A DNA stretch of 64,000 nt from Vicinamibacterales bacterium (GTDB lineage Bacteria > Acidobacteriota > Vicinamibacteria > Vicinamibacterales > UBA8438): contig OZ242205.1 in NCBI GenBank assembly GCA_965206285.1, positions 4,255,887 through 4,319,886 on the forward strand, in the 5' to 3' direction. Of the stretch, positions 1 through 64,000 are shown piece after piece. The position numbers were made by a program, and so were the translations under genes. Numbering within the stretch: the stretch's first letter is position 1; every line of letters begins with the position of its first letter. The notes under the pieces are model-generated. The model was not told the DNA's origin. It did not search any database and worked only from the letters and a program-made list of their open reading frames with translations.

Positions 1-1168
1 AGTGCAGGTAGTGGCCCGGATAGGCCTCGTGCGCCGACACCGACCAGAGGGTGGCGAAGTTCAGGTCGCGCAGATGCTGTTCCCGGCGTTCCACCGGCCA
101 GGCCGGATCGACGTCGGTCACGTAGTAGTAGCACGACAGGGCCTTCGGCTCGAACGGCCCGGGGGGCCAGACGCCGGCCTGGGTCCAGCGCAGGAAACCG
201 GGGGTCGACGCCACCACAATCGATCGATCGTCGGGCACCGAGACCAGGGCGTTCCGTTCGATGAACGATACGAGGTCCGTGAGCTGGTCGTGCACCGTCT
301 GCACCAGCGTCCCCGGCTCCGGGTGCCGCGCCTTGATCTGGCGCCAGACATCGGCCGGCTCCGCCCTGGGGTCGATTCGGGCCGCGACCTCGCAGAACCG
401 GCTCTGCTGCCGGACGAGCTCCCGTTCCCCGATCGCCAGCAGCTCCGCGGCTCCCAGGCCGATTCCCTCGCGGTGGCGCAGCCGGCCGTTGAACCGTTCC
501 TGCCCCAATCGAAACGTCGCGCGACTTCGGGGGGCCTGGGTGCCGCGCAGATAGCCAGTGTAGCGGCCGATCGCCTCCGTCGCCTCGGTGGCGGCATCGG
601 CCAGATCGCCGAGCAGGTGCAGGTCTTCGAGCCGTCTGAAGGCCCGCGGGAGATCGCGTTCGATGAACGTGACCACGCCGTCGAACATCTCCGCCCCGGT
701 CTTGATGAAGATGCCCGGCGGGTCTTCCACGTTGGCGGCGGCCGCCTCGAGGAATCGCGGCGTCTGCCGGAGCTTGGACACCACGCGGCGGGCCCGTTCC
801 TCGACCGGCGCATGCTCGAAGAGGGCCTGCCCGGCCAGCGACGTGGACAGCAGATCGGCGTAGTGCCGCGGGTCGCGCTCCCACGGCCGGACTTCCTCGA
901 GCTCGAACAGCCGGCCGCGGATGTGGTCGGCCAGCATGCGCCGCTCGAGCTGCTCCTCGGCCGTCAGGCTGCGGGTGGTGATGCGGTCGAGCCGCCGCGC
1001 GAACCCCCCGAGCTCGCGCCCCTGGGCGTCGACGGCCGCGCGGGACAGGTCCTCGAGACGGTCATCGTGAGCATGCATCCCGTCGCCGGACGCAGCACTA
1101 GGAGCGTTCTCGTAGAGAAACCCCAGATACTCGTCGATAAAGTGCGACAGCGGCTCCGAAGTGTACAT
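1..1168 (-). CDS. DUF885 family protein (3' end outside the window)
   Basis: Manual minus-strand translation from ATG at 1168 (MYTSEPLSHFIDEYLGFLY...) stays open to the window edge and ends in the HEAYPGHYLH motif typical of DUF885. Absent from the ORF track because there is no stop in the window. Confidence 0.85.
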   Translation of the reverse strand, partial: MYTSEPLSHFIDEYLGFLYENAPSAASGDGMHAHDDRLEDLSRAAVDAQGRELGGFARRLDRITTRSLTAEEQLERRMLADHIRGRLFELEEVRPWERDPRHYADLLSTSLAGQALFEHAPVEERARRVVSKLRQTPRFLEAAAANVEDPPGIFIKTGAEMFDGVVTFIERDLPRAFRRLEDLHLLGDLADAATEATEAIGRYTGYLRGTQAPRSRATFRLGQERFNGRLRHREGIGLGAAELLAIGERELVRQQSRFCEVAARIDPRAEPADVWRQIKARHPEPGTLVQTVHDQLTDLVSFIERNALVSVPDDRSIVVASTPGFLRWTQAGVWPPGPFEPKALSCYYYVTDVDPAWPVERREQHLRDLNFATLWSVSAHEAYPGHYLH

Positions 1169-1495
1169 GGGTGTCGGCGCGAGCGCTACGTGGCCGGACG
1201 CGTGCCGCCTGGCTCAGGCTGGTAAAACGGCGGACCCTTGAATGTTACAATATCGCACGATTCCGTTTAAATCTGCGCTCTGTATCTGGTCGTGACCGGG
1301 CGTGCCCGCACGCGACGCGCCCGCAGGGCAGGGCGGCCGGCGGCGGCCTGATCCCTTATCATCCGGACGGCAGTGGAGTGACCAGTCTCGACATCGGGCG
1401 GCCCGCGGACTCGGAGCCATCGCCCTACGGCAAGGTGCCGGATGCCAAGCGGCGGCATGGACAACGTTCCCGCAAGCGTCATCGACGGTTCCGGC

Positions 1496-2332
1496 ATGCC
1501 CGGCACGCTCTATCTCGTGGCGACGCCCATCGGGAATCTCGAGGACTTCACGTTTCGGGCGGTCCGCATCCTCAAGGAGGTGCGGTTGATCGCCGCCGAG
1601 GATACGCGCCGCACCGCCAAGTTGTTGCGGCACTACGGGATCGCGACGCCCGCCACCAGCCTGCACGACCACAACGAGCGCCAGCGGACGCCGGGTCTGG
1701 TCAAGCGCCTGCTCGACGGCGATTCGATCGCCCTGCTGTCCGACGCGGGCACCCCGCTGGTCTCGGATCCAGGGTTCAATCTGGTACGTCAATCTCTTGA
1801 CGCCCGGATTCGCGTCACCGCCCTTCCCGGCCCCTCGGCGGTCACCGCGGCCCTCATCTCCTGCGGCGCTCCGGTCCAGAGCTTCACCTTCCTCGGCTTC
1901 CCGCCCCGCCGGCTCAACGACAGAAGACGATGGTGCGACGACCTGGCTCGCGAGCCTCCAACCCTGGTGTTCTTCGAAGCCCCCCATCGGCTCGCCGCCA
2001 CCCTCGAGCTCCTCGAAGAGCGCCTCGGCGAGCGAACCGTCGCGCTGTGCCGGGAGCTGACCAAGCTGCACGAGAGCACCGTCGTCGGATCGGTGTCGTC
2101 GCTGCTCGAGTCGCTCGGGACGCCGCGCGGGGAGTACACCTGCGTCGTCTGGCCCGCCGGCGACGACGGCGACGTTCCCCGGCCCCCGGACGGGCAGGCG
2201 CTGATCGACGAGCTCGATCGACTGGCGGACGAGCGCGGTTCACGCCGCGGCGCCGTGAAGACCATGGCCGACCAGTACGGCCTCACCGCCCGGGCGATGT
2301 ATCGGGCGATCGAAGCGGCCAAGCACGAATAG
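1496..2332 (+). CDS. rsmI: 16S rRNA (cytidine1402-2'-O)-methyltransferase
   Basis: GTLYLVATPIGNLED, AAEDTRRT, SDAGTPLVSDPG and CRELTKLHE motifs; start taken at ATG 1496. Confidence 0.95.
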   Translation: MPGTLYLVATPIGNLEDFTFRAVRILKEVRLIAAEDTRRTAKLLRHYGIATPATSLHDHNERQRTPGLVKRLLDGDSIALLSDAGTPLVSDPGFNLVRQSLDARIRVTALPGPSAVTAALISCGAPVQSFTFLGFPPRRLNDRRRWCDDLAREPPTLVFFEAPHRLAATLELLEERLGERTVALCRELTKLHESTVVGSVSSLLESLGTPRGEYTCVVWPAGDDGDVPRPPDGQALIDELDRLADERGSRRGAVKTMADQYGLTARAMYRAIEAAKHE

Positions 2333-2368
2333 GCCCGTGTGCTCCGGTTCGATTACACTGGGGGCGCG

Positions 2369-3766
2369 GTGCCGACTCACGTCATCATCCTTGCCGCCGG
2401 CCGCGGCACCCGCATGCGGTCGGCCCGGCCCAAGGTGCTGCACCGCCTCGCCGGCCTGCCCCTGATCGAGCATGTCGTGCGCGCGGCCGACCGCCTGCGG
2501 CCGGGGCGCCTGGGTCTCGTGGTCGGCCATCAGGCGGAGCGCGTCGAGGCCGCCCTCTCCCACCGGGCGCCGCTGGCCTTCGCGCGCCAGGACGAGCAGC
2601 GCGGCACCGGGCATGCGCTGCAGCAGGCGGAACCTCTCTTCGCGGGGGTGGGAGGCACCCTCGTCGTGCTGTCCGGCGACGTGCCGCTGATTCACCCCGA
2701 CACCTTGGAGCGGCTCGTCCGCGCCCACGAGGGAGCGAACGCCGCGATGACGGTGCTGACCGCGACCGTGCCCCGCCCATACGGCTACGGGCGCATCGTC
2801 CGGGCGGACGGACGTCTCGCCCGCATCGTCGAGGAACGAGACGCCTCGGCGTCACAACGGCGGTTGAAGGAGATCAACAGCGGCATCTACGCCCTCGACC
2901 TGCCGCCGCTCTTCGATGCGATCCGGGAGATTCCGCCCGCCGGAGCCTCGAACGAGATCTACCTGCCGGACCTGGTGCGGATCTACCGGGGGCGCGGGCT
3001 GCCGGTGGAAACGGCGGAAGTGGCGGATCCGGACGAGGTGCGCGGCATCAACAGCCAGACGGAGCTGGCGGAGGTCAAGCGAATCGTGCGACAGACGAGG
3101 AACGAAGAGCTGATGGCGGCCGGCGTCACCATCGAGGACCCGGCGACGACCTACGTCGACATGGACGTCACCGTCGGATCCGACACCGTCATCCACCCCG
3201 GCGTCTTCCTGCAGGGACGCACGAGCGTCGGGGCGCGGTGCGAGCTGCACGCCGGGGTGCGCATCGTCGACTCCACGATCGGTGACGACGTGACCGTGCG
3301 CAACCACTGCGTCATCCAGGGGGCCACGCTGGCCCACCGCGTCCAGGTGGGGCCGTTCGCCCACCTGCGCCCCGGGGCGGTGATCGGCGAAGCGGCGAAG
3401 GTCGGCAACTTCGTGGAGATCAAGGAATCGTCGCTGGGCCAGGGATCGAAGGCGAACCACCTGAGCTATCTCGGCGACGCCACGATCGGCGAGGGGGTCA
3501 ACGTCGGCGCGGGTACGATCACGTGCAACTACGACGGGAAGCGGAAGCACGCGACGACGGTCGGCGACCGGGTGTTCATCGGCAGCGGCACCCAGCTCGT
3601 CGCGCCGGTGACCCTCGGCGACGACGCCTACGTGGGCGCCGGATCCTGCGTCACCGACGACATTCCCGCCGGAGCGCTGGCGGTGGCCCGCAGCCGGCAG
3701 GTCGTCAAGGACGGATGGAACGGCCGGCAGAAGGGCGAAGGGGGCGACGGGTCGACCGACTCCTGA
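2369..3766 (+). CDS. glmU: bifunctional UDP-GlcNAc pyrophosphorylase / glucosamine-1-P acetyltransferase
   Basis: [11 protein letters not shown], hexapeptide repeats, [20 protein letters not shown]. Confidence 0.97.
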
Positions 3767-3774
3767 ACCGCGAC

Positions 3775-5619
3775 ATGTGTGGAATCATCGGCTACATCGG
3801 GCGCAAGCCGGTCGTGCCGGTCCTCATCGAGGGGCTCCGGCGGCTGGAGTACCGCGGCTACGATTCGGCGGGGGTGGCCCTCGTCCGCGGGAACACCGTC
3901 GAGCTTCGGCGCAGCGCCGGCAAGCTGGACCGTCTGGTCGAAGCCCTCGAGAACGATCCGGTCGACGGCGACTACGGCCTCGGCCACACGCGGTGGGCGA
4001 CGCACGGCCGGCCCACCGAGGAGAACGCGCACCCCCACCGGGACTGCACCGGGCGCATCGTCGTCGTGCACAACGGCATCATCGAGAACTACCTGGAGCT
4101 GAAGCACGCGCTCGAGGCCGAGGGCCACCGGTTCGCGACGGAGACCGACACCGAGGTCGTCGCCCATCTCGTCGAGTGCGAATGGCGCGGGGACGGGCTC
4201 GAGGCGGCGGTCCGCCGGGCCCTCGCGCGGATACGCGGGCTGTTTGCGCTGGTGCTGCTGGCGACCGACGATCCGCAGAAGCTGGTGGCGGTTCGCCAGG
4301 GTCCGCCGATTCTGGTGGTCGAGGGCGACGGAGGTTGTCTCGTCGCGTCGGACGTCCCCGCGATTCTCAGCCACAGCCGGGACGTCGTGTTTCTCGGCAA
4401 CCGCGAGATGGCCGTCATCACCCCCGGCGGCGTGACCTATACCGATTTCACGGGCGCGCCGGTCACCACCGCCACCCAGCGCATCAACTGGGACCCGGTG
4501 ATGGCGGAGAAGGCCGGCTACCGGCACTTCATGCTGAAGGAGATCTTCGAGCAGCCGTGGGCGGCCCGCGAAACGGTGCTCGGGCGCACCTCGCTGGAGT
4601 CCGGCCAGGTCTTCCTCGGCGAGCTGGACATCCCGATCGAACGGCTCCGGGCCGTCACCCGCGTGGTCATCCTGGCCTGCGGTACGTCCTGGCACGCCGC
4701 CCTCGTGGGCAAGTTCCTGATCGAGCGGCTCGCGACGGTGCCGGTGGAGGTGGACTACGGTTCCGAGTACCGGTACCGGGACCCCATCGTGACGCCGACG
4801 ACGCTCACGGTGGTCATCACGCAGTCCGGCGAGACCGCCGATACGCTCGCCGCGCTTCGCGAGGCCCGCGACCGCGGCGCCGCGACCATCGCCATCTGCA
4901 ACGTCGTCGGCAGCATGGCCACCCGCGAGGCCGATTTCACCGTCTACACCCACGCCGGACCGGAGATCGGGGTCGCGTCGACCAAGGCGTTCACCTCGCA
5001 GCTCGTGGCCCTGCATCTGCTGGCCCTCTATCTGGCCCAGATCCGCGAGACGCTTCCGGCAGAGGCCGCGCGCCGGCACCTGGAAGACCTGGATCACCTG
5101 CCGCGCTGGCTCGAGCAGACCCTGCAATGCGAGGACGCCGTGAAGTCGGTGGCGCAACGGTTCCACCAGCACCGGAGCTTCCTGTATCTCGGGCGCGGCA
5201 TCAACTATCCGATCGCCCTGGAGGGCGCGCTGAAGCTCAAGGAAATCTCCTACATCCACGCCGAGGGATACCCGGCGGGCGAGATGAAGCACGGCCCGAT
5301 CGCCCTCGTCGACGAGCAGATGCCGGTCGTGACCCTGCTCCCGGACGGCTCCGTCTTCGAGAAGATGGCGTCCAACCTGCAGCAGGTCAAGGCGCGCGGC
5401 GGCCCGATCATCGCGGTGGCCGACGACCGCCCGCGGGACCTCGGGGCCTTGATAGATTCGAGTCTGGACGCACTCGTCACCGTACCGGCGACACCCCCGC
5501 TGATCACGCCGATCGTCATGGTGATTCCGCTTCAACTGCTGGCGTACCACATCGCCGTCCGTCGCGGCTGCGACGTCGACCAGCCGCGCAATCTCGCCAA
5601 GAGCGTAACGGTGGAGTGA
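3775..5619 (+). CDS. glmS: glutamine-fructose-6-phosphate transaminase
   Basis: MCGIIG N-terminus, [19 protein letters not shown]-terminal [11 protein letters not shown]. Confidence 0.98.
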
Positions 5620-5691
5620 CCCGAACGGCTGCCGTCGCGCGAATCCTGTAGCATTCTGATGCCTGCCCCTCTCGAAGCTCGCCCTCGATCC

Positions 5692-7953
5692 ATGGAATTC
5701 CTCTCCCAGCTGAACCCCGAGCAGAGACAGGCGGTGCTGCACACGGAAGGACCGCTCCTGATTCTGGCGGGGGCCGGATCCGGGAAGACCCGGGTCATCG
5801 CGTCTCGCGCCGCCTACCTGATCGCCGAGGGCCATGCCGAGCCGGACCGGCTTCTCGCCGTCACCTTCACGAACAAGGCGGCGGAGGAGATGCGGGGGCG
5901 GGTGGAGCGGCTGGTGGACACCGGGGACCGCCGCCTGTGGATCTCCACGTTCCACGCCCTCTGCGCGCGGGTGCTGCGCCGGGAGGGCGGAGTCGGGCTC
6001 ACCCGCGATTTCGTGATCTACGACTCGTCCGATCAGTTGGCGGTGGTGCGTCAGATCCTCCGCGACCTCAATATCGACGACAAGCTGCTGCCGCCCCGGC
6101 AGGCTCTCAGCGCCATCAGCCGCGCGAAGAACCAGATGGTGCCGCCCGGGGAGCTGCAGCAGGAGAGCTGGAGCGCGCGGGGCGAGCTGGTCGTCAAGGT
6201 GTACGAGGGGTACCGGCGCGCCCTCGGCCGCGCCAACGCCCTCGACTTCGACGACCTCCTGCTGCGGACGAAGGAGCTGCTCGAAACCGCCGCGCCGGTC
6301 CGGCGCCGCTACACGGAGCGTTTCCGGTTCGTCATGGTGGACGAGTATCAGGACACCAACGCGCCGCAGTACCGTCTCATCCGGCTCTTGACCGACGAGC
6401 ACCGCAACCTGTGCGTCGTGGGCGATCCCGACCAGTCGATCTACAAGTGGCGCGGCGCGGACCTGCGCAACATCCTGGACTTCGAGCGGGATTTCCCCGA
6501 TGCCACGGTCGTCCGTCTCGAACGGAACTACCGCTCGACCCAGGTCATTCTCGACGCGGCCGGCGCGGTCATCCGGCAGAACCGGAACCGCCCGGAGAAG
6601 CGGCTGTGGACCGACCGCACCGGGGGCGCCCTCATCCGGTGCTTCCGGGGCGGTGACGATCTGGAGGAGGCCGATTTCGTCACCGCGCGTCTCCGCGAGG
6701 CGCTGGCCGGAAACGAGACCCCGATCGGCGTGCTCTACCGCACCAACGCCCAGTCCCGCGCGCTCGAGGATGCGCTGATTCGGGAGGGGATCGCCTACAA
6801 GATCGTCGGCAGCGTCCGATTCTACGAGCGCCGGGAAATCAAGGACGCGCTCGCCTATCTCCGGCTCCTCATCAACCCCGACGACGACGTGAGCCTGCGC
6901 CGGGTCATCAACACGCCGGCGCGGGGCATCGGCAAGGGGGTGATGACCTCCCTCGATGCGCTGGCGCCCGGACCGGCCGACGCGGGACCGCTCTTCTCTG
7001 GGGCCGCCCTCAGCACCGGGGCGACCGGCTCGCTCTGGCAGCGTCTGAATCGCGCCGTTGACGACGCGCTGGTGTCCACGCGGGCGATCACCGTCCTGCG
7101 GCGGTTCCGGGACCTGATGGGCGTCCTCCGCGCCATCGCGGCGCGCGAGCCGGTGTCCGACGTCCTCGGCAAGCTGCTCGACCAGAGCGGATACCTGCGA
7201 GACCTCCGTGACCAGCACACGGAGGAGGCCGACGGGCGTCTCGAGAACCTGATGGAGCTCGTCTCGGCGGCGCGCGACTACGAGATCCGCGATCCGGAAG
7301 CGTCCCTGAACGGCTTCGTCGATCGGCTGTCGCTGCTGTCGGAAACCGACGAGGAGAAGGGCTCCGAGAACGCCCGCATCTGGCTCATGACCCTCCACGC
7401 GGCGAAGGGGCTCGAGTTTCCGGTCGTGTTCATCGTCGGCCTCGAGGAGGGGCTCTTTCCCCACATGCGGTCCCGCGGCGACGACGACGCGCTCGAGGAA
7501 GAGCGCCGGCTGTGCTACGTGGGGATGACCCGGGCCCAGACCCGGCTCGTGCTCACCAGCGCCGCCCGGCGCCGCGTCTTCGGCGAGTACAAGGCGTCGG
7601 AGCCCTCCCGCTTCCTCGGCGAGATCCCGGCCCGGCTGCTGGACCCCGTGGAGCCGGTCTTCTCGACCCCGGCGCCGGCCCCGACGAGGTTCGGCCGGGC
7701 GTTCGGCGGGCGGCGGGGCCGGGCGCCGGGCGCCGGCGAGCAGATCCAGCCGGACTACGGCTACGCGTACGAAGACGAGGACCAGTCGGTGATCAGCGTC
7801 GCGCCGGGCACGCGCGTCCGGCACCCGACGTTCGGCGTGGGCACCATCCTCTCGGTGGAACCGCTGACCGACGACATGAAGCTGACGGTCAGCTTCAACG
7901 ACATCGGGCGCAAGACGCTCCGCGCCCGTTTCGCGAAGCTCACCCTGGCCTGA
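5692..7953 (+). CDS. pcrA: ATP-dependent DNA helicase PcrA/UvrD
   Basis: LAGAGSGKT, VDEYQDTN, LERNYRST, TLHAAKGLEF, EERRLCYVGMTRA and a C-terminal Tudor-like RVRHPTFGVG. Confidence 0.93.
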   Translation: MEFLSQLNPEQRQAVLHTEGPLLILAGAGSGKTRVIASRAAYLIAEGHAEPDRLLAVTFTNKAAEEMRGRVERLVDTGDRRLWISTFHALCARVLRREGGVGLTRDFVIYDSSDQLAVVRQILRDLNIDDKLLPPRQALSAISRAKNQMVPPGELQQESWSARGELVVKVYEGYRRALGRANALDFDDLLLRTKELLETAAPVRRRYTERFRFVMVDEYQDTNAPQYRLIRLLTDEHRNLCVVGDPDQSIYKWRGADLRNILDFERDFPDATVVRLERNYRSTQVILDAAGAVIRQNRNRPEKRLWTDRTGGALIRCFRGGDDLEEADFVTARLREALAGNETPIGVLYRTNAQSRALEDALIREGIAYKIVGSVRFYERREIKDALAYLRLLINPDDDVSLRRVINTPARGIGKGVMTSLDALAPGPADAGPLFSGAALSTGATGSLWQRLNRAVDDALVSTRAITVLRRFRDLMGVLRAIAAREPVSDVLGKLLDQSGYLRDLRDQHTEEADGRLENLMELVSAARDYEIRDPEASLNGFVDRLSLLSETDEEKGSENARIWLMTLHAAKGLEFPVVFIVGLEEGLFPHMRSRGDDDALEEERRLCYVGMTRAQTRLVLTSAARRRVFGEYKASEPSRFLGEIPARLLDPVEPVFSTPAPAPTRFGRAFGGRRGRAPGAGEQIQPDYGYAYEDEDQSVISVAPGTRVRHPTFGVGTILSVEPLTDDMKLTVSFNDIGRKTLRARFAKLTLA

Positions 7954-8013
7954 CCCGGACCGGGGTGGTGTCGCCGGGGACAGGATCGCCGGGCTCGGAT
8001 ACAATGCGGTTCA

Positions 8014-8517
8014 GTGCGGAAACTGTCGGTGTTCGTGATGCTGTTCGCCGTCTGGCTGGTGCTGTCGGGGCATTTCGACCCCCTCCATCTCGCCTTCGGC
8101 CTCGTCTGCTCCGCCCTCGTGGCGCAGTGTTCTTCCGGGCTGCTGCTCACGGACAAGCCGTCGCTGCATCTCCTCGCCGCGACGTGGGGAGCGGTGCGGT
8201 TTCTGCCCTGGCTGCTGTACGAGATCATCGTCGCCAACCTGCACCTGGTCTATCTGGTGTGCCGGCCGCAGCGGCTCCGCCCGCAGATCGTCCGCTTCCG
8301 GACCCAACTGCGGGGTGACGTGGCCAAGGTGTTCCTGGGCAACGCGATCACCCTGACGCCGGGGACCATCACCCTGGACATCGAGGGCGACGAGTTCATC
8401 GTGCACGCGGTCAGCGACGTGTCGGCGGCGAGCCTGCGGACCGGCGAGATGGAACGGCGCATCGGCCGGGCGTTGAACCAGCCGGCAGGGACGCCGCCCG
8501 ACGGGAGCGGCGTCTGA
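8014..8517 (+). CDS. mrpE: Na+/H+ antiporter subunit E
   Basis: Hydrophobic N-terminus, GNAITLTPGTIT motif, VHA. Confidence 0.9.
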   Translation: MRKLSVFVMLFAVWLVLSGHFDPLHLAFGLVCSALVAQCSSGLLLTDKPSLHLLAATWGAVRFLPWLLYEIIVANLHLVYLVCRPQRLRPQIVRFRTQLRGDVAKVFLGNAITLTPGTITLDIEGDEFIVHAVSDVSAASLRTGEMERRIGRALNQPAGTPPDGSGV

Positions 8518-8536
8518 CCGGTCGCCCGCAATCCCC

Positions 8537-8827
8537 ATGCCCTCCACGTTCTTCCTCGGTGCGTCGCTCGTCATTCTCGCCGCGGTGACGGTGTCGCTGT
8601 ACCGCGTCATTCGCGGACCGAGCATCATCGACCGCATCGTGGGGGTCAACGTCATCGGCACCAAGACCATCGCGGTGATCGTGCTGATCGGGCATCTGTT
8701 CGGCCGCGTCGAGTTCTTCGTCGACATCGCGTTGCTGTACGCCCTGATCAACTTCGTGGGCGCGCTCGCCCTGTCGCGGTACTTCGAGCGCAAGGGCGTG
8801 GACGTGACGAGGGAGCGGGTTCGATGA
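8537..8827 (+). CDS. mrpF: Na+/H+ antiporter subunit F
   Basis: YRVIRGPSIIDRIV, DIALLYALINF. Confidence 0.9.
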   Translation: MPSTFFLGASLVILAAVTVSLYRVIRGPSIIDRIVGVNVIGTKTIAVIVLIGHLFGRVEFFVDIALLYALINFVGALALSRYFERKGVDVTRERVR

Positions 8828-9126
8828 CCATCGTGGGCATGGTGCTGATCTGCGGCGGCGTGTTCTTCCTGCTGACGGGGGCGGTCGGCCTGATCCGGTT
8901 CCCCGACATCTACACCCGGATGCACGCCGCGGGAAAATGCGACACGCTGGGAAGCCTGCTCGTGCTGACCGGTCTGGCGTGCCACGACGGCTTCGTCCTG
9001 GCCAGCGCCAAGCTGCTGATCGTGGCCCTCTTCATCCTCATCACGAGCCCAACCGCCACCCACGCGATTGCCCGGGCCGCCAGGCGGAGCGGCATCGAGG
9101 CGTGGACCAGCGAGGGGGATCGATGA
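8824..9126 (+). CDS. mrpG: Na+/H+ antiporter subunit G
   Basis: GLIRFPDIYTRMHAAGKCDTLG, TSPTATHAIA. Confidence 0.9.
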   Translation: MTIVGMVLICGGVFFLLTGAVGLIRFPDIYTRMHAAGKCDTLGSLLVLTGLACHDGFVLASAKLLIVALFILITSPTATHAIARAARRSGIEAWTSEGDR

Positions 9127-9368
9127 TCTGGTCGCTGGACCTCGTGCTGCTGGTTCTGTCGGTGGCGTGCGCGGTGGCCGCGGTGCAGGTCAGGGACCTC
9201 CTCGCGTCGGTGGTGCTGCTGGCCGCCTTCAGCCTCTTCATGTGTCTGCTGTGGACCGAGATGGGCGCGGTCGACGTGGCGTTCACGGAGGCCGCGGTGG
9301 GCGCCGGCGTCACCACCGTGTTCTTCGTAATCACCGTCTTCAAGACGGATCGGGTGAGCAGGGATTGA
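9123..9368 (+). CDS. DUF4040 / MbhD-like antiporter small subunit
   Basis: ATG 9123 overlaps the mrpG stop; GAVDVAFTEAAVGAG motif. Confidence 0.85.
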   Translation: MIWSLDLVLLVLSVACAVAAVQVRDLLASVVLLAAFSLFMCLLWTEMGAVDVAFTEAAVGAGVTTVFFVITVFKTDRVSRD

Positions 9369-9649
9369 AGCTTCTGCACCTCGTCGCCACCACCGTGACC
9401 GGACTCCTGCTGATCATGGGGTCGCTGGACCTCGCCGAGACCGGCGATCCGGCGGCGCCGGCCGCCACCCATGTCTCCCCCCGCTACATCGAGTCCGGGC
9501 TCGAGGAAACGGGGGTGGCCAACATGGTGACGGCGGTGCTCGCCGACTACCGCAGCTTCGATACGCTGGGCGAGGTCACCGTGATCTTCACCGGGGCCAT
9601 GGCGGTGCTGCTGATTCTGCGGACCGGTCTGCAGGAGGACGAAGAGTGA
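9365..9649 (+). CDS. MbhE-like antiporter subunit
   Basis: TTG overlaps the previous stop; NMVTAVLADYRSFDTLGEVTV motif. Confidence 0.85.
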   Translation: MKLLHLVATTVTGLLLIMGSLDLAETGDPAAPAATHVSPRYIESGLEETGVANMVTAVLADYRSFDTLGEVTVIFTGAMAVLLILRTGLQEDEE

Positions 9650-10068
9650 CCCTCCCTCCGGAGCAGCCGCCGGACGTCATCATCAAGGTCGTGTGCCGAA
9701 GCCTGGTGCCGTTCATCCAGCTCTTCGGGCTCTATGTGATCATGCATGGGCACAGCAGTCCCGGCGGCGGATTCCAGGGCGGGGTGACGCTGGCGGCCAG
9801 CTTCATCCTGCTGGTGCTGGCCGAGGATCGGGCAACGCTGCGGCCCCACCTCTCGCTGGCCGTGCTGAACGCCTCTACGAGCGCCGGCGTGCTGCTCTAC
9901 GCCGGTCTCGGAGTGGTCTGTCTGGCCCTGGGCGCCAACTACCTCGACTACGGCCTGCTCCCGTTCGCGGAGCCGCGCAGCACCGGCATGCTCGTCATCG
10001 AGATCGGGGTGGGAATCACGGTGATGGCGGCGATGCTCTCCATCTTCCGGGACCTGCTGGAGTTCTGA
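9646..10068 (+). CDS. mrpB: Na+/H+ antiporter subunit B (MnhB)
   Basis: HGHSSPGGGFQGG motif, IEIGVG. Confidence 0.88.
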   Translation: MTLPPEQPPDVIIKVVCRSLVPFIQLFGLYVIMHGHSSPGGGFQGGVTLAASFILLVLAEDRATLRPHLSLAVLNASTSAGVLLYAGLGVVCLALGANYLDYGLLPFAEPRSTGMLVIEIGVGITVMAAMLSIFRDLLEF

Positions 10069-10503
10069 TGGCAATTCTCGACGGCGCAGTCGTCCGGGCA
10101 CGGTCTGGTCCCGGTGCTCTCGGTGCTGGTGGTCCTGGCCGGCGCGGCGCTGGCGTGGCTGGTGTACGGACGGCGCGTGATCGCGCCTCGGACCCTTCTG
10201 GAGCGCCATCGCGCGGTGCGGGGGCTCCACCGGTTCTTCTGGAGCCGCTGGGGTATAGATACCCTTCTGACGCGGGTGTTCGTCGACGGCACGAGGCGGG
10301 TAGCCGGGCGCATCGCACGGGACTGGGAGGCGGGGCTCGACGAGGCGGTGCACCGGCGGTGGCCGGGGATGCTCACGGCGCGGATGCAACGCCTGGTGCA
10401 CCACCTCCGCGCCGATACCGAGGAGCTGCTGTACAACGTGTCCTACGTGCTGATTCTGTTCGGCATGCTGCTCGCCTACATGTTCCTGGGCACCACCGGC
10501 TGA
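10069..10503 (+). pseudogene. C-terminal fragment of a NuoL/MrpA-like subunit
   Basis: Frame reads ...HGLVPVLSVLVVLAGAALAWLVYG...LHRFFWSRWGIDTL, resembling the NuoL/MrpA C-terminal TM and lateral helix. The antiporter core is absent and the coupled ATG at 10068 is out of frame. Confidence 0.55.
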
Positions 10504-10545
10504 TGAACCGTTCCCCGGCGGCGGCGCGCGTCTTCTGAGCTCACG

Positions 10546-12040
10546 ATGCCCGTACTGCTCCAGATTCTCCTCACTCCGGCGTGCGCATCGCTGGTCGTGG
10601 CGCTGACCAGCCGCCGCTGGCCGCGGGCCGCGGGCTGGATCACGGGTCTCGCCCTCCTCTACGCCACCGGTCTGGCGGCAGCCGTCACCCTCGACGTGTC
10701 ACGGGGCGCGCCGGTCCGCGAGGACTATCCGGTGATCTCCCCCGGCATCGAGCTGCAGTTGCTCGCCGACGGGCTCAGCGCTCCCACCCTGTCGATCGTG
10801 CTTCTCCTGTGCACCGCCCTCGCCTTCTACTCCATCCATTACATCGAGCGTCGGATCGCGGTGCTTGTACGCGACCGCGGATCCGGACGTGCAAACGGCC
10901 CACTACAGCCGATTCTTCGCCCTGCTCCCGTTCTTTCCGCTGGGCTTCATCGGGACGATTCTGAGCACCAGCCTCGTCGCCGTGTACTTCTTCATGGAAG
11001 TCCTGACGGTCACGCTGTTCTTCCTGATGGCGTACTTCGGCTACCGGGAGCGCGTGCGGGTCGCGATGGTGAGCCTGTCCTGGGGCATCGTGGGGGCCCT
11101 GCTCTTCCTCGTGGGGGCCCTGCTCGTTTACAGCCACACCGGCAGCCTCTCGATGGCGGACCTCCCCGGGATGGCGGGAGCGCCGCTCGCGACCGGCGCC
11201 GTCGTCCTGTTCATCGTCAGCCTGATGATGAAGCTCGCGGTGGTGCCGTTTCACGTCTGGATGCCGCCGGTGCACGCCGAGCATCCGACGTGCATCGCCG
11301 GTCTGCTCGCGGTCTACGCCAACCTCGCGATCTACATCCTGATCCGGGTGGCGGTGCTGCCGCTCGGGACCGACATGGCGCCGTTCGGGCCGGTGCTGAT
11401 GGTCCTGGCCCTCATCACGATGGTGTACGGGTCGTTGCTGACCCTGGCGCAGACCGACATCAAGCGGCTGGCCGCGTGCTCGACGATCAGCCAGATCGCC
11501 TACTCGGTGCTCGGGCTCGGCGCGTTGACGGCGGCGAGCGTCGAGGGCAGCATGCTGTTCTTTCTCAGCCACATCATGGGGAAGACCGTGTTCTTCTCGA
11601 CCGCCGGCATCGTGGTGCACGTGACCGGCGTCCGGGACATGAACGCCCTGGGCGGGTTGGCGGCGCGGATGCCGGTGACGACGGTCCTGTGGATTGCGGG
11701 ATGCCTCATGCTCTCGGGCTTCCCGCCCTTCAGCAGCTTCGCGGCCGAATGGATCATGTTCACCGGCATCTTCGACCGCGGCACGATGACCGGACCGCTC
11801 GGACTCGCGGTGGCCATCGGCGGCCTGACCACGGTCGTGCTGACCGTGGCCTACACGTTCGGGGCGGCCCGGAAGATCTTCTTCGGACCGCTGCATCCCG
11901 ATCTGCGGGAAAAGGACCTGCGGGATCCTCCGTGGACCATGACCGTCCCGCTGCTGATCGTTGCGGCGACGTCGATGGCCCTCGGCCTCTATCCCGATCC
12001 GATGATGGCGTTGCTCGACTCCGTTATCAGAACGCTCTGA
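10546..12040 (+). pseudogene. NuoM/MrpD-family proton-conducting subunit, frameshifted near 10865
   Basis: N-terminal part (LLADGLSAP) is in the 10546 frame; the rest (FMEVL, KLAVVPFHVWMPPVHAEHPT, QTDIKRLAACSTISQ) is in the 10865 frame. Removing one T from GTGCTTGTAC joins them. Confidence 0.8.
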
Positions 12041-12256
12041 TCCGGTGTCGTCCACCCCGGGGTGCAATAGCGGGTGGAATTGGCCGGGCCGGGTGCGCTA
12101 CCGCCGGTCGGCGGCACACGCTTGAACCCTGGACGGACGGACGGCCCGAACGAAAAACGGCTCGACCCCATGCACGCACTGGTAGCGCGGGGACCGAGCC
12201 GTTCCCGATTGCGGCGCGCGGAAGTCCGCTCCGTCCTGCGGCGCAGACTCGCGGGA

Positions 12257-12293
12257 ACCCATGGCGAAAGCCCCGCGGGGCTTCACCACGGGC
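12257..12293 (-). repeat. collapsed MITE-like inverted repeat (type 1) just after a lipoprotein TAG stop; possible terminator
   Basis: Minus strand GCCCGTGGTGAAGCCCCGCGGGGCTTTCGCCATGGGT; arms match the TIRs at 34604/34779. Confidence 0.65.
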
Positions 12294-12295
12294 GT

Positions 12296-13000
12296 CTAGC
12301 CGATGTTCCGAATCACCCAGCCGCCTTCCATGGGCATGCCGTCCTCGCCGGTCAGAATCGCCCGCTGCAGGGTGACGGTCATCGTCTCTTCCGTCTCGTT
12401 GCCGTCGAGCTCGACCCGCGCGGTGATCACCACTTCCTTCGTCACCAGCTCGCCGTTGTACTGCGTGAGATCGAGCGGGTTGTTCGGATCGAACATGCTG
12501 AGCGAAGCCTCGTTCTGCTCGGTATTCAGCTCGTCCAGGGCGGCCGCCACGGTCCTGGAGTGCACGATCGTGCGGTCGCGCCAGTCCGTCCACGCCTCCT
12601 GGACCTCGCGGTCGCGGCGGCGCACGTCGTCGCCCTCCCGCTCCGCCTCGAGCACACGGTTGATCGCGTCGAAGTTCTCGTCCTGATACGCGACCTTCTC
12701 CTCCGTGAACGCGTCCTCGGCTTCCCGCGCCTCGGCCAGGGCCTGGCTCAGCTCTTGCATCCGGAGCGGGCGGGGCTGCTCTTCCGACACGCTCTGCACG
12801 CTCACCCTGGATACCGCACCGCGCTCCTCGGTGTTCCAGGCATACATCGAGATGTTCGCGAGCGATGCCCGGTCGTTGAACCCCGTAGCCCGAAAATATG
12901 TCTGTACGAGAGTCTGTTCCGCTCCCGAGCCGCCGCAGGCGCTGATCAGCAACCCCATGCACAGCGCGAGCACCGGCACCTTCATCCTGGATCGAGCCAT
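12296..13000 (-). CDS. hypothetical lipoprotein with coiled-coil region
   Basis: AGGAGG RBS before ATG 13000; signal peptide with lipobox LISAC; GC-type codon usage. Confidence 0.75.
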   Translation of the reverse strand: MARSRMKVPVLALCMGLLISACGGSGAEQTLVQTYFRATGFNDRASLANISMYAWNTEERGAVSRVSVQSVSEEQPRPLRMQELSQALAEAREAEDAFTEEKVAYQDENFDAINRVLEAEREGDDVRRRDREVQEAWTDWRDRTIVHSRTVAAALDELNTEQNEASLSMFDPNNPLDLTQYNGELVTKEVVITARVELDGNETEETMTVTLQRAILTGEDGMPMEGGWVIRNIG

Positions 13001-13128
13001 CTCACCGCCTCCTTGCGCTGGCAGCCATGGGTGAACGGCCGAGAACGGGCCGTTCATCTTTCTTGACTGCATTGTGTCCTCGACCGAATGCACTCCTCAC
13101 CCGAACCGTCCGGCCCCGAGCCGCGCCT

Positions 13129-15639
13129 TCAACTCTCCTGATCGTCTGAAATCGCCTCGGTTCCGTTCTCTTCGCGGGTTTCGTCGTCTGCGCTCATGTC
13201 GCCCAGCCTCGCAAGCGAGACGACCTGATCCTGGTTGTCGATCCCGATCAGCCGCACCCCCTGCGTTGCCCGTCCGATGGGGCGGATGTCCGTCGTGTCC
13301 ATGCGGAGCACTTTCCCCTGCTGGGTGATGAGCATCAGCTCATCTTCGTTCTCCACATAGGCGATTCCGACGACCAAGCCGTTCCGGGCAGTTGCCTGGA
13401 TGTTAATGATACCGACTCCCCCGCGGGATTGCACGCGGTATTCGTCGATTCCCGTCCGCTTGCCGTAACCGTTCTCGGTGACCGTCAGCATGGTGCCCCC
13501 GGGACGGACGACGGTCACCGCCACGACTTCGTCGTCAGCCCGCAGTCGAACGCCCCGCACGCCCCGCGCGGTTCGCCCCATGGACCGCACATCCTGCTCG
13601 GTGAAACGGATCGCCATTCCCTGTCGGGTGCCCAGGAACACGTCACCGTGCCCATCGCTGATCTCGGCGGCAATCACCGCGTCGTCCTCGTCGACGCCGA
13701 CCGCCATGATGCCCTTCTGTCTCGGGTTGCGGAACGCGCGGAGATCCGTCTTCTTGATGATGCCCCGCCGGGTTCCGGTGAGGATGTAGCGTTCTCCCTC
13801 GGCATCGGGCCACTCGCGAACCGCCAGCAACGCGGCGATCCTCTCGTCCGGCTCCATCGAGACCAGGTTGGCGATCGATTTCCCGCGGCCGCTCGGACCG
13901 ACGTCCGGAATCGTGTGCACCTTCAGCCAGTACACCCGCCCCCGATCCGAGAAAATGAGGATGTAGGCGTGGGTCGACGCCACGAAGAGGTGCGTCAGGA
14001 AATCCCCGTCGCGGGTGCGCATCCCGAGACGGCCCTTGCCGCCGCGCCGTTGCCCCCGATACTCGGTGATCGCAGTCCGCTTGATATAGCCGGTGTTGCT
14101 CACGGTGATGGCCATGTCCTCTTCGGCGATCAGATCCTCGATGCGCAGCTCGCCCGGGTCGTCCACGATCTCCGTGCGCCGGTCGTCACCATACTTGCTC
14201 TGCACCTCCCGCAGCTCATCGACCACGATGCCCATCAACAACGTTTCACTGCCGAGAATCTCGCGAAGCCGTAGAATTTCCTTCAGCAGCCCGGCCAGCT
14301 CGTCCAGCACCTTCTGCCGCTCGAGTCCGGTCAGGCGCTGCAACTGCATGTCGAGAATGGCCTGGGCCTGAATTCGGCTCAGCTCGAACTCCTCGATCAG
14401 CCCTTCGCGCGCCTCGGCGGGGTTGCCGGCGCTGCGGATCAGCGCAATCACGGCATCGAGATGATCGAGGGCGATCTTCAGTCCCTCGAGAATGTGAGCC
14501 CGGGCCTCCGCCTTGCGCAGCTCGTGCTCCGTGCGCCGCCGGACCACGTCGTGCCGAAACGCGATGAACCGCTCGACGAGATCCAGCAGTTCGAGGACCC
14601 GCGGCCGTCCGTCGACGATGGCCAGCATGATCACGCCGAAAGTGGTCTGGAACGGGGTGTGCTTGTACAGGTTGTTGAGAACGACTTCCGGCATCTCGCC
14701 GCGCTTCAGCTCGATGACGATCCGCATGCCCTGGCGGTCCGACTCGTCGCGCAGGTCGCTGATGCCGTCGAGGGACTTGGCCCGGACCAGCTCTGCGATC
14801 TTCTCGATCAGACGGGTCTTGTTGAGCTGGTAGGGAATCTCGGTGATGACGATCGCCTGGCGTTCCCCCTTCCGGATGTCCTCGATCGCGGCCCGACCCC
14901 GTACCGTGAGGGATCCGCGGCCGGTCTGGTAGGCTGCATCGATGCCCGCATGCCCCACGATGAACCCGCCGGTCGGAAAATCCGGCCCGCTGATGCGAGC
15001 CCGCAAGCCGCGGCGCTTGTCGCCGTCGCTCTCCTCGCGGTGATCGATGATCCACACGATGCCGTCGATGACTTCCTGCAGGTTGTGCGGCGGGATATTG
15101 GTGGCCATGCCGACCGCGATCCCGGCGGAACCGTTCACGAGGAGATTCGGATACGGCGTCGGCAGAACCGTGGGCTCCTCGGTCGTCTCGTCGTAGTTGG
15201 CCACGAAGTCGACCGTCTCCTTGTCGAGATCGGCCATCAGGTCGTCCGAGATCGGCTGCAACCGGGCCTCGGTATACCGCATCGCCGCCGGCGGGTCGCC
15301 ATCGACGGAACCGAAGTTCCCCTGACCGTCGACCAGGGGATAGCGCATGTTGAACCCCTGGGCCAGCCGCACCAGGGTGTCGTAGATCGATGCGTCCCCA
15401 TGCGGATGGAAGTTCCCCATCACCTCGCCCACGATCTTGGCGCACTTCCGGTACGCCCGGTTCGAGGCCAATCCCATCAGCCGCATGCCGTACACGACGC
15501 GCCGGTGCGCCGGTTTCAGCCCGTCGCGCACGTCGGGCAGCGCACGGCCGATGATGACGCTCATGGCGTAGTCCATGTACGAGCGCCGCATTTCGTCTTC
15601 GATGTTGACTGGCAATCTGGTGTCTGAAACGTCGGCCAT
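13129..15639 (-). CDS. gyrA: DNA gyrase subunit A
   Basis: [28 protein letters not shown] and GyrA-box QRRGGKG. Confidence 0.98.
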
Positions 15640-15760
15640 GGTTGGGAAGGACCCCGGTGTGACGGTGAATCGGATCTCCGCTACCGGCGTGGCCGCCGGC
15701 CGTGGACATTCTGCGGTACGGGCGTGTCTGCGACGATTGCGGCGGCGTCAGCGGCGGCTG

Positions 15761-18304
<2,544 letters not shown>

Positions 18305-18454
18305 TCACTCGGCGGTCCACCGAATCAATCATCCGCCCCCCCACCCGCAAGCGCTGGCCTCGCGGGAGGCATCGCCGCCGCCCGACGCTGCCAGCGCGAC
18401 CTTCACGGTCGCGTTTGCAGTTTCGCTGACGCGAAACTGCCACGGGGCAGGCCC

Positions 18455-19603
18455 CTAGACCCGCATCGGCATGATCACGTACGTGTACTCGCATGCCTCG
18501 GAGGACAGGGGCGACAGCACCGCCTGGCTCACCTCGTCCTTGAACGCGAGCACGACACTGTCGGAATCGACGACGCCCAGAAAATCAAGGACGTACTGCG
18601 CGTTGAAACAGATCACCGTCTCCGCCCCCTCGTAGTCGACGGTGAGCACTTCGGTTGCTTCGCCGACTTCCGGACTGCTGGACGACACCTCGACGCCTCC
18701 GGCGGCAATCTGCAACTTGACCGCCCGTGACCGCTCGTTCGACAACAGGGCGACACGCTTTACGGTGCTCGACAGGCGGTCCCGGTCGAACTCGATGCGC
18801 TTGTCGTTGCCCTTGGGCAGAACCCGCTCGTGGGCGGGAAACTGCGCATCGATGGTCCGGGAGATGAGCTGCCGCCGGCCCACGTCGAAAAAAAGATGAT
18901 TGGCGCCCCGCTCGTAGCCCACCTCGCCCGATTCGTCCTCGCCGAGCAGGCGAGCGAGCTCCCACATCGTCTTCCTGGGCAGAATGACCCGGGCCGGATC
19001 CTCCGCATCCCCGCCGGTCCCCCCCTCCGATTCGCCCTCCGTCGGCTTGCACGTGGCCGAGGCCAGGGCGAGTCGATGGCCATCCGTGGCGACCAGGCTC
19101 ATCGACGACGCCGACAGGAGAAACAGGGCGCCGTTCAGGAAAAACCGCGTGTCCTCACCGGTGATCGCGAACTGCGTCTTGGCCACCATCTCGGCCAGCG
19201 GCGCTGCCGCGAGAGCCGCGGTGACCGTACCGCTCGCCTCCGGCATCGACGGAAAGTCCTCCCGCGGCAGGGTCTGCATCCGCGAGCTGAACCGCTCGGC
19301 CGCCACGCTCACCGATCCCGCGGCCGGTTGGGTAATCCGGATGTCGGTGTCCGGCAACGCCCGAGCGATCTCGTAGAGCTTCCGTGCCGGAAGGGTCAGC
19401 GAGCCGCCCTGAACGACGGTAGCGGCACACCGGCTGCGCAGCCCCACCTCCAGATCCGTCGCCGCGAGACGGATCTCCGATGCCCCGTCATCCGCTTCGA
19501 TCAGGACGTTTGCGAGGATGGGAATGGTGTTCTTCCGCTCGACGATGCCTTGAAGAAGTTGCAGTTCTTTGAGGAGTTCGGTCTGGCGAACATTGAATTC
19601 CAT
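18455..19603 (-). CDS. dnaN: DNA polymerase III beta sliding clamp
   Basis: TIPILANVLI, ATDLEV, ATDGHRL, C-terminal VIMPMRV. Confidence 0.97.
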   Translation of the reverse strand: MEFNVRQTELLKELQLLQGIVERKNTIPILANVLIEADDGASEIRLAATDLEVGLRSRCAATVVQGGSLTLPARKLYEIARALPDTDIRITQPAAGSVSVAAERFSSRMQTLPREDFPSMPEASGTVTAALAAAPLAEMVAKTQFAITGEDTRFFLNGALFLLSASSMSLVATDGHRLALASATCKPTEGESEGGTGGDAEDPARVILPRKTMWELARLLGEDESGEVGYERGANHLFFDVGRRQLISRTIDAQFPAHERVLPKGNDKRIEFDRDRLSSTVKRVALLSNERSRAVKLQIAAGGVEVSSSSPEVGEATEVLTVDYEGAETVICFNAQYVLDFLGVVDSDSVVLAFKDEVSQAVLSPLSSEACEYTYVIMPMRV

Positions 19604-19629
19604 CGAGGGAGTGACCTTCGGGGTTGACA

Positions 19630-19860
19630 CCGTAAACTGTAGGTATCTGTCGACGTACTGATCTCTAAACTATATCAGTAAGTACTGTTGAAAAGGGCGC
19701 TCATGTCAGGTTAAATGGTTTTATATCAATGGTTTAAGGTGTTGAAAACCCGCTGGATTCCCGGTGGGATCGGGGCTCCGCGTTCCACAGTTCGGCCTGC
19801 TTGCAGGATCTCCACGGGAGGCCGATCAACCTGTTGACGGAGTGCTGTGGAAAAAAGCCG
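19630..19860. promoter_or_regulatory. oriC core between dnaA and dnaN (AT-rich segment, IHF site, DnaA boxes)
   Basis: AT-rich 19633-19740; TGTTGAAAA at 19686 and 19740; consensus box TGTGGAAAA at 19846-19854; IHF consensus match TATCAATGGTTTA at 19724-19736. Confidence 0.8.
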
Positions 19861-19895
19861 GCCTGCGACCGGGCGACAGGCAGGGACAGGAGCTT

Positions 19896-21236
19896 TTAGT
19901 TGACCAACTTCCTGATCGACTTGACGAAGCTCTCGATGAGGGTGTTGAAATTGGCATCCTTCTTGCACTTTTCTTCGATCTTGTCGACCGCGTAGATGAC
20001 GGTCGAGTAGTGCTTGCCGAACTTCCGGCCGATCTCCGGATACGATGCCTCAGTGAGGGTTCTTGCCAGATACATCGTGATCTGACGCGGCAACACGATT
20101 GCCTGCGCATTGTTGCGGGACTTGAGGTCGCTCAGCTTGAGCGAGTAGTGGTTGGCGATGTGCTTCTGGACGAGCTCGACGGTGATCAGGGGTCTGTCGC
20201 GCTCACCGATGTTCGGGAGGACCTCCTGGGCCAACGGCAGGGAGATCTTCTGGCGCCACAGCGAGGCGCGGGCTATCAGCGTGGTGAGGGAACCCTCGAG
20301 CTCCCGGATGTTGGACTTGATTCTCTCGGCGATGTAGAGCGCCACATCGTCGTCGATCGGGACGGCGGGGGCCAGGTGCTCGGCTTTCTTCTTGAGAATC
20401 GCGATTCTGGTCTCGAGATCCGGAGGCTGAATGTCGACCGTCAGGCCCCACTCGAAGCGCGATCGGAGCCGTTCCTCGAGGAACTGGAGCTCCTGAGGTG
20501 GACAGTCGCTGCTGATGACGATCTGCTTCTGGGCGTCGTAGAGCGAGTTGAACGTGTGGAAGAACTCGATCTGCGTGCCCTCACGGCTGGCCAGAAACTG
20601 GATGTCGTCCACCAGCAGGATATCCGTGCTGCGGTACCGCGCCCGAAAGTCGATGGTCCGGTCGAAACGGATCGCGTTGATCATCTCGTTCATGAAGCGG
20701 TCGGACGAGATGTAGGTCCGCGTCGACTGCGGCGAGTGGATGTCCAGGTACTCGCCGATGGCGTGCATGAGGTGCGTTTTTCCGAGCCCGACGCCGCCGT
20801 AGAGGAAGAGCGGGTTGTAGGACCGCGCCGGGGCTTCGGCCACGGCGCGTGCGGCCGCGTGCGCGAACTGGTTCGAGGGGCCGACGACGAATTCCTCGAA
20901 GGTGTAGCGCTGGTGATGTTGCGCCGACGGACGGGGGGTGGGCTCGGCCCGATCGGATTCGGGGCGCCGGGCCGCGTCCGCCGCGGTCGGCGTGGGGTCG
21001 GTCGTCACGAGCGAGACGACCGTCTCCGGTCGACCGAGCTCGTCGGCGGCCTCCTTGATGACCCCGGCATAGTGGCGGGTCAGCCAATGCTTGAAGAGAT
21101 CGCTGGGGACGAGGACCGTGACCTCTTCGCCGTCGTTCTCGACGAACCTGGTGGGCTTGAACCACGTGTGGAAAATGTACCGGCTGACCTTGTTCTCGAC
21201 GCGCGCCAGGATTTGGTCCCAGAGGTTGCTCGACAT
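19896..21236 (-). CDS. dnaA: chromosomal replication initiator
   Basis: YNPLFLYGGVGLGKTHL, LLVDDIQF, RLRSRFEWGL, NIRELEG; alternative start at 21251. Confidence 0.98.
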   Translation of the reverse strand: MSSNLWDQILARVENKVSRYIFHTWFKPTRFVENDGEEVTVLVPSDLFKHWLTRHYAGVIKEAADELGRPETVVSLVTTDPTPTAADAARRPESDRAEPTPRPSAQHHQRYTFEEFVVGPSNQFAHAAARAVAEAPARSYNPLFLYGGVGLGKTHLMHAIGEYLDIHSPQSTRTYISSDRFMNEMINAIRFDRTIDFRARYRSTDILLVDDIQFLASREGTQIEFFHTFNSLYDAQKQIVISSDCPPQELQFLEERLRSRFEWGLTVDIQPPDLETRIAILKKKAEHLAPAVPIDDDVALYIAERIKSNIRELEGSLTTLIARASLWRQKISLPLAQEVLPNIGERDRPLITVELVQKHIANHYSLKLSDLKSRNNAQAIVLPRQITMYLARTLTEASYPEIGRKFGKHYSTVIYAVDKIEEKCKKDANFNTLIESFVKSIRKLVN

Positions 21237-21592
21237 TGGCGCCACTCGCATGGATTCGCTGTCCGGTCAGCCGGCCATGAAGCGAACGTTTCGGTTGAAC
21301 GCTTTCGGTTGTCCTGAGCCCGGTGAACTTCACCCGTGCGGACACGAACGAGCGGTCGTCGGATCGTTCGCCGCCAAGAGGGGCGCGGGTGCAACGGCCG
21401 ACCACGATACCACAGCCGGTGGCGTGTCGGAATACCCCGCTTTTAGACTCCTAGTTCGGCGAGGAACAGCGGTCCAGCCCAAACTGAGCACGCGTTGCGC
21501 AAATCGGGTCATTTCTCTCAAATATCTGAAATAAAAAGGTTTAGATCTGTATGGAGCCGGTTGCGGTTCTTGAAAAACCCGCGAAACGTATG

Positions 21593-21624
21593 TTTTCCAT
21601 ACTGTTTTCCATACCTGTGGAAAA
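21593..21624. promoter_or_regulatory. DnaA-box cluster upstream of dnaA
   Basis: TTTTCCATA at 21593-21601 and 21605-21613, TGTGGAAAA at 21616-21624, next to an AT-rich tract at 21510-21550. Confidence 0.75.
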
Positions 21625-21834
21625 CCGCTGGAATACGGAGAGAAGAACGCTTTCATCGGGGTGAGATTTGGATTGTAGCACACGCACCGCGCAGGTGTCC
21701 TCAAGCTCGAAACGGCAGGATTTCAACAACCTCCGGAAGGGCGCGCCGAGGTCTTGAGGACGCCGATTCTTGACAGACAGGCAGCGGAGCACCTAGCATA
21801 AAGGGTTCCAGCAGGAACGGAGGGTCCTGATCCG

Positions 21835-21975
21835 ATGAAGCGCACCTTTCAACCCAATCGTCGCCATCGCAAGAAGACGCACGGATTTCGTGCGCGCATG
21901 AGCACCCCGGCGGGCCGGCGCGTGCTCAGTCGCCGGCGGGCGAAGGGGCGCCACCGGTTGACCGTCTCCGACTAG
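21835..21975 (+). CDS. rpmH: 50S ribosomal protein L34
   Basis: Manual translation [46 protein letters not shown]; too short for the ORF track. Confidence 0.97.
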
Positions 21976-22196
21976 AGGGGTTCCTGCGCCGCCGGACGGT
22001 GCAGATTTCCCTGTGAGGATGGTCGAGCGGCAAGCGGCGCCGCAAGGCGGCGATAATCGGGGCCAGAAGTCTGCGCAGCGGAACAGGGGCGCGGATTCCG
22101 GGTGCGAGGGAGGCCGGTGGCCATTGCACGCGTGCGGTCAACTGCCGGCTGCCCCTGCTTTCGGGCTCGTTTCGCCGTTGAGGGGAACTGGACGGT

Positions 22197-22547
22197 TTGA
22201 CGCGGTCGCTCACACGTCGTGAACGGATTCGCCGCCGCCCGGAGTTCCTCCGGATTCAGCAGCACGGTGTACGAACTCGGGGGCGCTACATGACGCTGGT
22301 CGGGCGCTCCGGCGATCAGACTTGCAGCCGCCTCGGCGTCGTCGCACCTCGCCGCCTCGGAAACGCCGCACGACGCAATCTCATCAAGCGCCGCGTCCGG
22401 GAACTCTTCCGGCACGACAAACCGGTACCGATAATCGACTTGGTGGTACTGCCTTTCCGCGAATTTCCAGATGTCTCGTTTGGTTCCCTGCAGAACGACT
22501 ATCGGCGAACCCTCCGACGCCAACTCCGCGCGCTGGCGTCGCGGTAG
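22197..22547 (+). CDS. rnpA: ribonuclease P protein component
   Basis: [25 protein letters not shown] (RNR motif); position after rpmH. Confidence 0.93.
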
Positions 22548-22563
22548 AGGCGGTGGAGAGGTT

Positions 22564-22863
22564 CTGTATGCCCTGCTGCGGCAGGCGGATCGGTGGTCGG
22601 TCGGCCTGTCGATAGCACTGCTGAACGGCTATCGAGTGGTGTTCGGTCCACTGTTGGGCGGCGCCTGCCGCTTCCAGCCATCCTGCTCGCACTACGCCGA
22701 GGAGGCGCTACGGCGTCATGGAAGCCTTCGCGGCACGTGGCTCACGCTTGGCCGTCTGTGTCGTTGTCACCCGTTGCATCCCGGCGGGGCTGATCCGGTA
22801 CCGGCGATCGACGAACCATGCGAGCCATCGTGGAGGCGTGTCCCGGGACGTCGGGACGTGTGA
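22564..22863 (+). CDS. yidD: membrane protein insertion efficiency factor
   Basis: [15 protein letters not shown]...[12 protein letters not shown]; start uncertain (CTG at 22564 after GGAG). Confidence 0.85.
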
Positions 22864-22869
22864 TCTGTC

Positions 22870-24768
22870 ATGGAGCGTCGAGTCCTTCTCGCGGTCACGT
22901 TGTCATTCCTGGTGCTGGTGCTGTACCAGCGGTGGATCGGCCCGCCCCCTCCGGTCGAGACCGTGTTCGATACGCCAGCCGGCGGGGTCGCCTCTGTCCA
23001 GGGAGATTCGGACGCGGCGGCGGGTCGGCTGGCGGCGGTTGGCGTACCCGGTTCCGTACCGCCGACGGCCGTGGCTGCCGACGCCCGCCCGGGGGGCGCT
23101 GCCGCGGCCGGGGCTCCGGAGATTGTCCCGGTCACGACCGACCGGCCCCGAACCATCGTCGTCGAGAGCGACTTCGTTCTGGCGGAGTTCGACAATCGCG
23201 GCGCTGAGCTCGTCAGTTGGAAGCTCAAGCAGTACGCCGACGAGAACGGGGACCCGGTCGAGCTGGCGCTTCCCGCCGTGGCGGCCGGGCGCAGGAGGCC
23301 GTTCTCGCTGAGCGTACCGGGTGATCCGGATCTGACGGCGCGTCTCGATACCGCGCTGTTCCGGCCATCGGTCGACTACCTGCGCGTGACCAACGATCCG
23401 GCCGCGTTGACTTTCGAGTACGAGGACAGCTCCGGCCTGCGGGCCCGGAAGACGTTTCGCTTTCAGCCATCGCCAGACCGGCCCTACGTGGTGGAGTTCG
23501 GGGCGGCAGTGACCACCGCGGGGGGTGTCCAGCCGATGACCACGGCCTGGGGTCCGGGTCTCGGCGGCGTGCGCGCCACAACTTCCCGGTTGGTGTTTCA
23601 GCAGCTGCCGGCCGCCGTGCTCTACGGCCGGCCGCTGGAGGACGGGTTGGCGGAGGAAGTCGACGTGTATCGCGCCGCCCCCTCGGATGTTCCCGAGCGT
23701 CCCAGCTACGAGGGGCAGTTCGACTTCGCTGGCGTCGACAACCACTATTTTCTCGCCGTGGCGTTGCCCGGCCCCCAACCGAGCCGCGTCGATTACCGTC
23801 CTCTTTCCGTGGCCGAGGTGGAGCACGATCTCGTCGAGTTCGAGATCACCCTTGAGACCGGGCGGAGCGAGCTCCCGTTCTTCATCGGCCCGAAGGACTT
23901 CGACCTGCTCGCGGCGGTGCATCCTGACCTCGTGCGGGCCATCGATTTCGGCTTTTTGTCGGCTATCGTCGTCCCCCTCCATCGGACCCTGAAGTGGATC
24001 CATGGCTTTGTCGGCAACTACGGGTGGTCGATCATCCTGCTCACGGTGCTGATCAACATCGTGATCTTTCCGCTACGCCACAAGAGCGTCGTGTCCATGC
24101 GGAAGATGCAGGAGCTGCAGCCGGAAATGAAGGCGATCCAGGCGCGGTACGCCAATCTGAAGGCGACCGATCCGGCCAAGCAGAAGATGAACCAGGAGGT
24201 GATGGAGCTGTATCGCCGCCACGGCGCGAACCCCGCGAGCGGGTGCCTGCCGATGTTGATGACGATGCCGATCCTGATTGCCTTCTACCGATTGCTGTCG
24301 ATGGCGGTCGAGCTGCGAGGCGCGCCGTTCATGGGGTGGATCGACGACCTGTCGGTGCAGGATCCGTTCTACGTCACGCCGCTGATCATGGGAGCGTCGA
24401 TGGTCTACCAGCAGCGGCTGCAGCCGGCCGGCGCTGCGAGCCCGGAACAACAGAAGATGATGATGTTCATGCCCGTCATCTTCACGGTGATGTTCCTGTG
24501 GGCGCCGAGCGGGCTGGTCATCTACTGGCTGACGAGCAATCTGCTCGGCATCGGCCAAACCGTCCTCACGAACCGGATCGCGGGTCCGCCGAGGGTCAGG
24601 CAGGTGCGGCCGCCGGCCGAGCGGCAGGTCAAGAAGATTGGCGGAGAGGTCGCCGGTCCGGAGGCCCCGCAGGAAGGCGTCAAGGACCCTCAGGCGGGAG
24701 AGCGATCCGGCGTGAAGGCGGCACGCCAAGGCAAGGGATCGCGACGTTCGCGCGGGAAGGGTCGGTAG
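22870..24768 (+). CDS. yidC: membrane protein insertase
   Basis: FIGPKD, GNYGWSIILLT, GCLPML, LVIYWLTSN. Confidence 0.96.
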   Translation: MERRVLLAVTLSFLVLVLYQRWIGPPPPVETVFDTPAGGVASVQGDSDAAAGRLAAVGVPGSVPPTAVAADARPGGAAAAGAPEIVPVTTDRPRTIVVESDFVLAEFDNRGAELVSWKLKQYADENGDPVELALPAVAAGRRRPFSLSVPGDPDLTARLDTALFRPSVDYLRVTNDPAALTFEYEDSSGLRARKTFRFQPSPDRPYVVEFGAAVTTAGGVQPMTTAWGPGLGGVRATTSRLVFQQLPAAVLYGRPLEDGLAEEVDVYRAAPSDVPERPSYEGQFDFAGVDNHYFLAVALPGPQPSRVDYRPLSVAEVEHDLVEFEITLETGRSELPFFIGPKDFDLLAAVHPDLVRAIDFGFLSAIVVPLHRTLKWIHGFVGNYGWSIILLTVLINIVIFPLRHKSVVSMRKMQELQPEMKAIQARYANLKATDPAKQKMNQEVMELYRRHGANPASGCLPMLMTMPILIAFYRLLSMAVELRGAPFMGWIDDLSVQDPFYVTPLIMGASMVYQQRLQPAGAASPEQQKMMMFMPVIFTVMFLWAPSGLVIYWLTSNLLGIGQTVLTNRIAGPPRVRQVRPPAERQVKKIGGEVAGPEAPQEGVKDPQAGERSGVKAARQGKGSRRSRGKGR

Positions 24769-24848
24769 GGGAGCCAGGGGGAGAGCCCCCGCCGCACCGG
24801 CCTGCGGGTGCGACGCGGGGGTTCGACCATGAGCGCGGGGAGACAGGG

Positions 24849-25316
24849 GTGGCAGCGGATCTCGAAACCCGGATGGCGGCTTTCGTGGAAGCGGTGACGA
24901 ATGCACTGGATCTGTCGCTCGAGGTGGAATGCACCCCGATCGAGGACGGGACCCGCATCACCGTGAACGGAGACAACGGCGACGTGCTCCTGCGTCGCAA
25001 GGGCGAGGGTCTCGACGCGCTGCAGCATATCGTCAACGCGGCGTTCCGTGGCGAGCACGGAAAAGGGCGTATCGTCGTCGATTGTCTGGACTATCGAAAG
25101 GGCAAGGACGAAGAGCTTCGGCAGACGGCGCTCCTGCTCGCCGAACGGGCCCGGCGGTCTGGAGAGACCCAGGAGATTGGACCGCTGAACCCGTACGCTC
25201 GCCGAATCGTACACCTGGCGATTGCCGACGACCCGGGCGTATCCTCCGAGAGCATCGGCGACGCCTTCCTCAAGACGGTCCTGATCTCGGCCGGAACTCC
25301 TGTACGGCAGCCGTGA
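24849..25316 (+). CDS. jag: Jag/KhpB-like RNA-binding protein (KH + R3H)
   Basis: RKGEGLDALQHIVN, LNPYARRIVHLAI, SESIG; lies between yidC and mnmE. Confidence 0.85.
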   Translation: MAADLETRMAAFVEAVTNALDLSLEVECTPIEDGTRITVNGDNGDVLLRRKGEGLDALQHIVNAAFRGEHGKGRIVVDCLDYRKGKDEELRQTALLLAERARRSGETQEIGPLNPYARRIVHLAIADDPGVSSESIGDAFLKTVLISAGTPVRQP

Positions 25317-25502
25317 CGGTTCGCCCGCCGGGCATGTCGACAGCGAGCGCGCCAATCCCGCCCGCAGGTTTCCCCGGCCCGCCGTAGCGGGCGGACAAGC
25401 GCCGCCCGTCTCGCTGTCCCAACCCGGGAATCCGCTTCACCGCGGGCGCCGGGCGTGCCGCCCGGAAGTCGTGCCGCCGCCCCTTGCAGAATGCGGTGAC
25501 CG

Positions 25503-26876
25503 ATGTTCGCATCCGACGACACGATTGTCGCCATCGCCACTCCCCCCGGCCGGGGGGGGGTGGGTGTCGTGCGAATCAGCGGAACAGAGGCCTCGGTGAT
25601 TGCCGGCGCCCTGCTCGACCGCACCAGCCCCCTGCAACCGCGGCATGCCACCGTGGCGCGCCTCGTCGTGCGCCTCGGGAACGAGGTGACCTCGATCGAT
25701 CGGGTGGTGGCGACGTCGTTCCCCGAGCCGGGATCGTACACGGGCGAGGACGTCGTCGAGATCAGCGCCCACGGCAGTCCGGTGTTGTTGGAACAGATCG
25801 TCGCGCTCGCCTGCAGGTCCGGGGCTCGGCTGGCGGAACCGGGAGAGTTTACGCTACGGGCGTTCCTGCACGGTCGCGTGGATCTCGTTCAGGCGGAGGC
25901 GGTGGCGGATCTCATCGATGCGGTCACGCCGCTTCAGGCCCGGTTGGCGTTCGACCAGCTCGAAGGCACGATGACCGAGCGCATCGCCGAGGTCGACCGG
26001 CAGTTGTTCGAGCTGACGGCCCGGCTCGAAGCCTCGCTCGATTTCCCGGAGGAGGGCTACCACTTCATCGAGACGTCAGCGGTAGCGGGGGCGATAGGGA
26101 CAGTACGTGAACAGGTGGAGGTCCTGCTGTCCGGGGCCGCTGCCGGGCGGCTGATTCGGGAAGGATGCGAGGTGGTCGTCCTCGGCCGACCGAATGTAGG
26201 TAAGTCTAGTATTTTCAATCAATTACTGGGTTCTTCGCGCGCCATCGTCACGCCCGTTCCCGGCACCACCCGCGATCTCGTCTCGGAGACGATGGATCTG
26301 GACGGACTCGCCGTCAACCTGATCGACTCTGCCGGCATCCGCGTGACCGGCGATCCGGTCGAAGCGGAGGGAGTGTCGCGAGCCCGGCAGGCGTTCGGGG
26401 TTGCGACCGCGTGTCTCGTTGTTGTCGATCGATCTCGGCCGCTCGCCGCGGACGATCGGCACGTGTTGGAGGAAACATCGGGGTCGCCGCGGGTGGTGGT
26501 CGTGAACAAGGTCGACCGACCGGGGATCTGGTCGCCCGCCTCGTTGTCGCTCGACAACGACCCGAAGTGGGTCGAAGTCTCGGCCCTTACCGGACAGGGA
26601 ATCGGCCGGCTGCGCGAAGATCTGCGGAAGGTGCTGGTTGGCGACACGGGGTCGAGGGAAACTCCGATGGTGGCCAACATTCGGCACATCAGGCTGCTCG
26701 AAGAGGCCGCGTTGTCTCTCGGGGCGGCGGCCGAGGCGGCCGAGCAGCGCGCGGCGGAGGAGTTCGTGCTCGCAGATCTGGCGCGAGCCCGGTCGGCGTT
26801 CGAGGAATTGACCGGAAAACGGACACCCGATGACGTGCTCAACCACATCTTCGAACGGTTCTGCATCGGGAAGTAA
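25503..26876 (+). CDS. mnmE: tRNA modification GTPase
   Basis: DTIVAIATPPG, SYTGEDVVE, GRPNVGKSS, GTTRD, C-terminal FCIGK. Confidence 0.97.
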   Translation: MFASDDTIVAIATPPGRGGVGVVRISGTEASVIAGALLDRTSPLQPRHATVARLVVRLGNEVTSIDRVVATSFPEPGSYTGEDVVEISAHGSPVLLEQIVALACRSGARLAEPGEFTLRAFLHGRVDLVQAEAVADLIDAVTPLQARLAFDQLEGTMTERIAEVDRQLFELTARLEASLDFPEEGYHFIETSAVAGAIGTVREQVEVLLSGAAAGRLIREGCEVVVLGRPNVGKSSIFNQLLGSSRAIVTPVPGTTRDLVSETMDLDGLAVNLIDSAGIRVTGDPVEAEGVSRARQAFGVATACLVVVDRSRPLAADDRHVLEETSGSPRVVVVNKVDRPGIWSPASLSLDNDPKWVEVSALTGQGIGRLREDLRKVLVGDTGSRETPMVANIRHIRLLEEAALSLGAAAEAAEQRAAEEFVLADLARARSAFEELTGKRTPDDVLNHIFERFCIGK

Positions 26877-27087
26877 CCGGAATCGCCGGCCGGACCGGCG
26901 GCGGCGAGTCGATGGGAGCAACGTCACCGGGTACTTGCCAACCGGGTACCGGGTCGGATAACGTCAACGAGGGACGGTGTATAGTTAAACCGTTTGGAAT
27001 CAGGTGTTTGCATGTTGATTGATCGAGTTCGTGCTCTTCCGGGCCTCGGCCGCACGGACGGGGAGAGGGTGTCAGCGGAAACCTGTC

Positions 27088-29013
27088 ATGCCGCCGGATC
27101 ATGACGTCATCGTCGTCGGCGCCGGCCATGCCGGCATCGAGGCGGCCCATGCGGCGGCCCGCCTGGGGTGCAACGTGGGGCTCTGCACGCTCTCGAGAGA
27201 CACCGTGGGCCAGATGCCGTGCAACCCGTCGGTCGGCGGTACCGCGAAGGGGCACCTGGTTCGTGAGATCGACGCCCTGGGCGGATTGATGGGTCAGGCG
27301 ATCGATGCCAGCGCGATTCAGTTCAAGCTGCTGAACAGGAGCCGCGGCCCGGCCGTGCAGTCCCCGCGGGCGCAAGCGGACAAGCGGCAGTACGGCGTCT
27401 GGATGCGGACTCGACTGGACCGCGAGCCGAGTGTCGACTGGATCATCGGACGAGTCGGTTCGGTGGTGGTCGAGGGCGGTCGAGCAGTCGGCATCGAGCT
27501 CGAGGACGGTACGCGTATTGGTTGCCGGACCGTGGTGGTGACCACCGGGACCTTCCTGAACGGACTTGTCCATGTTGGGCCGGAACGACATGCGGCCGGG
27601 CGAGCCGGCGAGCCGGCGTCGCGGGTTCTCGGCGAATCGCTGAAGCGGTTGGGTCTGGAGTGGGGGCGGCTGAAGACCGGCACTCCACCCCGGCTCGATC
27701 GCGCCAGCATCGACTTCGGCCGGTTCGAGGAGGAGCCGGGGGATCGCCCCCCGGTGCCGTTCTCGTTCATGACCGGCGCCCTCGATCGCAGTCAGATCTG
27801 CTGCCACATCGTTCATACGACCGCCGCGGCGCACGAGCTCATCCGCCGGAACCGGGATCGGTCACCGCTCTACAACGGGCGAATCACCGGAATCGGTCCC
27901 CGGTACTGTCCTTCTCTGGAGGACAAGGTGATGCGGTTTCCCGACCGCGAGCGTCATCAGATCTTTCTGGAGCCCGAGGGGCTCGATGTGCCGGAGATCT
28001 ACGTCAGCGGATGTTCGATGTGCCTGCCGGAGGACGTGCAGAGGGAAGTCATCGCCGCGTTGCCGGGGTTGGAAGATGCCGTGATGCTGCGTCCCGGCTA
28101 TGCGGTCGAATACGATTTCATCCAACCGACGGAACTGGCGTTGACTCTGGAGAGCCGAACAACCCCCGGACTGTTTCTGGCGGGCCAAATCAACGGTACC
28201 TCGGGATACGAGGAGGCGGCCGGACAGGGGCTGGTAGCGGGGGTGAACGCGGCGCGGCGTGCCCGTGGAGACGGAGACTGGGTGCTGAGGCGTAGCGAGT
28301 CCTACATCGGGGTGATGGTCGATGATCTGACGACCCGCGGATGTCTCGAACCGTACCGCATGTTCACGTCCCGTGCGGAGCATCGCCTGCTTCTGCGAAT
28401 CGATAATGCGGACTTGCGTCTGACACCGCTTGGTCGTGAGATCGGGTTGGTCGGCGACGAGCGGTGGGACCGCTTCTGTGGCCGGCGCGCGCGGTTCGAG
28501 CGGAACCTGGCCCGCGTACGGGCGGCGCGGGTGCGAGAGGGTACGCGCACCATCGCCGCGACCCAGGTGCTGCGGCGACCGGGCGTCACGCTCGGAACGC
28601 TGGCCGATCAGGGAGTAGTCGATCTCGAAATCGGTGTCGATGCCGCCGGCGCCGAGCGATCGAGTGTGGAGACGGCGGTGAAGTACGAAGGCTATCTGCG
28701 GAGGCAGGAAGCCACGATTGCGAGGGCGGCGCGAGACGAAGGGCGGCGTATCCCTTCCGACTTTCCGTATGGCGACGTGCCCGGCTTGTCGAACGAAGTG
28801 GCGTCGAGACTGGTTTCGGTGCAGCCGGCCACGCTTGGACAGGCTGGGCGCGTTCCCGGCGTGACGCCGGCGGCTGTCGCAGTGCTCGGGGCTTACGTCA
28901 AGCGCTGGGGCGGTCGAGGCCCGGCTTTCTCAAGACCACCAGACGGCTGTCCGCCGAGTCGAGCAGGGGATACGTCGCCTCCATCCGCAGGGGTGGCGGC
29001 ACCTCGGCGCTGA
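27088..29013 (+). CDS. mnmG: tRNA uridine-5-carboxymethylaminomethyl modification enzyme
   Basis: [54 protein letters not shown]. Confidence 0.97.
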
Positions 29014-29575
29014 CGTCTTCGTGGTCGGATCTTCGGAAGAGGAAGACGGCGCCGCCGGCCCGGACCAGCGGCTGAATCTGCTGCAACATCCGGCGCCCGA
29101 TACGAACGGCCCGCACGGTCACGATGTCGGATCTTTCGAGCTGATCTCCCCGGGTGACCAGTTCCTGGTACCTGCAGGCCTCCACGACTGTCTCCTTCAA
29201 GCGAAGTTGTCGCACGACCTCCCGAAGGAACGCGGCTTTTCTCGTTCTCGATTCCACCATCCGAAGTGTTACCGTGGGTGCCGCCAGCTTCAGGGGTACC
29301 GCCGGAGATCCCCCACCCGATCCGATGTCGGTGATGGAAGCTCCGTTCTTGGGCAGTCGTTGCGCGGCGATCAGGGGCTCGATGACGAGTCTGTCGATAC
29401 CGCGTTCGTCATCGGTCAGTGCGGTCAGATTGATGCGACGGTTCCACCGCATCAGCAGAGCAACGTAGGCAGCCAGGGCCGGCAGGAGAGCGATGTCGAC
29501 GTCTACGCGAGCTCGGGCGGCTTGCCGAGCGATACGCCCGGCGAGTTGTCGGTCCTCGATGTCGGGAATCGTCAT
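28898..29575 (-). CDS. rsmG: 16S rRNA (guanine527-N7)-methyltransferase
   Basis: [39 protein letters not shown]; convergent with and overlapping mnmG. Confidence 0.9.
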
Positions 29576-29670
29576 TGCTTCGGCAGCGCCGGTAGCGTCA
29601 GGGTCACCATGCAGGAAACCGGTGGGCGTTGTCTCGGGGAGGTCGGGACTGCTTGATCGGCATCCGCGAG

Positions 29671-29686
29671 TGTTCCACGTGGAACA
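29671..29686. promoter_or_regulatory. parS centromere site
   Basis: Perfect palindrome TGTTCCACGTGGAACA. Confidence 0.93.
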
Positions 29687-29851
29687 TCGATTGCGCTGTG
29701 CGATATGGTAGCCGTCGCGATTTCAGCACGCCAGCCGGTGGGTGGCGTGTTTTGCGCGGCGTTCCCGCCGTATGAATTATGGACTCATTCCCCGGATATC
29801 TGCGGGAGATGGCAGGTTTCTGTACCCCGGAGCGGTTGAAAGGAAGAAGAC

Positions 29852-30604
29852 TTGACCGGTGAAGATCGTCTGATTGTCGCTCTGGATGTTCCGAGTGTCG
29901 AGCGCGCGCGCGCTATTGTCGACGAATTGGCGAACGTCCGGGCCTACAAGATAGGTTGGCGGCTCCTCATGGCCGGGCTGCGGGCTCGCGGCCTCGCGGA
30001 GCTGTGGGAGAAGATTGCGGGCGAAGGTAAGCGGATCTTCGTCGATCTGAAGGTGCCGGACATCGGCAACACGGTGGCGGATGTGGTTCGCGACTTGCGC
30101 GACGATCCGAGCATCCTTTTCTTGACCCTGCACCAGAACATGCCATTGCGGGACATCGCGATGGCGCGTGACGCCAAAGCCGGGAGCCGATGGCCGGCCC
30201 TCCTCGCCGTACCGTACGTGTCCAGCCTGGATGCCGACGATTTTTCGCGGATTGCACCTGCGGAGGCAGCGCGAGGCGTCACGTTGGACGAGTGGATTGT
30301 CGCGAGAACCCGAGGCGCGCTCGATCATGGCTGTGACGGCGTGATCGCATCCGGCGAGGCCATTCGGCTCTGCCGGGAGACATGGCCCAGGGAGACGGGT
30401 GTAGTGATCGTCAGCCCGGGGATTCGGTTGGCCGGGGCAACCCGGGATGACCACAGGCGCTCGACCACGCCGGCGCAGGCCATTCGCTGGGGATCGGACT
30501 ACCTCGTCGTGGGACGGCCGGTCTTGAATGCGCCCGATCGGGGAAAAGCGGCACAAGCGATTATCGATGAAATCGATGGCGCGGTCGCCGAGTCGTCGGA
30601 GTGA
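29852..30604 (+). CDS. pyrF: orotidine-5'-phosphate decarboxylase
   Basis: RLIVALD, DLKVPDIGNT (DxKxxD), VSPGIR, DYLVVGRP. Confidence 0.9.
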   Translation: MTGEDRLIVALDVPSVERARAIVDELANVRAYKIGWRLLMAGLRARGLAELWEKIAGEGKRIFVDLKVPDIGNTVADVVRDLRDDPSILFLTLHQNMPLRDIAMARDAKAGSRWPALLAVPYVSSLDADDFSRIAPAEAARGVTLDEWIVARTRGALDHGCDGVIASGEAIRLCRETWPRETGVVIVSPGIRLAGATRDDHRRSTTPAQAIRWGSDYLVVGRPVLNAPDRGKAAQAIIDEIDGAVAESSE

Positions 30605-31159
30605 ATGCCGTTTGTCCGACCGGCGCCGTTCGCCTTTGTGGAGCTGTCCAGGGGCGCGCGTCCTGGCGGTTCCTTGGTACAGCGTCACTGCCCGCCTGGA
30701 AGCGGTGGCCTGCTTTGGGCGTCCTGAGCGGAGACCCCGAGTTCTGCCACGGAGACGTCCCATGGGTGTCAAGCGACATCCTGGACTTCGACGCCTGGCC
30801 TGGAGCAAGAACCCACCCCTGGATAGCCTCGCTTTCGGGACGGCGACGTATTGGACAACGCATGACTTCGTGCTTTCCCCGGCGGTTGTGGAGAGGTGCA
30901 GCGCCGTCGGACAAGGGCGAGGTACGGCGGGTGGACGGAGCCGTAGCGATGCTCGTTCCGACGAGGAGATTCTGGGCGCGCGGTCGTCTTTTTGTTCGAG
31001 ACCTGGCGCACCGGTTCGACGGCGGCCGTGGGGCGTCACCTTCGGAACAGCAGACCGCAAGGCCGCAGCGGCTCCTCACCGCCTCCCGCGCAGCAACGCT
31101 CGTGTCCGGTGAGCAGGGCGGTGGCCGTGTGCCCGGCAGGTCATCGGTTGCTGTGAAAC

Positions 31160-31353
31160 GCTACAAGGTTTCCGGCGAGGTGCCCGGCATGCGCGTCTCG
31201 ATCGTCAATGGTATCCGGATAGCCGTCGTTCTATTGTACCGAGTTGACCTTCAAGCCCGACGCCGAGATATTCGAGACGGTGGACTACAGCTTCGACACG
31301 GTGGCCCCACCGTCCCGTGGCGGCGGGTGGTGCCGGTTGACTTCGAGGTCGCT
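31160..31353. repeat. mosaic of four fragments copied from the resident gyrB
   Basis: 31160-31210 ~ rc of 17824-17874 (43/51); 31210-31242 ~ 17402-17434 (28/33); 31245-31299 = rc of 17643-17697 (55/55); 31319-31353 ~ 17710-17743. Confidence 0.9.
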
Positions 31354-31391
31354 CGGACCCGGTCGTGCACCGGCGCGGCGCGGAGGAACAA

Positions 31392-31651
31392 CTAAGGGCC
31401 TCGAGCGCCGCGTCGTCCAACTCCTGCGGCAACGGCAGCCCAGCCCTTGTTGAGCCGTCCTCTGCAGACAGCGATACCGTTGCCCATGCCAATGGCGCAG
31501 GCCTGGGCTATCGCCCGGTGGGGACAAAATCCCAGCTCGTGCTTGAGCCGAAGAACCTCGCGAATCTTCCTCGTCAGCAGCCTCCGCGGCGGCATCGCCT
31601 CGCCCTCCCTTCGGAAGGGTGAAGCCCTGCCGGGATCGTCCGGAATGCGCA
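31392..31651 (-). mobile_element. IS21-family remnant: left end plus degraded istA 5' fragment
   Basis: End TGCGCATTCCGGACGATCC at 31651; MPPRRLLTRKIREVLRLKHELG...HRAIAQACAIG [frameshift] ...LPLPQELDDAALEAL* from ATG 31595. Confidence 0.8.
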
Positions 31652-32227
31652 CCTGTCGAGGATGCGCCGTCCGTTGACACCGAAGATGTCCGACAAGATG
31701 CCGCCGATCCGCAGACCGTCGTGGTCGAGCGTTTGTGGACCCGGTTGCGATTCCGGCTGCGCTCGGCGACGAGCTTACGGCGGTAGCGGGTCAACTGCCG
31801 CTATTGGCGGAAGCGCCGCGGCAGAACGTAGCTCGGCTGGGCGAGGCCGAACTGGCAGATGCGAGGCAGCCACAGGTTGTCGTTGACGTCGGTCTTCTTG
31901 CCGCGAATTTGCTTGACGTGCTGGGCATGGAACAGTGCGGCGTAGATGACGGCGTCCTCCAACGCCTCGAACGGAGCCTTTCCAGTAGACCCCGATGCCC
32001 TCCATCGCGGCGGCGGTGACGCCATGCGCCCGCAGCCAGTCGGTCATTGGCCGCATCCTGGCCGGCAGCGCGCGGACCTCCTTTCGGGACGGCGTGCGCC
32101 ATGCCGCTGCCGGCTTCGTACAGACGGACGGCGGCGGGGCTGCACATCGAGGCCGGCGGCCCCGGGGTTCGACTACCTGCAGGTTGTCGACGGACAGCGA
32201 TTCGCCGTGGACCGTGTGGAACGGCAT
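31652..32227 (-). pseudogene. IS110-family transposase N-terminal remnant, truncated by the IS21 end
   Basis: Across frameshifts: AGLDV, AMEGIGVYWK, HVKQIRGKKTDVND, QLTRYRRKLVAERSRNRNRVHK, LSDIFGVNGRRILD; AAGGAGG RBS before ATG 32227. Confidence 0.85.
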
Positions 32228-32769
32228 CGGATACCCTCCTTGCCGGCGGGATCGGGAGGGCGCGGTCGGTGCGGGAAAACACCCGCCGTCAAGGCGGAGT
32301 TTGATTTGCGGCTCGTTCACGGCGGGCGGCTGCGGCTCGATACCGGGCGCGACAGCGTCAGCTTTTGCAACGGGGAGGGAGTTGCCGGCGCCCCGATCGA
32401 AATTGCGAGGACCGGTCCCGCTTTCGCCCCCTGAGGATGCCACGGCGCCGCCTTCGCCGCTCAACGTCGCGGGGCAGGCAACAGGGAGTTGCCAACTACA
32501 CCCAAGCGCAGCCCGGTAGGTCTACCGGTTGGCGCGACGACCTCTCTGGACTGCGGGACTTTCGGGCGACCGTTGACCCGAGACGCTGCCGGAGCTGTTG
32601 ACCGAGATCGACTTGGCCCAGACCCTGGGTCCGGGTCGGCGCGTGGAGGGATTGGCGGCGAACATCCCTCCGTGCCGCCCGGTTTTCTCGTGGCGGGCGT
32701 CACGTTCGTGCCCCATCGTGACAGGGTGGGTGGTCTTCCCGCCAGCCCTCGCTCAGCAGCCGGTGGAGG

Positions 32770-33474
32770 AGTCAGCAAGGGACAGATACAACCTGGCCGG
32801 TTCCCGTTCATCGAGGGTCTCGACAGCAGTGACTTCTCGGCTACCCGCCGTCGGTCGGGGAAAGAGATGCAGAAGCCGAGCCTCTGCCACATCGTCCAGC
32901 ACGGGGAGAGCTGGTCATACCGGGGCCGCGGTCGGTCCTGGGCTCAAGGCCAGCGGGCACGTCCGGCGGGTGCTCGTCGCGGTCGGCGAGGGCCGCCGCC
33001 ACGGCCGCGACGACTGCGCATGGAAGGAGGTCGGGTATCGGTCGATGGACCGGCACGCGCCCGACGCAGTTCTTCGAGCGCGTCAGCCGGCGCTGGAGCA
33101 CGGTGGATGATCCTGACCGGCAACCAGAGCTTCGGGAGCAGGGGCGACGACTTCCGAGACCGGGCGATGGCCAGCGCCATCCGCGACCGGGTTGTGCATC
33201 GCGCGGTCGCGATCGAGCATCCGGGTGGTTCGTATCGGTTGAAGAACGGGCCTCATGTCCGGGGTGGTCAAGCCGACAACGACGCGAAACGTGAGCGAAG
33301 GGAGGCCCGTGGGTGCGACTTGTCGCCATGGCCGCGCGCCCACCACGACTTGGACAGGGGACAAGAGACGGCCCGCCTTCAGCAACCGCCATCGTTCCAT
33401 CGATTGGATCAACCAGGGTGGGGGAATCCTCGATGACCCACAACTGGGAGGAGTCTCTGAATGACCGTTGAACA
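32770..33474 (+). pseudogene. IS21-family istB remnant with right end
   Basis: GRFPFIEGLD...DFS and MILTGNQSFGSRGDDFRDRAMASAIRDRVVHRA...GGSYRLK; IS21-like end GGGGAATCCTCGATGACC...GAATGACCGTTGAACA at 33421-33474. Confidence 0.78.
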
Positions 33475-33593
33475 AACATCTGGGGTTCGTGCTCGAGCGG
33501 TTACCCCGTAACTCCTGACGGGATGCTGCAAGGCCCCCTCTGGTCGCCCTGACGCTCGCGGTCGTTCTGGTCGGACGGGTGGTGGTGCCTCGA

Positions 33594-33609
33594 TGTTTCA
33601 CGTGGAACA
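33594..33609. promoter_or_regulatory. parS centromere site
   Basis: TGTTTCACGTGGAACA, ~200 bp upstream of parA. Confidence 0.92.
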
Positions 33610-33803
33610 TGAGCGACTGAACTGTCTTCCTCCAACTCGAGCGGGTAACAGAACCCTCGACACATTACCGGGCGAAGTGTCCGAGTCGGGTGCACGTCAG
33701 ATTCCCGTGTCTTGTTCCAACCCATGCATCGGCGTTACCATTCGGATAGACATATTTGCAGGCGCTTGTTAAGGCATTCAACAGATTTTGGTTCCGGTTG
33801 TCC

Positions 33804-34604
33804 ATGGGCAGGATTATCGCAATCGCCAATCAGAAGGGCGGCGTCGGCAAGACCACCACGGCCATCAATCTGGCGGCATCTCTGGCGATGGGCGAGCAGA
33901 AGGTGCTCCTCGTCGATCTCGATCCCCAGGCGAATCTCACGAGTGGACTCGGGCTCAGGGCGCACGTCGCCGGCCGTAGCATCTACCGGGCGCTGACATC
34001 GGAAATCGTTGCCCCGGAGGAGCTCGAGCTCGACACGCCGGTCACCGGCCTGCGGCTGATGCCGACCGATCACCATCTGACCGGCGCCGAGGTGGAGCTG
34101 GTGGGGCTGCCCCGGCGCGAGAGTCGATTGCGCCCGTTGCTGCGGGCGGCCGTAGAGCGGCACGACTATATCTTCATCGACACGCCCCCGTCTCTGGGGC
34201 TGCTGACTCTGAACGCTCTCGTGGCGGCGCATTCGGTTCTGATACCGCTCAACTGCGAGTACTTCGCGCTCGAGGGGATGACCGAGCTGATGGCGACGAT
34301 GAGCCGCGTGCAGGCCGGATTGAATCCGGAACTCAAGATCGAAGGCGTCCTGTTGACGATGTCGGACTCGCGGACGAGGTTGGGCCAGCAGGTAGCCGGC
34401 GATGTACGGGCGCATTTCAGGGAGAAGGTGTACCGGACGGTCATTCCCCGCAACGTGCGGCTGGGAGAGGCGCCGAGCCACGGTCTGCCGGCAATTCTCT
34501 ACGACGTCCGGTCGACGGGGGCTGAAGCGTACCTGGCCCTGGCGAACGAGATGCTGGGGTCCGAGCGCGTGACGGTCGGCCGCGGTTTCCCCGGGGCCGT
34601 CTAG
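33804..34604 (+). CDS. parA: chromosome partitioning ATPase ParA/Soj
   Basis: [39 protein letters not shown]. Confidence 0.96.
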
Positions 34605-34802
34605 CAGCCCGTGGTGAAACCCCGCGTTGCACCGAGAGCGGCGAGTGCGCCCGCGGGCGAAGAGCGCCCGTGCCTGACAAGGCGTGAGGAGGGCGCATAT
34701 TGGGCATACGCAACCGCGGACTGCAAGCAGTCCGTCCGAACAACGCAGTCAGGCGGGATGCATCGCCGCTCGAATGCAGCGGGGACTTTCGCCACGGGCT
34801 GC
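34604..34802. mobile_element. MITE-like element (type 1), ~200 bp with TIRs, at the CTAG stop of parA
   Basis: Left GCAGCCCGTGGTGAAACCCCGC (34604-34625); right GCGGGGACTTTCGCCACGGGCTGC (34779-34802). Confidence 0.7.
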
Positions 34803-34991
34803 CGGGAGTCTGCCCGTCTGGACGGCGCCGCCTCCTGCAGGAGGCGCTGACTCGTCGCCGATCGAACGGGGCAGGGTTCGCCACGAGCCGGCGAGCGTTC
34901 CGGCGCCGGTAGCCGTCTCGATCCCATGCAGCGTTTCGCCACGAGGATGCCCCGAACGATCGAGACCGGACGCCGGGCAGGAGCGAGTTTC

Positions 34992-35873
34992 ATGGCCAAG
35001 ACACGACGTGCGCTCGGGCGTGGACTGAGCGCCCTCATTCCCGAGGCGGATCCGCAGCCTTCGGAGCAGTCGACCGAGGCGGATCTGGATCGGCTGATCC
35101 CCAACCGCTCCCAGCCCCGCACGGTTCTCGACGAACCGAAGCTCGAACAGCTTTCCCGCTCGATCCGCAGCAGCGGCGTCATACAGCCGATTGTGGTTCG
35201 GCCGGCCGAGGGAGACCGCTTCGAGATAATCGCGGGCGAGCGCAGATGGCGGGCGGCGCAGATGGCCGGTCTGCTCCGCGTACCGGTCGTGGTGCGCGAC
35301 GTGCCGGACGACAAGCTGTTGGAGATTGCTCTCATCGAGAACCTGCAACGCGAGGACCTCAATCCGATCGAAGAAGGAGAAGCCTACCGGCGGCTCATCC
35401 ATGAGCGCGAGATGACCCAGGAGAGCGTGGCCGAGGTGATCGGGAAAGACCGCGCCACGATCGCCAACTACGTCCGGCTCCTGCTGCTGCCGCCGGAGGT
35501 GCAGGCCGACGTCGCCGCGGGGGCGCTGGCCATGGGGCACGCCCGCGCCCTGTTGGGCCTGACCGATGCCGCCGCACAACGTCGCGCCGCCCGCGATGTC
35601 GTAGCCGCAAACCTCTCCGTGCGCGAGACCGAGGCGCTCGTCAAGAAGCTCGCGAACCCTCCGGAGTCAGCGCCCGGTCCGAAGGCGGCCACGGTCGACG
35701 TGCATATCCAGGCGGCGCAGGATCGGCTGCGCGTGGTTCTGGGCACGCGGGTTCGCATTCTCAGAAAGGGACGAAGGGGCCGAATCGAAATCGACTTCGG
35801 ATCGGAGGACGAGTTGCAGCGCCTCTTCGAGCATCTGACTACCGAGGCTCCCGGCTCCGCGCCCCGACCCTGA
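34992..35873 (+). CDS. parB: chromosome partitioning protein ParB
   Basis: ALGRGLSALI, IAGERRWRA, ENLQREDLNPIEE. Confidence 0.96.
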   Translation: MAKTRRALGRGLSALIPEADPQPSEQSTEADLDRLIPNRSQPRTVLDEPKLEQLSRSIRSSGVIQPIVVRPAEGDRFEIIAGERRWRAAQMAGLLRVPVVVRDVPDDKLLEIALIENLQREDLNPIEEGEAYRRLIHEREMTQESVAEVIGKDRATIANYVRLLLLPPEVQADVAAGALAMGHARALLGLTDAAAQRRAARDVVAANLSVRETEALVKKLANPPESAPGPKAATVDVHIQAAQDRLRVVLGTRVRILRKGRRGRIEIDFGSEDELQRLFEHLTTEAPGSAPRP

Positions 35874-36145
35874 CGAAGCGGACGAGACGTTCGCCCGGCT
35901 TCCGGATAGAGTCGTTTCGACGGCGGGCCGGCGCCGACGTGGCGCTGCCGGCGGTGGCGGTGCGGGCGGTCGGGTCCGGGAAGAGGCAACCACCGTGCAG
36001 GTGCCGCCGGGATGGCTACCATTGCCGGCCGAACCCGGCAATGGTAGAATAGGACGTTTGTCCGTTCAGAGCCGGGCTCTGACGGCGTGTCCCGGTGCCA
36101 TCGGCCACTTCCGCGCAGGGCGCGGAGGTCGGCGACCCGACCACT

Positions 36146-36694
36146 ATGACGAATCGTACGGCGGCAGTGCGTTACGCCCGAGCCCTCTTCGACGTCGGTC
36201 TCGAGAGCGGCGACCTCCGGCAGGCCGAATCCGATCTGGAACAGTTTGCCCGGCTCGTGAACGAGCACGAGACGTTGAGGCGGGTGCTCTTCGGGTCGGC
36301 GGTGCAGCCGCCGAAGAAGCGGGCCATCATCAACGATCTGCGCAACCGTCTGCGGGGGGGGGTGTCCCCGACCGTCACCCGTTTGCTGACGGTGCTCGCC
36401 GATCGCGGGCGTCTGGGGCTGCTGCCGGATATCGTGCGGTTCTACCGCGCTCGCGTGCTCGATCACCTCGGGGTCGTCGATGCGGAGGTCACCACCGCGC
36501 AGCCCCTCAGCCCGGACCAGGACGCCGCCATGCGGGAGCGCCTCGCCCGTGCGGGCGGCGGCGAAGTACGGGTAAACACGGTCGTCAATCCCGGCATTCT
36601 GGGCGGGGTGGTGACGCGAATCGGCTCGACGGTGTACGACGGCAGCGTCGCCCGGCACCTCGAACGAATGCGGCAGACCCTCCTCGAGCAATGA
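36146..36694 (+). CDS. atpH: ATP synthase F1 delta
   Basis: [25 protein letters not shown]. Confidence 0.93.
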
Positions 36695-36785
36695 AGCAAG
36701 GTACTCCAAAGGGGGAATTTCCCCTCGGCAACACGACGACGAGCTGCCGGAGACCGGACCCCCTATCAGAACGAGAGTTTCTGCG

Positions 36786-38315
36786 ATGACCATCAAGGCG
36801 GACGAGATAACGAAGATCATTCGCGAGCAGATTGGAAGCTACGACGTCGACGTCGACGTGGCGGAGGTCGGCACCGTGGTGTCGGTCGGAGACGGTATCG
36901 CCCAGATCGACGGCATAGAGCGGGTCATGGCCACCGAGATGCTCGAGTTTCCCCATGGGATCTTCGGCATGGCCCTCAACCTCGAAGAGCAGGGGGTCGG
37001 CGCGGTGCTGCTCGGCGAGAGCACCAAAATCAAGGAGGGCGACACCGTCAAGCGCACCGGTCGCATCATCTCCGTGCCGGTCGGAGAGGCGCTGCTCGGA
37101 CGGGTGGTCAACCCGCTTGGTCAGCCGGTGGACGGGAAGGGGCCCATCGCGGCGGCCGGCACCGCCCCGGTCGAGCGGATCGCCCCGGGCGTGGTCGACC
37201 GGCAGCCGGTGAAGCAGCCGCTTCAGACCGGTCTCAAGGCCATCGACGCGATGGTGCCGATCGGCCGCGGACAGCGGGAGCTGATCATCGGTGACCGGCA
37301 GACCGGCAAGACCGCGGTCGCCGTCGACACCATCCTGAACCAGCGCGGCAAGGACGTCGTCTGCATCTACAACGCCATCGGCCAGAAGCAGTCGACGATT
37401 GCCCAGGTCGTCAAGACCCTGGAGGACGCCGGTGCGATGGAGTTCACCATCGTGGTCGCGGCGGCCGCCGCCGACCCTGCGTCCCTGCTTTTTCTGAGCC
37501 CGTACGCCGCCTGCGCCATGGGCGAGCACTTCCGCGACAACGGCAAGCACGCGCTCTGCATCTACGACGACTTGTCGAAGCACGCCCAGGCCTACCGCGA
37601 GATCTCGCTGCTGCTGCGGCGCCCGCCGGGGCGCGAGGCGTATCCGGGCGACGTGTTCTACCTGCATTCGCGCCTGCTGGAGCGGGCCGCGATGATGCGG
37701 GACGAGCTCGGGGCGGGCTCCCTGACCGCGCTCCCGGTCATCGAGACCCAGGCCGGCGACCTGTCCGCGTACATTCCGACCAACGTCATCTCGATTACCG
37801 ACGGGCAGATCTTCCTCGAATCGGATCTCTTCCACCAGGGCGTTCGCCCTGCGATCAACGTCGGCAACTCGGTGTCCCGGGTCGGCGGGTCGGCGCAGGT
37901 GAAGGCGATGCGTCAGGTGGCCGGCACGTTGAGGCTCGATCTGGCGCAGTTCCGTGAGCTGGCGGCATTCGCCCAGTTCGCCAGCGATCTGGACAAGTCG
38001 ACCCAGGATCAGCTCAATCGCGGCAAGCGGCTGGTCGAGATCCTGAAGCAGGGCCAGTACGCGCCGCTGCCGGTCGAACGGCAGGTCCTGATCGTGTACG
38101 CCGGAACCAACGGCCATCTCGACGCGGTCGACGAGGGCCACGTCGGCCAGTACGAGACGGAGCTGTACCAGTTCGTCGAGGCGCGGGAGCCGGCGCTCTT
38201 TGCCGATCTCGCGGAGCGGGCCGTGATCGACGACGACCTCAAGCCGCGCATCATCGCCATTCTCAAGGAATTCACCGAGCAGTTCATTGCCGCCCGCAAG
38301 ACCGCGGCGGCCTGA
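36786..38315 (+). CDS. atpA: ATP synthase F1 alpha
   Basis: [29 protein letters not shown]. Confidence 0.98.
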
Positions 38316-38362
38316 CGCCACCATCGAGCGCCCCCTGGCCCCAGCCCGAGAGCAGCCATCCA

Positions 38363-39235
38363 GTGCCTTCTCTTCTCGACCTTCGCAGACGCATTCGCGC
38401 GGTCAAGTCGACGCAGCAGATCACCAAGGCCATGAAGGCGATTGCCGCCTCCCGGCTTCGCAGGGCGCAGGATCGGATTCTGGCCGCCCGGCCGTTCGCG
38501 ATCCAGATGCAACGCGTGCTCAGCGGCCTCGCCGCCCACGTCGACACCGCCGCGCACCCGCTGCTGGCCCGGCGTGACCCGGACGCCCCGTCCCGTCCGA
38601 CGCTGCTGGTGGTGGTCACCGCGGACAAGGGGCTGTGCGGGGGGTTCAACACCAACATCATCAAGGAGGCCGGCGGCGTGATTGCGGCGAGCTCGGGCTC
38701 GGGCGTCACGTTGGGACTGGCTGGCCGCAAGGGCCGGGATTTCTTCGGGAAACGGGGGTTCGACGTCCGTTTCGAGCTCGTCAACATCTTCTCGCAGTTG
38801 CAGTACGGTCATGCGCAGGCGATCGCCCGCGAGGCGGTCGCGGCGTTCACGCGGGACGAAGTCGACAGCGTGAAGCTCGTCTACAACGAGTTCAAGAGCG
38901 TGCTGCAACAGCGGGTGGTGGTGGATCAGGTGTTGCCGATCCAACCGATCGAGCCCGCGAGCGGCGAGGCCGAGCATTTGCCGGACTACCTCTACGAGCC
39001 GGCGCCGGCGGCCATCTTCGACTCGCTGATTCCCCGGCACGTCGAGATTCAGTTCTGGCGGGCGCTGCTCGAATCGGCGGCGGCCGAGCACGCGGCGCGG
39101 TTGACGGCCATGGATGCGGCCAGCAAGAACGCGACGGAGATGATCGAGGATCTGACGCTCTACATGAACAAGGTGCGCCAAGCCACGATTACCCGAGAGA
39201 TCATAGAAGTGGTGTCCGGCGCCGAGGCGCTGTAG
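38363..39235 (+). CDS. atpG: ATP synthase F1 gamma
   Basis: QITKAMK, DKGLCGGFN, NKVRQATITREIIE. Confidence 0.97.
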   Translation: MPSLLDLRRRIRAVKSTQQITKAMKAIAASRLRRAQDRILAARPFAIQMQRVLSGLAAHVDTAAHPLLARRDPDAPSRPTLLVVVTADKGLCGGFNTNIIKEAGGVIAASSGSGVTLGLAGRKGRDFFGKRGFDVRFELVNIFSQLQYGHAQAIAREAVAAFTRDEVDSVKLVYNEFKSVLQQRVVVDQVLPIQPIEPASGEAEHLPDYLYEPAPAAIFDSLIPRHVEIQFWRALLESAAAEHAARLTAMDAASKNATEMIEDLTLYMNKVRQATITREIIEVVSGAEAL

Positions 39236-40791
<1,556 letters not shown>

Positions 40792-40792
<1 letters not shown>

Positions 40793-41211
40793 TGGCCATT
40801 CCCGATCATCTGACGCTGGAGATCGTCACCCCCGATCGTTCGGTCGCCCACGGTGAGGTCGACGAGGTGGTGGTGCCGGGCTCCGAAGGCTCGTTCGGCG
40901 TGCTGCCGGGCCATACGCCGATGCTGGCCACCCTCACGGTCGGCGAGATCGAGTATCGCAGGGGCAACGAGACGTCGTACGCCGCGGTGTCGTTCGGGTT
41001 TGCCGAGGTCCTTCCCGATCGCGTCACGATCCTCGCCCAGATCGCCGAGGTGGGTGACGAAATCGACGTGACCCGAGCCGAGGCCGCCGTGAAGCGGGCG
41101 CGGGAGCGGCTCGCCCGGCCGGCGGTGGAGCTGGACTACGAGCGGGCTCGACTGTCGCTGTTGAAATCGCTGGTTCGGCTCCAGGTGGCCGAGAGAAGCC
41201 GGCATCGCTAG
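40792..41211 (+). CDS. atpC: ATP synthase F1 epsilon
   Basis: LEIVTPDR, GVLPGHTPM, C-terminal helices. Confidence 0.95.
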
Positions 41212-41213
41212 GA

Positions 41214-41296
41214 GCCCACGGTGAAACCCCTTCCGACGCGACCGCAAGGTCGCGCCAAGTGCCCGTGCGGGGCCCGCGGGGTTTCTTGCCACGGGC
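41214..41296. mobile_element. MITE-like element (type 1, short copy) after the atpC CTAG stop
   Basis: GCCCACGGTGAAACCCC ... GGGGTTTCTTGCCACGGGC with internal hairpin GCGACC-GCAA-GGTCGC. Confidence 0.55.
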
Positions 41297-41353
41297 AGTT
41301 GGGCGGTTCCTGCTGTCGTACCGGCGATACGCCGTGAGAATGGACAGGACCTC

Positions 41354-42121
41354 ATGCCCGTCTCTTCCGGTTCGGCCACGGACAAGGGCCTTCGGCGGTC
41401 GGAAAACGAAGACAACCTGTTGGTCCGGGACGACCTGGGGCTGTTCGTCGTCGCTGACGGCATGGGGGGACACGCCGCCGGCGAGATAGCATCCCAGGTG
41501 GCCGTCGAGGGAATCGGCGCGTTCGTCGAGGCCACCGTCACGATGTCGCCCGACCAGCCCTGGCCGGTTCCGTTCGATACCCGGGAGAGCGTCAACGCGA
41601 ACCGGCTGCGGGCGGCGTTCTGCACGGCGAACGGCCGGCTCGCGGCGCAGGTCGCCTCATCGCGGGAGCTCCGCGGCATGGCGACCACGGCGGTGGCGAT
41701 GCTGGTCGACGAGGACGCCGCCTCGCTGGCCCATGTCGGCGACAGCCGGGCCTATCTGCTGCGGCACGGACAGCTCTCGCGGCTCACCCGGGATCATTCC
41801 TGGGTGGAAGAACAGATTCGAGCCGGCGCGTTGAGCGAGGCGGCGGCGCGCCGGCATCCCTGGCGCAACGTGGTCACGCGGGCGTTGTCCGGGGCCGCCG
41901 ATCTCGATGTCGAGATCCAGGAGCTGCGACCGGAGCCGCGCGACCGTGTCCTGCTGTGTACGGACGGAATCTTCTCGGTGCTCACCGACGACCGGATCGG
42001 CGAGGTCCTGGGGCGGGACGCCGGCCTCGACGGTCTGTGTAAAATCCTCATCGAGGAGACCAACGATGGAGGAGGGCCCGACAACGCGACCGCCGTCGTG
42101 ATCGAGTTCGATGCTCGCTAA
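41354..42121 (+). CDS. PP2C-family Ser/Thr protein phosphatase
   Basis: ENED, VADGMGGHAAG, HVGDSRAY, CTDG, GGPDN. Confidence 0.93.
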   Translation: MPVSSGSATDKGLRRSENEDNLLVRDDLGLFVVADGMGGHAAGEIASQVAVEGIGAFVEATVTMSPDQPWPVPFDTRESVNANRLRAAFCTANGRLAAQVASSRELRGMATTAVAMLVDEDAASLAHVGDSRAYLLRHGQLSRLTRDHSWVEEQIRAGALSEAAARRHPWRNVVTRALSGAADLDVEIQELRPEPRDRVLLCTDGIFSVLTDDRIGEVLGRDAGLDGLCKILIEETNDGGGPDNATAVVIEFDAR

Positions 42122-42905
42122 CCTCATCCGGTTGTTCCGCTATCGAGGTCTCGTCCAGATCCTGGTGGCCCGGGAGCTCAAGGCTCGCTATCGCGGGTCG
42201 GTGCTCGGGTTCTTCTGGTCCTTTGCCAACCCGCTCCTGCTCCTGCTCGTCTACTCGTTCGTCTTCACCCGCATCATCGATCGGGGCGATCTCGCCGACC
42301 TGGAGCCCTACGCGGTCTTCCTGTTCTGCGGCCTCCTGCCCTGGACGTGGTTCTCCGCGTCCCTCAACGAGAGCGCCAACATCCTCATCGTGAACGGCAA
42401 CCTGATCAAGAAGGTCGTGTTCCCCGTCGAGATCCTCCCGGTGGTGGCGGTGTTGTCGAACCTGTGCCATTTCGTCTTCGGACTGCCGATCCTGTTCGGC
42501 TTTCTCGCGTACTACGGGGTTCCGCTGCGTCTCACCGAGCTGATCTGGTTTCCGGCGGTGGTGGCGGTTCAGCTCTGTCTGACCCTCGGGCTGTCGATGA
42601 TCCTGGCCGCGTTGACGGTGCATTTCCGCGACGTCAAGGACCTGTTGGCGAACGCACTGACCCTGTGGTTCTTCGCCTCCCCGATTCTCTACGAGATGTC
42701 GGCGGTGCCGCCGGAGGCCAGGGCGGTCATGGCGCTGAACCCGTTCGCGCACCTCGCGATTTCGTATCAGGAGATCCTGTTCCACGAAGGACCGTTCGGC
42801 CACTGGAAGTGGCTGCTCGCGGTAGCCGGAGGCAGCGGTGGGCTGTTCCTGCTCGGCTACTGGTTCTTCGATCGGCTGCGCGACTCGTTTGCGGAGGAGG
42901 TCTAG
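42111..42905 (+). CDS. ABC-2 polysaccharide export permease (Wzm-like)
   Basis: RELKARYRGSVLGFFWS, LIKKVVFP, LNP. Confidence 0.9.
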   Translation: MLANLIRLFRYRGLVQILVARELKARYRGSVLGFFWSFANPLLLLLVYSFVFTRIIDRGDLADLEPYAVFLFCGLLPWTWFSASLNESANILIVNGNLIKKVVFPVEILPVVAVLSNLCHFVFGLPILFGFLAYYGVPLRLTELIWFPAVVAVQLCLTLGLSMILAALTVHFRDVKDLLANALTLWFFASPILYEMSAVPPEARAVMALNPFAHLAISYQEILFHEGPFGHWKWLLAVAGGSGGLFLLGYWFFDRLRDSFAEEV

Positions 42906-44336
42906 GTGTCGTCCGCGATCACGCTCGAACAGGTCTCGAAGGTGTATCGCAGGTACGGGTACGAGCGCCGGTTTGCGACCCTGAAGAGTGCGCTGCTGAC
43001 CGGCAGCCTGGTTCGGCATCTGAGCCCGAGAGAGTCGTTCCGGGCCTTGGACGACGTGTCGTTGACGGTCGAAGCGGGCATGACCTGCGGCATCATCGGG
43101 CGCAACGGCTCCGGGAAGAGCACCCTGCTGAAGCTGGTCGCCGGCATCACCAGGCCGACCAGCGGCCAGGTGCGGGTCGGCGGCCGGGTGTCGGCCCTGA
43201 TCGAGCTGGGCGCGGGCTTCCATCCGGAGATCAGCGGCCGCGAGAACGTGTTCATCAACGGCGTGATGCTGGGGATGTCCCGCCGCGAGATCGACCGGCG
43301 CTTCCAGGAGATCGTCGAATTCGCCGAGATCGAGGACTTCATCGATGCGCCGGTCAAGACCTACTCCTCCGGCATGTACCTGAGGCTCGGGTTCGCCGTG
43401 GCCGTGCACGTCGATCCCGAGGTCCTGATCGTGGACGAAGTGCTGGCGGTCGGCGACGAGGGTTTCAGCCTGAAGTGCCTGGACAAGTTCGCGGAGTTCA
43501 AGCGCCGCGGCAAGACGATCCTGTTCGTTTCCCACTCGCTCTCGATGGTCGAGCGCTTCTGTGACGAGGCAGTGTGGCTCGATGTCGGGCGGAAGCGGAT
43601 GGTCGGCGACCCGAAACGGGTCGTGCAGATGTATCTGTCGGACGTCGCGCAGGCCGAGGACGCACATCTCGCGGCCGAAGACGCCAGGGCGCAGCAGACC
43701 ACGGCGCCGTCCGGCCCTCCGCCGCCCGCCGATCGGGAAGCGGCCGGGGGCGCGTCCCTCGACGCGGCGGTTACTCCGCCTGACGCACCGGCGCCAGCGG
43801 CGGAAGCCCCGGACGAGGAGGCACCGGCGCCGGCGCCGGATGTCCCGGACGATCAGCCGCCGGCCGACATGTTCAAGGCGCGGGAGGGGCGGTGGGGGTC
43901 CGGGGCGGTGCGGATCGAGCAGGTGACCCTCGAAGGCCGCGACGGCGCCGCGCATGTGTTCCGCAGCGGGGAACCGATGACCATTCGCATGCAGGTGGTC
44001 GCCGATCGGCCGGTCGCCGATTTCGCCTTCGGCATCAGTATCTTCAGTACCGACGGGGTCTGCTGCTACGGCACGAACACCCACCTCGAGGAGCTGGAGT
44101 CCAATCGGTTCGACGGCGCCGGGGAAGTGGCCTTCGCCATCGACCGCCTGGACCTGGTCGAGGGTACCTACAAGGTCGACGTAGCCGTGCACAAGCAGGA
44201 CGGCTTCTCGTACGACTATCATCGTCTGCTCCACACGTTCCGGGTGAAGTCCAGCACCCGGGACGTCGGCATCTATCGTCCTCGACACGCATGGCAGTTC
44301 AGCGAGAACATACGCTTCAAGCCGCTTCAGACATGA
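42906..44336 (+). CDS. ABC polysaccharide export ATPase with C-terminal Wzt-C domain
   Basis: GRNGSGKST, YSSGM, DEVLAVGD, Pro/Ala linker, RWGSG-starting C-domain. Confidence 0.9.
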   Translation: MSSAITLEQVSKVYRRYGYERRFATLKSALLTGSLVRHLSPRESFRALDDVSLTVEAGMTCGIIGRNGSGKSTLLKLVAGITRPTSGQVRVGGRVSALIELGAGFHPEISGRENVFINGVMLGMSRREIDRRFQEIVEFAEIEDFIDAPVKTYSSGMYLRLGFAVAVHVDPEVLIVDEVLAVGDEGFSLKCLDKFAEFKRRGKTILFVSHSLSMVERFCDEAVWLDVGRKRMVGDPKRVVQMYLSDVAQAEDAHLAAEDARAQQTTAPSGPPPPADREAAGGASLDAAVTPPDAPAPAAEAPDEEAPAPAPDVPDDQPPADMFKAREGRWGSGAVRIEQVTLEGRDGAAHVFRSGEPMTIRMQVVADRPVADFAFGISIFSTDGVCCYGTNTHLEELESNRFDGAGEVAFAIDRLDLVEGTYKVDVAVHKQDGFSYDYHRLLHTFRVKSSTRDVGIYRPRHAWQFSENIRFKPLQT

Positions 44337-44394
44337 TACGGACCACGGCCGCGTCAGCGCTCTTCCGCGGCGGATCCCGGTCTCGGGTCCAGGG

Positions 44395-47300
44395 TTGCCG
44401 CCGGTGACCGGTACGTCGCTGACCCTCCAGGCGGAGCTGCGGACGGCGGCCGCCCGCGCCGGGCTGGGTGGCGCCGCGCAGTCCCTCTCCGGACTGTCGG
44501 AGGCCGCCAAGGGATTCGCGGTGGCCGCCGCGGCGACCGAGGCGCCGGTGATCGTCATCGTCCCGCGCGCCGCCGACGTCGAGCAGATGGTGGCCGACAC
44601 CAGCTTCTTTCTCGGCAATCTGACCGCCACCTCGGAGCACGAGCTGCGCCAGCACGTCCTGCCGTTCCCGTCCCACGAGGTCGATCCCTATCGCGGGCTC
44701 GCCCCCCACTTCGATATCGTCGCCGCGCGGGGGCGGGCCCTCTACGGGCTCGCGTCCGGCACGGTCCGGGTCCTGGTGGCCGCGGCGGCGGCGCTCCTGC
44801 CCCGGGTGAGTCCGCCGGATCGACTCCTCGCGGCCGGATCCCGACTGATTGCAGGCGCGTTCCTGGAGCCCCCGGACCTGGGCGATCTGCTGGCCGATGC
44901 CGGATTCATCCCCGAGGATCCGGTGGATGGGCACGGCCAGTTCTGCGTGCGCGGCGGCGTCGTGGATTTCTTCCCGGCCGGAGACGAGCACCCGATCCGG
45001 GCGGAGTTCGCCGGCGACAGCCTCGAGTCGCTGCGGCGTTTCGATCCGGCCACGCAACGCTCGACGGAAACGCTCGACCAGGCGGAGATCTTCCCGTTGC
45101 GGGAGCTCTTCGAACCGGTTCCCGGCAACGGTTCCCCGAGCGCCGACCCGGATCGATCCGCCTGGCTTCGCGACTATCTGCGGCGTCTGCCCGGCGTCCG
45201 GGTCTACCTGTCCGAGAGCGAGGACGCGCGGGCGGCCGTCGAGTCACGGATCGAGCAGGCGGCCGGCAGCTTCGCGGCTGCGGAGGCGCAGGGCGACCCC
45301 GTGCTCCCGCCGGAAGAGCTGCTGGTCGAGTGGCCGGTCCTCGAGGACTGGCTCGCGTCGGTCCCGCGGCTGGAGCAGTTGGGGGAAGACCGGGAAGCAG
45401 CGTCCGGGACACGCCACGTGGCGTGCCAGCCGGTGGTCGAGATGCACGGGCGGATCGGAGACTGGGCGGCCGAGATCGCCCGGTGCCGCGAACGGGGCGA
45501 TACGACGCTCCTGGTCGCCGGGACCCCCGGCCGGGCCGAGCGGGTCATCGAGCTGCTCGCGGACTACGACCTCACCGCCCGCTCGATCGATCAGGCGGAC
45601 GAGACCCACGGGGCCGCGCTGCTGGTGGCGACCGGCCAGCTCACCCGCGGATTTCGGTTGCCGGACGCCGGCCTGCAGATCTTCGCCGAACCGGACGTCT
45701 TCGACGAGGAACGCCGGGTTCGAGAGCGCCGGGCCGGTCCCGCCCGGTCGTTCCTCTCCGATTTTCGCGACCTGAAGGCCGGGGATCGGGTCGTCCACGT
45801 CGACCACGGGGTGGGGGTCTTCGTCGGCCTGAAGCAGATTCCCGTCGGACTCGAGCACCACGAGTTCATGGAGCTGCGCTACGGCGGGCAGGACAAGCTG
45901 TACGTTCCGGTGCAGCAGATCGATCTGCTGCAGAAGTACTCCGGGCCCGCGAAGTCCCTCGACCGGCTCGGCGGCGCCAGTTGGGCCAAGACCAAGACCC
46001 GGGTCCGTCGCGCGATGCGCGACATGGCCGAGGAGCTCCTGAAGCTGTACGCCGCCCGCAAGGCGATGCCGGGACACCCGTTCAGCCCGGATGCCCACTG
46101 GCATCGCGAGTTCCACGACGCGTTCGAGTACGAGCTCACGAAGGATCAGCAGATCGCCATTGCCGACATCCGCAAGGACATGGAGTCGACGGTGGCGATG
46201 GACCGGTTGCTCTGCGGCGACGTCGGATACGGCAAGACGGAAGTCGCGATGCGGGCCGCGTTCAAGGCGGTGATGGACGGCAAGCAGGTCGGCTTCCTGG
46301 CCCCGACCACGGTCCTGTCGTTCCAGCACTACAAGACCCTGACGGACCGATTCGCGGCGTTTCCGGTCCGCATCGACCTCGTCAGCCGGTTCCGGACGCG
46401 GGCCGAGCAGAAGCAGACCCTGACCGATCTCGTGGCCGGCAAGGTGGACATCATCGTCGGCACCCACCGGCTGCTCTCGAAGGACGTGCGGTTCAGCGAC
46501 CTCGGGCTTCTGATCGTCGACGAAGAGCAGCGGTTCGGCGTGGCCCACAAGGAACGCATCAAGCAACTGCGCCGGCGGGTCGACGTGTTGACCATGACCG
46601 CGACCCCGATTCCCCGCACGCTGAACATGTCGCTCGCCGGCATCCGGGACATGTCGGTCATCGAGACGCCGCCGAAGGACCGCCAGTCGATACAGACCAA
46701 CGTCGTGCGCTTCGACCAGCAGGTCATCGTCCGCGCCATTCGCACGGAGCTCGAACGGGGAGGGCAGGTCTACTTCCTGCACAGCCGCGTGACCTCCATC
46801 TACGCCATGGGAGACTTCCTGACCCGGCTCCTCCCGGAGGCGCGTCTCACGATCGCCCATGGGCAGATGGAGGAGGGCGCGCTCGAACGGTGCATGGTGG
46901 ACTTCGTGCAACACAAGTACGACGTGTTGCTGGCGACGACCATCATCGAGAACGGTCTCGACATTCCCAACGCGAATACCATCATCGTGAATCAGGCCGA
47001 GCGGTTCGGGCTCGCCCAGCTCTATCAGTTGCGCGGGCGGGTCGGGCGTTCCGACCGCCGGGCGTACGCCTACCTGCTGGTGCCGCCGGAGGGATCGCTC
47101 TCCCCGGTGGCGCGCCAGCGGCTGGCCGCCATCCGCGAGTTCAGCGACCTCGGCAGCGGGTTCCGCATCGCTGCCCTCGACCTCGAGATCCGGGGGGCCG
47201 GGAATCTGCTCGGCGGCGAGCAGAGCGGTCACATCGAGTCGGTCGGGTTCGACATGTACGTCAAGCTGCTCGATGAGACGGTTCGCGAATTGAAGGGCGA

Positions 47301-47886
47301 GGAGATCGAGGACGCGGCGCGGGCCGCCGTCAACCTCAACGTCGACCTCAAGATAGACGAGAGCTACATTCCGGAGACCAACCAGCGGCTCACCGTGTAT
47401 CGCCGGGTGGCGTCCGCCCGCGACGAGACCGAGCTGTCCACGCTCCTCGACGAGCTGCGCGATCGCTACGGGCCGGTCCCATCCTCGATCGCGGTCCTCG
47501 TCGAGTACGGGCGGATTCGTCTGCTCGCCGATCTGCTCGGCATCGAGTCGATAGACCGGAACGGTTCTCTGCTCGTCCTGAAGTTCAGGACCACGACGAC
47601 GGTGGATCCGGTGCGGCTGATGCGCTTCGTCGAACGGAGACGGGACCTGGAGCTGAAGCCGCCGGCCATGCTCACCGCCGACCTCCGCGCCGGGGGCGCG
47701 GGCCGGGGGCCGCGCGACTCGCCATCGTGGTGGACGGCCCGCGCCCGCAGCGGCGAAGTGGAGGCCGGATTCTCGAGGGTCGAGTTCCAGCGCGCGCAGC
47801 GCGATCAGGTAGGCCCGGGCCCGCTCTTCACCCGGATCGAGGGGCTCCTGGTGGAGTTGCGCGGGCTTCAGGCGGTAGAATCGTGA
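44395..47886 (+). CDS. mfd: transcription-repair coupling factor
   Basis: VVHVDHGVG (RID), GDVGYGKT, DEEQRFG, QLRGRVGR, DLEIRGAG, TRCF domain; alternative GTG start at 44404. Confidence 0.96.
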   Translation: MPPVTGTSLTLQAELRTAAARAGLGGAAQSLSGLSEAAKGFAVAAAATEAPVIVIVPRAADVEQMVADTSFFLGNLTATSEHELRQHVLPFPSHEVDPYRGLAPHFDIVAARGRALYGLASGTVRVLVAAAAALLPRVSPPDRLLAAGSRLIAGAFLEPPDLGDLLADAGFIPEDPVDGHGQFCVRGGVVDFFPAGDEHPIRAEFAGDSLESLRRFDPATQRSTETLDQAEIFPLRELFEPVPGNGSPSADPDRSAWLRDYLRRLPGVRVYLSESEDARAAVESRIEQAAGSFAAAEAQGDPVLPPEELLVEWPVLEDWLASVPRLEQLGEDREAASGTRHVACQPVVEMHGRIGDWAAEIARCRERGDTTLLVAGTPGRAERVIELLADYDLTARSIDQADETHGAALLVATGQLTRGFRLPDAGLQIFAEPDVFDEERRVRERRAGPARSFLSDFRDLKAGDRVVHVDHGVGVFVGLKQIPVGLEHHEFMELRYGGQDKLYVPVQQIDLLQKYSGPAKSLDRLGGASWAKTKTRVRRAMRDMAEELLKLYAARKAMPGHPFSPDAHWHREFHDAFEYELTKDQQIAIADIRKDMESTVAMDRLLCGDVGYGKTEVAMRAAFKAVMDGKQVGFLAPTTVLSFQHYKTLTDRFAAFPVRIDLVSRFRTRAEQKQTLTDLVAGKVDIIVGTHRLLSKDVRFSDLGLLIVDEEQRFGVAHKERIKQLRRRVDVLTMTATPIPRTLNMSLAGIRDMSVIETPPKDRQSIQTNVVRFDQQVIVRAIRTELERGGQVYFLHSRVTSIYAMGDFLTRLLPEARLTIAHGQMEEGALERCMVDFVQHKYDVLLATTIIENGLDIPNANTIIVNQAERFGLAQLYQLRGRVGRSDRRAYAYLLVPPEGSLSPVARQRLAAIREFSDLGSGFRIAALDLEIRGAGNLLGGEQSGHIESVGFDMYVKLLDETVRELKGEEIEDAARAAVNLNVDLKIDESYIPETNQRLTVYRRVASARDETELSTLLDELRDRYGPVPSSIAVLVEYGRIRLLADLLGIESIDRNGSLLVLKFRTTTTVDPVRLMRFVERRRDLELKPPAMLTADLRAGGAGRGPRDSPSWWTARARSGEVEAGFSRVEFQRAQRDQVGPGPLFTRIEGLLVELRGLQAVES

Positions 47887-47900
47887 GAACGGTGACCACC

Positions 47901-48989
47901 ATGCCACAGAAACTGTCTCGAGTCGCGATCCCGCTGTTCGTTCTCACGGGCGTCTTCACGGGCGCCGCCTCCGCCGTCGCGCAGGGTCTGTCGTCAGGGA
48001 TACCGGGCGCGATGGTGTTCGAGCGGATTCTGGTGAAGATCAACGGCGACCTGATCACCCAGACCGATCTCGAGCAGGGGCAGATCAACGCCCTGCGGAC
48101 CCGCCCCGTGCCGCCGCAGACCGATGCCGAGCTGCAGAGGGCGCTTCAGGAGGTGACCCCGGACGTCATCGTCAACACCGTCGACCAGATGCTGCTCGTG
48201 CAGCGCGGGCGCGAGATGGGTTACGCGCTGAGCGACGAGCAGTTCGACGAGATTCTGGAGGGGATCAAGCAGGAGAACACCATGACCGACGAGCAGTTGC
48301 TCGTCGCCCTGGAGCAGGAACAGGGCATGAGCCTCGGCCAACTGCGCGGCGTCATGGAGGAGCAGATGCTGGCTGGGCAGGTGCAGCAGGACCAGGTGCT
48401 GCGCCGGGTCTCCATGACCGATATCGAAGCCCTCGAGTACTACGAGACCCATCCGGAGGAGTTCAGCCGGCCCGCCACCGTCACCTTGCGGGAGATCCTG
48501 ATCACGGTGCCCCTCGAGTCGGGGGCGCTGAACGTGGCGCGCGAGAACCGGGCGGGGGCCCTGGCCGAGTCGGCCCTGGCCCGGGTGCGGAGCGGCGAGG
48601 CGTTCGAGGCGGTCGTCAGCGAGCTGTCCGACGCTGCGTCCAGGGCGAACGGCGGCCTGATCGGACCGATCGCGCTGGCCGACCTGGCGGAGACGGTGCG
48701 TACCCGGATCGAGGGGCTGGCGGTGGGCGAGGTCGACGAGATCAGTCGAACCCCGGCGGGGTATCAGATCCTGAAGCTGGAGACCTCGACCGCCGCCGCG
48801 CCCGCGCCGTTCGACGAGGTGCGCGAGCAGATCGTCGACAACGTGTTCAACGAACGGCGGCTCCAGGCCCTCAACCGGTACCTGACCACGCTTCGGAGCG
48901 AAGCGATCATCGAGTGGAAGGACGAAGGGCTGCAAAGCCTCTACGAGCGGCAGGTAGCCGACCGGCAGACTGCCGCCCCCGGATTGTGA
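47901..48989 (+). CDS. SurA-like peptidyl-prolyl isomerase
   Basis: Signal peptide, ILVKINGDLIT SurA N-domain, parvulin SD...NGGLIG; downstream of mfd. Confidence 0.85.
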   Translation: MPQKLSRVAIPLFVLTGVFTGAASAVAQGLSSGIPGAMVFERILVKINGDLITQTDLEQGQINALRTRPVPPQTDAELQRALQEVTPDVIVNTVDQMLLVQRGREMGYALSDEQFDEILEGIKQENTMTDEQLLVALEQEQGMSLGQLRGVMEEQMLAGQVQQDQVLRRVSMTDIEALEYYETHPEEFSRPATVTLREILITVPLESGALNVARENRAGALAESALARVRSGEAFEAVVSELSDAASRANGGLIGPIALADLAETVRTRIEGLAVGEVDEISRTPAGYQILKLETSTAAAPAPFDEVREQIVDNVFNERRLQALNRYLTTLRSEAIIEWKDEGLQSLYERQVADRQTAAPGL

Positions 48990-48999
48990 GGCTCCACCC

Positions 49000-50127
49000 G
49001 TGAAAATCGGTTCCGTCACCCTCGACTCGCCGTTCGCCCTGGCTCCGATGGCCGGGATGACGGATACCGCGTTCCGCCGTCTCGTCAAGCGGGGCGGCGG
49101 CTGCGGGTTGGTGGTGACCGAGATGGTCAGCTCCGAGGGGCTGGTGCGCGGAATCGACCGGACCCTCGAGTACGCGGAGTACACGGAAGAGGAGCGGCCG
49201 GTCTCGATCCAGATCTTCGGCGGCGACCCCGGGAGGATGGCCGCGGCGGCCCAGATCGTCGAGGGAATGGGCGCCGACATCGTGGACGTGAACATGGGCT
49301 GCCCGGTCCCCAAGATCGCCAAGCACCACGCCGGGTGCAGTCTCATGCGGACGCCGGAGCACGCGGCCGACGTGATCGGGGCGATGACGCGGGCGGTGTC
49401 CATTCCCGTCACCGTCAAGATGCGGTCCGGATGGGACGACGAGCACGTCAACGCACCCGACCTCGCGAGCCGGGTCGAGCAGGCCGGCGCCGCCGCGGTG
49501 GCCGTGCACGGCCGGACTGCCGCGCAGTCGTACACCGGGCGCTCGGACTGGTCGGTGATAGACGAGGTGGCCCGCCGGGTGTCGATCCCGGTGTTCGGCA
49601 GCGGCGACTGCGTCACCCCGAACGACCTCGTGGAGCGGATGCGCGAGACCGCCGTCGCCGGGGTGCTCGTGGGGCGCGGTGCGCTCCGGAACCCGTGGAT
49701 CTTCCACCAGGCGCAGGCCGCGTGGCGTGGCGGCGACGGCATGCCGGTGTCGCTGCGGGAGCGCGGCCGGTTTCTGCTCGCCTATATCGACCTGCTGCTG
49801 AGCGAGGCGACCGAGGTCGAGCGGGACGGCTTCCGGCATACGGCCGGCCTCGACCGGCGCGTCGGTCCGAAACGGCGGAGCGCCGCCAGCCGGGAGCGGT
49901 GGATCGTCAACAAGCTGCGGGCCCTCGGATCCTGGTACACGAAAGGGATCGACCACGGGTCGCGGTTGCGCACGGCTATCAACTCCGCCGGATCGCTCGC
50001 CGCGCTGCGGGCGGTCATCTGCGACTTCTTTGGGCTCGACGACCCGTCGCCGGCGCCGGACCCGCTCCTCGTGGGCACGGGCGCCGCGCCGTCGACCGCG
50101 CCCGCCGTCCCGCCCGGCGGACCCTAG
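49000..50127 (+). CDS. dusB: tRNA-dihydrouridine synthase B-type
   Basis: LAPMAGMTD, DVNMGCP, VHGRT, GRGALRNPWIF. Confidence 0.9.
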   Translation: MKIGSVTLDSPFALAPMAGMTDTAFRRLVKRGGGCGLVVTEMVSSEGLVRGIDRTLEYAEYTEEERPVSIQIFGGDPGRMAAAAQIVEGMGADIVDVNMGCPVPKIAKHHAGCSLMRTPEHAADVIGAMTRAVSIPVTVKMRSGWDDEHVNAPDLASRVEQAGAAAVAVHGRTAAQSYTGRSDWSVIDEVARRVSIPVFGSGDCVTPNDLVERMRETAVAGVLVGRGALRNPWIFHQAQAAWRGGDGMPVSLRERGRFLLAYIDLLLSEATEVERDGFRHTAGLDRRVGPKRRSAASRERWIVNKLRALGSWYTKGIDHGSRLRTAINSAGSLAALRAVICDFFGLDDPSPAPDPLLVGTGAAPSTAPAVPPGGP

Positions 50128-50581
50128 CTCCCTAGCTAAGGGGTGTGTCACTTGAACAAGTTGACACTTGATCTGCGAGGCGTTTCGACGGTTCGGGCCG
50201 GAATCGCCGTTCGAAGACCCGTTCGGAAACGCGCGAGCAACCGCAGAGCCGTTTCAGGGACATCCATCAGCCAGGGGCCTGCGCCGTGGAACGGCGCCTC
50301 CTCCTGCAGGAGCCGCCGATTCCTGCAGGGTTGGGGCGGTCAGGACGCTGACGGAAATTACCTTGCCGTGTGCGACGCGCGCCAACCCGCAGACAACGGG
50401 CTGCGCTTGGGTACAGTTGGCAACTTTATATCGATCGCTGTCCTCGATTGAGCGGAGCCGTGGACGAGAGTTTCCGGGCCAGGCGACGCGAGACTGCCGC
50501 CCGGCGCATTTGGAGACGCGACAGGCCGATTCGAAGGTCGGCTTCCGAGAGCGACTGCGCGGAACGAGGACGGTCTACCCG

Positions 50582-50947
50582 ATGCCCAGACTGATCGAGA
50601 GCCCCACGGTCGTGCAGGCGGCCGGAAACCTGCCGAAGCGGATCGAGGAGTACGCCGGGCGGGTGAACACGGGGCAAGAGGAGCTCAGTGTCGCCCGGAT
50701 GGTCTCTCCCGAGGGATGGGTCGAACCGGGGCAGCGGCCCGAGTTCCGGGAGCTCACGGTGGTGCTGCGCGGCCTGCTGCGGGTCGAGCACGAGGCGGGC
50801 GCCCTCGACGTGCGGGCCGGGCAGGCGATCGTCGCCGAACCCGGCGAGTGGATTCGCTACTCGAGTCCCGAGGCCGGCGGCGCGGAGTACGTTGCGGTCT
50901 GCGTGCCCGCATTCGCCCCCGACACCGTCCACCGCGATCCGGCATGA
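50582..50947 (+). CDS. cupin domain protein
   Basis: GWVEPGQRPEF, VRAGQAI, GEWIRYSSP, VCVPAF. Confidence 0.85.
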   Translation: MPRLIESPTVVQAAGNLPKRIEEYAGRVNTGQEELSVARMVSPEGWVEPGQRPEFRELTVVLRGLLRVEHEAGALDVRAGQAIVAEPGEWIRYSSPEAGGAEYVAVCVPAFAPDTVHRDPA

Positions 50948-51185
50948 GCCTGGTCCGTCCGGGGGCGACCTCACCAACGGTCCGGATCGGCGGTCCGGAG
51001 GACCGGGGCGCCGCGGGGGCCGTCGCTCCCTTTCGTCGCCGCGAGTCGGCGGTCCGGTTGGCGTATCATGCACTGAATATGCGCCGGGACGCCGCGGCAT
51101 CGTCCCGCACGCCCGCAGGGCGTGACACCGCGCCCGCTCGGCGTGTCTCCCTTGCCGTACGGGACGCCTGGCTCGGAGGTCCGTC

Positions 51186-53057
51186 ATGAAGAAGCTGCGC
51201 AAGAACTACGACGGCGGAGACGCGGCGCCGGAGTGCTGGTGCATGGCGATGCTCCGGCCCCTCGGCTGGCTGCTCGCCGCCGCCGTGCTGGCCGCGCTCG
51301 GCGCCGCGGCGGTCCTGGCCGCCGAGTCGGGACCCGACGACTGGGTCGACGACCTGACGCCCATCACGGCCGGAGACTGGGATTACGACAAGGCCGCCCA
51401 TCTCGTGGAACGGGCGGGTTTCGGGGCGACGCCGGCCGAGATCGAGCGGCTGGCCGCGATGTCCCCCGAGGCCGCCGTCGACTCCCTCGTCGACTTCACC
51501 GCCGTCGACAACGGCGCCGCCCCCGCGTTCGAGCTCTCTCCCATCTGGAACCGGGGGATGGACCCGTTCCCGAAGAGCCGGGCCGAGGCGGTGCGCATCG
51601 CGCGGGAGACCGGGTTGTCGATGGGGGTCGCGGTGCTGCCCGAGGGGCAGCCGCGCCGGCTCCAGCCGGTGGTCAACACCTTCTTCTATGGCCTGCGGTC
51701 CAACGCGATGGAGACGCAGCGGCTCGCGACGTGGTGGGGCGAGCGCATGCTGACGACCCGCCGCCCGCTCGAAGAGAAGCTCACGCTGTTCTGGCACGGG
51801 CATTTCGCGACCGGCGCGGGCAAGGTGCGGGACGCCCGCATGATGCTGCGCCAGAACGAGATGCTGCGCGCCAACGCGGCCGGCAGCTTCCGGGATCTGC
51901 TCGTCGGGATTCTGACCGACCCGGCCATGCTCGTCTATCTGGACAACGGCGAGAACCGGAAGGACCATCCCAACGAGAACTTCGGGCGCGAGCTGCTGGA
52001 GCTGTTCACGATGGGGGTGGGCAACTACACCGAGCAGGACATACGCGAGGGCTCCCGCGCGTTCACGGGTTGGACGAACGACGCCCTCGAGTTCCGGTTC
52101 GACGCCGAGACCCACGACTATGGAGAGAAGACCTTTCTCGGGCGAACCGGCGCCTTCGACGGCGAGGACATCATCGACATCATTCTCGAGACGCCGGTGA
52201 CCGCCGAGTTCATCGCGGGCAAGCTGTATCGATTCCTGGTGCGCGAGGAGATGGATGCGGCCACCCGGCACGAGCTCGGCGACACGTTCCGCGAGGCGGG
52301 GTACGAGCTGCGCCCCCTGCTCCGGCGCATGTTCCTGTCGAAGGACTTCTACAGCTCGGCTTCGTATGCGACGCAATTCAAGAGTCCCGTACAGCTCGTG
52401 GTCTCCACCTATCGGAAGCTCGGCCTGGCCCGGCTGCCCACGATTCCCGACTTCAGCCGATTGACGGCCGGCCTCGGGCAGACGCTGTTCAATCCGCCCA
52501 ACGTTGCGGGCTGGGCCGGCGGCAGGACCTGGATCACCCCGGCTCTCCTGCTCGAGCGGGGCAACCTCTTCCGGGGCGTCCTGTTCCCCGACCGGGACGG
52601 GTTCTGGGCTCCCGATCGGAACATCCCGGGCATCTACGCGCGGGTGGGCCGGCGGCTGGAGCAGGGGATGAACATCACCGCCGCCACCCAGGAGGGTGAT
52701 GCGGAGTCCAGCCGGCTCGTCGACCGTGACGAGGACTACAACACCCGGTACGGCGGCTACATGGGATACGTCATGGCCTTCGAACGGTTGATCCCGATTC
52801 CGAGAGCGACCGCCGATCTCGATCTGGTGGGGCTGGTGACGGCGGCGGACGCCACCACGGTCGACGCGATCGTCGACCACTTCGTGCGACGATTCCTCCG
52901 CGTTCCCGTGGACGATGCCGCCCGGGCGGTGCTCGTCGAACGATTGCGGGACGATCTGGGGGGGGACCGCCTGCCGGCGCCGGGGCCGCGGGTCGAAGGG
53001 GCGTTGCGCTCGCTGCTCTATCTCGTGCTGAGTGCTCCGGAGTACCAACTCGCGTAG
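51186..53057 (+). CDS. DUF1800 family exported protein
   Basis: AAHLVERAGFG, EKLTLFWHGHFAT, PNENFGRELLELFTMG, PPNVAGW, C-terminal PEYQL. Confidence 0.9.
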   Translation: MKKLRKNYDGGDAAPECWCMAMLRPLGWLLAAAVLAALGAAAVLAAESGPDDWVDDLTPITAGDWDYDKAAHLVERAGFGATPAEIERLAAMSPEAAVDSLVDFTAVDNGAAPAFELSPIWNRGMDPFPKSRAEAVRIARETGLSMGVAVLPEGQPRRLQPVVNTFFYGLRSNAMETQRLATWWGERMLTTRRPLEEKLTLFWHGHFATGAGKVRDARMMLRQNEMLRANAAGSFRDLLVGILTDPAMLVYLDNGENRKDHPNENFGRELLELFTMGVGNYTEQDIREGSRAFTGWTNDALEFRFDAETHDYGEKTFLGRTGAFDGEDIIDIILETPVTAEFIAGKLYRFLVREEMDAATRHELGDTFREAGYELRPLLRRMFLSKDFYSSASYATQFKSPVQLVVSTYRKLGLARLPTIPDFSRLTAGLGQTLFNPPNVAGWAGGRTWITPALLLERGNLFRGVLFPDRDGFWAPDRNIPGIYARVGRRLEQGMNITAATQEGDAESSRLVDRDEDYNTRYGGYMGYVMAFERLIPIPRATADLDLVGLVTAADATTVDAIVDHFVRRFLRVPVDDAARAVLVERLRDDLGGDRLPAPGPRVEGALRSLLYLVLSAPEYQLA

Positions 53058-53179
53058 CCCGGGCAATCGTCGCCCTGGGGCCTCCGCCGCCGCGCGGCGC
53101 CGCCGCCCCAGGCAACCCCGAAGGGGTCCGCGCCCTTCACGGTGCAGACTCCCGATCGCGTGGTTAGAGAGGAACGATC

Positions 53180-54439
53180 ATGACTATCCGCCATCTCAAC
53201 GGCTGTGGGTGCTCCCGGCGTGATTTTCTGCGGAAGGGGTTGTACGGCATCGGGGTCACGGCCGGCCTTCCCGTCCTGCTCGACCGGACGTCGGCGGCGT
53301 TGACGGCGCAGGCGCTGCAGGGCACGAGCGCCGAGGACCATCCCGAGCGGATCCTGGTGGTCGTCGAGCTGTCCGGCGGCAACGACGGCCTGAACACCGT
53401 CGTCCCGTTCGGTGACGACGAGTACTATCGGGTCCGGCCGAATCTCGGGATTCCGGCCTCCAAGGCGATCCCGATCGCCGAAGGCTACGGGCTGCACCCG
53501 TCGATGGCGGGGTTCGAGCGCCTGTACAAGGACGGCATGCTGGGCGTCGTGCACGGATGCGGGTACGACAACCCCAGCCTGTCGCACTTCTCGTCGATGG
53601 GCTTCTGGCACACCGGCGTGCCCAACGGCGGCGAGCCCCTCGGATGGCTGGGCCGTCTGGCCGACGGGGTCTACGAGCACGATGCCCAGGGCAACAAGAT
53701 CGTGAACATCGGGACCCGCCAGTCGCTGGCGGTGCAGGCGCGGCACCACCAGCCCCTGGTATTCAACGATCCCCGCAGCTTCCGGCGGGTGGGCTCGGAG
53801 ACCGAGAAACAGGCGATCGAGCGGTTGCGGCCGAAGGCGCCGGACAATCCGGCCCTGGAGTTTCTGGCGTCCACCGCGGACAATGCGGTCAAGAGCTCCC
53901 AGTTCGTCCGGGACGCCGCCGCGGGGTACCGCACCCCGGTCGACTACGGGATCGGCGGGCTGTCACCGCAGTTACGACAGGTGGCGGCGCTGATTCACGC
54001 GGGGATGCCGACGCGGCTCTACTACGTCTCGTATCAGGGCAACTCGTTCGATACCCATGTTCATCAGGCCGATCCGCACGCCCGGCTGCTGGCCTACACC
54101 GCCGACGCTGTCCGGGGGTTCATGGAGGACCTGAAGCGCATCAGCCGCGTCGACGACGTGGCGATCATGATGTTCACGGAGTTCGGACGGCGCGTCGAGG
54201 AGAACGCCAGCCTCGGCACCGATCACGGGACCGCGACCCCGATGTTCGTGATCGGGTCCGGCGTGGAGGGCGGCCAGCACGGCCGGCATCCGAGCCTGAC
54301 CGACCTCGATGACGGCAACCTGAAGATGACCACCGATTTTCGACGGGTGTACGCGTCGATGATCGAGGAGTGGCTCGGGTTCGACGACACCCGGTCGATT
54401 CTCAAGGGCTCGTTCGAGCCGATGCGGCTGTTCTCGTAG
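53180..54439 (+). CDS. DUF1501 family protein with Tat signal
   Basis: SRRDFL, LSGGNDGLNT, FDTH, TEFGRR, GTDHG. Confidence 0.9.
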   Translation: MTIRHLNGCGCSRRDFLRKGLYGIGVTAGLPVLLDRTSAALTAQALQGTSAEDHPERILVVVELSGGNDGLNTVVPFGDDEYYRVRPNLGIPASKAIPIAEGYGLHPSMAGFERLYKDGMLGVVHGCGYDNPSLSHFSSMGFWHTGVPNGGEPLGWLGRLADGVYEHDAQGNKIVNIGTRQSLAVQARHHQPLVFNDPRSFRRVGSETEKQAIERLRPKAPDNPALEFLASTADNAVKSSQFVRDAAAGYRTPVDYGIGGLSPQLRQVAALIHAGMPTRLYYVSYQGNSFDTHVHQADPHARLLAYTADAVRGFMEDLKRISRVDDVAIMMFTEFGRRVEENASLGTDHGTATPMFVIGSGVEGGQHGRHPSLTDLDDGNLKMTTDFRRVYASMIEEWLGFDDTRSILKGSFEPMRLFS

Positions 54440-54470
54440 ACCGCGGACCGGTGGCGGCGGGCGGCGGGGT

Positions 54471-55889
54471 TCAGGACTCGAGACCCGACCCCGCCCGCCC
54501 GCCGTCGATTTCGCCCAGCCGCCGTATCTTCTCGACCAGGGTGGTCCGCTTCAGGCCCAACCGCCGGGCCGCCTGTTGCCGGTTCCCGCCCGTGTCGGCC
54601 AGGGCTCGTCGTATCAACTGGCGCTCGACCGAGGCGATGTACGCGGCCAGGTCGAAGCCGTCTTCGGGAAGGGCGAGCGAGGCTGCCTGCTCGGACAGGG
54701 ATGCCTGCTGCAGCTCGCGAGGGAGATCGGCGACGTCGATCCAGCTCCGGGTTCGGCTGAGGGTGAGCGCGCGCTCTATCGCGTTTTCGAGTTGACGGAT
54801 GTTCCCCGGCCACCCGTACCCCATCATCCGCCGCATCGCGGCCTGCGTGACGGTCACCTCCCGCGACCGGTCCTGCTGTCGACTGAAGGCTTCGACGAAG
54901 TGCCGGACGAGCAGCGGGATGTCCTCACGCCGTTCCCGAAGCGGCGGCAGGAAGATGGGGATGACGTTCAGACGATAGTACAGATCCTCCCGGAAGCGGC
55001 CGTCACTGGACAGTTGCGCCAGATCGGCGTTGGTGGCCGCGATGATCCGGACGTCGATTCGGATCGATCGGTTGTCTCCGATGCGTTCGAACTCGCGTTC
55101 CTGCAACACCCGCAACAGCTTGGCCTGCAGGGGGCCGCTCATGGTGCCGACCTCGTCGAGAAAGAGCGTGCCCTCGTGCGCCGATTCCAGTCGGCCCTGC
55201 CGCGTGGCGATGGCGCCGGTGTAGGCGCCGCGCACGTGTCCGAACAGCTCGGATTCGAGCAGGGTCTCGGGGATCGCGCTGCAGTTCAGGGCGACGAAGC
55301 GATGGCTGCGCCGGGGACTGTTGTGGTGAATCGCCTTGGCCGCCAGCTCCTTGCCGGTGCCGGTCTCCCCGGTGATCAGGACCGTGCTGGGGCTCGCGGC
55401 CACCGTTTCCAACAGGTCGAACAGCTCACGCATCCTGGCGCTGCGGCCCACCAGCCCCTCGAACCGATAGCGTTCCTGGATCTGTGACCGCAGGTAGGCG
55501 TTCTCGGACCGCAGGCGCCGCTGCTCGAGCGCCGATCGCATCACGTGCAGCAACTGCCCCAACTGGAACGGCTTGGTGATGAAGTCCGCCGCCCCCCGCT
55601 TGATCGCGGCGACCGCGTCGGTGACGGTGCCGAAACCGGTCACGACGATGCAGATGATGTCGGGATAGCGTTCGAGCGCGGCGTCCAGCACCGCGGTGCC
55701 GTCGATGCCCGGCAACCGCAGATCGGTCAGCACGATGTCGAACGCGCACTCCGCCAACCGCTCGACGGCCGTCTCGCCGCTGTCGACCTGGACCACCCGG
55801 TAGCCTTCGTCCGCCAGTCGCTGCGCGGTGACCTCTCTCAACGAGGCCTCGTCTTCCACCAGCAGCAGATGGATTTCGCGTTCAGGCAT
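54471..55889 (-). CDS. sigma54-dependent response regulator (REC-AAA+-Fis HTH)
   Basis: LLVEDE/TDLRLP receiver, GETGTGKE, GAYTGA, LFLDEV, WPGNIRQL, LGLKRTTL. Confidence 0.95.
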   Translation of the reverse strand: MPEREIHLLLVEDEASLREVTAQRLADEGYRVVQVDSGETAVERLAECAFDIVLTDLRLPGIDGTAVLDAALERYPDIICIVVTGFGTVTDAVAAIKRGAADFITKPFQLGQLLHVMRSALEQRRLRSENAYLRSQIQERYRFEGLVGRSARMRELFDLLETVAASPSTVLITGETGTGKELAAKAIHHNSPRRSHRFVALNCSAIPETLLESELFGHVRGAYTGAIATRQGRLESAHEGTLFLDEVGTMSGPLQAKLLRVLQEREFERIGDNRSIRIDVRIIAATNADLAQLSSDGRFREDLYYRLNVIPIFLPPLRERREDIPLLVRHFVEAFSRQQDRSREVTVTQAAMRRMMGYGWPGNIRQLENAIERALTLSRTRSWIDVADLPRELQQASLSEQAASLALPEDGFDLAAYIASVERQLIRRALADTGGNRQQAARRLGLKRTTLVEKIRRLGEIDGGRAGSGLES

Positions 55890-56002
55890 GGGCGCCGCCT
55901 CATCTAATGAAGGGGTCATCAGGTGCCGATACCATCCTTGAGCCTGTCAGGGAGCGCGGATCGACCGGGAAGACCTGGGTGGGCGAAACGCGAGCGTCTG
56001 TC

Positions 56003-56206
56003 ATGATTGCTGATAGGAAAACCCTCTCGATCGCGAAGGCGGGTGAGTTGGTGGGAGTCAGCCGCCGCACGATCTACAACTGGATCGCCGGTGGCAAGGT
56101 CGAGTACGTGCGGACGGCCGGCGGTTCCGTGCGGATCTTCGTCGATACGCTGTGGCGTGATCCGCAAGCCGGCGTCATCCGGCCGGATAGGCCGCAGACG
56201 GATTGA
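56003..56206 (+). CDS. excisionase/MerR-like HTH mini-protein
   Basis: LSIAKAGELVGVSRRTIYNWIAGGKVEYVRTAGGSVRI. Confidence 0.8.
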   Translation: MIADRKTLSIAKAGELVGVSRRTIYNWIAGGKVEYVRTAGGSVRIFVDTLWRDPQAGVIRPDRPQTD

Positions 56207-56252
56207 CCGTCGATCGACCAGCCGCATCGCGTGATTCCGTTCCCAGGACACG

Positions 56253-56462
56253 ATGGACATTTCCCAGATGGACCAGCCGACTGATCTCGGCACCCTTTTC
56301 CATCGGTTGAACAATCAGCTCGGCATCATTCTGGCGAACGCCGAGCTTCTCGATGCGCAGCTCGACGACGACACGAGCCGCGCGCGAGCTTCCCAAATCG
56401 TCAGCAGCACCGTCGAGGCGATCAGCGCCGCCCGATACATTCAGGAGCGCTGCCGCCACTAG
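56253..56462 (+). CDS. stand-alone HisKA/DHp-like mini-protein
   Basis: H-box-like LFHRLNNQLGIILANAELL followed by a second helix; 69 aa. Confidence 0.7.
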   Translation: MDISQMDQPTDLGTLFHRLNNQLGIILANAELLDAQLDDDTSRARASQIVSSTVEAISAARYIQERCRH

Positions 56463-56592
56463 AAGCCCGAGGCGCGGCGCAGACTCCTGGCCCTCGAGAA
56501 GGCCGGGGCCCCTCCCCGACCGCGTGCGGACGACTTCTCGTCCCGCATCCCCCGTTGCCTTTCCTGGAACGCACTCCCAGTCGGCGCCGCAC

Positions 56593-56638
56593 TGTCAACA
56601 TAGTGACAGGTTGGACCCATAATGTCAATTTAGTGACG
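56593..56638. promoter_or_regulatory. tandem palindromic upstream activator sites
   Basis: TGTCA-ACATAG-TGACA (56593) and TGTCA-ATTTAG-TGACG (56623), 30 bp apart, ~130-180 bp upstream of the sigma54 promoter. Confidence 0.7.
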
Positions 56639-56769
56639 GAGCTCTCGGTGTCTGGCGCATCTTCGGCGCCAGGTCGACGAATGCCAACATTCCAGTAACT
56701 CCTTTATTTAAATATACTTACAAAACAAACTACGGCTTGGTCGCCTTGTAGACTCTCCATCACAAAAGG

Positions 56770-56785
56770 TGGCATGCGCTTTGCT
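56770..56785 (+). promoter_or_regulatory. sigma54 (-24/-12) promoter
   Basis: TGGCATGCGCTTTGCT fits TGGCA-N6-TTGCW with exact GG-N10-GC spacing; AT-rich tract at 56703-56730. Confidence 0.85.
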
Positions 56786-56859
56786 CAATAAGCACATGGC
56801 GACGGTTTCTTCGTGGGTTCGGCGTGCCATGCCGGACCGATGTTTCGGAGGCGACCATC

Positions 56860-57699
56860 ATGAAGACACAAGTACCCGTATCCGACCGCAAGGACCATGA
56901 CCGCATCACCGCCGGGGTGCCGTTCGTGGAAGCGATGGCCCGGCGCATGGCCGCTACCCTGCCGCATTCGATCGATCTGGGCGACCTGGTGCAGGACGGC
57001 ATGATCGGCCTGATCGACGCGGCGCACCGGTTCGACGAGCGGCGCGGCATCAAGTTCGAGACGTTCGCCGAACGGCGCGTCCGGGGGGCGATGATCGACG
57101 CCATGCGCCGCGATGCCTGGCCTCGCGGCGTTCGCAAGGTCCGGCGGGAGCTGGAGGCGGCCCGCGAGAAGCTGCGTCACGAGCTCGGAGCCGAGCCGTC
57201 TCTCGCAGACCTCGCGAAACACATGGGCTCGGACGCAGCACGGTTGAGCCGAACCATCGTTCGCATCAAGACGATTGAATCGACGTCGCCTCTCGCTTCC
57301 AGCGATGCCGCGCACAATGCAACTCTGCCGCCGGTCATGAGCCCGGCGGAGTTGCCGGGGCCGGACCGGGTCTGCGAGCGGGACGATGTCGCCAACCGGG
57401 TCCGAGAGGCTATCAAGGCGCTGCCGGCCCGCGAACGGAAGGTCATCGGCCTGTACTACTACGGCGACGTGACGATGAAGGAGATTGGCGGCGAGATCGG
57501 AGTGAACGAGTCCCGGGTCTCGCAGTTGCATGCGCGCGCGGTGCAGCGCCTGCGCAAGGAGCTCGGGCCCGACCTGAGTCCCGAGCCGATGGCCGCGTCG
57601 ATGACCGCCGGTGCGACACCGGTGGGACGGGGCCGCCGGCGTCTGAACATGGCCAAGGCTCGCCTGCCGATGGCGGCTCGCAGGACGAGCGCCGCGTGA
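56860..57699 (+). CDS. FliA/WhiG-family (sigma28-type) sigma factor
   Basis: DLVQDGMIGLIDAAHRFD, KFETFAERRVRGAMIDAMR, TMKEIG...VNESRVSQLH. Confidence 0.9.
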   Translation: MKTQVPVSDRKDHDRITAGVPFVEAMARRMAATLPHSIDLGDLVQDGMIGLIDAAHRFDERRGIKFETFAERRVRGAMIDAMRRDAWPRGVRKVRRELEAAREKLRHELGAEPSLADLAKHMGSDAARLSRTIVRIKTIESTSPLASSDAAHNATLPPVMSPAELPGPDRVCERDDVANRVREAIKALPARERKVIGLYYYGDVTMKEIGGEIGVNESRVSQLHARAVQRLRKELGPDLSPEPMAASMTAGATPVGRGRRRLNMAKARLPMAARRTSAA

Positions 57700-57716
57700 C
57701 CCGTGCCGGCGCTCGG

Positions 57717-59270
57717 TTATCCGATCACCTCGTGGGCCACCCGGAGCAGATCGTGAAGTCGAAACGGCTTGGCCAGCCACCGGCATCCGGTTTCGACCAG
57801 GAAGCGATCCGCATCGGTGCCCGCCACGTCCCCCGTGACGAAGATTATGCGGCGGGCGAGTGACGGATTCGTCTCGCACAACACCCGGTAGAACGCCCGT
57901 CCGTCCAGTCGCGGCATCTTCAGGTCGCAGATGACGAGATCGAAAGGCTGGTCCTCGACGCGCTGCAGCGCCTCTTCCCCGTCGCCGGCCCGCTCCACGC
58001 GGTAGCCGGCGTCGGCCAGCGAGTCGGCCACCGCCGCGGCGAGAGCGGGTTCGTCCTCCACGAGCAGGACGCGGGCCCCGGCCGCCGGAGTCCGGTTGAC
58101 GGTGGCCGCCGGCGCTGCGCGCCACACGCCCGCGCCGGCCGGAAACGATACGAAGAACGATGCTCCGGCGCCGGGAGCCGAATCGACCCGAATCTGTCCC
58201 CCGTGCTCCTGAACGATGGCATAGGCCACGGTCAGCCCGAGTCCGGTTCCCTTGCCGATCGCCTTGGTCGTGTAGAAGGGATCGAAGATCCTGGTCCGGA
58301 CGTCGTCCGGGATGCCGGGACCGTCGTCATTGACCTCGAGGGTGACCATGCCCTGGGCATCGTCATACCAGCTCCGGGTGACGAGCGAGCCCCGGCCGTT
58401 CGCGGCCAGCATCGCGTGTTCGGCGTTGATGATCAGGTTCAGCAGCACCTGCTTCACCTGGTGGGGGTCCGAGAAGATGTGGGGCAGCCCGCTGGCGAGG
58501 GCGTCGAGGGTCGTGATGTTCGACATGCGTTGTTCGTAGGCGCGCAGGGCCAGGGTGTCGCGCACGATGCCGTTCATGTCGACGAGCGCCCGGGTGGTAT
58601 TGCGCTTGCGAGCGAACGTCAGCAGGTTCCTCACGATCCTCGCGGCCCGCTCCGCCTCGCCGAGAATCGTCTCGACCCCGCGTTTCGTCTCGGCCTCGAC
58701 GGGACGAGCCGCCAATCGTTCCGCACACGTGAGAATGGTCGCCAGCGGATTGTTCAGCTCGTGGGCCACGCCGGAGATTGTCTGGCCCAGGGCCGCCATC
58801 TTCTCCGACTGCACCAGCTCATGGCCCGGGTCGCGCCCCAGCGCGTCGAGCTTCCGCCGCTCGCTGACGTCGCGTACGAGGGCATCGAGGCGGGGGGGAC
58901 CCTGGTCGTCCGGCGCATGCAGCGTTGCGGTGACCTCGACCCACATCGAGCTGTCGTCGGCCCGCCGGAGACGGACCAGGTAGTTGCTGACGGCGCCGTC
59001 CCGGCGCAACCGCGTGAGGAAGTCGGTGCGAGCCCGCTCATCGACGAACCGGTCGGCTGCGAACGGCTGCAGCCTCCCGTCGGGTTCGTCCGGGTCGAAC
59101 CCGAACATGAGCTTCAGGTGTGGGTTCGCGCTCAACGTCTCGACGGTCGTGGCGTCGAGCGCGCCTATGTAGATCCCCTCGGGGATGGACTCGTACAGCC
59201 TGGAAAGCAGTTCCGCCGGTGGCCGGGAAGGACTGCGCGGCACCATGCGGGATGATGGCGGGTGCGCCAT
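57717..59270 (-). CDS. cytoplasmic PAS hybrid histidine kinase (PAS-HisKA-HATPase-REC)
   Basis: GVAHELNNPL, NLIINAEHA, DDGPGI, FYTTK, GTGLGL; C-terminal receiver LLVEDE/CDLKMP. Confidence 0.93.
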   Translation of the reverse strand: MAHPPSSRMVPRSPSRPPAELLSRLYESIPEGIYIGALDATTVETLSANPHLKLMFGFDPDEPDGRLQPFAADRFVDERARTDFLTRLRRDGAVSNYLVRLRRADDSSMWVEVTATLHAPDDQGPPRLDALVRDVSERRKLDALGRDPGHELVQSEKMAALGQTISGVAHELNNPLATILTCAERLAARPVEAETKRGVETILGEAERAARIVRNLLTFARKRNTTRALVDMNGIVRDTLALRAYEQRMSNITTLDALASGLPHIFSDPHQVKQVLLNLIINAEHAMLAANGRGSLVTRSWYDDAQGMVTLEVNDDGPGIPDDVRTRIFDPFYTTKAIGKGTGLGLTVAYAIVQEHGGQIRVDSAPGAGASFFVSFPAGAGVWRAAPAATVNRTPAAGARVLLVEDEPALAAAVADSLADAGYRVERAGDGEEALQRVEDQPFDLVICDLKMPRLDGRAFYRVLCETNPSLARRIIFVTGDVAGTDADRFLVETGCRWLAKPFRLHDLLRVAHEVIG

Positions 59271-59316
59271 GTCCGGGCGCGCTCACGCAGGCCGTGGGCG
59301 CACCCGGACGGGTCGG

Positions 59317-59952
59317 TCAGTTGCCACGCGGTGCGGTCGGCGTCGGTGTGGCGTAGGCGGACTGTGAAGCGTACTTGTTCATGACGGCGCCCTGGATATC
59401 CGAAGGCGCTGCGCCGAGAGCATGCATCTGCATCGCGTCACGCGCGACTGCCAGACAATGCGATCAGGTCATGCCGTGGACGTCCCACTCGGTCACGGCG
59501 CCGTTCGGTGCGCGCGACTCGACGAAGCAGTCCACGTTCGACCGATGCCCGTCGCTGTTGCCGCAGCCGCAATAGCAGGGGACGTACTCCAGCACATCCG
59601 GATTCCGCGCGGCGAACACGTAGGCCTGCCTCATGAGGTCGGCCGGACCCGCCGTCTGCGGCACGTAGGGCAGCGGCGGCATGGGCAATCCTTCGAGATC
59701 CGCACTCGTGAACTGCGGGGCGGAGGACGCCGGCGCGCCGCCCGAAGCGGTTGGAGATGCAGGCGCGGATGACGCTTCGCTCGCCTGATCGGGCGAGGCC
59801 GGTACCGCCCGGTCCGCACCCGACATCAGGAAAGCCCCGGTGCCGGCGAGGACGACGAGACCGAGCGCGATCAGCACCCACCGACCGCCGTTCGAGCGCG
59901 TCTCGACGACGGGCGCGGGGGGGGGCTGTCTGCGACGTTGCTTGGAAGCCAT
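59317..59952 (-). CDS. PCYCGC-motif membrane-anchored protein, probable selenoprotein (Sec at TGA 59464-59466)
   Basis: YVPCYCGCG...HRSNVDCF...HGMT-TGA-SHCLAVARDAM; the frame continues 48 codons past the TGA to a stop at 59317; hairpin right after the TGA. Confidence 0.85.
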
Positions 59953-60047
59953 GAAGTGCATTCTATCAGAGAGTCCGGAGAGTCGATTGGGTGGCAGGCG
60001 GACTCGCCGGGCGACGATTTCCGGGCCGGCGCGGCGGAGCGGCCGGG

Positions 60048-60497
60048 CTATTGCGTGGGTCCGAGGGCGAAGGTCATCCGGCCGTCGAGCGCCGCCTTGC
60101 CGCCCGCCGTCGCTACGCCGTGCAACTGGCCCATGCGGCTGCGCAGACGTTTCACGTTGACCTCGATATGCAGGACATCGCCGGGATGGGCGGGTCTGCG
60201 GTAGCGCACCCGCTCGATGCCCACGATGTAAATCAGCTTCTCGCGGTTCTCCGGTTTGGAGAGAATCAGAATCGCTCCGACCTGGGCGACTGCTTCCGTC
60301 AGGATGGTGGGCGGCAGCACCGGCCGCTCGCCGGGCCGGCGGGCGAGATACCGTTCGTTGAGGGAGACGTTCTTGACGCCGACGATGCGCTTGTCTACCT
60401 CGAACTCCGTGATCCGATCGACGAGAAGGAACGGATAGCGATGAGGGAGGATCCGCTCGATGGCGCTGTAGTCGAGCGGGAGGCTCAACGGTTCCAT
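60048..60497 (-). CDS. FabZ-like hotdog-fold protein (catalytic His not evident)
   Basis: ILPHRYPFLLVDRI, KNVSLNE, EAVAQ, PGD. Confidence 0.85.
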   Translation of the reverse strand: MEPLSLPLDYSAIERILPHRYPFLLVDRITEFEVDKRIVGVKNVSLNERYLARRPGERPVLPPTILTEAVAQVGAILILSKPENREKLIYIVGIERVRYRRPAHPGDVLHIEVNVKRLRSRMGQLHGVATAGGKAALDGRMTFALGPTQ

Positions 60498-60504
60498 GGA
60501 GCGG

Positions 60505-61860
60505 TCACCGTCCGGCGCCGCGCGAAGACGACGATGACGCGATCGCCTCGGTTCCCGGACCGGCGCCTTCCTTGTCGTGCGTTCCCGTGGCGGCGGCGGG
60601 GACCCGCGCGACCGCGCGCGGGTCCGAGGGCAGCAGAGGCGCCAACTGGGCGGCCAGGATGGAGGCGGTTGCCTGCACGGCGTCGCTCGACTCCCAATCG
60701 TCGCGCAACTCGGCGGAAAGCACTCCGATACAACGATCCGCCACCATCAGCGGCGCGGCCAGGGCGCCGGTGTCGGCGTCGCTGGATTCGACGACCTGAA
60801 TGCGGTTGGTGGTGAACGCGGCGGACGTCGGGTTGTCCCCGGCCTGTGGAATCGAGCCGATGCGCTCCAGGGTCCCAGGCGGGTATCCATGTCCCAGCGC
60901 GGGCTGCAACGTCCGGGCGTTCTCGTTGCTCACCCAGATGATAAGCCCGGTGGCGTTCATCAGCGTCGCGGTTCGCGCCAACAGATAGGAGAGCTGACCC
61001 TGGTTCGTGAGATTGCCGAAATCGGTGCACAGCGCGGCCACGGCGCCGAGATCCGGCGCGGGTTCTTCGGCGGGCGATTCGCGAACGGGGTCCGGACCGG
61101 CGTCGCCGGCCGCCCGTGTCATGCTTCCGGCGGCCTCCCCCGTGTCCCCGCGGCCGGCCCGGTCGAGCGCCTCGACCGCCGAGTCGTTGTCCAGCGACAA
61201 CAGCGACAGTCCGGAGGGTTCCGAAACGCGGTATTCGTCGGAGTCCGCGGTCGGATCGTACGCATCGGACGAGACGTGCAGCGGCGCCAGCACCAGCATG
61301 GACAGGACGATGACGACCGCGACGATCCACATCATCGTCGCCTGGGTCGAACGGGCGACCCGCATCACGCCGAGTCGCGTCGTGCGCTCGACCTGCAGAG
61401 CCGCCTGCACCTGCGCGGTGGCGAGATCGACGAGCTCGAAACCCTCGGTGAAGATCAGGTCCGAGGCCGCCAACGGCTGATCCGAACCGATGTGCTCGCG
61501 GGCGTCCTCATCCATTTCCCGGATGTCGGCCACCGCTTCCACCGCGAGGTCGAGGGCATCGAGCGTGCCCGGGTTCGCGACCTGCTTGAGATTGTCGAGG
61601 CTGCCGCTGACCGTCTCGAGATGAGCGGCGACCTGCGCGATCCAGTAGTCCCGATCCTGGCCATCCGCCACGTAGGCCTGCTGGGCGCTCCTCAGCTCGG
61701 CGAGAGTGAGCTTGAGAGTCCAGCCAAGGTCGGTGAAGACCCGCTCTCTGCCCTGCTCGTCGGCGAGCGTGGCGTTCGAAAGCCTGATCTGATTCCCCGC
61801 GAAGGCCAGTGTCGCGAGTGCTAGAATGACGACGACAGTACGAACCGAGCGGCTCCCCAT
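60505..61860 (-). CDS. membrane protein: 2 TM, helical periplasmic domain, acidic linker, C-terminal GAF-like domain
   Basis: Two hydrophobic segments; LAAPLMVADRCIGVLSAE GAF-like end. Confidence 0.75.
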   Translation of the reverse strand: MGSRSVRTVVVILALATLAFAGNQIRLSNATLADEQGRERVFTDLGWTLKLTLAELRSAQQAYVADGQDRDYWIAQVAAHLETVSGSLDNLKQVANPGTLDALDLAVEAVADIREMDEDAREHIGSDQPLAASDLIFTEGFELVDLATAQVQAALQVERTTRLGVMRVARSTQATMMWIVAVVIVLSMLVLAPLHVSSDAYDPTADSDEYRVSEPSGLSLLSLDNDSAVEALDRAGRGDTGEAAGSMTRAAGDAGPDPVRESPAEEPAPDLGAVAALCTDFGNLTNQGQLSYLLARTATLMNATGLIIWVSNENARTLQPALGHGYPPGTLERIGSIPQAGDNPTSAAFTTNRIQVVESSDADTGALAAPLMVADRCIGVLSAELRDDWESSDAVQATASILAAQLAPLLPSDPRAVARVPAAATGTHDKEGAGPGTEAIASSSSSRGAGR

Positions 61861-61926
61861 ATTGGGCAGCTACTATACCACCGTTGGTCCGGCTGTCGTC
61901 TCCCGTTTCGTCCCCCGGATGCGGCG

Positions 61927-62886
61927 GTGAGCGTTCGCCTGCCGCGTTGCGCGACCCTCGTCGGCGCGCAAGAACCCTTGACAGTACGGTCTCCGCTGGC
62001 GTTCATCATCAACCCGGCCGCGGGTTCGGCGGCCCGCAGGGGGAAGATCCAGGGACTGGCCGAGATGGCCCGGCGACGCTGCGCGGACGCCGGCGTCCCC
62101 TGCGAGGTGACGTTCACGGAGGGACCGGGTCACGGTCGGGAGCTTGCGGCGGCCCTGGCCGGCCGTCGGTTCTCTCCGGTTGTGGCATGGGGGGGCGACG
62201 GCACCGTCAACGAAGTGGCTTCGGCGCTGATGCACCGGGACGCGGTGCTCGGTATCGTGCCGGCCGGATCCGGAAACGGATTGGCGCGAGAGCTCGGCAT
62301 CAGCCTCCGGCCCGAACGGGCGCTCGCGGTGGCGGTGCACGGCCACGACCGGGTGATCGACATGGGCGAGCTCGCCGGCCGGCCGTTCGTGAACATCGCG
62401 GGCGTGGGGCTGGCGGTGTCGGTGGCCGATCTGTTCGGTCGCCTGGCCGGCCGCGGACTGCCCCGTTACGTACGGGCGGCCGCGCGGCAGTTGGTCCGCT
62501 ACCGGAGCCGGCGATACACCCTCGTGACCGAGGAACGTACGATCGAGCAGCCGGCCCTGTTCGTGGAGGTGGCGAACGGCCGGCAGTATGGCAACGGGGC
62601 GGTGATCGCGCCTCGCGCCCGCCTCGACGACGGCCTGCTCGAGCTGGTGTCGGTGGACCCGATCGGTCCCGCGAGAGCCCTGTGGGGCCTGCGGCGCCTC
62701 TTCAACGGCACCATCGACCGCCATCCCTACGTACACTGCTCCCGAGTCGAGGGGGTGACGATCTCCGCCGACCGGCCGCTCCGGTTTCACGTCGATGGAG
62801 AAGTGGTGCAGGGCGGGTGCTCGCTGACCGCCACGATCCATCCGAAGGCCCTGCGGGTCCGGGTTCCGGCGCCGGCCGGCGATTGA
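61927..62886 (+). CDS. diacylglycerol kinase catalytic-domain (YegS/DAGK) lipid kinase
   Basis: IINPAAG, WGGDGTVNEV, PAGSGNGLA, NGRQYG, HVDGE. Confidence 0.92.
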   Translation: MSVRLPRCATLVGAQEPLTVRSPLAFIINPAAGSAARRGKIQGLAEMARRRCADAGVPCEVTFTEGPGHGRELAAALAGRRFSPVVAWGGDGTVNEVASALMHRDAVLGIVPAGSGNGLARELGISLRPERALAVAVHGHDRVIDMGELAGRPFVNIAGVGLAVSVADLFGRLAGRGLPRYVRAAARQLVRYRSRRYTLVTEERTIEQPALFVEVANGRQYGNGAVIAPRARLDDGLLELVSVDPIGPARALWGLRRLFNGTIDRHPYVHCSRVEGVTISADRPLRFHVDGEVVQGGCSLTATIHPKALRVRVPAPAGD

Positions 62887-62907
62887 GCCGCCGTCCCTCG
62901 AAGACCG

Positions 62908-63309
62908 CTACCAGTCCCAGGAGCTCAACGCCTCATCCCAGAGGGCGTAGCACTCCTGCGCGATGCCGGTCTCGAAGAACTCGTTCGGCAGCGTGTACAT
63001 CGAGCCCATCATCTCGATCAGCTCTCCGTCCCGATACCAGGCCGAGACCACGTGACCCTCCAGCGGCCGCCCGTCGCCGGAGACCAGCTCGGTCGATTCG
63101 ATCCGTACCCGCCACGATGTGATGCCGCCCTCGCCGTCCGGGCCCATGAACGTCAGCTCGTTGCCGTCGTGCTGGAAGTCGGTCACGCTGTCGACCGCCG
63201 CGAGCTGCTCCCCGAACGAGCTCACCAGGTTGACCTCTCCCGGCTGCATGGCGCAGGCCGCCAGCACCGGAACCACGACCAGCAGCATGCTCCGGAAACG
63301 CTTCATCAC
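62908..63309 (-). CDS. hypothetical lipoprotein
   Basis: Signal peptide with lipobox VLAAC; GC-type codon usage. Confidence 0.7.
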   Translation of the reverse strand: MMKRFRSMLLVVVPVLAACAMQPGEVNLVSSFGEQLAAVDSVTDFQHDGNELTFMGPDGEGGITSWRVRIESTELVSGDGRPLEGHVVSAWYRDGELIEMMGSMYTLPNEFFETGIAQECYALWDEALSSWDW

Positions 63310-63360
63310 GGCTCTGTCCCTTCACGACCCCGCCATCTGCGCCGGCCCGGAGCCCTCCGC

Positions 63361-64000
63361 TCAGGAGCCGGCATCGGCGGTCCGAGCGTCCGATACGGGA
63401 CGCAGAATGGCATAGGTCGGCAACCCGATGCCGTCGAGATGCTTCAGCACGTCCCGGGCGGGAGAGGCATCGAGATCCTCCGCCTGGAACTTCACCTTCA
63501 CGTACCCCTCCAGCCCCGCTTCGACCGCCGCGGCCTTGAGGGTGGTGCGGTCCATCGTGAGGCAGTTCTTGCACCACGTGGCCCACATGTCGACGAGGAC
63601 CAGCTTGTTCTCCGCCTTCGCCGCCGCCAGACCCTGGCCGAGCGAGGCATGCCAGCCTTCGTCCAGCAGCTCCTGGACGCTGCTGGCGACCTCCTCGGGA
63701 TCGACCCAGCGCTGCGCGAACAACCCGTAGCCCAGGTAGCCGTAGTACACCGCGGTGCCGAGAATGAACACGCCGAAGGCATGCTTCACGTGGACCATCC
63801 AGGCGCCCGGTTTCGGCATCCACGACAGTCCGGCGCCCGCGACCGGCCACGGCAGGGCCATCCCGAGTCCCAGGACGAACGGCAGCGCGAGAGCCAGCGT
63901 CGTGCCCGTACCGTACAGGTTGCTCGAGAACACGATGACCTGGATGACCACCGGCGCCACGCACGCCCCCGCCAGCAGGGCGGCGACCGCGCCCATGCCG
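63361..64000 (-). CDS. DsbD/CcdA-type thiol:disulfide interchange protein with C-terminal thioredoxin (5' end outside the window)
   Basis: GACVAPV, LGLGMALPW, MPKPGAWM, WATWCKNC, GLPTY. Confidence 0.88.
   Translation of the reverse strand, partial: GMGAVAALLAGACVAPVVIQVIVFSSNLYGTGTTLALALPFVLGLGMALPWPVAGAGLSWMPKPGAWMVHVKHAFGVFILGTAVYYGYLGYGLFAQRWVDPEEVASSVQELLDEGWHASLGQGLAAAKAENKLVLVDMWATWCKNCLTMDRTTLKAAAVEAGLEGYVKVKFQAEDLDASPARDVLKHLDGIGLPTYAILRPVSDARTADAGS

Follow-up and report, generated by a model that had tools for sequence, protein, structure and literature searches.

A scrambled copy of gyrB, made of four short pieces in alternating orientation, lies between pyrF and parA in the window (the whole stretch of DNA analysed, 64,000 nt). 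Our best explanation, which we believe and doubt in about equal measure, is that this mosaic belongs to a class of 30-140-nt inserts with donors within ~8 kb of oriC, and that it would be made of scraps, left by replication initiation that stalled or was repeated, which Ku-LigD joined into a chromosome break. Since the mosaic is one of a lineage-wide class with donors at oriC, gyrB and the neighbouring IS ends are not special. Its value is that of a marker of an origin-biased insertion process in this lineage, unnoticed before.

Structure and location of the mosaic

The four gyrB pieces in alternating orientation that a sequence-only reading had described are all present (Table 1). However, pieces B and C are longer than it had claimed, and the joints, B/C included, show imperfect overlaps of ~3-8 nt. 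The donors of B and C begin at neighbouring bases (17703/17704), and at most 2 nt of donor are reused among the four pieces. When the mosaic is searched against the whole 7.07-Mb host genome (G000), a check proposed in the same reading, pieces B, A and C are significant alone (E-values of 2e-23, 1e-7 and 2e-4), whereas D, with an E-value of 0.13 genome-wide and 6e-5 against gyrB alone, is significant only in context. The replacement of the GGLHGVG motif by GEVPGMR and of a Trp codon by a stop, both reported earlier, are confirmed. As also stated earlier, there are no CRISPR-like repeats: direct repeats between the pieces were not found. A CRISPR array with self-spacers was ruled out on this ground, together with the piece lengths (33-77 nt) and a search of the mosaic against Rfam, which gave no match. 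The GyrB protein of the window is 65-71% identical to Vicinamibacterales/Acidobacteriota proteins, which form the top group among the 80 loci listed, so that the host probably belongs there.

Table 1 Features of the mosaic, its surroundings and its donor region (window positions; G000, host genome; G033, congener)
Feature	Position	Strand	Description	Match
Donor hot zone	12700-21300	-	Gene after gyrA, gyrA, gyrB, dnaN, dnaA; inserts across the genus
Donor gene gyrB	15761-18289	-	Single gene	Pfam
Donor stretch, gyrB ATPase region	17402-17874	-	~1.8-2.3 kb from oriC
Predicted oriC, between dnaN and dnaA	19630-19896		AT-rich, three DnaA-box-like matches
Second DnaA-box-like cluster	21590-21625		Upstream of dnaA; bipartite origin possible
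pyrF	29852-30604	+	Left border of the 3-kb insertion
Left flank	30605-31159		Only in G000 and G033	92%
Piece A	31160-31210	+	gyrB sense copy, donor 17874-17824	43/51
Piece D	31210-31242	+	gyrB antisense copy, donor 17402-17434	28/33
Piece B	31238-31314	+	gyrB sense copy, donor 17704-17629	71/77, exact over 31245-31299 (55 nt)
Weak sigma-70-like match inside B	31244-31272	+	Predicted; 1 found vs shuffle mean 0.0	9/12
Piece C	31312-31353	+	gyrB antisense copy, donor 17703-17743	36/42, exact over 31319-31336
istA 5' remnant, putative IS21 type	31354-31625	-	Residues 1-73 of a 549-aa rve/HTH transposase	47%
IS110 transposase remnant	31651-32037	-	Decayed
istB (IS21 helper) remnant	33101-33247	+
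parA	33756-34604	+	Right border of the insertion

In most of the congeners fetched for this site, pyrF and parA lie within a few hundred nt of each other; without an insertion, the spacing is about 160-280 nt. The mosaic does lie next to IS ends, as had been claimed: the istA remnant ends exactly where piece C does, and the two are fused at 31354, at the truncated 5' end of the transposase gene. A donor of the left flank (30605-31159) was searched for and none was found.

Insertions recur between pyrF and parA, a hot spot at which five lineages have different 3-7-kb debris inserts (30605-33560; L011-L014). Those of G017, G006, G012 and G010 consist of mobile-element debris unrelated to the mosaic, and no origin-gene pieces were found in them; the G006 insert includes two interrupted IS-like blocks. 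Two palindromes that we take to be parS-like (29672-29685 and 33595-33608) bracket pyrF and the 3-kb insertion, upstream of parA-parB. Nearby, gidB (rsmG, 28898-29575) lies on the strand opposite to gidA in the genus, and in the same orientation in G014 (L027).

Authenticity and age

The mosaic is confirmed as real and not an assembly artefact. Logan contigs of runs X1, X3 and X6, from three studies (one possibly of the source sample), reproduce 31018-31271 and 31270-31456 with 0 differences. Among the contigs listed, none covers the whole mosaic, so that coverage comes as two adjoining pieces; at the D/B joint, their right side spans only 26-29 letters, under the 31-letter rule. This joint is also present in G033, an independent assembly whose gyrB is 97.6% identical. 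G033 shares the insertion but has lost the greater part of A and D: only the first 9 nt of A remain, and the last 7 nt of D, in the donor state. In run X9, from a fourth study, a deletion allele skips 31169-31239. The spanning-read check that had been proposed against a chimera thus gave a mixed outcome, with no single piece across the mosaic but with unchanged contigs from three studies, plus G033. An assembly or amplification chimera could be argued from the lack of one contig across the whole mosaic; the identical contigs, the deletion allele and the diverged G033 copy largely refute it and leave it next to no probability.

Piece C retains states common to the G017 gyrB, and the copy is therefore older than the G000/G033 split. 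The best gyrB matches of the mosaic are in G000, G033, G017 and G006, i.e. in the host's own lineage.

Origin-derived inserts across the genus

A screen of related genomes for similar mosaics, also suggested in the sequence-only reading, found a whole class of such inserts in congeners. Queries of 801 nt were searched in 22 congeneric genomes (E<=1e-5) and orphan matches only were retained; tallies were made by hand, excluding orthologues, parE/parC- and recG-like paralogues, recurring motifs and one foreign contig. Among the best 24 candidates per genome, the gyrB 5' query gave 17 orphan matches in 11 genomes, at 14 independent loci, the gyrA 5' query 13 at 6 loci, the dnaA query 10 in 7 genomes, the gyrB 3' query 4 and yidC 3; far controls, conserved at least equally, gave 0-1 (atpD), 0 (mfd) and 0 (rpoC). 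Counted on loci, the donor bias corresponds to a binomial p of ~7e-7 (computed with 13 and not 14 gyrB loci), a value that overstates the bias because kin genomes are not independent. As dnaA and dnaN are also donors, a cause specific to the gyrase genes was dropped.

With longer queries in five genomes, at least ~28 pieces among the matches listed come from 12.7-21.3 kb of the window, 3 from 2.3-12.3 kb and, again among the matches listed, 1-2 from 21.9-29 kb, with repeats crowding G012. Two more dnaN fragments lie elsewhere in G000. The hot zone surrounds oriC, because the genome-wide GC-skew minimum (window position 19,497) and DnaA-box-like sites (19686-19846 and 21593-21616, matched to what we take to be the DnaA-box consensus) fall there. 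It is lopsided, leaning towards gyrAB; compared with gyrA, yidC (3) and mnmE/gidA (0-1) are weak donors at similar distance. The far or flank regions examined number just four, so that other hot zones may exist. At >=50 bits, the intergenic sequence of G000 contains 176 gene fragments vs 6 in a reversed control, and their named donors are mostly mobile or accessory genes; as these fragments are mostly not origin-derived, the origin bias is demonstrated only among the conserved genes tested.

The fetched gyrB-type inserts lie mostly at unrelated sites, between flanks conserved in G000. Origin-region pieces were found at 49 of the 50 fetched loci and two or more at 11, figures that describe the class and not its frequency because the loci were chosen for matching; L181 gave no piece against the origin regions, and L162 none against G000. 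The inserts are single- or multi-piece and occur in both orientations, and most of those in relatives have no IS adjoining. The 63 pieces have a median length of 59 nt (range 30-140 nt) and a median identity of 91% to the host's own gene.

Two matches were dropped from the counts. L161 matched a parE-like paralogue, and contig G009:C105 (L030) is a full-length foreign gyrB/dnaA region; its gyrB is ~70% identical to the one native to the genome, a dnaA-like match lies upstream, and the region probably stems from contamination of the bin or forms a second origin block. The output of a self-scan for inverted mosaics (424 non-collinear clusters) was left out of the class, being for the most part repeats or accessory genes in eroded form, an MmeI-like gene among them.

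At some loci, roughly 6-8 of 30 as judged by eye, the insert is bordered by REP-like repeats, and some origin fragments are located within such repeats; a Y1/RAYT transposase, sought because of these flanks, gave no PF01797 match. REP-like families have up to ~290 matches (G000:C1 705330-705520, 6296330-6296650 and 5321770-5322000; window ~18370-18470). Captured gyrA pieces were later tandem-duplicated at L151:491-866 (G009), L152:1483-1656 (G016) and L153:1496-1677 (G018); in G009, one 33-nt end of the piece (L151) occurs in up to four copies.

Other rearrangements were observed. An MmeI-like restriction-modification gene (L209:7897-10836, L222, L223), adjoined by a predicted pPIWI-associated nuclease gene, exists in several eroded copies in which internal parts are deleted and pieces inverted. 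A duplicated block in G000 (C1 1181000-1187700 vs 1257900-1262000) contains precise internal inversions of 318 nt and 44 nt with 1-5-nt junction overlaps. The rpoC genes of G001, G005, G007 and G008 are longer by 180-390 nt at one position (vs L141:1890-1930), and two divergent atpD copies per assembly are found in G032 (C165 and C213) and G013 (C321 and C167), possibly mixed bins.

Inserts outside the genus

In G021, a member of another family, all five pieces found outside the origin with its own 20-kb origin region as query derive from dnaA-dnaN-gyrB, at two loci. Four of them form one +/-/+/- mosaic of the dnaA region, 95-100% identical, with 1-nt fillers and a 2-nt overlap. Judged by its sequence, this mosaic is a young twin of the window's gyrB mosaic. 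Searches of G026, G027 and G028 with their own gyrB regions returned only paralogues or a repeat, and a search of low sensitivity in six further relatives of G027 found no fragments.

Junctions and proposed capture of origin fragments

Junctions were scored by eye. In L145, the youngest mosaic, two joints carry 1-nt fillers and one a 2-nt overlap; L156 has a 2-nt overlap, and L167 a short filler and a 2-3-nt overlap. L146 is a 73-nt insertion whose target was neither lost nor duplicated. These four loci fit junctions with a 0-3-nt overlap or a short filler; L174, with a 16-nt imperfect overlap, and L166, with an overlap of ~9 nt, do not. L149 lies within a repeat and shares a few end bases. 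Extended microhomology between donor end and target is absent at L146, not evident at L169 and partial at L149 and L035. The joints of the window's mosaic are too decayed to score, and there is no empty site for it.

In G000, Ku is adjacent to LigD, which comprises the ligase and Prim-Pol parts. According to PMC6379672, fragments captured by NHEJ can lie in either orientation or follow one another in tandem, with 1-nt additions at blunt ends; according to PMC5053440, fork rear-ending after over-initiation frees double-strand ends. From the short fillers and overlaps, the clean insertion at L146, the presence of Ku/LigD and these two reports, we infer end-joined origin scraps. Over-initiation or fork collapse near oriC would make fragments, a nuclease would chop them, and Ku-LigD would ligate them into chromosome breaks. 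On the other side, no oriC fragment was seen in free form. The break at the mosaic may be the one that truncated the IS21 copy. A Ku match was found in 16 of the 22 congeners; the Ku search gave no match in G009, G018, G032 and G033, all of which bear fragments, and Ku is present in G026, G027 and G028, where fragments were not found. Ku is thus not sufficient for fragments, and its presence does not track them across genomes.

The sequence-only reading had proposed serial template switching or break capture near IS ends. Break capture fits best and template switching is its rival, unlikely but deserving attention. Here, origin-proximal nascent single strands would be copied or annealed at microhomologies, in an SPDIR-like manner, without Ku-LigD. 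The overlaps at L174 and L166, the imperfect joints of the mosaic, the common donor point at which B and C begin and the few end bases shared at the repeat of L149 are consistent with such a process; so is the concentration of SPDIR templates around a plasmid oriV, reported in bioRxiv 10.1101/2024.07.02.601687. Against it, the youngest mosaic has two 1-nt fillers and a single 2-nt overlap, L146 is a clean insertion with no patch replaced, and the four pieces of the mosaic share at most 2 nt of donor.

Another question is whose origin supplied the pieces. For 9 of the 63, another congener matches better than the host by at least 15 bits. L146 in G017 matches G000/G033 at 68/72 positions vs 61/72 for its own gene, the G003 match of L163 in G031 far exceeds that of its own dnaA, L180 in G004 matches G011, and piece 1 of L156 matches the G000 clade at 34/34 vs 31/34 for its own gene. 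Such pieces, unpredicted by purely internal capture, suggest either that the donors were foreign or that alleles were replaced later. They are what would be expected if the fragments came mainly from other cells, with congener oriC DNA (self-replicating oriC circles, or particle export biased to the origin) entering, persisting or being over-represented, and then chopped and captured. We consider this rather improbable: the host match is best or equal for L165 (139/140), L169, L145 and the window's mosaic, later allele replacement in the host gene gives the same pattern, and a close carrier of the dnaA-gyrB block was found in none of the plasmids, viral contigs and metagenome contigs searched. 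Returning to end-joining capture, the broader proposal that the origin sheds fragments and that those of the own chromosome and of neighbouring species are the default patch material for chromosome breaks is one we regard as tentative, a little short of an even chance.

High transcription is expected of atpD and rpoC, which yielded 0-1 and 0 fragments, respectively; a cause driven by expression was ruled out on these counts. They also weigh against a reverse transcriptase copying the dnaA-dnaN-gyrB-gyrA transcript with template jumps, as do the uvrD and yidC pieces, which derive from the other strand, and the lack of a target duplication at L146. The six RVT_1 matches in G000 and the lopsidedness of the hot zone towards the dnaA-dnaN-gyrB-gyrA cluster would suit such an enzyme, but its involvement is highly improbable. 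Target-primed retro-insertion was ruled out, since L146 has no duplication and the atpD and rpoC counts do not follow the transcript abundance expected.

Decay and possible function

In A and D, 9 of 13 mismatches fall at codon positions 1-2, and mismatches of the mosaic to its donor affect all four bases. The mismatch pattern confirms that the mosaic decays like non-coding DNA, ignoring the reading frame. Frame-blind changes and best matches within the host lineage agree with the neutrally decaying self-copy that had been proposed. A foreign gyrB/parE remnant was ruled out by divergence without synonymous bias and by the best match inside the lineage, and a variable region of a diversity-generating retroelement by mismatches that are not confined to adenines.

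Between G000 and G033, 36/550 positions differ in the left flank, 1/55 in the B core and 5/53 in the rest of B and C. The 55-nt exact run of B is improbable under uniform decay (p 0.001-0.009), for which early gene conversion from gyrB is a possible cause. Alternatively, selection would maintain the mosaic, or B alone, because it acts as a promoter or yields antisense RNA directed at gyrB or IS21. The exact run and the single difference in the B core would be in keeping with selection, as would the sigma-70-like match, whose -35 T is common to both mosaics (G000 and G033). Yet A and D are gone from G033 and run X9, the B of G033 does not follow three changes in its own gyrB, 1/55 vs ~6.5% is a weak contrast, Rfam gave no match, and the mosaic is absent from the 17 other congeners examined at the site. 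We hold selection to be very unlikely. The RNA antisense to gyrB suggested from the sequence is not supported and such a role is unlikely, as little of A and D survives in G033, whose B ignores the changes of its own gyrB. The mosaic itself is most likely a repair scar without function.

Significance and comparison with known systems

Dozens of natural cases of NHEJ-type capture, with a sharp positional donor bias, appear to be present in these genomes. If so, break repair, failure of replication initiation and short-fragment gene flow between congeners would become countable from genome sequence alone. If, moreover, origin fragments are the default patch material, each oriC-derived insert would be the relic of one mended break, and together they would map the reach of aborted replication bubbles in an uncultured bacterium. 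A practical consequence for this group is that pipelines that look for marker genes or for oriC can be led astray by stray pieces of gyrB, gyrA and dnaA. In our search of mostly non-subscription literature, natural inserts derived from oriC were not reported for any bacterial genome.

At eukaryotic breaks, templated insertions or filler DNA likewise consist of several short pieces of one locus in mixed orientation, with enzymes that differ from those considered here. A close bacterial likeness is capture by Ku/LigD NHEJ in Sinorhizobium meliloti (PMC6379672), which is non-homologous, occurs in either orientation and in tandem, and leaves small changes at the ends. That system uses a supplied cassette and an induced break, whereas the inserts described here are natural, 30-140 nt long, often multi-piece, fixed in genomes and derived from the oriC region, with a putative role for the enzymes. 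According to the same paper, mobile DNA fragments might be integrated by NHEJ within a bacterial species, a possibility that its authors could not dismiss but that had not been described. Fork rear-ending (PMC5053440) offers a route to double-strand ends near the origin; as far as the accessible text goes, it concerns breakage and repeat-mediated rearrangement and not ectopic capture of short origin pieces.

SPDIR in Acinetobacter baylyi (10.1101/2023.11.22.568220, 10.1101/2024.07.02.601687) resembles the present class in that ectopic genomic or foreign segments of up to ~100 bp are inserted, a size that suits our 63 pieces (median 59 nt, range 30-140 nt), and in that donors are also biased to a replication landmark. 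As described there, SPDIR needs extended microhomology, unlike our cleanest cases, which are without it, and its chromosomal donors cluster at the terminus, those on an IncQ plasmid at oriV, whereas here the donors cluster at oriC.

Follow-up and report, generated by a model that had tools for sequence, protein, structure and literature searches.

The window analysed here, a stretch of 64,000 nucleotides of Vicinamibacterales DNA, contains on its minus strand a gene at 59317-59952 that is very probably a genuine selenoprotein gene, with a predicted product of 211 residues belonging to the PCYCGC/CYCXC family (PF13798). Under standard ORF calling the frame has 165 residues (59464-59961) and is closed by TGA, the same end at 59464 that a preliminary description of the region had reported for its ORF track. 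That description had placed this UGA in frame within a UxxC motif of a 211-residue protein, and translation yields the same frame; its interpretation of the gene as a selenoprotein is supported by cysteine-containing homologues, by the selenium machinery encoded in the same genome, and by contigs that carry TGA in public runs. The features discussed below are listed in Table 1.

In the mechanism that we propose, the UGA would not be read as a stop during translation; instead SelB carrying selenocysteyl-tRNA(Sec) would bind the mRNA hairpin GUCGCG-CGUGA-CGCGAU, leading to the insertion of selenocysteine (Sec). Another 48 codons would then be translated before the next UGA, which is not followed by a hairpin of this kind and would serve as the stop.

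Table 1. Coordinates in the window of the putative selenoprotein gene, its parts and its neighbours
Feature	Position	Strand	Basis and remarks
Selenoprotein coding sequence	59317..59952	-	211 codons including Sec163, plus TGA stop 59317-59319; translated with TGA=U
In-frame UGA, putative Sec codon	59464..59466	-	Position 1 of U-x-x-C (HGMT-U-SH-C); aligns with the invariant Cys of full-length homologues
SECIS hairpin	59432..59448	-	5' arm GUCGCG 59443-59448, loop CGUGA 59438-59442, 3' arm CGCGAU 59432-59437
P-C-Y-C-G-C family signature	59563..59580	-	Read from sequence; its C, C, C invariant in 49 aligned sequences
Folded PCYCGC domain, 129 residues	59320..59706	-	AlphaFold2, mean pLDDT 94.7, pTM 0.89
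Hydrophobic stretch WVLIALGLVVLAGTGAFLM	59824..59880	-	Translation by inspection, 19 residues; follows basic N-terminus (KQRRRQ...R)
PAS-HisKA-HATPase-receiver hybrid histidine kinase	57717..59270	-	Pfam domains; start 46 nt past selenoprotein stop, same strand
FabA/FabZ-like dehydratase and 451-residue GAF-domain membrane protein	60048-61860	-	Upstream, same strand

The gene and its reading frame

The minus-strand frame can be opened at either of two ATG codons, at 59952 or 59961, and reads ...HGMT-TGA-SHC-LAVARDAMQMH...TPTPTAPRGN-TGA. With the first TGA read through, the product is ...EWDVHGMT-U-SHC-LAVARDAMQMHALGAAPSDIQGAVMNKYASQSAYATPTPTAPRGN, and the next stop is the TGA given in Table 1. 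Counting from ATG 59952, the UGA is codon 163 of 211. The upstream start would add the residues MHF to the N-terminus; because the N-termini of homologues read MASK, MGSK or MSSK, the start at 59952 is favoured and is likely to be the one used, with ATG 59961 a possible alternative.

Family membership and homologues

The read-through product matches PF13798 (PCYCGC) with 100.3 bits (E = 1.3e-28), above the gathering cut-off of 25. In the numbering that starts at 59961 the match covers residues 107-210 and the UGA is residue 166, so that the match crosses the UGA. A second match, to the 90-position equivalog-type model NF041379 (OS_HP4_CYCXC, 'CYCXC family (seleno)protein'), extends over residues 109-197 with 68.6 bits and does not reach the curated cut-off of 90. 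The protein is thus related to NF041379 and shares its Pfam family, yet it is no equivalog-level member. Both have the U-x-x-C Sec motif, and the window subfamily differs from OS_HP4 in having a basic N-terminus, a membrane segment and a low-complexity linker of about 60 residues, as well as in being tied to a hybrid histidine kinase gene.

A search of a large protein collection returned 165 matches; among the best 120, most of the closest have lengths of 157-176 residues and extend over only 75% of the query. Six such short entries in alignment A1 (P0002, P0005, P0020, P0065, P0099 and P0084) stop exactly at HG(M/L)T. The same alignment contains nine full-length homologues (P0064, P0093, P0101, P0110, P0116, P0088, P0112, P0097 and P0120) with Cys in the column of the UGA, and these can be aligned through to the C-terminal TPTP; cysteine was expected at this position with homology going on beyond it, and that is the pattern found. 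Across 49 aligned sequences the C-x-C-x-C, H-x5-C and H-x3-[U/C]-x2-C motifs and the C-terminal T-P-T-P are invariant.

The preliminary description had mentioned that Sec-containing CYCxC proteins are known, and rightly so: 'CYCXC family protein (OS_HP4), PF13798, UxxC' already stands in the selenoprotein lists of two reviews, one of them PMC13188914. This 2026 review traces OS_HP4 to work on Olavius symbionts published in 2007, the main text of which does not contain the name. Relatives of the PCYCGC proteins in Firmicutes are described as lipoproteins in PMC13068155, which gives no function for PCYCGC. The BSepDB paper mentions neither the CYCXC/PCYCGC family nor Acidobacteria, and the name 'Vicinamibacter' was not found in the papers listed as matches to Vicinamibacter together with selenoprotein or selenocysteine. 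The family is thus already catalogued, and the window gene is a further member of it, neither a new selenoprotein family nor a new kind of recoding, which makes it less novel than was at first assumed. What is new is a membrane-anchored Vicinamibacterales subfamily that falls below the NCBI cut-off and is cut short in public records, together with its SECIS consensus and its linkage to a kinase.

Coding constraint downstream of the UGA

If the UGA were a true stop, the product would be a 162-residue protein ending in ...HGMT, and the frame downstream would be decaying, as in a truncated gene or pseudogene. Gene callers do take it in this way, and the many public entries of 157-176 residues at 75% coverage fit such an end, as do the marginal energy of the hairpin in the window genome and the unremarkable fold of the single sequence described below. 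The sequence beyond the UGA nonetheless behaves as coding sequence. Comparison of the 48 downstream codons with three genomes of the same genus gives 16, 15 and 15 synonymous differences against 3, 4 and 4 non-synonymous ones, and throughout the order the segment can still be aligned with Cys forms, at 40-50% identity, as far as the invariant T-P-T-P. Termination at the UGA would moreover deprive the domain, the fold of which is modelled with confidence, of two helices and of the invariant residues C/U81 and C84, and the same TGA persists in 30 genomes of several families. We therefore regard a true stop as very improbable, and read the UGA as a sense codon.

Distribution of Sec and Cys forms

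Of 151 genomes from the same order that were searched in six frames, 71 contain a homologue. The codon was read at 49 loci of this order-wide sample, and it is always the first position of H-x3-[U/C]-x2-C: TGA in 33 genes from 30 genomes, and TGC or TGT in 16. A second sample, which overlaps with the first and consists of the best 80 loci with one genome per species, is divided between 41 TGA and 39 Cys forms, under record titles that are mostly Vicinamibacterales, Vicinamibacteria or Acidobacteria. Locus L066 reached the end of its contig without the motif and enters none of the counts.

A tree of 49 domain sequences (26 Sec and 23 Cys forms, with the Sec/Cys column removed), from which, as from alignment A3, six near-duplicate rows (L022, L053, L058, L064, L068 and L069) were excluded, requires at least five changes between Sec and Cys, of which well-supported branches force three. 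The tree is unrooted; because one hairpin sequence is common to all Sec forms, we infer that Sec is ancestral here and that it has been replaced by Cys several times.

Two loci of this survey are of separate interest. A genome of the same family (G058) contains, in addition to its orthologue (L024), three divergent Sec-containing PCYCGC paralogues (L067-L069) within about 9 kb (C1, ~2,545,500-2,555,000); these have the motif HART-U-PVC and a hairpin with A19-U35 and a CGUGU loop. The other locus, L071, is on a 4.3-kb contig whose title names a Gammaproteobacteria MAG; its copy of the domain has 99% identity at the protein level, and may reflect a binning error or a recent transfer.

Selenium machinery

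The genome was searched for selA, selB, selC and selD, as the preliminary description had suggested, and all four are present: a tRNA-Sec (62.5 bits; anticodon TCA by ARAGORN), SelA (443 bits, above cut-off), SelB (331.5 bits, cut-off 242) and SelD (293 bits, above cut-off). The genome also encodes, outside the window, a formate dehydrogenase alpha subunit (locus L150, G000:C1:4057582-4060557) that matches at full length with 1340.9 bits and has one in-frame TGA, and that is a canonical selenoprotein.

These data bear on a further reading, in which the UGA is read through without selenium, by a near-cognate Cys or Trp tRNA or as a leaky stop, and the hairpin merely stimulates the process. Cysteine does suit the position, and half of the relatives have it there. 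The TGA forms go together with SelA, however: a SelA match at E < 1e-120 is present in 29 of the 30 genomes with a Sec form, the exception (G129) being 81% complete. Conversely, an in-frame TGA is absent from all nine genomes that have a homologue and no SelA match, three of which were read as Cys forms, the other six resting on the result 'stops inside: none'. The hairpin has the loop G-U and the spacing of the SelB-type consensus, as set out in the Fig. 2 legend of PMC13188914. Nor does a genome-wide reassignment account for the pattern, since homologues end at one common place with TGA, TAA or TAG, and TGA is thus an ordinary stop in these genomes. Reading through without selenium appears to us marginally less probable even than a true stop, and insertion of Sec is the reading that we retain.

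The codon in public sequence runs

A sequencing or assembly error, with TGA standing for TGC or TGT, would also produce an apparent Sec codon. Contigs from four public runs cover both the codon and the hairpin and agree with the window there, with no letters other than TGA at the codon. Two of the four are RNA libraries of different studies, with contigs that span 59250-59925 or further and show 13 other differences from the window; over the runs from other studies taken together, the contigs show 7-13 such differences elsewhere. The best DNA run may be the source sample itself and hence lend no independent support, and contigs of this kind show presence and not expression, so that those from RNA libraries cannot prove transcription. 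TGC or TGT in reads had been named as the observation that would speak against selenocysteine; the contigs of other data sets show TGA, as does the same codon in three genomes of the same genus and 26 more distant ones. An error is for practical purposes excluded. Several of the runs that contain this stretch are labelled sponge metagenome or metatranscriptome, which is a hint of habitat only.

A conserved, probable SECIS hairpin

The putative SECIS element begins 15 nt past the UGA, in sequence that also codes for V-A-R-D-A-M. With positions counted from the U of the UGA, the conserved stem pairs +19..+24 with +30..+35, and a further 18-36 pair makes a helix of seven pairs; this extension is usually a C/U-G pair in Sec forms, and in the window +18 and +36 are A and G and are unpaired. 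Among 29 distinct Sec forms, 99.5% of cells pair in this register, and positions +19..+36 are conserved at 90-100%, every third codon position included, with flanking third positions that vary; in the Cys forms (n=16) conservation at those third positions is 44-88%. The second sample has the exact 18-nt core in 40 of its 41 Sec forms and in none of its 39 Cys forms. The near-invariance of the hairpin across the order also means that the peptide V-A-R-D-A-M is constrained.

Substitutions in the stem are few. A single double-sided, compensatory change is seen, in L060, where G24-C30 becomes C-G, along with five further pair types, other Sec forms having A-U or G-C for G-U, or U-G for U-A. Because the hairpin hardly varies, the covariation statistics are modest: 18 to 22 of 500 shuffles match the observed values.

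The preliminary description had drawn a different hairpin, with a GCAUU/GAUGC lower stem, GC/GC, and a GUCG-(CGCG)-UGAC upper stem. This can be written on the window sequence, but only 63.9% of its cells pair among the 29 Sec forms, and 42.8% in the lower stem; on these pair counts that register is rejected, and the conserved structure lies in another. RNAalifold places a lower helix at 10-12/42-44, the bases of which are fixed by Cys, Met and His codons, so that this helix is neither supported nor rejected.

The hairpin resembles known elements of bacterial SelB-dependent recoding, as in the formate dehydrogenase genes of E. coli and the bSECIS model, in lying within the coding region, a short distance 3' of the UGA. 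It likewise has a small apical loop with G and then U, and a GC-rich stem. The E. coli fdhF element has a bulged U, for which the window hairpin has no counterpart. The published bacterial model has a loop of 3-9 nt, a stem of 4-16 bp and a UGA-to-loop spacing of 16-37 nt (Fig. 2 legend, PMC13188914). With a loop of 5 nt in which G is second and followed by U, a stem of 6-7 bp and a spacing of 21 nt, the window hairpin agrees with three of the four criteria in that legend. The fourth, energy, is borderline in the window genome, in which the hairpin alone has -7.4 kcal/mol, just short of the model threshold of -7.5; with C at +18, as in many relatives, the value is -8.8.

Folding of the single sequence over the whole 47 nt gives an MFE of -17.1 kcal/mol, where shuffled sequences average -17.15 (z = 0.02), no better than chance, so the evidence for the hairpin is comparative and not thermodynamic. 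An Rfam scan of 59300-59560 found no SECIS family, the only match being one to the sRNA ASdes at chance level (E = 5.2); the hairpin thus differs from known SECIS elements in having no Rfam match and in being nearly invariant across an order.

Short contigs from two RNA-library runs (X15 record 9 and X17 record 11) match the window at the 38 bases 59411-59448 only and continue into unlike sequence. They probably derive from related genes of other organisms that have the conserved SECIS segment.

Protein architecture and fold

The translated protein begins with a basic N-terminus and a hydrophobic stretch that is probably a signal-anchor or a signal peptide, followed by a linker rich in Pro, Ala and Ser and then by a compact domain. 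From this translation and the positive-inside rule, the Cys/Sec-rich domain is predicted to lie outside the cytoplasm. The AlphaFold2 model of the domain is mostly helical with one beta-hairpin, and the U-x-x-C occupies the N-terminal end of a long helix; eight Cys/His positions in the domain are invariant (C-x-C-x-C, H-x5-C and H-x3-U-x2-C).

Structure comparisons gave no convincing fold match, and accordingly we claim no function on the basis of fold. Foldseek against the PDB returned nothing at E <= 0.001 (best E 1.8), the highest Z among the 48,161 chains compared by VIA-align was 5.3, for a designed zinc dimer, and PDB sequences searched by profile yielded no match with E below 0.3. Ranked first by Foldseek and third by VIA is the periplasmic domain of CcmH (PDB 2hl7), a helical CxxC thiol-disulfide oxidoreductase that is likewise small, helical and extracytoplasmic, with a CxxC-type motif. 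Neither the Foldseek score (E 1.8, probability 0.25) nor the VIA score (Z 3.9, rmsd 3.8 over 76 residues) is significant, and the modelled likeness to CcmH is a lead only.

The local sequence H-G-M-T-U-x-x-C at a helix start is also similar to the G-M-T-C-x-x-C of HMA/CopZ proteins and to the UxxC/UxxU metal-binding selenoproteins. NCBIfam matches to CopZ are weak (E 0.005-0.05, 13-17 bits against cut-offs of 62-95, about 20 residues), as is that to NF041115, 'UxxU metal-binding (seleno)protein' (E 0.069, about 20 residues). The HMA fold is ferredoxin-like, with the order beta-alpha-beta-beta-alpha-beta. With profile scores far below the cut-offs and a model that is mainly helical and not ferredoxin-like, the window domain is not an HMA/CopZ domain.

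Sec/Cys pairs in U-x-x-C motifs are usually redox-active. For the motif in the window protein, placed at the N-terminus of a helix, a redox role, as an active selenol/thiol pair, would be quite plausible, if a little short of probable; metal binding, with the two residues as ligands of a soft metal, would be somewhat less so, and any other role seems unlikely.

Gene neighbourhood and linkage to a kinase

An orthologue of the hybrid histidine kinase lies directly downstream of the selenoprotein gene in 28 of 30 loci, and in 79 of 80 loci of a second set, in Sec and Cys forms alike. The exceptions are few: L028/L109 is one place in one genome, and L043, the other exception among the first 30 loci, is an additional copy in its genome. 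A promoter and terminator scan of 59150-60150 found nothing, and in particular no terminator-like site between the selenoprotein and kinase genes; the two genes are likely to be co-transcribed.

The upstream genes are less regularly associated. In the 30 loci searched, with flanks of about 1.5 kb, the dehydratase is found in 13 (complete in 11) and the GAF protein in 8, same-genus and same-family loci among them. A sigma-70 family gene and a sigma-54 activator are nearby. Elsewhere in the window, at 51186-54439 on the plus strand, there is a DUF1800/DUF1501 gene pair (623 and 419 residues), adjoined by a gene for a sigma-54-dependent response regulator on the minus strand (54471-55919).

The selenoprotein and the kinase could form one module, in which an extracytoplasmic selenol/thiol or metal-loaded centre would pass information on redox or metal status to a phosphorelay in the cytoplasm. 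No membrane segment is obvious in the kinase, so direct contact with the extracytoplasmic domain is not evident, and we put this arrangement forward as an improbable one.

Implications

Recognition of the Sec codon corrects a widely recurring annotation error, since ordinary gene callers cut the gene at the UGA here and in dozens of relatives; the six aligned short entries that end at the UGA lose the two invariant residues and two helices in this way. The hairpin supplies a clean, order-wide SECIS consensus for the Vicinamibacterales (Acidobacteriota), usable to find other selenoprotein genes there. The repeated exchange of Sec and Cys tracks the presence of SelA, and the linkage to the kinase is a first handle on the function of PF13798. 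Should the selenoprotein and kinase indeed act as one module, the sensing partner in this two-component system would be a selenoprotein.
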